From positions 1 through 34,323 of the IMG/VR virus record IMGVR_UViG_3300048852_000022: a stretch of DNA of 34,323 nucleotides, one strand, 5' to 3'. Below the pieces are notes generated by a model. It saw only the letters and a program-made list of their open reading frames with translations. It made no database searches and was not told the DNA's origin. Below are positions 1-34,323 of the stretch, piece by piece (position 1 is the first letter of the stretch; the number at the start of each line of letters is the position of its first letter). The DNA is from a virus. Lineage: Duplodnaviria > Caudoviricetes. Both the position numbers and the translations under genes were made by a program.

Positions 1-1
1 C

Positions 2-160
2 GCGCAAGTGCTTCTCCTAAGTGGGTTGGAAGCGCATCAAACGTCGCGCATGTCAGAACGTTCCCGTCCCCTAAACAAAAAGCGCGATGGCGAGTGCTGG
101 TGCAGCGATTTCCTCGCTGGGAGCGACATCCATGTATGCGAAGAGGGGATGGTCGCGTGA
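2..160 (+). CDS. 3' end of an upstream phage gene (partial, hypothetical)
   Basis: The frame is open from base 2 (AQVLLLSGLEAHQ...VCEEGMVA*). Its TGA overlaps the GTG start of the next gene (GTGA, 157-160), a typical coupled phage arrangement. Confidence 0.5.
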   Translation, partial: AQVLLLSGLEAHQTSRMSERSRPLNKKRDGECWCSDFLAGSDIHVCEEGMVA

Positions 161-909
161 GCATTTCTGCCGCCATCCGCCGTATGTTGGAGGCCGGTCT
201 TACGATCGACCAAGCCCTTGTGGCTGCCGAGGCTTTCGAAGCTGAGGCTGAAACGGTTCCGGCCGTCGATCGTGCTGCCGAGAAGCGGCGGCAGTGGGAT
301 CGCGAACGGAAACGGAAACAGCGGAATTCCGCCTTGTCCGGTGGAAGTCCGGTGGAAACAGGTGGAAATCAGGTGGACACCGAAACCCTTTCCGCCCCGG
401 AGGTTTCCCCCCACACCCCCCTTCCTAACCCCTCCAATCCTATACCCCCTTCGCCCCCTAAAGGGGGCTCTTCCCCCACGGCAGTCGACCAGGTCGTCAC
501 GGCATTTTCGGAAATGGCGCGCCAGTCCGGGCTTTCCGTGCCGAGGGCAGTCACGGCCTCCCGCCGTCGCTCGCTGCTGCTTCGGATCGAGGAACACGGC
601 CTGCCGGCGGTCCTCGATGCCATCGAGCGGATCGGCCGCAGCCGGTTCTGCCGCGGCGAGAACGATCGGGGATGGCGTGCCGACCTCGATTTTCTCTGCC
701 AGCCGAAGAGTTTCATCTCGATCCTCGAAGGAAAATACGACGACCGGCCGCTGCAGCAATCGCAATCGCCGCCTCGGCCGCAAAGCCCATCCCTTCAACG
801 CCACCACGACATCCACGCAAGGCTGAAACGAGAACTCTACGGTGAACCAGATGAACAATTTGCCGGCCAAACTGTCGACCTTGCAGCAGGAGATTTCCGC
901 TCTCACTGA
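157..909 (+). CDS. Phage replication initiator / replisome organizer (lambda O-like layout)
   Basis: GTG at 157 follows GAGGGG. The protein has a basic helix (RQWDRERKRKQR), a Pro-rich linker (PPSPPKGG) and a C-terminal domain (GENDRGWRADLDFL...ILEGKYD) typical of phage initiators. Internal direct repeats are present. Confidence 0.75.
   Translation: MSISAAIRRMLEAGLTIDQALVAAEAFEAEAETVPAVDRAAEKRRQWDRERKRKQRNSALSGGSPVETGGNQVDTETLSAPEVSPHTPLPNPSNPIPPSPPKGGSSPTAVDQVVTAFSEMARQSGLSVPRAVTASRRRSLLLRIEEHGLPAVLDAIERIGRSRFCRGENDRGWRADLDFLCQPKSFISILEGKYDDRPLQQSQSPPRPQSPSLQRHHDIHARLKRELYGEPDEQFAGQTVDLAAGDFRSH
340..380. repeat. Four GGTGGA direct repeats with 10-11 bp period; candidate iterons of the phage origin
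   Basis: GGTGGAA at 340, 351 and 361 and GGTGGAC at 372, in two different codon phases, in the middle of the initiator gene. Confidence 0.65.
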
Positions 910-1627
910 GCAGCTTGCTCCGGCTGGCGCCGACGAAATCGGCCAGTGCATCGAAGGCCTCATGAGCGGCGGCATGCGGATCTCCGAAACGATCACTGCT
1001 GCAAACCCGGTCGAAGAATACCGCCTCTCCCTTCGCAACGTTCCGGTCCACGGCCTGCGCCGGGCCTACGTGAAGCTGAAGCGCGGCGAATACGAAAACA
1101 TCAACAAGGCTTTCATCCCCCTGCCGGCGGAGCTTGCGGCCATGGCCAACGCCGAATGCCGTCTGATTCGTGAGGATCGCATCCGCAAGCAGGAAACGCT
1201 TAGGGCAATCGAGGACTCCGTCAGCCGAACGCTTCCCAGCTCTCATGGGCTCATGGACCTTCGCGTCACCCAGCGTGAGCGCGCCATCGCGCTGGCGGAG
1301 AAGGGCTTTGTCAGGGTCGCCGAAGGTGCCGACCATCTGGAATTCGCCCAGCTTGCCAAATCGCGGGAGCTCCCGGCCGGCTCGGTCCACTTATGGGCTA
1401 TCGACGAGATTTGGTCGCCGATCGCCGTCCGCGTCAACCGCAGCAGGATCCAGACCAAACTAAACGCCCAGCCCCCGCAGGTATCGCCGGAGCGTGCCGA
1501 CGAACTCACCCGCATGCTGGCTCTCCCCGATGCCAGCCAGGTCACCGCCGAGCAGATGGCGTATCGCGGCAAGGTGAAGGCTGAAATCGAAGCGGCCGAG
1601 CCGGCGGAAGAGGAGCGGGCGGCATGA
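851..1627 (+). CDS. Putative replication accessory protein (helicase loader, lambda P position)
   Basis: It overlaps the initiator 3' end and is a helical protein with an FIPLPAEL motif. The call rests mainly on gene position. Confidence 0.5.
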   Translation: MNNLPAKLSTLQQEISALTEQLAPAGADEIGQCIEGLMSGGMRISETITAANPVEEYRLSLRNVPVHGLRRAYVKLKRGEYENINKAFIPLPAELAAMANAECRLIREDRIRKQETLRAIEDSVSRTLPSSHGLMDLRVTQRERAIALAEKGFVRVAEGADHLEFAQLAKSRELPAGSVHLWAIDEIWSPIAVRVNRSRIQTKLNAQPPQVSPERADELTRMLALPDASQVTAEQMAYRGKVKAEIEAAEPAEEERAA

Positions 1628-2022
1628 CCATCCAGCACCGCACCGTCGACATCGAGGCATCGGCCAAGCTTTGGAGCGAGGGCCTGTCGGCGTCGCAGAT
1701 CGCCAGCAGATTTGGTGTCTCGCGAAACGTCGTCATCGGCATCGCCTATCGGAACCGCGACAGGTTCCCACCGCGCCAGAAGCGGAAACCGGCACCGAGG
1801 CGCGAGCCGACACGCCGGCCGCGCCAGCAAGCGCCGGAGCTCCTGGCGCAACCGGAGATCCCGGCGACCGCCTACGACGCCGAGCGACTCACACACGCAA
1901 AGCAACTCCACCAACTCTCGGCCGGCGAATGCTGCTGGCCTCTGAACACTGGGGGCCCGTACCTGTTCTGTGCGGCGGAAACGACGGGCCGCTACTGCCG
2001 AAACCACAAGACCAGAGCATAG
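1624..2022 (+). CDS. gcrA: GcrA cell-cycle regulator family protein
   Basis: N-terminal HTH (LWSEGLSASQIASRFGVSRNVVIGIAYR) and C-terminal C-x-WP...FC...YC-x-x-H motif characteristic of GcrA. ATGA overlap with the upstream gene. Confidence 0.85.
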   Translation: MTIQHRTVDIEASAKLWSEGLSASQIASRFGVSRNVVIGIAYRNRDRFPPRQKRKPAPRREPTRRPRQQAPELLAQPEIPATAYDAERLTHAKQLHQLSAGECCWPLNTGGPYLFCAAETTGRYCRNHKTRA

Positions 2023-2039
2023 CAAATCGAGGGATTAGG

Positions 2040-2660
2040 ATGCTGAGAACTGAATGGTACGCGATCAAGGCCCGGCCCGGCACCCAGCGCAAGGCAACGC
2101 CACGGGTAGGGGAGACGGAAGAACGAAAGGGCGAGTTCATCATCGAGCGCAGCCTTCGCGACGCCGGCTTCGAGGTGTTCATGCCCTCGACACAGATCAT
2201 CTACAAGCACCACAGAACGAAGAAGACGCTGGAGAAACGCACCCCCATGCTGGTCGGCTACGCCTTCGTGAATCGCCCGAGGAGCTTCTTCGATCTGTCT
2301 CAAGTCTATGGAGTCGGAGCGATTCTTGGGATTGCCGGTAGGCCGATGCAGATTGCAGATGACCTGATTCAGTCCTTGCGTGACGAAGAGGAAGAAAGCA
2401 TCGAGCGCGTCCATCGCGCTAAGCGTATGAGGGAGCGGCAGGAAGCGGTTGCCAACGGAAACGTGACAAAGAAGCAGTTGCGCGACATGTTCCCGTGCAA
2501 GTCTCTGGTTCGAATAACCGGTGATCATCAACTCCTCGGCGGCATGGTTGCCCGCGTTCTTGACGCAACGGGCCGAAAGACATTGAAAACAGTCGTGGAA
2601 ACTCTGGAAGGGCTCGTTTCTGTGGAAATTCCGGTTGAGTACGCCGAGAAAATTGCTTAA
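2040..2660 (+). CDS. NusG/RfaH-family transcription antiterminator (phage late regulator)
   Basis: NGN motifs WYAIKARP, GFEVFMP, PMLVGYAFV, VYGVGAILG and a KOW-like C-terminus (VRITGDHQLLGGMVARV). It occupies the lambda Q position. Confidence 0.88.
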   Translation: MLRTEWYAIKARPGTQRKATPRVGETEERKGEFIIERSLRDAGFEVFMPSTQIIYKHHRTKKTLEKRTPMLVGYAFVNRPRSFFDLSQVYGVGAILGIAGRPMQIADDLIQSLRDEEEESIERVHRAKRMRERQEAVANGNVTKKQLRDMFPCKSLVRITGDHQLLGGMVARVLDATGRKTLKTVVETLEGLVSVEIPVEYAEKIA

Positions 2661-2681
2661 ATTCCAGTGTCAAGTGATTTG

Positions 2682-2774
2682 TTTGACGCCTGTTCCTTTG
2701 GGGCTTCTATAGTCGTCCAAGAGGTGTCGCCCTTAAGCGGATGTGAATTACACCGCGTGGAGGCTTGTGCCTGA
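2682..2774 (+). promoter_or_regulatory. Candidate late promoter with leader hairpin
   Basis: TTTGAC (2682) ... CTATAG (2707) resembles the rhizobial sigma70 consensus, but the 19-nt spacer is long. It is followed by the hairpin GCGGATGT-GAATT-ACACCGC directly after the antiterminator gene. Confidence 0.4.
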
Positions 2775-3581
2775 ATGGCTTTCGTAAAGGGCGATACCGC
2801 ATATATCCCGTTGCAGAAATCTGCCGGCCGGAAGCGGCTCTTCGCCCTCGTCGACGTTGATGACCTGGAGCGCGTCGCCAGCCGAAAGTGGTGCGCTGCG
2901 CCATCTGGCAGAACGTTCTATGTCAGGGCGACATCGCTCGCCACGTTGCCGAAGCATCATAGCAGCCTCCATGCGTTCATCCTTCGCGTTGAGCCCGGCC
3001 AGCGTGTCGACCACGAAAACGGCAATGGGCTTGATTGCCGGAAGCGCAACCTTCGGCCGGCGTCTGCGACGGAGAATGCGCAGAACTCGTTCAAGCGGAT
3101 TGGTGAGACGACATCCAAATTCAAGGGCGTCACGCTGACCAGTTCCGGCCGCTGGGCAGCACACATCACCGTCAACGGTGAACCCTTGGTGGTCGGCCTG
3201 TTTGACGCGGAAGTTGAAGCGGCAATGGCCTATGACGAGGCCGCCAAACGACATTTCGGCGCCTTCGCCAAGACCAACGCGATGATGGGCCTGTTTGAGG
3301 CTGATGCCGCAGTCAGGGACAAGGCGGGGTTCGGCATCAAGGATGTGCGGAAGCTCGGCGAATTTCAGCACCGCCAGAAGGGCGACGCCCGATCGAATTT
3401 CGGCACTGTGATTGGACTCTCTCGCCACCAGCGCAAGGCTGGCGTGTTTCTGTACAAGCTCTCGACCGGCCGGCACGTTCCGGCCGCCGATTTCCTCGGC
3501 ACACATCCTTCCCCGGAAGAGATGGAGCGGATGAAAGACGAGTTGAAGACCAGAGAGCGGATGAAGAGAGCCGCCAGATAA
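2775..3581 (+). CDS. HNH endonuclease with AP2 DNA-binding domain (homing endonuclease type)
   Basis: HNH motif VDHENGNGLDCRKRNLR...ENAQN followed by AP2 SKFKGV...RWAAHITVNG...GLF..EVEAAMAYDEAA..HFG.FA.TN, plus a C-terminal extension. Confidence 0.9.
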   Translation: MAFVKGDTAYIPLQKSAGRKRLFALVDVDDLERVASRKWCAAPSGRTFYVRATSLATLPKHHSSLHAFILRVEPGQRVDHENGNGLDCRKRNLRPASATENAQNSFKRIGETTSKFKGVTLTSSGRWAAHITVNGEPLVVGLFDAEVEAAMAYDEAAKRHFGAFAKTNAMMGLFEADAAVRDKAGFGIKDVRKLGEFQHRQKGDARSNFGTVIGLSRHQRKAGVFLYKLSTGRHVPAADFLGTHPSPEEMERMKDELKTRERMKRAAR

Positions 3582-3596
3582 CCAATACGAGGGGAA

Positions 3597-3687
3597 GCCG
3601 CTGCGCCCCGACCTATGAGGAGCCTTGGCCACCTGAGGGTGACGCCGCCAAGGCCCAGCGGCCAACCGGGAGGGTAGCCCGGCACCA
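3597..3687 (+). ncRNA. Putative structured non-coding RNA element
   Basis: Nested stems: GCCGCTG (3597-3603)/CAGCGGC (3656-3662), GCCTTGGC (3622-3629)/GCCAAGGC (3647-3654), CACC-TGAG-GGTG, then the hairpin CCGGG-AGGGTAG-CCCGG ending in CACCA. Confidence 0.35.
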
Positions 3688-3693
3688 TTTCAT

Positions 3694-3766
3694 GTCGGCG
3701 TAGAGCAGCCCGGTAGCTCGCCAGCCTCATAAGCTCGAGGTCGCAAGCCCGATTCTGGCAGTTATG
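3694..3766 (+). pseudogene. Degenerate tRNA-Met (CAT), initiator-like D arm, 3' acceptor strand lost
   Basis: TA-GAGC-AGCCCGGTA-GCTC-G-CCAGC-CTCATAA-GCTCG-AGGTC-GCAAG matches the tRNA-fMet layout, with the anticodon CAT at 3728-3730. The T loop has decayed to CCCGATT, and there is no acceptor pairing or CCA. Confidence 0.7.
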
Positions 3767-4445
3767 TAGGTGGTTCAGGCTTTTTCAAAGACCGAAGGCG
3801 ACCGACGAGCGAACTATATTGGTAGACCGCCTTGAGAAGCTCTTTCGCGAGGTCAATCGCAATAGCCGCCTCTTCTTTGCCGATGTTGTCGTAATCTTTC
3901 GCTTCTACGTGAGCGGCGTCGTTCCCTAAGATTCTGAGTTCATCGGCGGCCTCCAGTAGCTCCATTGGGATTACCGCTACGTCTTTGAGGGCTGAAATTC
4001 TCTGCTTCAAGTTCCCTCCGGTTGCAGACCTATCTTGACAAAGCTCTTCGAGTACTCGGCGAACCATCAATGCAGACGCCTTGTAGGCACCTGCCGCGTG
4101 ACAGGTGACAGCCTCTTCGAGGCTGGAAAGAATGTTTGGAGGCAAGTTTGTGGCATCGAAATCGATGACTTCCGGTGGATAGGTTGTCAGGGTTTCGCTC
4201 TGCGCATCGAAGGCGACAAATACAAGCGCGCCACAGTCCGGGTTCGGGCATTTCCGGATACCCGCCTGGGAGTGCACTTGGCGGCTGGCAGCGGTGTTGC
4301 CAATTCGCTTGCTGACCGGTCCCCACACCACATCATTGCAGCCGTTGTAGCCATGGAAAGCGCCAGCGTGCCGACAAACAGGGCACCTTAAGTTGAAGAT
4401 CTTGGCTTCGCCCGATTTCACTCCTCCTTGTACAAAGAACTCCAT
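3762..4445 (-). CDS. DUF4145 domain protein with N-terminal Zn-ribbon (moron)
   Basis: CPVC...CPNPDC, then EAVTC...AYKASALMVRRVLEELC...GNLKQRI..L...LRILGNDAAH, typical of DUF4145 (HEPN-like). It is antisense to the late operon and has lower GC. Confidence 0.85.
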   Translation of the reverse strand: MEFFVQGGVKSGEAKIFNLRCPVCRHAGAFHGYNGCNDVVWGPVSKRIGNTAASRQVHSQAGIRKCPNPDCGALVFVAFDAQSETLTTYPPEVIDFDATNLPPNILSSLEEAVTCHAAGAYKASALMVRRVLEELCQDRSATGGNLKQRISALKDVAVIPMELLEAADELRILGNDAAHVEAKDYDNIGKEEAAIAIDLAKELLKAVYQYSSLVGRLRSLKKPEPPT

Positions 4446-4511
4446 GCTCGACCCTCGATTGAACGAAATCTGAGCAAATCAAACTCAGAACGTGGTGGCA
4501 AGAGTTAAGAC

Positions 4512-5066
4512 ATGACCTCTGATGATAAGAAAAGCGGGGCAGATTGGGAGGCGATCGAGCGGGAATACCGCGCCGGTCAGGTCTCTCTCCGCGCTATTGC
4601 AAGCGCGCATGGCATCACCGAAGGCGCCATCCGCAAGAAAGCCAAGGCTGAAGGCTGGCAAAGGGCCTTGGCCGACAAGGTGCGCGAAGCGGTACGCGAG
4701 AAGCTGGTACGCACCGACGGTACGCAGGATGGTACGCAGTCCCAACGCGCGACCGATGCGGAGATAATCGAAGGGGCTGCTCTGCGCGGTCTCAACATCG
4801 TCACCTCTCATCGGAAGGACCTGCAGCAGCTTCACGGGTTGAAGCGCATCCTTGCCGAGCGCCTCTCAACATACATGCAGGGCGTTGCACCTGATGGCCC
4901 GTGTCTTGGCGACAAGGAAAGCCCGGGTGACCTGCTCGAAAAGCTCTCGCGCATCACCGCTCGTTTGATCCCGCTCGAAAGGCAGGCGCATAACCTCGAT
5001 GCCGAACCAGATGAACCAAGCGGCGGCCGATCGCTCGCAGACTTCTACGGCGGCTCGGAAGGATAA
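4512..5066 (+). CDS. terS: Terminase small subunit
   Basis: N-terminal HTH DWEAIEREYRAG..SLRAIA..HGITEGAIRKKAK.EGW.R, directly upstream of and overlapping terL. Confidence 0.85.
   Translation: MTSDDKKSGADWEAIEREYRAGQVSLRAIASAHGITEGAIRKKAKAEGWQRALADKVREAVREKLVRTDGTQDGTQSQRATDAEIIEGAALRGLNIVTSHRKDLQQLHGLKRILAERLSTYMQGVAPDGPCLGDKESPGDLLEKLSRITARLIPLERQAHNLDAEPDEPSGGRSLADFYGGSEG
4679..4737. repeat. GGTACGC repeats inside terS; candidate pac/terminase recognition site
   Basis: GGTACGC at 4691, 4706, 4719 and 4731, plus GGTGCGC at 4679, in two codon phases. Confidence 0.5.
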
Positions 5067-6447
5067 GGCCACCCTCAATCCGGCACTTCGTAGCTTCTGG
5101 CTCACACCTGCCCGCAACCGGGTTCTGTACGGTGGCCGGTCGAGCTCGAAGTCTTGGGACGCGGCGGGCTTCGCGATCTTCCTGGCGACGCAGTGCAGGA
5201 TCCGCGTCCTGTGCGCTCGCCAGTTTCAGAACAAGATCGCGGAGTCGGTCTACACCCTTCTGAAAATCCAGATCGGGCGCTTCGGTCTCGATAACGAGTT
5301 CATCATCACAGAGAACTCGATCCGGCATAAGCGGACCGGGTCGGAGTTCATGTTCTATGGCCTCTGGCGCCACATCGATGAAATCAAGTCTCTCGAAGGC
5401 ATTGATATCTGCTGGATCGAGGAGGCCCACAACCTCACGCAAGAGCAATGGGACATCCTTGAGCCGACGCTGCGCAAGGAAGGGTCTCAGTTCTGGATCA
5501 TCTTCAACCCGCGGCTGACGACGGACTTCGTCTATCGCCGGTTCGTCACGAACACGCCGCCGGACACGATCAAGCGGCAGATCAACTACAACGAAAACCC
5601 GTTCCTCTCCTCGACCATTCTCAAGGTCATCGAGGCGAAGCGCAAAGAGGACGAGGAAGAGTATCGCCACATCTATCTCGGCGAGCCGCTCGAGGATGAC
5701 GATGCGGTCATCATCAAGCGCTCGTGGATCAGGGCGGCGATCGACGCGCACAAGAAGCTCGGCATTCAGCCGGTCGGCTCCAAGCGCATCGGCTTCGACG
5801 TCGCCGACAGCGGCGAGGACAAGAATGCAGCGGTGGCTGCCCATGGCTTCCTTGCCACCCATGTCGACGAGTGGAAGGCGCGCGAGGATGAGCTGCTTAA
5901 GTCGGCCGGCCGGGTGCATGCACTTGCCCGGGAGCTTGGCGCCTCGATCGACTATGACAGCATCGGGGTAGGGGCTTTCGCCGGTGCGCATTTCCAGGCG
6001 CTGAACGAGGAGTTCGGCGCCCAGGTCGATTACTTCAAGTTCAATGCCGGCGGCGCAGTCCTCAATCCTGATGACCGGATCGACGAAAACGATCCGGAAG
6101 CGCCGACGAACAAGGATTTCTACGCCAATCTGAAGGCCCAGACATGGTGGGACGTCTCCCGCCGTTTCCGGAACACCTTCAACGCCGTCGAGAAGGGGCA
6201 CCAATTCAGCCCCAACGACATCATCGCCATTTCGAGCGAGTGCGATCATCTCGACCGGCTCATCGATGAGCTGTCGACGCCCCGCAAGGATTACGACAAC
6301 GCCGGGCGCTCGAAGGTCGAGAGCAAGAAGGACCTCAGCAAGCGCGACATCCCGTCGCCCAACCTAGCTGACGGCTTCGTCATGGCATTCGCCCCACGCG
6401 ACTACGGTACCGCCGCGGTCATGTTCCTATCGAAGAGGCACCGATGA
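4999..6447 (+). CDS. terL: Terminase large subunit (PBSX family); start may be ATG 5011
   Basis: Walker A YGGRSSSKS, Walker B ICWIEEA, motif IIFNP, nuclease GFDVAD and C-terminal SPNLADGFVMAF. Confidence 0.95.
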   Translation: MPNQMNQAAADRSQTSTAARKDKATLNPALRSFWLTPARNRVLYGGRSSSKSWDAAGFAIFLATQCRIRVLCARQFQNKIAESVYTLLKIQIGRFGLDNEFIITENSIRHKRTGSEFMFYGLWRHIDEIKSLEGIDICWIEEAHNLTQEQWDILEPTLRKEGSQFWIIFNPRLTTDFVYRRFVTNTPPDTIKRQINYNENPFLSSTILKVIEAKRKEDEEEYRHIYLGEPLEDDDAVIIKRSWIRAAIDAHKKLGIQPVGSKRIGFDVADSGEDKNAAVAAHGFLATHVDEWKAREDELLKSAGRVHALARELGASIDYDSIGVGAFAGAHFQALNEEFGAQVDYFKFNAGGAVLNPDDRIDENDPEAPTNKDFYANLKAQTWWDVSRRFRNTFNAVEKGHQFSPNDIIAISSECDHLDRLIDELSTPRKDYDNAGRSKVESKKDLSKRDIPSPNLADGFVMAFAPRDYGTAAVMFLSKRHR

Positions 6448-7811
6448 ACCGACTGCGATTGGTGGTGAACAATGCTGTTCGCCGGCTTGATGCGATGTTC
6501 CCGGGCTTCTTCCCGGACGCAAAGCACAACCACTACAAGGACTTCGGCTATCCAGAGACGCTGAATTTTCAGCAGCTCTATGCGATGTACACCCGCAACG
6601 GCATCGCGCAGGCCGGCGTCAACAAGACCGTCCTGAAGACCTGGCAGGACAATCCGTTCCTCCTCGAAAAGGAACGAGACGGGTCCGAGGTCGGTCAATC
6701 GGACGAGACGACGCTTGAAAAGCAGATCCGCCAACGCTTCGACGACCTTCGCCTCTGGCCGAGGCTTTCCGAAGCGGACGGCATGTCGATGGTCGGCGCC
6801 TACTCGGGTGTCATCCTCAGGTTTGCCGATAGCAAGCTCTTCGAGGAGCCGGTTGATCGTGTTCCCGGTGGTCTCGACGGTCTCGTCGAGGTCATCCCAG
6901 CATGGGAGGGGCAGCTTACCGTTTCTCAGTGGGACACCGACGAGAGGTCCGAGAGCTACGGCCAGCCGAAGATGTTCCAATTCAATGAATCGGCCGTCGA
7001 CAGCAAGCAGCAGCCGCGCTCCTTCGTGGTGCATCCGGACCGCGTCATCATCTGGTCGAAGAATGGCACGGTCCACGGCAAGTCCATCCTCGAGCCGGGC
7101 TACAACGACCTTCTGACCCTTGAGAAGGTCAGCGGCGCCGGCGGCGAGGGCTTCTGGAAGAACGCCAAGTCCGCACCGGTGCTCGAAGTCGACCCCGAAG
7201 CGAAGCTGACCGAGATGGCCCGCATGATGGGCGTCCCGCTCGACGAGCTGATCGACAAGATGAACGACCAGGTCGAGGATTGGCAGAAGGGTTTCGACAA
7301 GCTGCTCATGGTGCAGGGGATGGAGGCCAAGACGCTTGGCATCACCCTGCCGTCGCCCGAGCACTTCTTCGCCATCGCCCTGCAGTCGTTCGCAGCCTCG
7401 ATCAACATGCCGGTCAAGATCCTCGTCGGGATGCAGACCGGCGAGCGCGCCAGCAAGGAAGACGCGGACGAGTGGGCGCTGACGAACATGTCGCGCCGCA
7501 ACAACTACGTCATCCCGAATATCCGGACCTTGGTGCAGCGCCTGGAACGCGTCGGCATTCTGCCCGAACGCGACTGGTTCGTCGACTGGACCGATCTGAC
7601 TGAGAGCTCGATGTCGGAAAAGATCGAGCGTGCCAACAAGATGGCCGAGACCAACCAGAAGATGGGCGACGTCTATGTCTTCACCGATGACGAGATCCGC
7701 CAGGTCGTCGGTTACGAGCCGCTGAAGGATTCCGAGAAGTACCGGAACGAGCCGACCGACGAAGAGACCGAAGGCGCTCTCGGCACGAAACCAAAGGACA
7801 TCGAAGAATGA
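6444..7811 (+). CDS. Portal protein (DUF1073-like)
   Basis: 455 aa directly after terL with ATGA overlap. Motifs YGQPKMFQFNE, VHPDRVII and IxxKILVGMQTGERAS..D. Confidence 0.85.
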   Translation: MNRLRLVVNNAVRRLDAMFPGFFPDAKHNHYKDFGYPETLNFQQLYAMYTRNGIAQAGVNKTVLKTWQDNPFLLEKERDGSEVGQSDETTLEKQIRQRFDDLRLWPRLSEADGMSMVGAYSGVILRFADSKLFEEPVDRVPGGLDGLVEVIPAWEGQLTVSQWDTDERSESYGQPKMFQFNESAVDSKQQPRSFVVHPDRVIIWSKNGTVHGKSILEPGYNDLLTLEKVSGAGGEGFWKNAKSAPVLEVDPEAKLTEMARMMGVPLDELIDKMNDQVEDWQKGFDKLLMVQGMEAKTLGITLPSPEHFFAIALQSFAASINMPVKILVGMQTGERASKEDADEWALTNMSRRNNYVIPNIRTLVQRLERVGILPERDWFVDWTDLTESSMSEKIERANKMAETNQKMGDVYVFTDDEIRQVVGYEPLKDSEKYRNEPTDEETEGALGTKPKDIEE

Positions 7812-8926
7812 AACACGTCCGAGTCAACGTTCGCAGCGTTGCGAACACGAAGGCTGTCCGGAAGGAAAAGCGCAACGGCCGTGACGTCGTCATCGTGCCC
7901 AGCGCCACGCTTCCCGACAACATAATCATGAACGGGATCATGTACCCCGCCGACGAGATCGGGAAGAGCTTTGCCACCCTCAACCGAACGCCAGCGCCGC
8001 TCGGGCATCCCATAATCAACGGCAAGTTCGTATCGGCCAGCGACCCGGAAGGCATCAATCTCGGCTACATCGGCGCATGGAACGAGAACGTCCGCCGGGA
8101 GAACGGCCGCGTCTTTCTCGACAAGGTCATCGACGTCGAGGTCGCCAACCGTTCGCAGGGCGGGAAGGACGTCCTGGCAGCCATCGAAAAGGGCGAGCCG
8201 GTCCACACGTCGACCGGGCTTCTCGCCAACCTTGAGGCCGTCGCCAACGCCTCCGATCACAAACACATCGCTCGCAACATCGTGTTCGACCACGACGCCA
8301 TCCTGTTGGGAGAGGCGGGCGCCGCTACGCCGGACCAGGGCGTCGGCATGCTGGTCAACGCCAATGGCGAGCAGGAAGAAATCGAGGTCATCAACTCCTC
8401 ACTTACCGAGGAAGCCGACCGAGAGATCGACTGGGCGGGCACCCGCCTGGTCGAAGCACTCAGGCGCCGGGAGAACATCGGCATCTGGGACAAAGTGAAG
8501 GCCGCGATCATGGAAGCCGTTGGCTCCGGGCGGGTACCCTCAACCAATCGAAAGGAAGACGACATGCCTGTCTCTGACGAGCAGTTCAAGTCGCTTTCCG
8601 ACGAGGTCAAAACCCTCTCGGAAGGCTTCAGCAAGATCGGCGAAACGATCTCCAACGCTGTCACCACGGCCCTCAAGCCGGTCCTCGACCAACAGGCCGA
8701 GATGGTCGCCAACCAGAAGGCCAAGGACGAGGCCGAGCACGCCGACCTGGTCACCAAGATCGTCAAGGCCAACGTCCTCGACGAGGAAACGGCCAAGGCA
8801 ACACCGCTCAACACGCTGCGCGCTCTCGCCAAGACCGCAGAACCGGGCAAAGCGGCTCCGCTGAACCCCGCGTTCAAGGGCAACAGCGGCGACAAGCCGA
8901 CCTACAAGCTGCCGGAGGGTGAATAA
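7808..8926 (+). CDS. Prohead protease/scaffold (DUF2213-like)
   Basis: Lies between portal and capsid. Protease-like N-terminus (PLGHP, STG, FDHDAILL..GAATP.QGVG) and a helical scaffold-like C-terminus with a probable internal start at 8564. Confidence 0.8.
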   Translation: MKHVRVNVRSVANTKAVRKEKRNGRDVVIVPSATLPDNIIMNGIMYPADEIGKSFATLNRTPAPLGHPIINGKFVSASDPEGINLGYIGAWNENVRRENGRVFLDKVIDVEVANRSQGGKDVLAAIEKGEPVHTSTGLLANLEAVANASDHKHIARNIVFDHDAILLGEAGAATPDQGVGMLVNANGEQEEIEVINSSLTEEADREIDWAGTRLVEALRRRENIGIWDKVKAAIMEAVGSGRVPSTNRKEDDMPVSDEQFKSLSDEVKTLSEGFSKIGETISNAVTTALKPVLDQQAEMVANQKAKDEAEHADLVTKIVKANVLDEETAKATPLNTLRALAKTAEPGKAAPLNPAFKGNSGDKPTYKLPEGE

Positions 8927-8928
8927 TC

Positions 8929-9381
8929 ATGGCCCGTTACAACAAGATCTTTGCCGGCCCGGTAACGGAGCGGCTGCCGCAGGTGCAGGAAGCGCTCGCA
9001 GCGGCGGCCACCCTCCCGGGCCTCGCCGTCGTCTTCAATGGCAGCGGCCAGTTCGCCATCGCCGGCGCTTCGACCGTCGAGAAGGTTTTCATCGCGCAGG
9101 ATAACTACCTGCAGATGAAGGGCGTCGATGAAGCGTGGGCCTCCGGCGATACCATGATCGGTATGGAAATGCTGGACGAGCAGTTCTTCAACGTCCGCGT
9201 TCCGACCGGCAACAACATTGCCAAGGGCGCCCGCCTGACGACGAATGCCACCGGCCGCTTCGTCCCCGTCGCCGCCGGCAACCGCGTCATTGCGATCGCG
9301 GAAGAGGCTTACAACAACACCTCCGGATCGGATCAGCTTGTTCGCGTGCGCGCGGCCAAGGGCCATCTGGCAGCCGCTTAA
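8929..9381 (+). CDS. Head decoration / capsid cement protein
   Basis: 150 aa, beta-rich and Ala/Gly-rich, immediately before the major capsid gene (lambda gpD position). Confidence 0.65.
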   Translation: MARYNKIFAGPVTERLPQVQEALAAAATLPGLAVVFNGSGQFAIAGASTVEKVFIAQDNYLQMKGVDEAWASGDTMIGMEMLDEQFFNVRVPTGNNIAKGARLTTNATGRFVPVAAGNRVIAIAEEAYNNTSGSDQLVRVRAAKGHLAAA

Positions 9382-9395
9382 GGAGCGATCGAACA

Positions 9396-10445
9396 ATGCG
9401 CTACTTCTCCTCCCAGCTCGTCGCCAACTCCCGAATCCATGCGGGTTGGTGGGACGAGGTACAGGCGAACCGCGAATGGTTCCACCAGACTGAAACTGCG
9501 CTGGCGGCCGTTCAGAATGCGGCCGCCATCCTGCCGCGCGACGCGTGGCTCGACCTCGACGGCATCACCCGTCGTGTCATGCGTTCGGACGAAGGTCAGG
9601 TCTACATGGCCGACCTCATGCCGCTCGCCAAGGCGGTGAACATCGGCAAGCTCGTCCACCTGAACCGCGTTTCTTCGGATGCCGGCTCGGTGGTCCGCTC
9701 GATGTCCGGCCAGGTGCCCGTGCCGATGGATAAGGTCGTCTACGACTACCGCGGCTCTCCGGTCCCGATCTTCTCCACGGCCTACGGCCGGGAATGGCGG
9801 GAATGGAATACGCTGCAGTCGGAGAACTTTGACGCGCTGTCCGACGATCAGGAGGCGCATACCGCCAAGATCCGTCGCGACATGGCTCTCTATGCTCTCG
9901 ACGGCGACGCAACCATCAAGGTCGGCGGCTACACGGCCTACGGCATCCGCACCTCGCCTCTGGCGAAGGCGATCAACCTCGGCGCTGCTGCCGGCGGTGC
10001 CAACATCGACCTGACGTCGCCGGCAACGACCTCGGACGCGATCGATACGTTCTTCAGCCAGACGCTCGGCGCCATGCTCGACGACAACCTGATCACGGGC
10101 AAGGTCAACGTCTATGTCTCGCCCGAGATCGGCCGCAACCTCGACCGCTCCTATTCCGGCTCCGCCGGTTTCAAGGGCGGCACGCTGTTGCAGTACCTGC
10201 TGACGAACCGCCGCATCAACAAGATCGCGGTGACCTACGAGCTGTCCGGCAATGAGTTCTTCGGCTTCGTGCCGAGCTCCGAGTTCATCCGTCCGCTCGT
10301 CGGCATGGCCGTCAACACAACGGCGATGACCCGCCAGAACCCGACCGACAACTACCAGTTCCTGGTTATGGGGGCGATGGGCATCGAGATCCGGGCCGAC
10401 TTCAACGGCAAGACCGGCGTCTTCTACTCCACCGACATTGACTGA
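9396..10445 (+). CDS. Major capsid protein
   Basis: ATG 9396 after AAGGAG, 349 aa, strongly biased codons, followed by a terminator. Position in the head module fits. Confidence 0.85.
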   Translation: MRYFSSQLVANSRIHAGWWDEVQANREWFHQTETALAAVQNAAAILPRDAWLDLDGITRRVMRSDEGQVYMADLMPLAKAVNIGKLVHLNRVSSDAGSVVRSMSGQVPVPMDKVVYDYRGSPVPIFSTAYGREWREWNTLQSENFDALSDDQEAHTAKIRRDMALYALDGDATIKVGGYTAYGIRTSPLAKAINLGAAAGGANIDLTSPATTSDAIDTFFSQTLGAMLDDNLITGKVNVYVSPEIGRNLDRSYSGSAGFKGGTLLQYLLTNRRINKIAVTYELSGNEFFGFVPSSEFIRPLVGMAVNTTAMTRQNPTDNYQFLVMGAMGIEIRADFNGKTGVFYSTDID

Positions 10446-10451
10446 GGCTGG

Positions 10452-10481
10452 GCCTCGCCTTCGGGCGGGGCTTTCCCTTTC
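10452..10481 (+). terminator. Rho-independent terminator after the capsid gene
   Basis: GCCTCGCC-TTCG-GGCGGGGC followed by TTTCCCTTT. Confidence 0.75.
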
Positions 10482-10502
10482 TGAAACCAAGGAGATACGC
10501 CG

Positions 10503-10847
10503 ATGAGCGTACGTGTGAAGATCACGCAGCCGGGCATCTATGCGAGCACCGGCAAAGAGATCGCGGTCGGTACCGAACTGACCCTGAAGAAAGAGCCGAA
10601 GGCATGGGCCGGCCGGTACGAGGTGATCTCGTCCAGCGGCTCCGACAAGGAAGCGGTGACCGGTGAAGCAACGTCCCAGTTCAAGGCCCCATTCGAGGCC
10701 AAAGACAAGGGCACCGGTTGGTGGGCGATCTACGACGCCGACAACAAGGAAGTGAAGGCGCTCCGCAAGGATGATGCCGAAATCTTCAATGCCCTGTCGG
10801 ACGAAGACAAGGCCGCGCACGTCGCGACCTTCGTCAAGGAAGGTTGA
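10503..10847 (+). CDS. Hypothetical head-associated protein
   Basis: Strong RBS AAGGAGA, phage-like codon usage, post-capsid position. Confidence 0.75.
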   Translation: MSVRVKITQPGIYASTGKEIAVGTELTLKKEPKAWAGRYEVISSSGSDKEAVTGEATSQFKAPFEAKDKGTGWWAIYDADNKEVKALRKDDAEIFNALSDEDKAAHVATFVKEG

Positions 10848-10850
10848 TCA

Positions 10851-11342
10851 ATGGCAGGCTACGGTGCTGATGCCACGTTTCAGGCGTGGCTCGATGATAA
10901 CGGCTACACGCTGCCAGCCGGTGCGCCGTCGCTTGCCGTCCTTCGCAATCGTGGGAGCCAATACATCGACGCGGTGTATGGCTCCCGCTTCGTCGGCAGC
11001 GTTGCAGACGCGTTGCAGGAGCGTTGCTGGCCGCGCGAGGGCGCGATCGTCAGCGGCAAGCTTTTGCCGTCGGACTTGATCCCAGCCGCCGTGATCAACG
11101 CTTCGTACTACGCCGCCTATCAGGAAGCGGTGAAGCCTGGCTCACTCTCTGTCATCAGTACCTCTTCGGGCGCCGTGAAGCGAGTAAAGGTCGGGCAGAT
11201 CGAAAAGGAATACCAAACGGCGAAGGATAGCGACGGCACGGCCGCGTCCATCACGCCGCTCATCTCCATCGTTGACGGGATGCTGGCGCCGTATCTGCGC
11301 GACGACAGCGTCGTTTGCGTCGGCATCGCGTCGATTGGCTAG
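10851..11342 (+). CDS. Head-tail adaptor (DnaT-like_2 family type)
   Basis: Motifs YID..Y..RF.G, Q...WPR, IP.AV..A, VKRVKVG.IEKEY and ML.PYL, typical of head-tail connectors. Confidence 0.75.
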   Translation: MAGYGADATFQAWLDDNGYTLPAGAPSLAVLRNRGSQYIDAVYGSRFVGSVADALQERCWPREGAIVSGKLLPSDLIPAAVINASYYAAYQEAVKPGSLSVISTSSGAVKRVKVGQIEKEYQTAKDSDGTAASITPLISIVDGMLAPYLRDDSVVCVGIASIG

Positions 11343-11542
11343 GATTCGATCTTGTCGCGGTAATACCGCTTCATCTCATTCCAAAGGTCCGCAGGCATTT
11401 CGGGATCTAGACGAGTCCATATTTCCATCATCGCTTCGATCTTGGTTTTGTTCGTTGCGACCACCTCATCGTCAATTCGAACAGTAAAGGTCTTGGTGCC
11501 GGTTTCCGAACTGCCGTCTTCAATGAGCGAATACTGTGTCAT
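11339..11542 (-). CDS. Small antisense moron protein (67 aa)
   Basis: AAAAGGAGGG RBS before ATG (MTQYSLIEDG...). It fills the gap between two structural genes and is more AT-rich. Confidence 0.7.
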   Translation of the reverse strand: MTQYSLIEDGSSETGTKTFTVRIDDEVVATNKTKIEAMMEIWTRLDPEMPADLWNEMKRYYRDKIES

Positions 11543-11580
11543 GTGCCCTCCTTTTGGGAGCGAAATAAGGAGCACATCGC

Positions 11581-11946
11581 TTGGCAACATTCAACTACCA
11601 GGAGATGCAGACGGTAGCCGAAGAGCTCATCACCGAATTTGGCCAGGCCGGTACCGTGATGCGCATTTCAGAGCCGGACCCCGTCGAAGGCGGCGATCCT
11701 GTCGAAACCGCATACACGGCCACGCTGGTGCCGATGGCGTACAGCGCCCAAGAGATCGACGGTACCGAGATCTTGTCCGGCGACATGCAGATTTACATCT
11801 CGTCCGTCGGCCTCGCGATCGAGCCCAAGCCCGGCGACCTGGTCGCGGCGAGCGGCAAGACGTTCCGGGTGATCAAAGCAGACCCGAACAACTACGACGG
11901 CCTGACCAACGTCGTCTTCATCGTCCAGGGAAGGATTGCAGCATGA
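11581..11946 (+). CDS. Head closure / head-tail joining protein
   Basis: TTG start after AAGGAG. Motifs AEELI.EFGQ, IDGT.I.SGD and P.PGD......FRVI. Confidence 0.75.
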   Translation: MATFNYQEMQTVAEELITEFGQAGTVMRISEPDPVEGGDPVETAYTATLVPMAYSAQEIDGTEILSGDMQIYISSVGLAIEPKPGDLVAASGKTFRVIKADPNNYDGLTNVVFIVQGRIAA

Positions 11947-12104
11947 GCGTGCCCGCACAGGACTTCCTGAAACTCATGGAGGCGCCTGCATCGAAGATAT
12001 TTGCTGTCCTGGTCGACCTCTACGGACGTGAGATCGCCGACAAGGTCGCCAAGGAAGTTATCAAACCCGGTCTCGGCCCTACGGTCGACTGGCCCAAGTG
12101 GTGA
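11943..12104 (+). CDS. Small hypothetical protein (53 aa)
   Basis: ATGA overlap with the upstream gene; MSVPAQDFLKLM...VDWPKW; fills the gap in the operon. Confidence 0.6.
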   Translation: MSVPAQDFLKLMEAPASKIFAVLVDLYGREIADKVAKEVIKPGLGPTVDWPKW

Positions 12105-12115
12105 AAGGACCCGCT

Positions 12116-12277
12116 ATGAAAATCCGTTTTGTGAAGGACTACCAGCGCTTTGCCGTCGGCGACGTGATCGACGCGTCCGACCTGTCGGGCGGTCTTGCCC
12201 AGGGCCTGATCAATCTCGGCATCGCGGAGAAGATGCCCGAGGAGAAGGTTGCCACGAAGAAAGGCGACAAGGAATGA
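12116..12277 (+). CDS. Small phage protein (53 aa), not in the ORF track
   Basis: RBS GAAAGGA; MKIRFVKDYQRFAVGDVIDASDLSGGLAQGLINLGIAEK...; resembles small L9-N-like phage head-module proteins. Confidence 0.7.
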   Translation: MKIRFVKDYQRFAVGDVIDASDLSGGLAQGLINLGIAEKMPEEKVATKKGDKE

Positions 12278-12555
12278 ACAGGCGCTCGTTTCTCGGCTTC
12301 GCCGCCGGCGGTGCTGTGGCGGCTCCCGCAGCTATCCTCGTTGGTGAGCGTGCGGAAGGCTTCCCGAAGCCAGCAGCCATGACCGCAGCAGACGTCGCTC
12401 GCCGTCAAGCCCAACAGGTCAGCGTCACGGTCACGGGCGCTGATGGGGACGAGCGTATTCGTCGGCTCGTTCAGAAGGAAGTCCAGCGGGCAACGCTCGA
12501 GCACCAGCGCTCCAGCTTCGCCTTAAGTCGGCGCGACCGGTTGATGCGAGGCTGA
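12274..12555 (+). CDS. 93-aa protein with twin-arginine-like N-terminus and a tape-measure C-terminal-like motif
   Basis: ATGA overlap at 12274. It begins MNRRSFLGFAAGGAVAAPAA, and its C-terminal part VSVTVTGADGDERIRRLVQKEV resembles the end of the TMP. Confidence 0.7.
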   Translation: MNRRSFLGFAAGGAVAAPAAILVGERAEGFPKPAAMTAADVARRQAQQVSVTVTGADGDERIRRLVQKEVQRATLEHQRSSFALSRRDRLMRG

Positions 12556-12559
12556 TTGC

Positions 12560-13612
12560 GTGGCATCTCTTCGCCAGCAGCTCGACGCCCTCATCGAAGA
12601 GCTTTCCCCAGCCATGGAGAAGGCCTTCCGCGAGGCGATCGAGGACATCAAATCCGAGATCGTGCTGAAGGAAGTCGTCGAGCGGCTTGAACGCCGGGAC
12701 ATCGAGGGCGCCATTGCGGCGCTGCATATCGATCCCGCTGCGTTCCGGCCCTTCTCTGAGGCGATCCGGACAGCCTTCAACGCCGGCGGCCTCCTGGTCG
12801 CAAAGAACATGCCGCGTCTGTCCGATCCGATGGGCGGCCGTGTCGTGTTCAGGTGGGACGTGCAGAACCAACGCGCCGAACAGATCATCCGGGAAGCCTC
12901 GTCGACGATGATCACGCATGTGACTGAAGACACGAAGCAGATGGCCCGGGAGCGGATCGAATCCGGCTACGCCAAGGGGCAGGGGCCGAACACGATTGCT
13001 CTCGACATTGCCGGCCGGGTGAACAAGGTCACCGGACGCCGTGAGGGCGGATTGCTCGGCATGACGGCCCAGCTTGCCCGAACCGTCGAGAACGCGCGCA
13101 CGGCGCTGCTCTCGGGCGACGTAGAGGGCATGAAGCACTACCTGACGCTGACGCGCCGCGATAAGCGCTTCGACCGGCAGGTCGCCAAGGCTATTCGGGA
13201 AGGCAAGCCTCTCCCGGCCGACGCCGTGCAGAAGATCACCGGCCGGCTCGCTGACCGGTATGTCCAGCTCCGGGCCCAGACGATCGCCCGGACGGAAACG
13301 CAGTCGTCTGTCCATGCGGCCAAGCATGAGGCCTATCAGCAGGGGCTGGATCGCGCCGGCCGCGATGCCAGCCTTGTCACCCGTCGTTGGCGCTCGGTCG
13401 GCGACGGCCGCGTCCGCCACACGCACCAGGTCCTGAATGCAGAGGAAGTGACGGGCATGGACCTGCCATTCCAATCTCCCTCGGGCGCATTGCTGCGCTT
13501 CCCGGGCGATACCAGCCTCGGTGCTGGGGCGGCCGAGATCATCGGATGTCGGTGCCATGTCGAATATAACTTCGACTTCGCCGGGGAATATGCCAGATCG
13601 CGAGGCCGCTGA
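12560..13612 (+). CDS. Minor head morphogenesis protein (Mu gpF / SPP1 gp7 family)
   Basis: Motifs RAQTIARTET, W..VGDGRVRHTH..LN, PF...G..LRFPGD and IIGCRC. Confidence 0.9.
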   Translation: MASLRQQLDALIEELSPAMEKAFREAIEDIKSEIVLKEVVERLERRDIEGAIAALHIDPAAFRPFSEAIRTAFNAGGLLVAKNMPRLSDPMGGRVVFRWDVQNQRAEQIIREASSTMITHVTEDTKQMARERIESGYAKGQGPNTIALDIAGRVNKVTGRREGGLLGMTAQLARTVENARTALLSGDVEGMKHYLTLTRRDKRFDRQVAKAIREGKPLPADAVQKITGRLADRYVQLRAQTIARTETQSSVHAAKHEAYQQGLDRAGRDASLVTRRWRSVGDGRVRHTHQVLNAEEVTGMDLPFQSPSGALLRFPGDTSLGAGAAEIIGCRCHVEYNFDFAGEYARSRGR

Positions 13613-14091
13613 TGGCTGAGAACCTGTCGTTTGCGGCCCAGGTCTCCGAATGGGTGAAGGCAGAGCAAGAGCGCGAGGCCGCCGTCCTGCGCACCGCGGC
13701 GCAGATGGTCGCCAATAACGTCCGGACCTCTGTTGCCCAAGGCGGCCGCATTCCGGTCGTCACCGGCAACCTGAAGAACTCTCTGATGGCCTCGACCACG
13801 TCCATGCCGACGGTTGACCAGGGCGAGAAGCAATATCCGGATCAGAGCGGAGAGATCGAGCTGATCATTGCCAACCTCGATGTAGGCGAGACGCTCTATC
13901 TGGGATTTCAGGCCGCCTACGGGCCCCGCATGAACTACGGCTTCGTCGGCGAAGACAGCCTGGGTCGGCTCTACAATCAGGCTGGATACGGCTTTGTCGA
14001 CGCCGAGGCCCAGGACTGGCCGCAGACCGTCAAACGCGCGGAAGAGACGGTTCGCGGTCGCTTTGAAGCGGGTCCGTCCCCTCGGACATGA
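13612..14091 (+). CDS. HK97 gp10-like tail completion protein
   Basis: PVVTGNLKNS motif, AAYG.RMNYG, and position before the tail terminator. Confidence 0.75.
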   Translation: MAENLSFAAQVSEWVKAEQEREAAVLRTAAQMVANNVRTSVAQGGRIPVVTGNLKNSLMASTTSMPTVDQGEKQYPDQSGEIELIIANLDVGETLYLGFQAAYGPRMNYGFVGEDSLGRLYNQAGYGFVDAEAQDWPQTVKRAEETVRGRFEAGPSPRT

Positions 14092-14245
14092 TGATCAGGG
14101 CCTTCTGAAGCACGTCGAGATCCCTGATGGCTGCGGAAAGCACCTGCCGGCCGTTCTCAGTTTTCACGGTCTTGTTGAGCAGCAGCGATTGCGCCTCGTG
14201 CAAGAGGTCATGCACCTCGGTATCGCTGAGTGCTTTGTCGGCCAT
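14030..14245 (-). CDS. Small antisense hypothetical protein (71 aa)
   Basis: Helical, protein-like sequence MADKALSDTEVHDLLHEAQSLLLNK... It fills the 14092-14262 gap and overlaps the 3' end of the gp10-like gene. The RBS is weak. Confidence 0.55.
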   Translation of the reverse strand: MADKALSDTEVHDLLHEAQSLLLNKTVKTENGRQVLSAAIRDLDVLQKALIIMSEGTDPLQSDREPSLPRV

Positions 14246-14262
14246 GGGCCTAGAGGTATCAG

Positions 14263-14694
14263 ATGGCTGACACTGTTGAAATGAAAATCTACCAGGCGTT
14301 GGTGCTGCGCGCGCAAGCGTTCGTCCCGCCGGCCGGTGTCACGGTGGTCCTGCCGGGCGTGTCTTTCACCCCGGCAGCGACAAGCAAATTCGTCGTCTGC
14401 GAAGTCCATTTCAACCGCTCGATCGAAACTGATCTTTCGCTCGAAATGGACCCGATCCGCCAAGGTTTCATTCGCACCAACGTCATGTGGCCGAAAGGTT
14501 CGGCCATCGTCGACGGATACAATCTCGCCGGGCAGCTTCGCGCGCACTTCCGCCGCGGCACCAAGCTGTTCCGCACGGACACACAGGTCCGCATCGACGA
14601 GGATCCGGAAATCGGCGTTCTCGTGACTGGAGACACGCATCACAACATCCCCGTCACCACCCGGTGGCGCTGCTACCCGCAAGTTCCGGCCTGA
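14263..14694 (+). CDS. Tail terminator-like protein (DUF4128 type)
   Basis: RBS GAGGT; motifs G.....V.WPKG and A..LRAHF.RGT.L; lies just before the tail tube gene. Confidence 0.75.
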   Translation: MADTVEMKIYQALVLRAQAFVPPAGVTVVLPGVSFTPAATSKFVVCEVHFNRSIETDLSLEMDPIRQGFIRTNVMWPKGSAIVDGYNLAGQLRAHFRRGTKLFRTDTQVRIDEDPEIGVLVTGDTHHNIPVTTRWRCYPQVPA

Positions 14695-14750
14695 TTGGCC
14701 CTGCCGTTCCGCGCCTTCGGCAAGCGCAATCAGACAGAAGGACATGAACC

Positions 14751-15485
14751 ATGCAGCTCTATCCTGTAGCTGGCTCCAAGATCGATATCGGGCCTGCCGT
14801 CAATAGCGTTCCGGAAGATGCCGACATGATCGCTTCGCTCTTCTCTTCGGTGAGCTTCACCGAAATCAAGGGTTGGCAGACCATGGGCGCGATCGGTGAC
14901 GCGGCCACGCTCGTCACTGAATCCGTCATCTCTTCTGGCCGCGACCTGAAGGCGAAGGGCACCCGCAACGCCGGCTCGATGCAGAACAACTTCATCATCC
15001 TGCCGGAAGATGAAGGCCAGATCGCGCTGATCGCGGCAGAGGCTACTCCCTATAACTATCCGTTCCGCATCCGCTTCAATGATGCGCCCCCGGCGAAAAC
15101 CTCGACGGTAACGATGACCATCGCGTCTCCCGGCGTCATCTCCTGGACCGCCCATGGCCTCGCCGCGGGCACGCCCATCAAGTTCTCCACAACCGGAGCT
15201 CTACCGACCGGTCTCACCGCCGGCACCACCTATTATGTCGTCAGCCCGACCGCGAACGATTTCAGCGTTGCGGCAACTCCGGGCGGCGCCGCAATCGCAA
15301 CGACCGGCACACAATCGGGCACCCACACTGCCACTACGGTGCCGACTGGCACGATCAAGTATTTCTACGCGATCGTCATGACCGCTCAGGAGAATGGTGG
15401 CGGCGCGAACACCGCGCGACTGCTGCAGGGCAACCTTGAAGTGAACTCCGCAATTCTCACGGTTAACCCGGTCGGTGGTGCGTAA
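14751..15485 (+). CDS. Major tail tube protein with an inserted accessory domain
   Basis: Tube motifs GAIGD, KAKGTRNAGSM and DEGQIAL.AA, interrupted by a Thr/Gly-rich insert (TIASPGVISWTAHGLAAG...GTTYYV). Confidence 0.85.
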   Translation: MQLYPVAGSKIDIGPAVNSVPEDADMIASLFSSVSFTEIKGWQTMGAIGDAATLVTESVISSGRDLKAKGTRNAGSMQNNFIILPEDEGQIALIAAEATPYNYPFRIRFNDAPPAKTSTVTMTIASPGVISWTAHGLAAGTPIKFSTTGALPTGLTAGTTYYVVSPTANDFSVAATPGGAAIATTGTQSGTHTATTVPTGTIKYFYAIVMTAQENGGGANTARLLQGNLEVNSAILTVNPVGGA

Positions 15486-15898
15486 TGGCTGAAGAGTTTG
15501 TCGACCTTTCCGGCCTCGAAGCCCTCGTCCAATCCCAGGAGGAGGGTATCGAGATCGATATCCTGAATGAACAGGCGAAGCCGATCGGTCTCAAGATCCG
15601 CGTCGTCGGCCCGGACAGCGACCGCATGCAGAAGGCGGTGCGCGATGTCGCCTCCGAATTTGCCAAGGCAGCGGCCGAGCGCGAAAGTCTCGGAGAAGCG
15701 CGGGAGGATGACAGCGACGCGCGCATGGTCGCCATCCTCTCAAAGGCAACGGTGAGCTGGTCTCCGAATCCGAAGATCGGCGGCAATGTCGTTCCCTTCT
15801 CTGAGGAGAACGTTCGAAATCTTTATTCGAAGTTCCGGATCATCCGTGAGCAGGTCGAGGTTCGCGCGGTTCGCCGCGGCTCTTTTACCAAAAGCTGA
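15485..15898 (+). CDS. Tail assembly chaperone (gpG-like)
   Basis: Lies between tube and TMP; motifs IRVVGPDSD and IREQV......SF. Confidence 0.8.
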   Translation: MAEEFVDLSGLEALVQSQEEGIEIDILNEQAKPIGLKIRVVGPDSDRMQKAVRDVASEFAKAAAERESLGEAREDDSDARMVAILSKATVSWSPNPKIGGNVVPFSEENVRNLYSKFRIIREQVEVRAVRRGSFTKS

Positions 15899-16242
15899 TC
15901 GACCGGCTCTGCGGCCTGATCGTCGATCAGCACGAAGGTAAGAAACTCGTTATCCCCGCCGCTGGCCAGCAGGTGTGGTGGTGGTTCCGGGAACTGGATA
16001 GCCAGCGCACCGGTAACGGGTACGGGCCCAATCCTCTTGGGTTTCATGCAATCGGAGAATGGGCGAGGCTTCGCGGCCTCGTCCTCAAACAGTGGCAGCT
16101 CGATGCCATTCTGGCAATGGACCTGAAGCGCCGCGAGATCTTGGCGCCCAAGGCTGAAGAGCCAGAGACAGAGAAGCCGAAAGTCTCAGAGCGTCCGCTC
16201 TCCGCGCGTCTGTTCGATGCGATTTTCCCAAGCAAGAAGTGA
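15880..16242 (+). CDS. Tail assembly chaperone gpT part, probably reached by -1 frameshift
   Basis: The -1 frame is open from 15850 to 16242 (FYQKLIDRLCG...VWWWFRELDSQRTGNGYGPNPL...). It overlaps the end of gpG at TCT-TTT-ACC-AAA-AGC. Confidence 0.75.
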   Translation, partial: LFYQKLIDRLCGLIVDQHEGKKLVIPAAGQQVWWWFRELDSQRTGNGYGPNPLGFHAIGEWARLRGLVLKQWQLDAILAMDLKRREILAPKAEEPETEKPKVSERPLSARLFDAIFPSKK

Positions 16243-16248
16243 TAGCCG

Positions 16249-19122
16249 ATGTCTGAAGCTACCCTTGGTTTCAAGATCGACAGTTCGCCGGCCGTCAAAG
16301 GCGCGGCTGACCTGGATCAGCTGACGGCAGCCGCCGGCCGCACTCAACAGGCTGTTGGAAAGCTCGAGAACGAGGTCGAACAGCTTGGCGGCGCGCTTGG
16401 GAAGGCAGGGCAGGGCGCTGGCAAGCTTAAGCCGCCGATCGACGATCTCGGCCGTTCGTTCGGCTCGCAGGATGAGCATGTGCGTGCCTTCCGGATGGAA
16501 GTCGAGCGGCTCACGCTGAAGTATCAGCCGTTGGCGAAAGCCACGCGCGATTACGAGGCCTCGATTGGTGAAATCCAGCGGGCGCACAAGGTCGGCGCGA
16601 TCACGGCGCAGGAGATGACGCAGGCGCTTGATCGTGAGCGCCAGGCCTATGAGCGCCTGAAGACGTCGGCGACGGCCGCCGGCGCTGCCGTGAAGGCTGC
16701 GAACCAGAACCGTGGCGGTGCGCAGGGCTTCAACTCTGCCAACGCCGCATTTCAGTTTCAGGACATCGCCGTCACCGCGGCTATGGGCATGAACCCGCTG
16801 ATGATCGGTCTACAGCAGGGCACGCAGCTCGCATCGGTGCTCGGATCGATGGAGCGGCCGGTGTCCGGGCTTGCTGCCGCCTTCGCATCGCTCATCAGCC
16901 CTGTTTCGTTGGTCACAATCGGGCTGACGGCAGGCACGGCCGCGCTGATCCAGTATTTCATGACGGCAGAGAGCGGCACGGACAAGACGAGCAAGCTCTT
17001 CGAAGAGCAGAACGACCTGATCCGACGCGCGGCTGCGCTTTGGGGCGACGCAGCGCCGCAGCTGAAGGCCTATGTCGACGAGCTCGATCGCGCCGACAAG
17101 ATCACTCAGGGCCGCGAAGCTGGGGAAATCCTCGCTGGCCGGGAGCTTGAAGGCCTTGGCGAGGAGTTGCAGGGTGTCAATCGTCAGTTCTCAGAAGCCG
17201 TTCGCGGCCTCCGTAGCATCGATGCTGATCCCGCGTTCATCCGTGATTTCTCGCAGGCCTTCGGTGACCTGCGCGAGCGCCTCGACGAGGGTACCGCATC
17301 GATAGCGGACATCAACAATGCTCAGCGCTTCTTGTCCGAAGCGGTGGATCGCTACGGGATCAAGTCGGTCCTCGGCTTCAGGGACGCATTCGACCAAATC
17401 ACAAAATCGATCCGAGATAGCATTGAGGCGTCTCGGGAGGCCCGCGCCGCGTGGATCGCGGGCATCGCTGGTGCCAGTAACGTGCAGGACATCATCTCCG
17501 GATCGTTCTTCACCGAGAACGGCAGGACGATGCGCACCGCGGACTTCATGCCGCGCAACCCGGGCGTTCCGACCAGCCGACCGAATATCGAATTGAGCGG
17601 AGATCCGGACGCCACGACCATCCTCAACTCCGATGGCCGCCTGACTTCCGTGCCGGTGCCAGGGCAGAAGCCGAACTTCTTCGAGCTCGAAGCACAGAAG
17701 GAGAAGGTCGACGACGTCACCAAGGCCTACCGCCAGGCGGCAGAAGCAAAGGCTGATTTCTGGCTCGACATCTCGTTCCAGGAACGGCAGGCCGAGCGCA
17801 GCGCCATGGACCGGCAGGTTGCGTCCACGCTCACGCGCTACGGCTTCAATGAGGACCTGAATTCGCCCGAGGCTGATGCAATCCGCCAAGGCCTTCGGCG
17901 GGAAGAAGCAAAGGACGCCTTCAAGGGGTTCTTCGACGGCATCCACCAGGAGGCGTGGGCGAACGGCGGCAAGATCGGCGATGCGATCGTCAAGTCGGCT
18001 CTGAGCGCTGCCCAGAAAGCCAGCGAAAAGGCTTGGGACGCCATCTTTGATCAGCTGGCCACCGCTGCTGCAAACTGGCTGACCGGAGGAAGCGGCAAGT
18101 CTTCCGGCGCGTCCGGCGTCGTCAGCAACATCCTCGGTGGGGCAGCGAACGACAATGCCACCTTTGCCGCTCCGGTAGGCGCCGTGAGCCGATCGTCGCT
18201 CGGCCCCGTGTCGGGGTCAGGTGCGGAACTCGCTTGGAACTTCTGGAAGTCGAAGGGGCTCGCCGATCATCAGGTCGCCGGCGTCCTCGGCAACATCAAG
18301 GCCGAGAGCGCCTTCAACCCGCTGGCCGTCGGCGACGGTGGCAATGCCTTCGGGCTCTACCAGCACAACGACCGCAGGAACAACCTGTTCAGTGCGATTG
18401 GAGGGAAGGGGAACCTGAGCAACGCTCTGGCGCAGCATGAATTTGCCTATAGCGAACTCATGGGGCCGGAAAACCGTGCATGGCAGGCGCTGACGAGAGC
18501 GGGCAGCACCCGCGAGGCCACGGCGGCGTTCGCCGGATTCGAACGCCCGTCCGGCTTCTCTTGGGGCAATCCAGAAGGCGCCCATAACTTCGCCGGACGG
18601 CTCAACGGCGCTGAAGAGGCTTTGGCGAAGTTCGGCGGTACCGCGCAGCAGGCGACGCAAGGCCTCGGCCAGTTCGGAAACGGATTGAGCCAGGTCGGTT
18701 CTTCGCTTGCAACGGGCGGATCAGGCGGGGGCTCTGGGTGGCTTTCCTTCCTGTCCGGAACGATCTTCTCCGGATCCGGCCAGTTGGCGAGGAGCGGGGG
18801 CATCGGTCTTTTCGCCAATGGCACGAACTATGCACCGGGCGGCCTGTCGATCGTCGGCGAGCGCGGTCCGGAGCTCGTCAATCTCCCGCAGGGCTCGCAG
18901 GTGTTCGACACCAACAGGAGCGCCCGGATGATGGCCGGAAACGGCAATAACAGCAACGCTCCGGCAAACCTCAACGTCAATGTGATCGGTGCCAACGGCG
19001 ATGAGCACGTCCGCGCCCTTGTACGGCAAGGCGTCGGGCAGGCGCTGTCTCAGTATAACGAGCAGCAGCGCCGCGTCGGCTTCGGGGAAACGCAGAAGCG
19101 ATTCGTAGCGCAGAAGGGCTGA
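16249..19122 (+). CDS. Tape measure protein with phage tail lysozyme domain
   Basis: 957 aa, Ala-rich, with TMP motif QFQDIAVT..MG.NPL.I.LQQG.Q. Lysozyme2-like segment AGVLGNIKAESAFNP...AFGLYQH...FERP and C-terminal FANG...VGERGPELV. Confidence 0.92.
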   Translation: MSEATLGFKIDSSPAVKGAADLDQLTAAAGRTQQAVGKLENEVEQLGGALGKAGQGAGKLKPPIDDLGRSFGSQDEHVRAFRMEVERLTLKYQPLAKATRDYEASIGEIQRAHKVGAITAQEMTQALDRERQAYERLKTSATAAGAAVKAANQNRGGAQGFNSANAAFQFQDIAVTAAMGMNPLMIGLQQGTQLASVLGSMERPVSGLAAAFASLISPVSLVTIGLTAGTAALIQYFMTAESGTDKTSKLFEEQNDLIRRAAALWGDAAPQLKAYVDELDRADKITQGREAGEILAGRELEGLGEELQGVNRQFSEAVRGLRSIDADPAFIRDFSQAFGDLRERLDEGTASIADINNAQRFLSEAVDRYGIKSVLGFRDAFDQITKSIRDSIEASREARAAWIAGIAGASNVQDIISGSFFTENGRTMRTADFMPRNPGVPTSRPNIELSGDPDATTILNSDGRLTSVPVPGQKPNFFELEAQKEKVDDVTKAYRQAAEAKADFWLDISFQERQAERSAMDRQVASTLTRYGFNEDLNSPEADAIRQGLRREEAKDAFKGFFDGIHQEAWANGGKIGDAIVKSALSAAQKASEKAWDAIFDQLATAAANWLTGGSGKSSGASGVVSNILGGAANDNATFAAPVGAVSRSSLGPVSGSGAELAWNFWKSKGLADHQVAGVLGNIKAESAFNPLAVGDGGNAFGLYQHNDRRNNLFSAIGGKGNLSNALAQHEFAYSELMGPENRAWQALTRAGSTREATAAFAGFERPSGFSWGNPEGAHNFAGRLNGAEEALAKFGGTAQQATQGLGQFGNGLSQVGSSLATGGSGGGSGWLSFLSGTIFSGSGQLARSGGIGLFANGTNYAPGGLSIVGERGPELVNLPQGSQVFDTNRSARMMAGNGNNSNAPANLNVNVIGANGDEHVRALVRQGVGQALSQYNEQQRRVGFGETQKRFVAQKG

Positions 19123-19125
19123 TGG

Positions 19126-19860
19126 ATGGCAGTCTACATCAACCAGCCTACCGTGCCGATCATGTATCTCCGGCCGACCCGGGCGAGTTTCGACAATCCC
19201 GGGTCGGCGATCGACGGCGGCGTCAATGGTGTCGGGGAGTCGATCAGTATCGAGACCAGCGGCGGCGGTATCGTCACTGCCGTCTATGAGCGGTGCGTCC
19301 TACAGGCAGAAGACACTGAGCGGCACGAGGTCATCAACTGGCTCGGGGCACGTGGGAACGGCGGCTATCGCTTCTTCAACGTCCCGATTATCAATGACGG
19401 GATCGGACCGTTCCCCATCATCGATGGCAAGAAGCGCCCGATCGTCAAGGGCATTCCGCATTCGGATGGTTCGTTCTTCTCGGACGGTTCCGGCTACAGC
19501 CAGGCCACCGTGTACGGGGAAGTAACCGAGGCGGCCGGCCTCGGAGCGGGTATCTTGAAAATGCGCGTCTACGGCGCCGCACGGCCGCTGCGCTGGTCGG
19601 ATTGGTTCTCGATCTATCATCCAACCAAGGGATGGCGGGCCTATCGGTACTGGGAGGTCATCTCTAAGACGAGCGAAACCAATCCGGTCTACACACTTGC
19701 TATCGCTCCTCCGTTGCGCGAGGCGGTGACCGCCGGAACCCGCGTCGAGCTCGCGCGGCCGATGTGCGTCATGAAATTCCCCAGGGGCTACAGCCTGCCG
19801 TGGGATTATGAGGGCTGGTATCACTCGCGCCCCACGCTTCAGTTTACGGAGGCGTTCTGA
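19126..19860 (+). CDS. Distal tail (Dit-like) protein
   Basis: First gene after TMP; motifs IPHSDGS.FSDGSGY, I.PPLREAV.AG and terminal F.EAF. Confidence 0.7.
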   Translation: MAVYINQPTVPIMYLRPTRASFDNPGSAIDGGVNGVGESISIETSGGGIVTAVYERCVLQAEDTERHEVINWLGARGNGGYRFFNVPIINDGIGPFPIIDGKKRPIVKGIPHSDGSFFSDGSGYSQATVYGEVTEAAGLGAGILKMRVYGAARPLRWSDWFSIYHPTKGWRAYRYWEVISKTSETNPVYTLAIAPPLREAVTAGTRVELARPMCVMKFPRGYSLPWDYEGWYHSRPTLQFTEAF

Positions 19861-20459
19861 TGGAGTTCGTCCCCGCACACATCATCGAGGAGATGCGCGG
19901 CAGCCATCAGCTCGGCATCTTCCTCCGGGTCGATACGGATCCTGCCTTGCATCTCTGGTTCGGGATCAACGACATCCCGGCCAACTTCGACAGCATCGAT
20001 CCAACCGGAACCGTCTATCTCGGCGGCGGCCGTCTGATCGGCGTGCCGACTCTCGAGGTGCTGGTCAACGGTACGGCCGACAGCGTCGAATTCACGCTTT
20101 CCGGGCTGGACCCCGCGACATCGGCGAAGATGCTCGACAGCCTGCCGCCGGTGCGCGGCGCAGCGGTCCAGATGGGGCTGACGACGCTCGATCGGTACTT
20201 CCAGCCGATGAGCAGCATCATCCCGATCTGGACGGGGACAGCTTCTCATACCGGGGAGGTGAGCCCGCCGGTCGAGGAGGGAGATAGCCCGAGCATCACG
20301 CTTTCGCTTGCCGTTGTATCCGGTGAGGCGACCCGGTCCCGCGGCGCACGCTCGGTCTGGTCCACTCCGCATCAGAAGGCAATCTCGCCGACCGACAAGT
20401 TTTGCGACGGCGTCAGCCGACTTGCCAGAGGCGTACAGCCAGTCTGGCCAAATTTCTAA
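19860..20459 (+). CDS. Tail tip / hub protein (gpL-like position)
   Basis: Coupled TGATG junction; motifs YLGGG.L..VP.LE, TLSGLD and Q....P.D.FC. Confidence 0.65.
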   Translation: MEFVPAHIIEEMRGSHQLGIFLRVDTDPALHLWFGINDIPANFDSIDPTGTVYLGGGRLIGVPTLEVLVNGTADSVEFTLSGLDPATSAKMLDSLPPVRGAAVQMGLTTLDRYFQPMSSIIPIWTGTASHTGEVSPPVEEGDSPSITLSLAVVSGEATRSRGARSVWSTPHQKAISPTDKFCDGVSRLARGVQPVWPNF

Positions 20460-20467
20460 GGAATGCC

Positions 20468-20887
20468 ATGACATTGCAGGAATTTCTTAGCCTGCCACAC
20501 CAGTTCCGGTGGGGCGGGGTGGCTGGCGACGATTGCACGACCTTCTGCGGAACGTGGCTACGCGAAAGCGTCGGCGTGGATCCTGCGGAAGCTTATCGCG
20601 GCACATACAGCACGGCCGAGGGCGCTCACGACATTCTTTCCAAGGCTGGCGGGCTGGTCGCCTTTGCCGCAGCCGCACTTGAGCCGCTCGGCTTCGTCCG
20701 TACCGACGAGCCGCGCGACGGCGACGTCGGTGTTGTGCTCGCGCCTGCCGGCATGACTGGCGTTAAGGAAGTCTGCGCCATCCGTTTCGGCCCGCTCTGG
20801 GCCCTGCTGGCGCCGTCCGGTGTCATCGCCAAGAAACTTGATCACGTTGCAGCCTGGCGCGCGCCGGATGGAGATCGAAACGAATGA
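20468..20887 (+). CDS. NlpC/P60-like tail assembly protein (gpK-like)
   Basis: FRWG....DCTTF..W.....G.DPA..YRG.Y and P.DGDVGV motifs. Confidence 0.75.
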   Translation: MTLQEFLSLPHQFRWGGVAGDDCTTFCGTWLRESVGVDPAEAYRGTYSTAEGAHDILSKAGGLVAFAAAALEPLGFVRTDEPRDGDVGVVLAPAGMTGVKEVCAIRFGPLWALLAPSGVIAKKLDHVAAWRAPDGDRNE

Positions 20888-23091
20888 GTTTCCATCACCG
20901 CATGATGCTGCAGCGCTATGGGTTGGGCTGCACGACGTCGCTTTACAGCGAGGTTCTGTTCGATCCGATCTTCACGCCGATCTTCACGGCCGTGCTTGGT
21001 ACCGGCGGGTTCGCGATCGGTGCGACAACGATCACCTACGCCTCGATTGCGTCGGCGATCGCCACGACTGCTATCTCGATTGGGCTCAATGCTCTTCTGG
21101 CGCAAGCACCGAAGCCACCGAAGCCAGAGGACGGCCGAGCACCGCTCAACCAGGCGATACCGTTCCGCATCTATGCCGTCGGCCGCACGCGCGTTGCCGG
21201 CGCGCGCATGATGTGGGAGGCGAAGGGCTCTAATCTTTATTCGGTGCAGGCGATCGCCGGCCATCGGATCAAGTCGTTCAACCGGTTCTACCTCAACGAC
21301 GACGAGGTGACGGTGGTCGACAATGTCGTGACGCCGCTTACGACGGGTGGCCGGTATGGGGCAGGGTCGGCCAATGTGAGGCTGTATACCCGCCTCGGAG
21401 CGAACCCGGAAACGCCCTATGCCGAGATCGTCTCCGCTCTGGGCGCAGATGGCATCTGGACCAACGACCATCGCGGAGACGGGCAGGCGTCGCTCGCCAT
21501 GCGGGCGCACAACGCGGATGCGCAGGATCAGCAGACGGCGTTTCCGTACGGGGCACCGTCGCCATCGGTAGAGATCGACGGCGCCTATTGCTGGGACTTC
21601 CGCGACCCGGCGCAGAGCCCGACCAATCCGAACACTTGGACTTGGACCCGCAACAGCGCGATCATTCTTGCCTGGCATCTCTGTTTTAACGAGTTCGGCT
21701 TTGGCCTCGATTATACAAAGGCCCTGCTTCCGGTCATCGATCTCTGGAAAGAGGAGGCTAACGTTTGCGACGAGCTGGTGCCGTTAAAAGGCGGCGGCAC
21801 AGAACGGCGCTACGAGTGCAACGGCTGGGACACGACAGAGAACGGCCCGAAGTCAGGGCTGAACGCGATCCTCGCAACGTGTGACGGTCACCTCGTCGCC
21901 CGCGGCGACGGAGCCCGTATCCTCACGGTCGGCAAGTTCCGCGAAAGCAGGACAGCAACGCTGACCGATGCCGACATCGTCGGCCACAACGTCCAGTACG
22001 GTGTGCTCTTCGAGGACGAGTGCAACCGCCTGGTTCCGAAATTTACCTATCCGGCCACGAACTACACGAGCTGCGACACCGACTTCTTCGAGGACACGGA
22101 CGCGCAGATCGCCGCCGGCCGCGTCCTCACCATGGAGGGAGCCTACGAGTGGTGCCATCAGTGGCGGCAAGCGCGCCGCCTCGGCAAGCGTGATTGGCTG
22201 CGTCAACGCCAGGAGGTCAAGGGCAGCCTTGATGTTCGCCTTTCCGGCATCAACGCCGTCTATGCGCGTTGGGTCAGGCTCGAGACGCCCAAGCGGCTGC
22301 CTAAGCTCGACGGGAAGCTGGTTGAGAACCGCCGGTCTATCGTTGCCCTCACGAAGGGCGGTTTTACGATGGACTTCATCGAGCATCCCGAAGGCATCGA
22401 CAACTGGAACCCAACCACGGAAGAGGGGCAACAACCGCCCGTACCGCCGGCGGTAAATGCTTCGGACATTCCGACGCCGGTTATCAATCTCATCCAGGCG
22501 AAGGCCAAAGGCGGCAGCGTCTACATCCGAGTCGTGGTCATCGACCCAGAGGACGGTAGCTATACGCCGGTCGTTCGATACAGGGTGGCGGACGCAGACG
22601 GATTGGGAACTCCCGGTGCATGGGTGGAGCAGCGGAACCCAAGCGCGAATCCTTCGGGAGGATATATCAATCTTTCCACAGGGAATGTCCCCGTCGATGA
22701 AGTCTTGGACATCCAGGTCGCATTCATCGCATCCAACAGAAGGTATTCCAATTGGTCGGTAACGGAGACAGTTACCTCGACGGCTTATCCGAATCCTCCT
22801 GAAGAAGTGACGGATGTAAGCGCGACAGGGAGCGTGAACCCAGGCGAGGCTGTCTTCCAATGGACTTCCCCGAATGATGAAACCTACGAGGGCGCTCGCG
22901 CCTATTGGAACACCGTGAACTCCTTCACCGGCGCCACGCTTTTCGGAACGAAGTACAGCGGCCCCGATATCGTCAATCACTATCGTCTTACCGGTATCTC
23001 AGCGGGCATCCGCTACGGCTTTGTCGTGTCGGTAAATCCGTCGAATGTTCCGGGCGATCCGGTCCCGACCGGGCCATTCACCGTCTCCTGA
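20884..23091 (+). CDS. Central tail fibre / host-specificity protein (gpJ-like) with C-terminal FN3-like domain
   Basis: 735 aa; motifs WDFRDP.Q......TW.WTRN, W..EANVCDE.V, RYECNG and a C-terminal P..VT.VSAT....A.FQWT. Confidence 0.8.
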   Translation: MSFHHRMMLQRYGLGCTTSLYSEVLFDPIFTPIFTAVLGTGGFAIGATTITYASIASAIATTAISIGLNALLAQAPKPPKPEDGRAPLNQAIPFRIYAVGRTRVAGARMMWEAKGSNLYSVQAIAGHRIKSFNRFYLNDDEVTVVDNVVTPLTTGGRYGAGSANVRLYTRLGANPETPYAEIVSALGADGIWTNDHRGDGQASLAMRAHNADAQDQQTAFPYGAPSPSVEIDGAYCWDFRDPAQSPTNPNTWTWTRNSAIILAWHLCFNEFGFGLDYTKALLPVIDLWKEEANVCDELVPLKGGGTERRYECNGWDTTENGPKSGLNAILATCDGHLVARGDGARILTVGKFRESRTATLTDADIVGHNVQYGVLFEDECNRLVPKFTYPATNYTSCDTDFFEDTDAQIAAGRVLTMEGAYEWCHQWRQARRLGKRDWLRQRQEVKGSLDVRLSGINAVYARWVRLETPKRLPKLDGKLVENRRSIVALTKGGFTMDFIEHPEGIDNWNPTTEEGQQPPVPPAVNASDIPTPVINLIQAKAKGGSVYIRVVVIDPEDGSYTPVVRYRVADADGLGTPGAWVEQRNPSANPSGGYINLSTGNVPVDEVLDIQVAFIASNRRYSNWSVTETVTSTAYPNPPEEVTDVSATGSVNPGEAVFQWTSPNDETYEGARAYWNTVNSFTGATLFGTKYSGPDIVNHYRLTGISAGIRYGFVVSVNPSNVPGDPVPTGPFTVS

Positions 23092-23114
23092 CACCCCTAA
23101 GTCGCAAACCTGTC

Positions 23115-23143
23115 AACGGCCCCGGTTCAACTCGGGGCGTTTT
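23115..23143 (+). terminator. Terminator-like hairpin before the tailspike gene
   Basis: GCCCCG-GTTCAACT-CGGGGC followed by GTTTT. Confidence 0.5.
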
Positions 23144-23158
23144 CGCATGGGAAAAATC

Positions 23159-25681
23159 ATGGTCGAACTTGCCGCAAACATTTGGGCCGACGGCCCTTCG
23201 TCTGATCCGTATGAGCCGAAGAAGGAACAAATCCGCGCGTGGGGGGCGTGGGTCGAAGGGATCATCACGGCATTTACCTCGTCCGGCGGCCTGATCTATT
23301 CCAGCAAGACGGCACTCGATGCAGATTTGTCGAAGGCTGCCAACAGCGTGGCGTGGGTCATTGGAGATCCCATTGCTGCGAACAATGGCGTCTACGGCAA
23401 AGTAGGCGCCTCGGGAACGGGTTCTTGGACGCGGCGCAGCGATCTGCCCTTCAGTTTCATCATCGCATCCGATGCCGGCGCCGGCACGCCAAACGCCATT
23501 CAGGCGACGACCGCCATTCCGGTCAGCGGCTCCGCGCTGATCTGGATGAACGTTGCGGATACGAACACCGCAACTCCGGTCACGGTCAGCTTCAACGGCG
23601 GCTCTGCGTTGACGATCAAGAGCAACAGCGGCGAAGACGTCGAGGTCGGCGGCCTCCAGGCCGGTATGATCCTGCTTGGCGTCGTGTCTGGCTCGACGTT
23701 CCGGCTGTTTAGCGATGAGACAATTGCCGCGAAGCTCTATGCGGCAAGGGACGCCGCAGAAGCCGCGCAAGGCGCTGCAGAAGCAGCCCGAGACATCGCA
23801 CTCGACGCTGCAGGCGATACCGTTGCGCAAGGCAACGTGCCAATCTTCAGCAGCCCAGACACTGCTGCAACCTATAATCTCGTGGCGTTCAGCACGGTAA
23901 ACATCCTTCGCTTTTCGTCGTCAACACCGGTCGCGCCAGCCTATTACATCAAGGTTCCCCAGCCGGCGAATGTGGAGCCGACTACTCCGCTCAAGTTCCA
24001 AAGCGCCGATGGGTTTTGGTTCCGCATGTCGGCGGCACGGCTGGATCTGGCAGCATGTGGCGAAACACTTGACGTGGCCGTAGCGAATGCCATCGCGCAT
24101 GCGTCTGTTCCGACGATCATGGAATTAACGGCTGACATGACTATGGCGAACGACGCCACGGTGCCGAAGGAGTGGGATTTCCGCATTACAGCCGGCCGGG
24201 TTTTCCTAAACGGCAACAAGCTGAATCTGCAAGCCAACGTTAAGGCGCCTTGGCGCAAGGTCTTTAATGACGATGGCGGCGGTTCTGTTGTCGGCATCAA
24301 GCGACCGTTTCTATACTGGTGGGGTGCAAAAGCGGATTGGAATGGCTTCACTGGGACAGATTGCTCCCCGGCGCTGCAAAAGGCCATTGTCTGTGTCCAA
24401 TCCTCTGAGACAGGGTCTAGCGACGGGCACGGACACCCTGCGGTTATAGCTGGCGGCGGGTCACATAGGCTTTCGTCTCCGGTGATATTCAATCCCGCTC
24501 TCGGTACGCCGACGGGTCTAGAAGGCAACGGGGCGATGCTCGGCACCGCCAGCGGCACGCGGTTCGCATCTGAAATGTCATCTGGTATTTGCTTTTACAT
24601 TGCCGCGACGTACCTTCCGTCAGAAGACGGCAGGCTGTGCAGTTTCAGGTTCAAGTATTACGTTTTGGACGAATCGTATGGATCTGGAAATGCCACGGTG
24701 GGCATGTTCTTCGGAGATGCAGGAACCGATGCCGGCGACCCGAATAACGGTTCACGTATGCTGGACAGCGCGGCGATCCTCAATGTGATCGAGGGCGTTC
24801 ACGTCCGCGAGTTCCTGGTGAACGTCCAGATGACGAACGTTCGCAACGTGCTCATCACCAATTGCCAGTTCGAAAGCAAGGCGAAGGTGGGTAAGAGCCT
24901 CGCGATCAGCGTCACCAAGTCGGGCAAGTTTAGTGGCGAAATCGTGATTGATCGAAATGTCGTGCTCATCCAGCCTGCCAACCAGGGCACGGCTCTGGAA
25001 ATCAGTATCCCAGCGACCATCACCGACAACGCTGAAATCCGTGGCATCAAAATACTGACCGGCGGTATCTATGGCGGTCAGTACAAGGTCAACATCGACG
25101 TTCGCTCGAATGCGACCTACAAGGGATATGCTGGCCACTTCTGGTACGACAACGGATATCAGCTAGACGCCGGGTTCCTCGTGTTCTCGGATTACGGTCT
25201 CTATATGCAAGCACATGGCCCGAATTCGAGAATCGAAGAAATCCAACTTAATAGCCCATATTTCTCGGGCATCACTGTCGCCGGGATATGGGGTCAGCAG
25301 GTCACCGATGGAACGGGATTTGGAATCATCCAGGCCGTCAGCATCAGGTCGCCCAAATTCAACTATTGCGTCAACGAACTCATTCACTTCGAAGGAGGTC
25401 GGGGTATAACAGTTGACGATGCAACGATCTATGATAGCGGCGCCGCCTCTAGCACAGCCACTCGCTATTTCTACTTCAACAGCGTGACGGATTTCTCTGT
25501 GACCCTCACGAAGCGCATAAAGAACGATCCAGTGGCATGGCCTGGCGGTACGATCACGAAGGGCGTCCAGATCGATGGCGCGTCCGATCGATACGTGGTT
25601 CGAGGGAACAGTTTCCTCACCACGACGCCTGTAAACGACAACGTCTCTGCGACCAACAGAGACGTTGCGGCAAACTGGTGA
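23159..25681 (+). CDS. Tail fibre/tailspike with probable beta-helix (pectin-lyase-like) depolymerase region
   Basis: Anchor-like N-terminus, helical linker (AARDAAEAAQGAAEAARD), then WGAKAD...TDCSPALQKAI, the typical entry into a beta-helix, and repeated V-x-I-x-N strands. GC falls in the distal part. Confidence 0.75.
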   Translation: MVELAANIWADGPSSDPYEPKKEQIRAWGAWVEGIITAFTSSGGLIYSSKTALDADLSKAANSVAWVIGDPIAANNGVYGKVGASGTGSWTRRSDLPFSFIIASDAGAGTPNAIQATTAIPVSGSALIWMNVADTNTATPVTVSFNGGSALTIKSNSGEDVEVGGLQAGMILLGVVSGSTFRLFSDETIAAKLYAARDAAEAAQGAAEAARDIALDAAGDTVAQGNVPIFSSPDTAATYNLVAFSTVNILRFSSSTPVAPAYYIKVPQPANVEPTTPLKFQSADGFWFRMSAARLDLAACGETLDVAVANAIAHASVPTIMELTADMTMANDATVPKEWDFRITAGRVFLNGNKLNLQANVKAPWRKVFNDDGGGSVVGIKRPFLYWWGAKADWNGFTGTDCSPALQKAIVCVQSSETGSSDGHGHPAVIAGGGSHRLSSPVIFNPALGTPTGLEGNGAMLGTASGTRFASEMSSGICFYIAATYLPSEDGRLCSFRFKYYVLDESYGSGNATVGMFFGDAGTDAGDPNNGSRMLDSAAILNVIEGVHVREFLVNVQMTNVRNVLITNCQFESKAKVGKSLAISVTKSGKFSGEIVIDRNVVLIQPANQGTALEISIPATITDNAEIRGIKILTGGIYGGQYKVNIDVRSNATYKGYAGHFWYDNGYQLDAGFLVFSDYGLYMQAHGPNSRIEEIQLNSPYFSGITVAGIWGQQVTDGTGFGIIQAVSIRSPKFNYCVNELIHFEGGRGITVDDATIYDSGAASSTATRYFYFNSVTDFSVTLTKRIKNDPVAWPGGTITKGVQIDGASDRYVVRGNSFLTTTPVNDNVSATNRDVAANW

Positions 25682-26599
25682 TCAAAGAAGCTTGGGGTTG
25701 ACCCAGTACTGGCCACCGTCGCGGGAGGTCCACCCGGTGACATCGGGCCGGTCGGCAAAATACTGAAACTTGGTTGGGCGCTCCCGCACGAGTGCCCAGC
25801 CGTTTGCGGCAAAAAGCTCGAGGAGTTGCCCTTCGATCAGACGTGAATGTGTACCTACAAAAAGGCGCCGGACTTTCGAATTAAGCAGCTCGATGGCAGA
25901 AGCCAGAACCGTCGCCTCGACGCCTTGAATGTCAACATGAACGAGGTCGAAGGTCTCTCCGTCAATCACATCGGCGAGCGTGATCGCGGTTACTTCCTCG
26001 TTTTCAACGACACGACCGACATAATCTACTCCGGTGTTCTCCTCGACGGCCTGGCCGCCGTTCTGGCCGAAGTCGGTCACTTTCGGGAAATAGAGAGTGC
26101 CTGGATGAGAGGCGACCGCTGCCTTGATGGTGCGAACCGTCGCCGGATCGACGCCATTGTCAGCCAAATGCTGCGGGATGAGGTCGTACAGAGTTTGGCT
26201 GGCTTCGACGGCGGTAATGTAGGGGGTGAGGCCGCGGCGCGTAGCGTTGATATGTGCCGCGCAGCTCCATGGCGCATAAGAAGCACCAATCTCGGCCATT
26301 CTGAACGTGTCGCGGCTGTTGTTGATCGCGTCGAAGAGAACGAAGTATTCGATTGCCTCGGCTCGTAGGGCATCGTCGGGGATCGGTAGGTCTTTGATCA
26401 CCCAACCGTTCATATGGATTGCCCATGGATGGTATTCCGATCGAGCCTTGATACCCATGAAGTCGGTTATCATGCCTGGAGTGCCGTCAGTCTCCACGTG
26501 GTACGAGGCAAACAACTCTCTGTCGGACACCTCCCACCCCCCGAAAAAGTCATCGAGGAGGGCGGCTCGGGACGCGATGGCAGCATCTACGCGGGACAT
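25682..26599 (-). CDS. FkbM-family SAM-dependent methyltransferase
   Basis: Motifs AEIGASYAPWS, ITAVEA, IKAAV and FDLVHVDIQGVE..VL. Confidence 0.85.
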   Translation of the reverse strand: MSRVDAAIASRAALLDDFFGGWEVSDRELFASYHVETDGTPGMITDFMGIKARSEYHPWAIHMNGWVIKDLPIPDDALRAEAIEYFVLFDAINNSRDTFRMAEIGASYAPWSCAAHINATRRGLTPYITAVEASQTLYDLIPQHLADNGVDPATVRTIKAAVASHPGTLYFPKVTDFGQNGGQAVEENTGVDYVGRVVENEEVTAITLADVIDGETFDLVHVDIQGVEATVLASAIELLNSKVRRLFVGTHSRLIEGQLLELFAANGWALVRERPTKFQYFADRPDVTGWTSRDGGQYWVNPKLL

Positions 26600-26620
26600 G
26601 AAAATTATCCTGTTTTCTAG

Positions 26621-27394
26621 TTAAAGGAGGCCCTGATTGACGAGGTCGAACACGTCTTCGGCGGTCCTCATTTTCATCCTTAGAGAAGCAAGAGCATTTT
26701 TAGCCCCAACCGGCAAGGGAACGGTGTCGCCATTCGAAGGATCCACCACAGCCAATAGACCCGTCATGGTCATGATGCGAGCTAGATACTCTTCGGGGTC
26801 CATTTTCAGATGGTGGACGATTGCGCGCTCGTTGAACTCAAAGAAGAGTGTAGGTCTGTGCTTTAGAAGAGTCTTGTGAGCGCCTTCGATCGCAAACATT
26901 TCATATCCTTCGATGTCGATCTTGATGAAGTCGACGAACGGCAGCATGTGAAATTCGGAAAAGGCATCAATACTCGTCATCTTCGCGTCGATACCGTCGT
27001 TAGACTGCGAGACGTGATTTTGTGCTGAAGCGGTGTCGCTGGTCGCAAACTTTACGGTTCCGACGGTTTTGCCAACCGCGAGAGGTTGAAGGGAAATTTG
27101 TTTCCAGCCCGAGGCTCTGGAAACATTCTCTTTCATGTGCTCATAGGCAGTCGGTGTAGGCTCAAACCCGATGACCTTGCTGCCCGGACAGATTTCGGCA
27201 ATCAACAGGGTGCTGAGACCGATGTTCGCGCCAATATCTAGAGATATGTGAATGTCCTTGAAACTGACGAGGCGGTACAGGTAATTCGCCAGGCCCCCAA
27301 GGTCATGATCTGGCAGAGTTTTGAAATAACTATCGTCCGGGTTTCCCTGAATCTCATAGGTGGTCCTGAATCCCCGAAACGACTTCAAATTCAT
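26621..27394 (-). CDS. FkbM-family SAM-dependent methyltransferase
   Basis: Motifs LDIGANIGL, VIGFEP, LAVG and VDFIKIDIEGYE..AIEGA..TL..HRP.LFFEFN. Confidence 0.93.
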   Translation of the reverse strand: MNLKSFRGFRTTYEIQGNPDDSYFKTLPDHDLGGLANYLYRLVSFKDIHISLDIGANIGLSTLLIAEICPGSKVIGFEPTPTAYEHMKENVSRASGWKQISLQPLAVGKTVGTVKFATSDTASAQNHVSQSNDGIDAKMTSIDAFSEFHMLPFVDFIKIDIEGYEMFAIEGAHKTLLKHRPTLFFEFNERAIVHHLKMDPEEYLARIMTMTGLLAVVDPSNGDTVPLPVGAKNALASLRMKMRTAEDVFDLVNQGLL

Positions 27395-27433
27395 TTGTGG
27401 CTGTCTCGCTTACCCTAATTTATGGGCGGTGAC

Positions 27434-27490
27434 CCTACACATTCCGTCTGATTAGTCCAGCATCGCCTCGCCCTCGATCGGGATTTTCCT
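27434..27490. repeat. Direct repeat copy 1 (29-bp core plus a diverged extension)
   Basis: CCTACACATTCCGTCTGATTAGTCCAGCA (27434-27462) matches 28705-28733 at 28 of 29 positions. Confidence 0.9.
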
Positions 27491-28487
27491 TCCGTAGTGT
27501 CGCGCCGATGTTGTCGAAGATAGCCGTGAAGTTCTTCTGGTTGAATGGATATAGCGCCGGCTCAATGGGGGAACCGAGCGGTTCTAAAATGATTGAGCCA
27601 CGGTCTACCTCGATAGATGCTGAGGTACGGTCCTCGGTCGAGATGATGAGGAGGTCAAGAGTTCGCGGGTTAAAACATCTGACGAACGCTTCGTAGAGCC
27701 GAAGGGCCACACGGTCATCAGAGTATACATGCGGCTCATGCCTGACCATCAGAACATCAGCGTCGCGCGTGGTGTCCCTGAACCGGTTGAGAATGAATTG
27801 TGTCTTCTGCTGCGCGTTCTCTATCTGTGACGCCAGATCGTCTATGACTGGAGCCGCTGCGTGGTAGCCGTCACCGTTTCCTTGGTCTCCTTCGCGCTTG
27901 AAGTCGTGGTGATGGCGAAGCCCATAGTGCCTGCAGCGGACGGTTTCTCGCGGATAAACTCCATCAAGAATTTCTAAGTTCTCCAGCCGCATAATATTCT
28001 CGAAATCGTCTTCGAGCACTTTAACGGTCGCGTCGTAATCCGAAATCCACCAATCGAAGGGCGTTGCCTTCGTGGTTCGGTAATATTCGCGGATATTGAA
28101 CGCGGGCCCGCACCAACTGCCAAGACTCGCAATTACGTCGTAATCTTTTCCCGTTCTGCCCGTCCCCTTGGGTGTGTTGCGGGAGGTTGGTTCCGGCGCT
28201 TGATTGGCCGGATGAGGCCGCTCGAAAAAGCGTGACAGAAGGCTCTTCGGTTTTGCCTTTTCGCGAAGACGCACTGAGGCATTTCTCAGCCGCTCTTGTA
28301 ACTCTCTCTTCGCTTTCCTGTATTCAGAAATCGTCTCGCGACTTTTCTGGAGTTGGCTGGCCAAGTCAGCAATCTTATGTTCGAGCGCGCGCCGGGTCTC
28401 TTCGTGCAGTATCGTCTGTCTCACGCTTTCTGCTTGAAGGTCTTTTATCTGCTGCACGAGTGGATGATCGGGGCTGCCGAGATGCAT
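27435..28487 (-). CDS. DUF1796 (putative papain-like peptidase family) protein with N-terminal coiled coil
   Basis: Motifs IASLGSWCGPAFNI, TPFDWW, HHHDF and RFR......LMVR. The first ~80 aa form a heptad-rich helix. Confidence 0.8.
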   Translation of the reverse strand: MHLGSPDHPLVQQIKDLQAESVRQTILHEETRRALEHKIADLASQLQKSRETISEYRKAKRELQERLRNASVRLREKAKPKSLLSRFFERPHPANQAPEPTSRNTPKGTGRTGKDYDVIASLGSWCGPAFNIREYYRTTKATPFDWWISDYDATVKVLEDDFENIMRLENLEILDGVYPRETVRCRHYGLRHHHDFKREGDQGNGDGYHAAAPVIDDLASQIENAQQKTQFILNRFRDTTRDADVLMVRHEPHVYSDDRVALRLYEAFVRCFNPRTLDLLIISTEDRTSASIEVDRGSIILEPLGSPIEPALYPFNQKNFTAIFDNIGATLRKENPDRGRGDAGLIRRNV

Positions 28488-28489
28488 TG

Positions 28490-28678
28490 TTACCTGCTGC
28501 CGGAGCGATAGTTATTAACTGCTTCGAGCGCAGCGGTCGCCAACCTCAAGACATCTTCCTGCTCCCATGTCTTCGCGGCTTCCCACGAGCGATTGGGGCG
28601 AAGTTCGCGTGCGCACTTGGTTTCCCATATCGCGTGGGCGACGTGAGCGAGTTCTTTCCTATTAACTTCTTCGGACAT
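28490..28678 (-). CDS. Small hypothetical protein (62 aa), first gene of the minus-strand cassette
   Basis: Strong RBS AAGGAGAGG; its stop lies 2 nt before the DUF1796 start. Confidence 0.7.
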   Translation of the reverse strand: MSEEVNRKELAHVAHAIWETKCARELRPNRSWEAAKTWEQEDVLRLATAALEAVNNYRSGSR

Positions 28679-28704
28679 TGCAGCCTCTCCTTGAGATGCC
28701 CGAA

Positions 28705-28762
28705 CCTACACATTCCGGCTGATTAGTCCAGCAGAGCCCCCGTCATCGAGCGTGGTTTTTCT
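28705..28762. repeat. Direct repeat copy 2
   Basis: CCTACACATTCCGGCTGATTAGTCCAGCA (28705-28733), with continued weaker similarity (...TCGAGCGTGGTTTTTCT versus ...TCGATCGGGATTTTCCT). Confidence 0.9.
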
Positions 28763-28867
28763 CTTTCCAGCAACAAGGTGAACCATTGCGGGTTGTGCCC
28801 GCTATTCCAGGTTGATCAGAAGCGGGAAATTACCTATGAGTTCAAACTTCAACTCATGGGGGTATAG

Positions 28868-29683
28868 ATGGGCGTTACATTGAAAGTCGGATCCGGTTAC
28901 GGGCTCGATATGTCGAACTATGACTTTGATTTTTCTGATTTGCCTGACGCTACGATCACGACGCATAACAGCACAACTATCGCGGGGTATGTTGATGGCG
29001 CAAAGGTTGTAATTAGGGGCAGCGGTTTCACTTACGGAGAGTATGGACCGACCGGCGGTGAGGTGCATAGCATCAGCGAGACCTACGGAGGTGCTACAGT
29101 TGTCTCGGCTACCGGACTCAAGCTTTCCGTGAAGAGCATTGTCAAGGTCGTCGAGTCGGGCAGCATTGTTTCCGCCAAGGCTCTGGTCAAATCGGCTCTT
29201 TCGGGCGCCGATAAATTGTCCGGCGGCAATTATGAAGATGTCCTGTTCGGTTATGACGGCAGGGACATCCTCGTAGGGAACCGCGGTGCCGACAAGCTCG
29301 ATGGTGGAAACGGCGACGACAATCTCACCGGAGGAATTGGGGCGGATCGGCTGTTTGGCGGATTAGGCAAGGATACTTTCGTTTTCGCCTCAGCGAACGA
29401 TTCAAATGACCGGCTCGGCATTGACACAATCTTTGACTTCTCGCGCGTTTCTGGCGACCGGATTGACCTTACCCGCATCGACGCTGACGCTACCGTAAGC
29501 GGCAACCAGGCTTTCACGTATATTGGGTCTAAGGCATTCTCAGGTACGAGCGGAGAGCTTCGGGTCGAAAAGTTGGCATCCGACACCTACGTCTACGGTG
29601 ACACCAACGGTGACGGCGCGGCTGACTTCAAGGTCCATCTGGACGACGCTGTAATTCTCACGAAAGGTTACTTCGTCCTCTGA
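28868..29683 (+). CDS. RTX (hemolysin-type) calcium-binding protein with serralysin-like C-terminal domain
   Basis: Tandem GGxGxD nonamers (GGNGDDNLTGGIGADRLFGGLGKDTFVF) and DTIFDF...GDRIDL..IDA.....GNQAFT.IG..AFSG..GELR. No HExxH motif. Confidence 0.9.
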   Translation: MGVTLKVGSGYGLDMSNYDFDFSDLPDATITTHNSTTIAGYVDGAKVVIRGSGFTYGEYGPTGGEVHSISETYGGATVVSATGLKLSVKSIVKVVESGSIVSAKALVKSALSGADKLSGGNYEDVLFGYDGRDILVGNRGADKLDGGNGDDNLTGGIGADRLFGGLGKDTFVFASANDSNDRLGIDTIFDFSRVSGDRIDLTRIDADATVSGNQAFTYIGSKAFSGTSGELRVEKLASDTYVYGDTNGDGAADFKVHLDDAVILTKGYFVL

Positions 29684-29704
29684 GCGCCTTCAATCCCGCC
29701 ACTG

Positions 29705-29727
29705 AGGCTCGCTTCGGCGGGCCTTTA
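29705..29727 (+). terminator. Terminator-like hairpin after the RTX gene
   Basis: AGGCTCGC-TTCG-GCGGGCCT followed by TTA. Confidence 0.6.
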
Positions 29728-29799
29728 GGGTTCGGTGAAGACCAACCATGAACGAAAGGTCTCCGAACAGCGTTTCCCGAAACGCAGATGGAGGCCATC

Positions 29800-29904
29800 A
29801 TGAACCACGACCTTGAGCGGTATATGATGAAAGAGCTGATCGCCATCATGGCGGGACTCGCCGTCGGTTCCGCGATACCCCTGGCAGTAATCATCGCCTC
29901 ATAG
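29800..29904 (+). CDS. 34-aa hydrophobic peptide, not in the ORF track
   Basis: GGAGG RBS; MNHDLERYMMKELIAIMAGLAVGSAIPLAVIIAS*; followed by an 11-bp stem (29902-29936). Confidence 0.5.
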   Translation: MNHDLERYMMKELIAIMAGLAVGSAIPLAVIIAS

Positions 29905-30068
29905 ACCCGCGATCCGGGCGGGGAGTCGCGGGTCTAACCGCAGCCATGTTTACAAGGCCTAGCATGCGGCGCTTGGAAGATCGCCGCGGCGTCTTGTGCC
30001 AAGCTTGACCAGCCAGCTTCGGCGGGATTTTTCTTGCCAATAGCGCACGCACTTCCCCTAAACAGGTC

Positions 30069-30395
30069 CTAGCACCACCGATCGCTCGTCTCTCCTTCCA
30101 GCATAGCGACCGCATCGGCTTCGATGCCGCGGCAGATCCCTTGATATTCCGCCAACAGTTCCTCACGGCACGGGACCTCCTTGCGGAGCTCGTCGACCAT
30201 CAACGCCGTGACCTCATAGACTCTGCAAAGGCTTTGAAAAGCCGGTCTGTGGGTGCTCGGGATTTTGTCGCGATGACAGGGTAGGGCGAGCATAAGACGT
30301 GCTCTGCCAGCTTTGATCAAGGCGACCCCTGAGTTTATCTGGTCGCGCAGCATATCGGACTCGTCCGGATGCTCGTCTGCTTCATTGCCGTCCAT
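30069..30395 (-). CDS. Hypothetical helical protein (start could be 30440)
   Basis: Protein-like ORF (AGRARLMLALP...FQSLCRVYE...EYQGICRGIE) with GGGA before ATG 30395. Confidence 0.6.
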   Translation of the reverse strand: MDGNEADEHPDESDMLRDQINSGVALIKAGRARLMLALPCHRDKIPSTHRPAFQSLCRVYEVTALMVDELRKEVPCREELLAEYQGICRGIEADAVAMLEGETSDRWC

Positions 30396-30648
30396 GAGTA
30401 GTCCCAATCCGCGAGTGCATCGGCCTTCGATACCGCTCATCTAACCTTTTCAAAATAGCAAATCAGGGCGGCTGCTCGAACGCCTGCGTCAGGCTCTGCT
30501 CGGGCGAGGCCCGTCGCTGGAGGCAGGCGCCAGGCCTCTAACCGCCCCGTCCGCCGTCGGAACGGCTAACGGAAGCTTAGCGCCGGACGATTGCTCAACG
30601 CCATTAGCCTTTCCGTCGTAACCCCACATTCATAATCAGGAGAAACGA

Positions 30649-31617
30649 ATGAGCGCCATCACCGCTCAGCACGTTCGCGCTGCCGCAAAGGGCAGGGTGA
30701 ACGAGAGCAACCTCGCGTCCGTGCTTGTGGCGCTGGACAGATACGGCGACCGCTTTGGCATGGATCGGCCGCATCGGCTCGCGCAGTATTTCGCCCAGCT
30801 CATGCATGAGAGCGGCGACTTCCGCTATGACCGCGAGATCTGGGGCCCGACACCGGCGCAGCAGCGCTACGACACCCGCACCGATCTCGGCAACACGCCG
30901 GAGAAGGATGGCGACGGTTATCTCTACCGCGGCCGCACCGGGATGCAGCTCACTGGCAAGGACAACTATCGCCAGTTCCGCAACTGGTGCCGCGCCGCCG
31001 GCCTCGACTGCCCGGACTTCGTCAAGGATCCGGACGCGGTCAACACCGACCCTTGGGAAGGCCTGGTGCCCTTGTTCTATTGGGATACGCGCGACCTCAA
31101 CCGCTGGGCCGACGAAGGCGACGCCGAGACGATAACGAAGAAGATCAACGGCGGCAAGAATGGTTTGGCCGACCGGTTTGACCGGCTCGCGCGGGTCTCG
31201 CTCGTTCTACTCGGCTACCGTGCCGACAACGTCCTTCAGTTCCAGGCTGACCAACGGCTGCAGGTCGACGGCGATGTCGGGCCGAAAACGCGCGCTGCGA
31301 TGCATACGGCGCTTGTGGCGCTCACGCCGGGCGAGGCTGCACGGCCGGAGGTCAAGGCGGCGCCGGTGACCGAGGAGAAGCCGGTACCGGTACCGGTCAC
31401 CCCTCCCAGCCTTGATGCGCCGTGGTGGAAATCGAAAGAGGTCATCACCCCGTCGGTGATTGGTGGCGGCGCTTCACTGCTTACCGCGATCGGCGGCATA
31501 CCGTGGCAGAACCTCCTCCTCATCCTCGTCGCGTTCGGAGGCATTGCCGGCTTTCTCTACTGGCGCAAGAACGCCGATCGGAAGGCCGTCGCAAAACAGG
31601 TCGAGGGGATGGCGTGA
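30649..31617 (+). CDS. Endolysin, glycoside hydrolase family 19, with peptidoglycan-binding motif and C-terminal hydrophobic helices
   Basis: AQ..HESG, LGN....DG..YRGR..MQLTGKDNY, ITKKINGG.NGLADR and FQ....LQVDGDVGPKTRAA; RBS AGGAG. Confidence 0.92.
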   Translation: MSAITAQHVRAAAKGRVNESNLASVLVALDRYGDRFGMDRPHRLAQYFAQLMHESGDFRYDREIWGPTPAQQRYDTRTDLGNTPEKDGDGYLYRGRTGMQLTGKDNYRQFRNWCRAAGLDCPDFVKDPDAVNTDPWEGLVPLFYWDTRDLNRWADEGDAETITKKINGGKNGLADRFDRLARVSLVLLGYRADNVLQFQADQRLQVDGDVGPKTRAAMHTALVALTPGEAARPEVKAAPVTEEKPVPVPVTPPSLDAPWWKSKEVITPSVIGGGASLLTAIGGIPWQNLLLILVAFGGIAGFLYWRKNADRKAVAKQVEGMA

Positions 31618-31853
31618 TGCTTTCCAGCCCTCGGATCATCGCGGCAGTCGCCACTCTTTCCATCGTCGCGATCGTCCTTGCTTGGATCTACCGGCAGGGC
31701 GGCGACGACGTCAGAACCTCCATCGAAAGGCAGAACAATGAAGCTGGCCGCACTGCGGACGATGTCCGCTCTCGCTTTGACCTTTGTCCTCCAGGGATGT
31801 GGGACTTCGGCGCTGGCAAGTGCCGACGGTCTCCGCCGCGTGGTGGGAACTGA
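31617..31853 (+). CDS. Rz-like inner-membrane spanin
   Basis: TGATG coupling; N-terminal TM (IIAAVATLSIVAIVLAWIY) followed by a short helical region; overlapped by a lipoprotein gene. Confidence 0.6.
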   Translation: MLSSPRIIAAVATLSIVAIVLAWIYRQGGDDVRTSIERQNNEAGRTADDVRSRFDLCPPGMWDFGAGKCRRSPPRGGN

Positions 31854-31980
31854 TCTGATCGGCGCGCGCGGCGCGACGCCGGCAGATCAGCGGAAGATAG
31901 ATCGGACCGTCGTCGGCATCTGCGCCGCTTCGGTCTGGACGAAGGCGGAATGCGCCCGCCACGGCGAAGCGCAGCAGTAA
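31738..31980 (+). CDS. Rz1-like lipoprotein (o-spanin)
   Basis: Starts inside the Rz-like gene in another frame; signal MKLAALRTMSALALTFV with lipobox LQGC. Confidence 0.6.
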   Translation: MKLAALRTMSALALTFVLQGCGTSALASADGLRRVVGTDLIGARGATPADQRKIDRTVVGICAASVWTKAECARHGEAQQ

Positions 31981-32006
31981 ATCGCATCATTTACGAGGGT
32001 AGGGGA

Positions 32007-32399
32007 TTGGCTGAAACACAGGAAACCGAAAAGATGGTCGCAACTCCCAAATGGCGGTTCGAATATAACCTCAACACCCTGGTCATCCTGTTCGGCTTTG
32101 CCGGCGGCCTCATTGCGTGGGGCGCGACCTGGGAGAGGGTGAACGCCAATCAGGATTCACAGGCCAATTCCATCGATCGCCTCGACAAGCGGCTCACGGC
32201 GGCGGAGGTGTCCCTCCGGCAGATCGACAATCACGAGCTCCGGATCTCGGCGGTGGAGAAGCAGGCGGCCGAGGCGGCAACCTCAATGAAGGCCGTCGAG
32301 AGCACGTTGAACAATCTCAGCTCCGATATGCGTCTTGTCCGCGAGATCCTGCAGCGCCTCGAGGATGGTGGGAGGCAGGGGAGCCAGCTTCGGCGCTAA
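32007..32399 (+). CDS. Holin-like single-TM coiled-coil protein
   Basis: TTG after GAGGGTAGGGGA; TM TLVILFGFAGGLIAWG followed by a long coiled coil; last gene of the lysis cluster. Confidence 0.55.
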   Translation: MAETQETEKMVATPKWRFEYNLNTLVILFGFAGGLIAWGATWERVNANQDSQANSIDRLDKRLTAAEVSLRQIDNHELRISAVEKQAAEAATSMKAVESTLNNLSSDMRLVREILQRLEDGGRQGSQLRR

Positions 32400-32421
32400 T
32401 TCCGCGCGACCTTTTCCCATG

Positions 32422-32452
32422 AAAAAGCCCGCCGGCGAGGGCGGGCTAAAAA
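32422..32452 (-). terminator. Terminator of the BstA-like gene, between convergent genes
   Basis: AAAAAGCCCGCC-GGCGAG-GGCGGGCT gives a stem plus U-tract on the minus strand. Confidence 0.75.
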
Positions 32453-32467
32453 GGAAAGCGATCTGAC

Positions 32468-33382
32468 CTATTTCGCAATGGCCTTCGGCTTAAATGCCTC
32501 GATTGCCTTGGTGGCTACTGCCGGCTTCACTTTCCCCAGTTTGGCCTGTCCCTGCAGATAATCTGACAGATGGGCCTCAAGATAGGTTTTACGAAACCAC
32601 TTGCGGAACTCGCCGAGCGCTTCGTCCGGGTAGCAATACGGCGTTTGCGGGTTAGAAAGCGCCTGCGGGAAGTAGACCGGATACTCATGCAGGTACTGCT
32701 TCCTCTCACCGAACAAGACTTCGAGGCTTTCCGCTTTCCAATGCTTCGCCCAGCGCTGACCGACGCTGATATCAGGCACGATATGGGGGCCAACATCAAT
32801 CCCGGCATTGATCATGGGCACGATCATTCCGGCGATTTCTTGATAGATACTGAAGTAACCGGCAGGGACTGCGTTGGCTACCAGGCTTACGCGATCGTGG
32901 AACTGCTGCCACGCAAGGCTGACCTTTCCGTCCGGGTTGTATCCAACTTGCGCATAGACGAAATCGGTGAAGCCCTTCTTGGCAAGCGTTCGATAGCTCT
33001 TGATCGCGTGATCGTTACCGGACACTTCAAAAGCATAATATTCCAGAGCGGCCATGCAAACATGCGCGGGGACTGCGTGGTGAATGGTCCCGTTCTTCTT
33101 AACTGCATGGAAGAAGACGGTATCATCGAACCCTTGGGCCTTTATCAAGTCGCGGATCTTCTGTTCGCGACCTTTTGTCGGGATCTGGCCCCACTCGTCG
33201 GTCAGTTTCACAAGGGTGGAGATGGCTACGCCACACATCCTGGAGAGGCCACGCAATGTCAAAAACGGCGTGCCATCACCGAGGACACCCATTCCCACGC
33301 CGTCGATTTCGGCTTCGACGACGATCTCCAGATCGAAAGAGAGTTGGGAGGGGGTGATAGCCAAACTGGCTGAATCTGTCAT
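32468..33382 (-). CDS. bstA: BstA-like abortive-infection (anti-phage) protein
   Basis: About 304 aa. The N-terminal KilA-N-like segment EIDGVGMGVLGDGTPFLTLRGLSRMCGV and the motifs FHDRVSL, VPAGYFSI, VPDISVG..W.KHW and YP.YFPQA.SNPQ...CYP.EAL.EFR.W are what I recall from the BstA family; not verified by search. Confidence 0.72.
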   Translation of the reverse strand: MTDSASLAITPSQLSFDLEIVVEAEIDGVGMGVLGDGTPFLTLRGLSRMCGVAISTLVKLTDEWGQIPTKGREQKIRDLIKAQGFDDTVFFHAVKKNGTIHHAVPAHVCMAALEYYAFEVSGNDHAIKSYRTLAKKGFTDFVYAQVGYNPDGKVSLAWQQFHDRVSLVANAVPAGYFSIYQEIAGMIVPMINAGIDVGPHIVPDISVGQRWAKHWKAESLEVLFGERKQYLHEYPVYFPQALSNPQTPYCYPDEALGEFRKWFRKTYLEAHLSDYLQGQAKLGKVKPAVATKAIEAFKPKAIAK

Positions 33383-33423
33383 GTTTCTAAGCCTTTTCAA
33401 TGGGTTGAGGTGATGCCCAACAA

Positions 33424-33530
33424 GGCTAGAAATCTTCCCTAAGAAGCTTATCTTAGGGGTGCACAGAGTGTTCTAGCCAAGTTGCAGATCCACTCACGAA
33501 AGCCGCTTTCCTCGCCGGGGGCGGCTTTCG
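33424..33530. promoter_or_regulatory. Inverted-repeat cluster upstream of the BstA-like gene
   Basis: GGCTAGAA (33424)/TTCTAGCC (33471) encloses CCCTAAGA-AGCTTA-TCTTAGGG. A second hairpin CGAAAGCCGC...GCGGCTTTCG lies at 33497-33530. Confidence 0.55.
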
Positions 33531-33649
33531 CATTTGAATCTACTTAATCATAGCCTGTATCGATTTGGGAAACCAGTGGTGGTTGTAATCCTATCCCGCC
33601 TGATTTTTCCAAGGGCGCGTCGGCATCCATTCCTCATGGTCGAGCATGC

Positions 33650-33760
33650 AAGGTCGTCGAGAACACGCTCAACAGCCTTTCCATCGATACACGTGTGATG
33701 CGTGAGATCCTGCAGAGGATCGAGGCCAGCCAGCGCGACGGCGCGCAGCTCCGTCGCTGA
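33650..33760 (+). pseudogene. Orphan 3' fragment of a second allele of the holin-like gene
   Basis: Translates to KVVENTLNSLSIDTRVMREILQRIEASQRDGAQLRR*, 23/36 identical to the end of 32007..32399. No nearby in-frame start is evident. Confidence 0.85.
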
Positions 33761-33770
33761 TGGGCGCTCC

Positions 33771-34010
33771 TCAGATCTCGACAAATTCAGGCGGCGCGTG
33801 CCTCCCCGGAAGACGAGCCGTGAAGTCGATGTAAGGCACCGGCGTGCGAGTGTATGTGGTGAACGACCATGTTCCCGGCCTCAGTTCAATTTCGAACCCA
33901 CATTTCGCGGCGTTCTTAATGGCCGCATTGAAGGTGCGCATAGCCTCGGTCAGTTGGCGCTCGGCCTCCTGCTCTTCGGCGGTCTTCGGGAACAGATAAA
34001 TCTCGGCCAT
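33771..34010 (-). CDS. Hypothetical protein (79 aa)
   Basis: AAGGA RBS; MAEIYLFPK...LTEAMRTFNAAIKNAAKCGFEIEL. Confidence 0.65.
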   Translation of the reverse strand: MAEIYLFPKTAEEQEAERQLTEAMRTFNAAIKNAAKCGFEIELRPGTWSFTTYTRTPVPYIDFTARLPGRHAPPEFVEI

Positions 34011-34092
34011 GGGCTCGGTTCCTTGTAAGCAACTCGTTGGCGTAAGACTTCAGTCCTATTCCAAACCAGTTGTACGCTCTTATGTCACCGGA

Positions 34093-34191
34093 ATGACCAA
34101 GAGAGGATCGACGATAATCATTCTACTGGTGGTCCTCGCCCTGCTCCTGATCGCGGTCTACGGCTTTCTTGGGATTCAACAGCTAATCTAA
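34093..34191 (+). CDS. 32-aa single-TM peptide
   Basis: MTKRGSTIIILLVVLALLLIAVYGFLGIQQLI*; the RBS is weak. Confidence 0.45.
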   Translation: MTKRGSTIIILLVVLALLLIAVYGFLGIQQLI

Positions 34192-34323
34192 CTGGATCTT
34201 TGCGCCAAGAAAAGCAGCGCTCCGGCAGATGCGATAGGAGCGCTGCAGTTGTCCGACCTGTGCGATTGTCCGCTAAGTCGACGTTTGAGAGGGAAGACTT
34301 ACCCGTCAAAACAACCTGCTCGC

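Follow-up and report, generated by a model that had tools for sequence, protein, structure and literature searches.

The C-terminal ends of tape measure proteins (TMPs) are reported to nucleate tail assembly and to sit as trimers in the baseplate (PMC11445458). In phage T5, TMP cleavage has been placed after R1127; the C-terminal piece forms the baseplate-cup trimer and is expelled first, and its release into the periplasm has been proposed (PMC10038345). The site is disputed in a published reply, which points to an earlier V1148 assignment and describes R1127 as a trypsin site (PMC11937520). A trimeric C-terminal TMP helix is also described in JBD30, DT57C and Ur-lambda (PMC11445458, PMC10713586, PMC12617516). 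In lambda, six copies of gpH* are counted and only three C-terminal pieces are resolved (PMC12617516); the maturation site of the lambda TMP is reported as unknown.

Tab is reported to act via the TMP's C-terminal region, and anti-Tab is encoded in the late operon (PMC10884400). Through mimicry of the tail tube protein, DSAD1 traps DSR2 (PMC10973363). Two other factors concern the TMP: Avs18 is reported to sense a central segment and not the C-terminal end (bioRxiv 10.64898/2026.01.04.697583), and SNIPE associates with the TMP at injection (review PMC13434031).

Here we describe a small phage gene that almost certainly encodes a diverged homolog of the whole C-terminal piece of a TMP, residues 855-957. 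It lies in a window of 34,323 nt (the whole stretch of DNA that was analysed), a single contig of a phiLM21-like temperate siphophage of Sinorhizobium. The window encodes terminases, portal, capsid, Ad1, Hc1, MuF, neck, terminator, tail tube and chaperones, together with the TMP, distal tail, hub, DUF6950, central fibre, tail fibre and endolysin. The relevant features are the following:

12116-12277, plus strand: upstream phrog_829 gene (53 aa), whose stop overlaps the start codon of the small gene (ATGA, 12274-12277)
12274-12555, plus strand: the small gene (93 aa), almost certainly a stand-alone paralog of the TMP C-terminus, with a twin-arginine-type leader; homolog of phiLM21_p049
12274-12345, plus strand: leader of the small protein, residues 1-24, an N-R-R-S-F-L motif and 20 uncharged residues; predicted Tat-type signal or signal anchor
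12298-12351, plus strand: FAAGG...VGER, residues 9-26, overlapping the leader and in exact register with TMP residues 855-872
12415-12492, plus strand: residues 48-73, covering a strand-like stretch, the GADGDE turn and the first part of the long helix, with 12 of 26 residues shared with TMP residues 907-932
12560-13612, plus strand: MuF-like head morphogenesis gene, beginning 4 bases past the small-gene stop; the constant downstream neighbour
16249-19122, plus strand: the TMP (957 aa; phrog_19914; PF06791, PF18013)
18811-19122, plus strand: C-terminal piece of the TMP, F855 to stop; putative source of the small gene, its profile aligning to T5 pb2 from R1127
18967-19044, plus strand: TMP residues 907-932, the stretch cited in the original prediction

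The small gene thus stands apart from the TMP, 6.3 kb upstream of its C-terminal end. The ATGA overlap with the phrog_829 gene implies translational coupling and, as a scan of 11200-12700 gave no promoter or terminator match, late, coupled expression appears likely. Among the sequencing runs listed, there was no RNA dataset carrying the gene. Its GC3 is 0.68, against 0.72-0.87 in seven other stretches measured. The window has other features of note: residues 659-795 of the TMP, ahead of its C-terminal piece, form a phage tail lysozyme domain (PF18013); two tandem methyltransferase-like genes (phrog_8156, 25682-27394, minus strand) follow the tail fibre; and the virion operon holds a conserved minus-strand gene (phrog_29458, 14030-14245). 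Two further ORFs, one of 83 aa on the minus strand (11339-11590) and one of 53 aa (11943-12104), have no family match.

The original prediction, made from the sequence of the window, was that the small protein ends with a stretch aligned without gaps to the TMP tail, with well-diverged DNA. The 12 identities in 26 residues were reproduced exactly, and the underlying DNA is identical at 44 of 78 bases (19, 17 and 8 of 26 at the three codon positions), with the third base common to only 3 of the 12 identical residues. The stretch is not the end of the protein: 20 further residues follow, with a final MRG against QKG in the TMP. The likeness also spans the N-terminal part, where FAAGG...VGER faces FANG...VGER. 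BLASTP aligned residues 3-78 to TMP residues 848-937 (27 of 90 identical, E 1e-5). The Smith-Waterman score of 65 was reached by none of 2000 shuffles (mean 35.6, maximum 64), and the TMP was the best non-self match among 647 six-frame segments of the window, the runner-up scoring 42. Taken alone, the protein matched no PHROG family. A profile search of 1.84 billion proteins gave 30 matches, with no TMP at E 0.001, and a search for longer homologous proteins gave none among 4905 candidates; the proof of homology therefore rests on tests at the level of the family.

These tests used an alignment of 39 members, nine of which match phrog_19914, the family of the window TMP, at E up to 0.5 (best: P0050, E 1.1e-10; P0041, E 3.4e-10). 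When the family profile was run against 13,290 six-frame locus segments, the only non-family matches besides TMP C-terminal ends (E 1.4e-5 to 2.8e-3) were three RR leaders of generic type and a single weak, false one. HMMs built from TMPs only, either 14 near or 57 distant ones, scored 22 and 17 of 40 members, respectively, above all 2000 shuffles; the window protein itself reached 16.0 and 16.8 bits, with shuffle maxima of 7.3 and 8.9. In hhalign, a 29-member subset enriched for the GAxGD type aligned to 65 TMP C-terminal ends over 76 columns (probability 92.9, E 3.7e-7). Two members, P0070 and P0076, consist of the leader and nearly the entire TMP piece up to the final QKG, with 41 identities each and alignment scores of 150 and 141 against shuffle maxima of 67 and 54. 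The proposed homology to the TMP C-terminus is thus longer and stronger than first claimed. The GAxGD motif singled out at the time is less general: it is retained in just 20 of 50 members, the second GExGPE in 12 and the basic C-terminal end in 44.

Several candidates were set aside. P0054 and P0060, two long profile-search matches, were discarded as repetitive proteins whose matched part spans just 30-46 residues; P0062, which resembles a generic RR leader, was used as a control; ORFs in L025, L037, L044 and L045 were rejected as family members, and L200 lacks the family pattern.

The small protein has neither the long helical tube-spanning body of a TMP nor the gene position between tail assembly chaperone and distal tail gene; as judged from sequence, it is a paralog of the TMP piece and not a TMP. 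AlphaFold models of the two are weak (pLDDT 63.6 for the small protein, 56.4 for the TMP C-terminal piece); that of the small protein shows a long helix at residues 56-92 and a passenger without confident globular fold. Foldseek found no match in the PDB at E 0.001 for the model of the TMP piece. Among solved structures there was no meaningful match for the family profile or for the single TMP piece, and the ESM Atlas gave no usable match for P0001 and 0.83 leads only for P0070.

The profile of TMP C-terminal ends, by contrast with the single piece, aligned to solved TMPs: 25vf (E 0.003), DT57C 8hqo residues 1135-1217 (E 0.01) and T5 pb2 residues 1127-1209 (E 0.042). Since these are the TMP C-pieces, the small protein would correspond to that piece, from TMP F855 onward. 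The FAxGG..GE.GPE motif found near TMP C-terminal ends (18811-18873) aligns exactly at the cut proposed for T5 pb2 after R1127. On this basis, the bond between F855 and A856 is a testable candidate for the site of TMP maturation, both in this phage and in many siphophages; the position in T5 is itself disputed.

The N-terminus of the small protein reads MNRRSFLGFAAGGAVAAPAA. A Tat motif is defined as Z-R-R-X-phi-phi at the boundary of n- and h-regions (PMC13673990). The Tat-like leader of the original prediction proved to be a conserved, twin-arginine and hydrophobic element that TMPs lack: RR is found at the leader register in 37 of 38 family members and in 0 of 65 TMPs, and 37 of 38 combine it with 13 or more uncharged residues, a count that leans high, as the family was gathered with profiles dominated by the leader region. 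In the window protein, residues 5-24 are uncharged with a mean hydropathy of 1.74; at the same 20 positions the family averages 1.67 (minimum 1.06, 31 members scored) and the TMPs 0.39 (maximum 0.9). Against curated Tat profiles, the leader stays below cut-off (PF10518, 16.3 of 22.7 bits; TIGR01409, 15.2 of 16.7 bits); 13 of 39 members match TIGR01409 at E up to 1.

Leader and TMP motif share the FAxG..GE register. With F taken as position 1, the GE pair has its G at position 16 in 55 of 65 TMPs and 22 of 38 members, and at 15 in 11 more members. The HMM of distant TMPs scored all 38 family N-termini (1.3-17.3 bits) above all eight generic RR leaders (0.0 or less). On the best reading, the leader is a former TMP motif that was reshaped into something like a signal peptide by gain of RR and hydrophobicity; in the members that have a second GExGPE, the latter would represent a younger TMP copy behind the leader. 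Altogether, the small protein is probably targeted to the membrane or to Tat.

Co-variation of the pair was observed by TMP subtype and not on a finer scale. Among 33 distinct pairs of small protein and TMP, 30 have a TMP of subtype A (GAxGD.H) and three of subtype B (VD..GN). All 30 cargos (the TMP-like parts) of subtype A phages score higher against A, one only marginally; in the three subtype B phages, one cargo is clearly B, one weakly so and one not. Applied to 52 cargos, the subtype HMMs assigned 26 to A, 4 to B, 22 to neither and none to both. P0073, from a B phage kept out of training, scored 15.5 against B and nothing against A. Within subtype A, scores of cognate pairs equal those of non-cognate ones: the TMP C-terminal end is near identical across these phages, and unlike alleles of the small gene stand beside identical TMP ends. 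The pattern fits more than one recruitment from the TMP, not tight co-evolution, with thin numbers and no tree behind it.

Selection was estimated by dN/dS, here the approximate measure of pooled pairwise Nei-Gojobori counts. The gene as a whole gives 0.36 in each of the two allele groups, which comprise 14 and 12 sequences. Constraint is strongest in residues 2-26, with 0.064 in the window's group, 0.25 in the other and 0.12 over 36 alleles; residues 48-73 give 0.34 and 0.29 in the two groups, and the cargo ranges over 0.25-0.34. For comparison, MuF has 0.09 and the TMP C-terminal end 0.25 and 0.21. Column invariance of the family alignment was set aside as evidence, being partly built in by the search pattern. 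In 41 distinct coding sequences the frame stays open for 70-103 codons, with stops in the other frames in 24-41 of the 41. With dN/dS well below 1, this is a real gene under purifying selection, and it very probably encodes a functional protein.

In 24 of 25 first loci, the small gene precedes MuF within the virion operon. Searching from MuF returned 78 loci, two of which had no 5' end and were excluded; 39 of the remaining 76 carry the gene. Among 53 distinct close-relative loci (MuF at least 84%, window included), it is present in 36 and absent from 17, from which we infer that it is non-essential. Close homologs belong to Sinorhizobium meliloti, S. medicae and Ensifer; GTDB genomes contain three members (S. 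medicae, Ensifer sp., Rhizobium subbaraonis), and named protein matches add Rhizobium spp. and Agrobacterium.

The Ad1-MuF stretch, which includes Hc1 and phrog_829 and spans 11339-12277 in the window, is a hotspot for accessory inserts of many different kinds, none of them linked to the small gene. Presence of the small gene showed no link to minus-strand ORFs of this stretch (8/8 vs 16/15, Fisher p 1.0). Between Ad1 and Hc1, many relatives encode a conserved hydrophobic peptide of 53 aa on the minus strand. In L048, the slot before MuF holds an unrelated small protein with a C-terminal hydrophobic stretch (7716-7997), without PHROG match. Possible insertions were noted in one prophage contig where MuF was matched in two separate pieces (L104 and L108), and in L024, with an extra kilobase between MuF and the neck gene (1775-3895).

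The small gene would accordingly appear as an optional, remodelled duplicate of the last ~100 TMP codons, in about two thirds of this group of rhizobial temperate phages. We tentatively propose that its product, made late and directed to the membrane, serves as bait for factors, Tab-like or of the host, that block or sense the TMP C-terminal end by binding to it. The small protein would be translated by coupling to the upstream gene, likely alongside the late proteins. Its leader would be recognised by Tat or inserted as a signal anchor, and the protein would likely be held at the inner membrane. There it could bind the Tab-like tail-assembly blocker of a rival prophage, or a host sensor, while the membrane tether would keep the copy out of the phage's own tail tips and away from the true TMP. 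The decoy imagined in the original prediction has a plausible target, since the TMP C-terminal region is where Tab reportedly exerts its effect (PMC10884400); more generally, an optional, late and variable copy of a surface attacked by a known blocker looks like counter-defence. Two other functions fare less well: the 17 of 53 close relatives without the gene speak against a tether on which tail-tip assembly depends, and late-operon coupling with no promoter found argues against an exclusion role expressed by the lysogen. A decoy for Avs18 was rejected, as Avs18 reads the central TMP segment; nor does SNIPE fit as a target, its action at injection coming before late expression. Against the bait stand the lack of a tab/atab-like link between the gene and its minus-strand neighbours (p 1.0) and the consideration that full periplasmic export would remove it from cytoplasmic targets, together with the Tat profile scores below cut-off and the lower GC3 of the gene.

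A leader more constrained than the TMP-like part (0.06 against 0.34) and the 22 of 52 cargos matching neither subtype would also fit a protein in which only the leader matters: a small membrane peptide or Tat-interacting late factor, acting for example in lysis timing or envelope stress, with an eroding relic for cargo. Lineages indeed retain different TMP motifs, and in L048 an unrelated small hydrophobic protein fills the slot. We nevertheless consider this somewhat unlikely, because the cargo itself is under purifying selection, ends in a TMP-like basic stretch in nearly all members and has a recognisable TMP subtype in 30 of 52 cases, never in conflict with the phage's own TMP in those tested. 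The protein might otherwise be a weapon against competing phages, occupying the TMP site in nascent tail tips or blocking the ejected TMP C-piece in the periplasm. The nucleating trimers of TMP C-terminal ends (PMC11445458), the release proposed for the T5 piece into a compartment that a Tat substrate would reach (PMC10038345) and the hotspot character of the slot all suit such a weapon; it remains unlikely, as coupling on both sides within the late operon, with no promoter or terminator, makes synthesis by a lysogen improbable, and the closest target would be the phage's own TMP, with its C-terminal end near identical across these phages.

Assistance to the phage's own tail assembly seems to us likewise unlikely, whether as an extra C-piece of the tail tip, as a membrane tether on which the tip is assembled or as another substrate of the TMP maturation protease, cut between F9 and A10. 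It agrees with the position in the virion operon, with the TMP-like end, with a protein that after nine residues begins at the position aligning with the proposed R1127 cut of T5, and with the surplus of lambda gpH* over resolved C-pieces (PMC12617516). It is at odds with the 17 close relatives that do without the gene, with dissimilar alleles found next to TMP ends that are identical, with cognate pairs that score no higher than non-cognate ones, and with the dispute over the T5 site, V1148 in the earlier assignment (PMC11937520). Finally, the lower GC3, the divergent cargos and the failure of the window protein alone to match a family might suggest that a partial duplication of the TMP left a remnant without function, or that the resemblance is due to chance. 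The former is already contradicted by the selection data, that is by dN/dS and by frames kept open where the other frames have stops, and homology at the family level is highly significant; this explanation is very improbable.

Beyond the family, two proteins appear to share the design of an RR leader followed by a virion piece. The 80-aa product of L096 (P0064, 7755-7997), in the slot before MuF, has a separate conventional RR leader and then a TMP-like FAVGG..GPE; a search of viral contigs found no P0064 relatives carrying this motif. In L199, an unrelated phage, a 112-aa RR-leader protein (8001-8339) between terminase and portal-like genes resembles the C-terminal end of the phage's own 822-aa protease-capsid protein (11072-13540; pairwise E 8e-5, score 59 against a shuffle maximum of 43). 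When six RR ORFs were scanned against the proteins of their own loci, the L096 protein did not score above its shuffles and that of L235 turned out to be a further family member; those of L037 (10001-10483), L109 (13975) and L113 (12629) had no match to own-locus proteins. One may imagine that phages have, time and again, made decoys by placing parts of their own virion genes behind a twin-arginine leader, that the TMP branch was re-copied from at least two subtypes, and that a blocker or sensor bound to the bait in the cytoplasm is carried by the host Tat machine to the membrane or across it, which would dispose of the immune protein; we regard this general scheme as unlikely.

That no description of such a protein was known still holds for the literature covered, which included few subscription papers and no supplements: we found no published TMP mimic or decoy, phage twin-arginine anti-defence or truncated structural paralog. 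The available text of EVADES (10.1101/2025.06.06.658234) and of a counter-defence review (PMC13728456) does not describe one, and the main text of a survey of phiLM21-like prophages (PMC12429752) mentions neither twin-arginine nor p049. The small gene would thus found an undescribed family of phage proteins with a traceable origin, in which a tail-protein motif became a signal-like leader with its register kept. If it does act as bait, it predicts a so far unknown defence of Rhizobiaceae aimed at the TMP C-terminal end, for which the small protein would serve as a probe. As close S. meliloti prophages differ naturally in whether they carry the gene, and phiLM21 is a cultured phage, it is one of the easier leader-plus-virion-fragment members to test.

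Set against known systems by description, the small gene is a variant of the mimic type: not a TMP, not a proven Tat substrate and not anti-Tab. Its only annotated phage match is phiLM21_p049 (AII27800.1) of Sinorhizobium phage phiLM21, an ortholog (65.5% over 87 residues) in the same slot before head morphogenesis, annotated as hypothetical protein only and, at 103 aa, with a longer tail than the 93 aa of the window protein. With the C-pieces of TMPs (T5 pb2C, PDB 7ZHJ; DT57C, 8HQO; lambda gpHC; JBD30 gp46; phrog_19914) it shares the order of motifs, AxGG..GE.GPE, strand, helix and basic end, and nearly the length, 84 residues after F9 against 92 in T5 pb2C. It differs from them in being an optional gene of its own, with a hydrophobic first motif bearing RR and a shorter linker. 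Compared with Tat signal peptides (PF10518 / TIGR01409), N-R-R-S-F-L agrees with Z-R-R-X-phi-phi and is followed by a moderately hydrophobic uncharged stretch, whereas the n-region has two residues, the h-region appears to be of TMP-motif origin and no globular fold was predicted with confidence for the passenger.

Anti-Tab of Pseudomonas phage JBD26 is non-essential, belongs to the late operon and protects tail assembly (PMC10884400); the small gene is likewise optional and coupled. Anti-Tab lies between terminase genes beside a minus-strand tab, while the small gene precedes MuF and showed no link to a partner on the minus strand, and the available description presents anti-Tab neither as TMP-derived nor as leader-bearing (PMC10884400). 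DSAD1 of phage SPbeta is, like the product of the small gene, a small phage protein resembling a tail structural protein, and it neutralises a sensor (PMC10973363). What DSAD1 mimics is the tail tube protein, and its binding in the pocket of DSR2 has been demonstrated, whereas the small protein is by all indications a sequence paralog of the TMP equipped with a leader.
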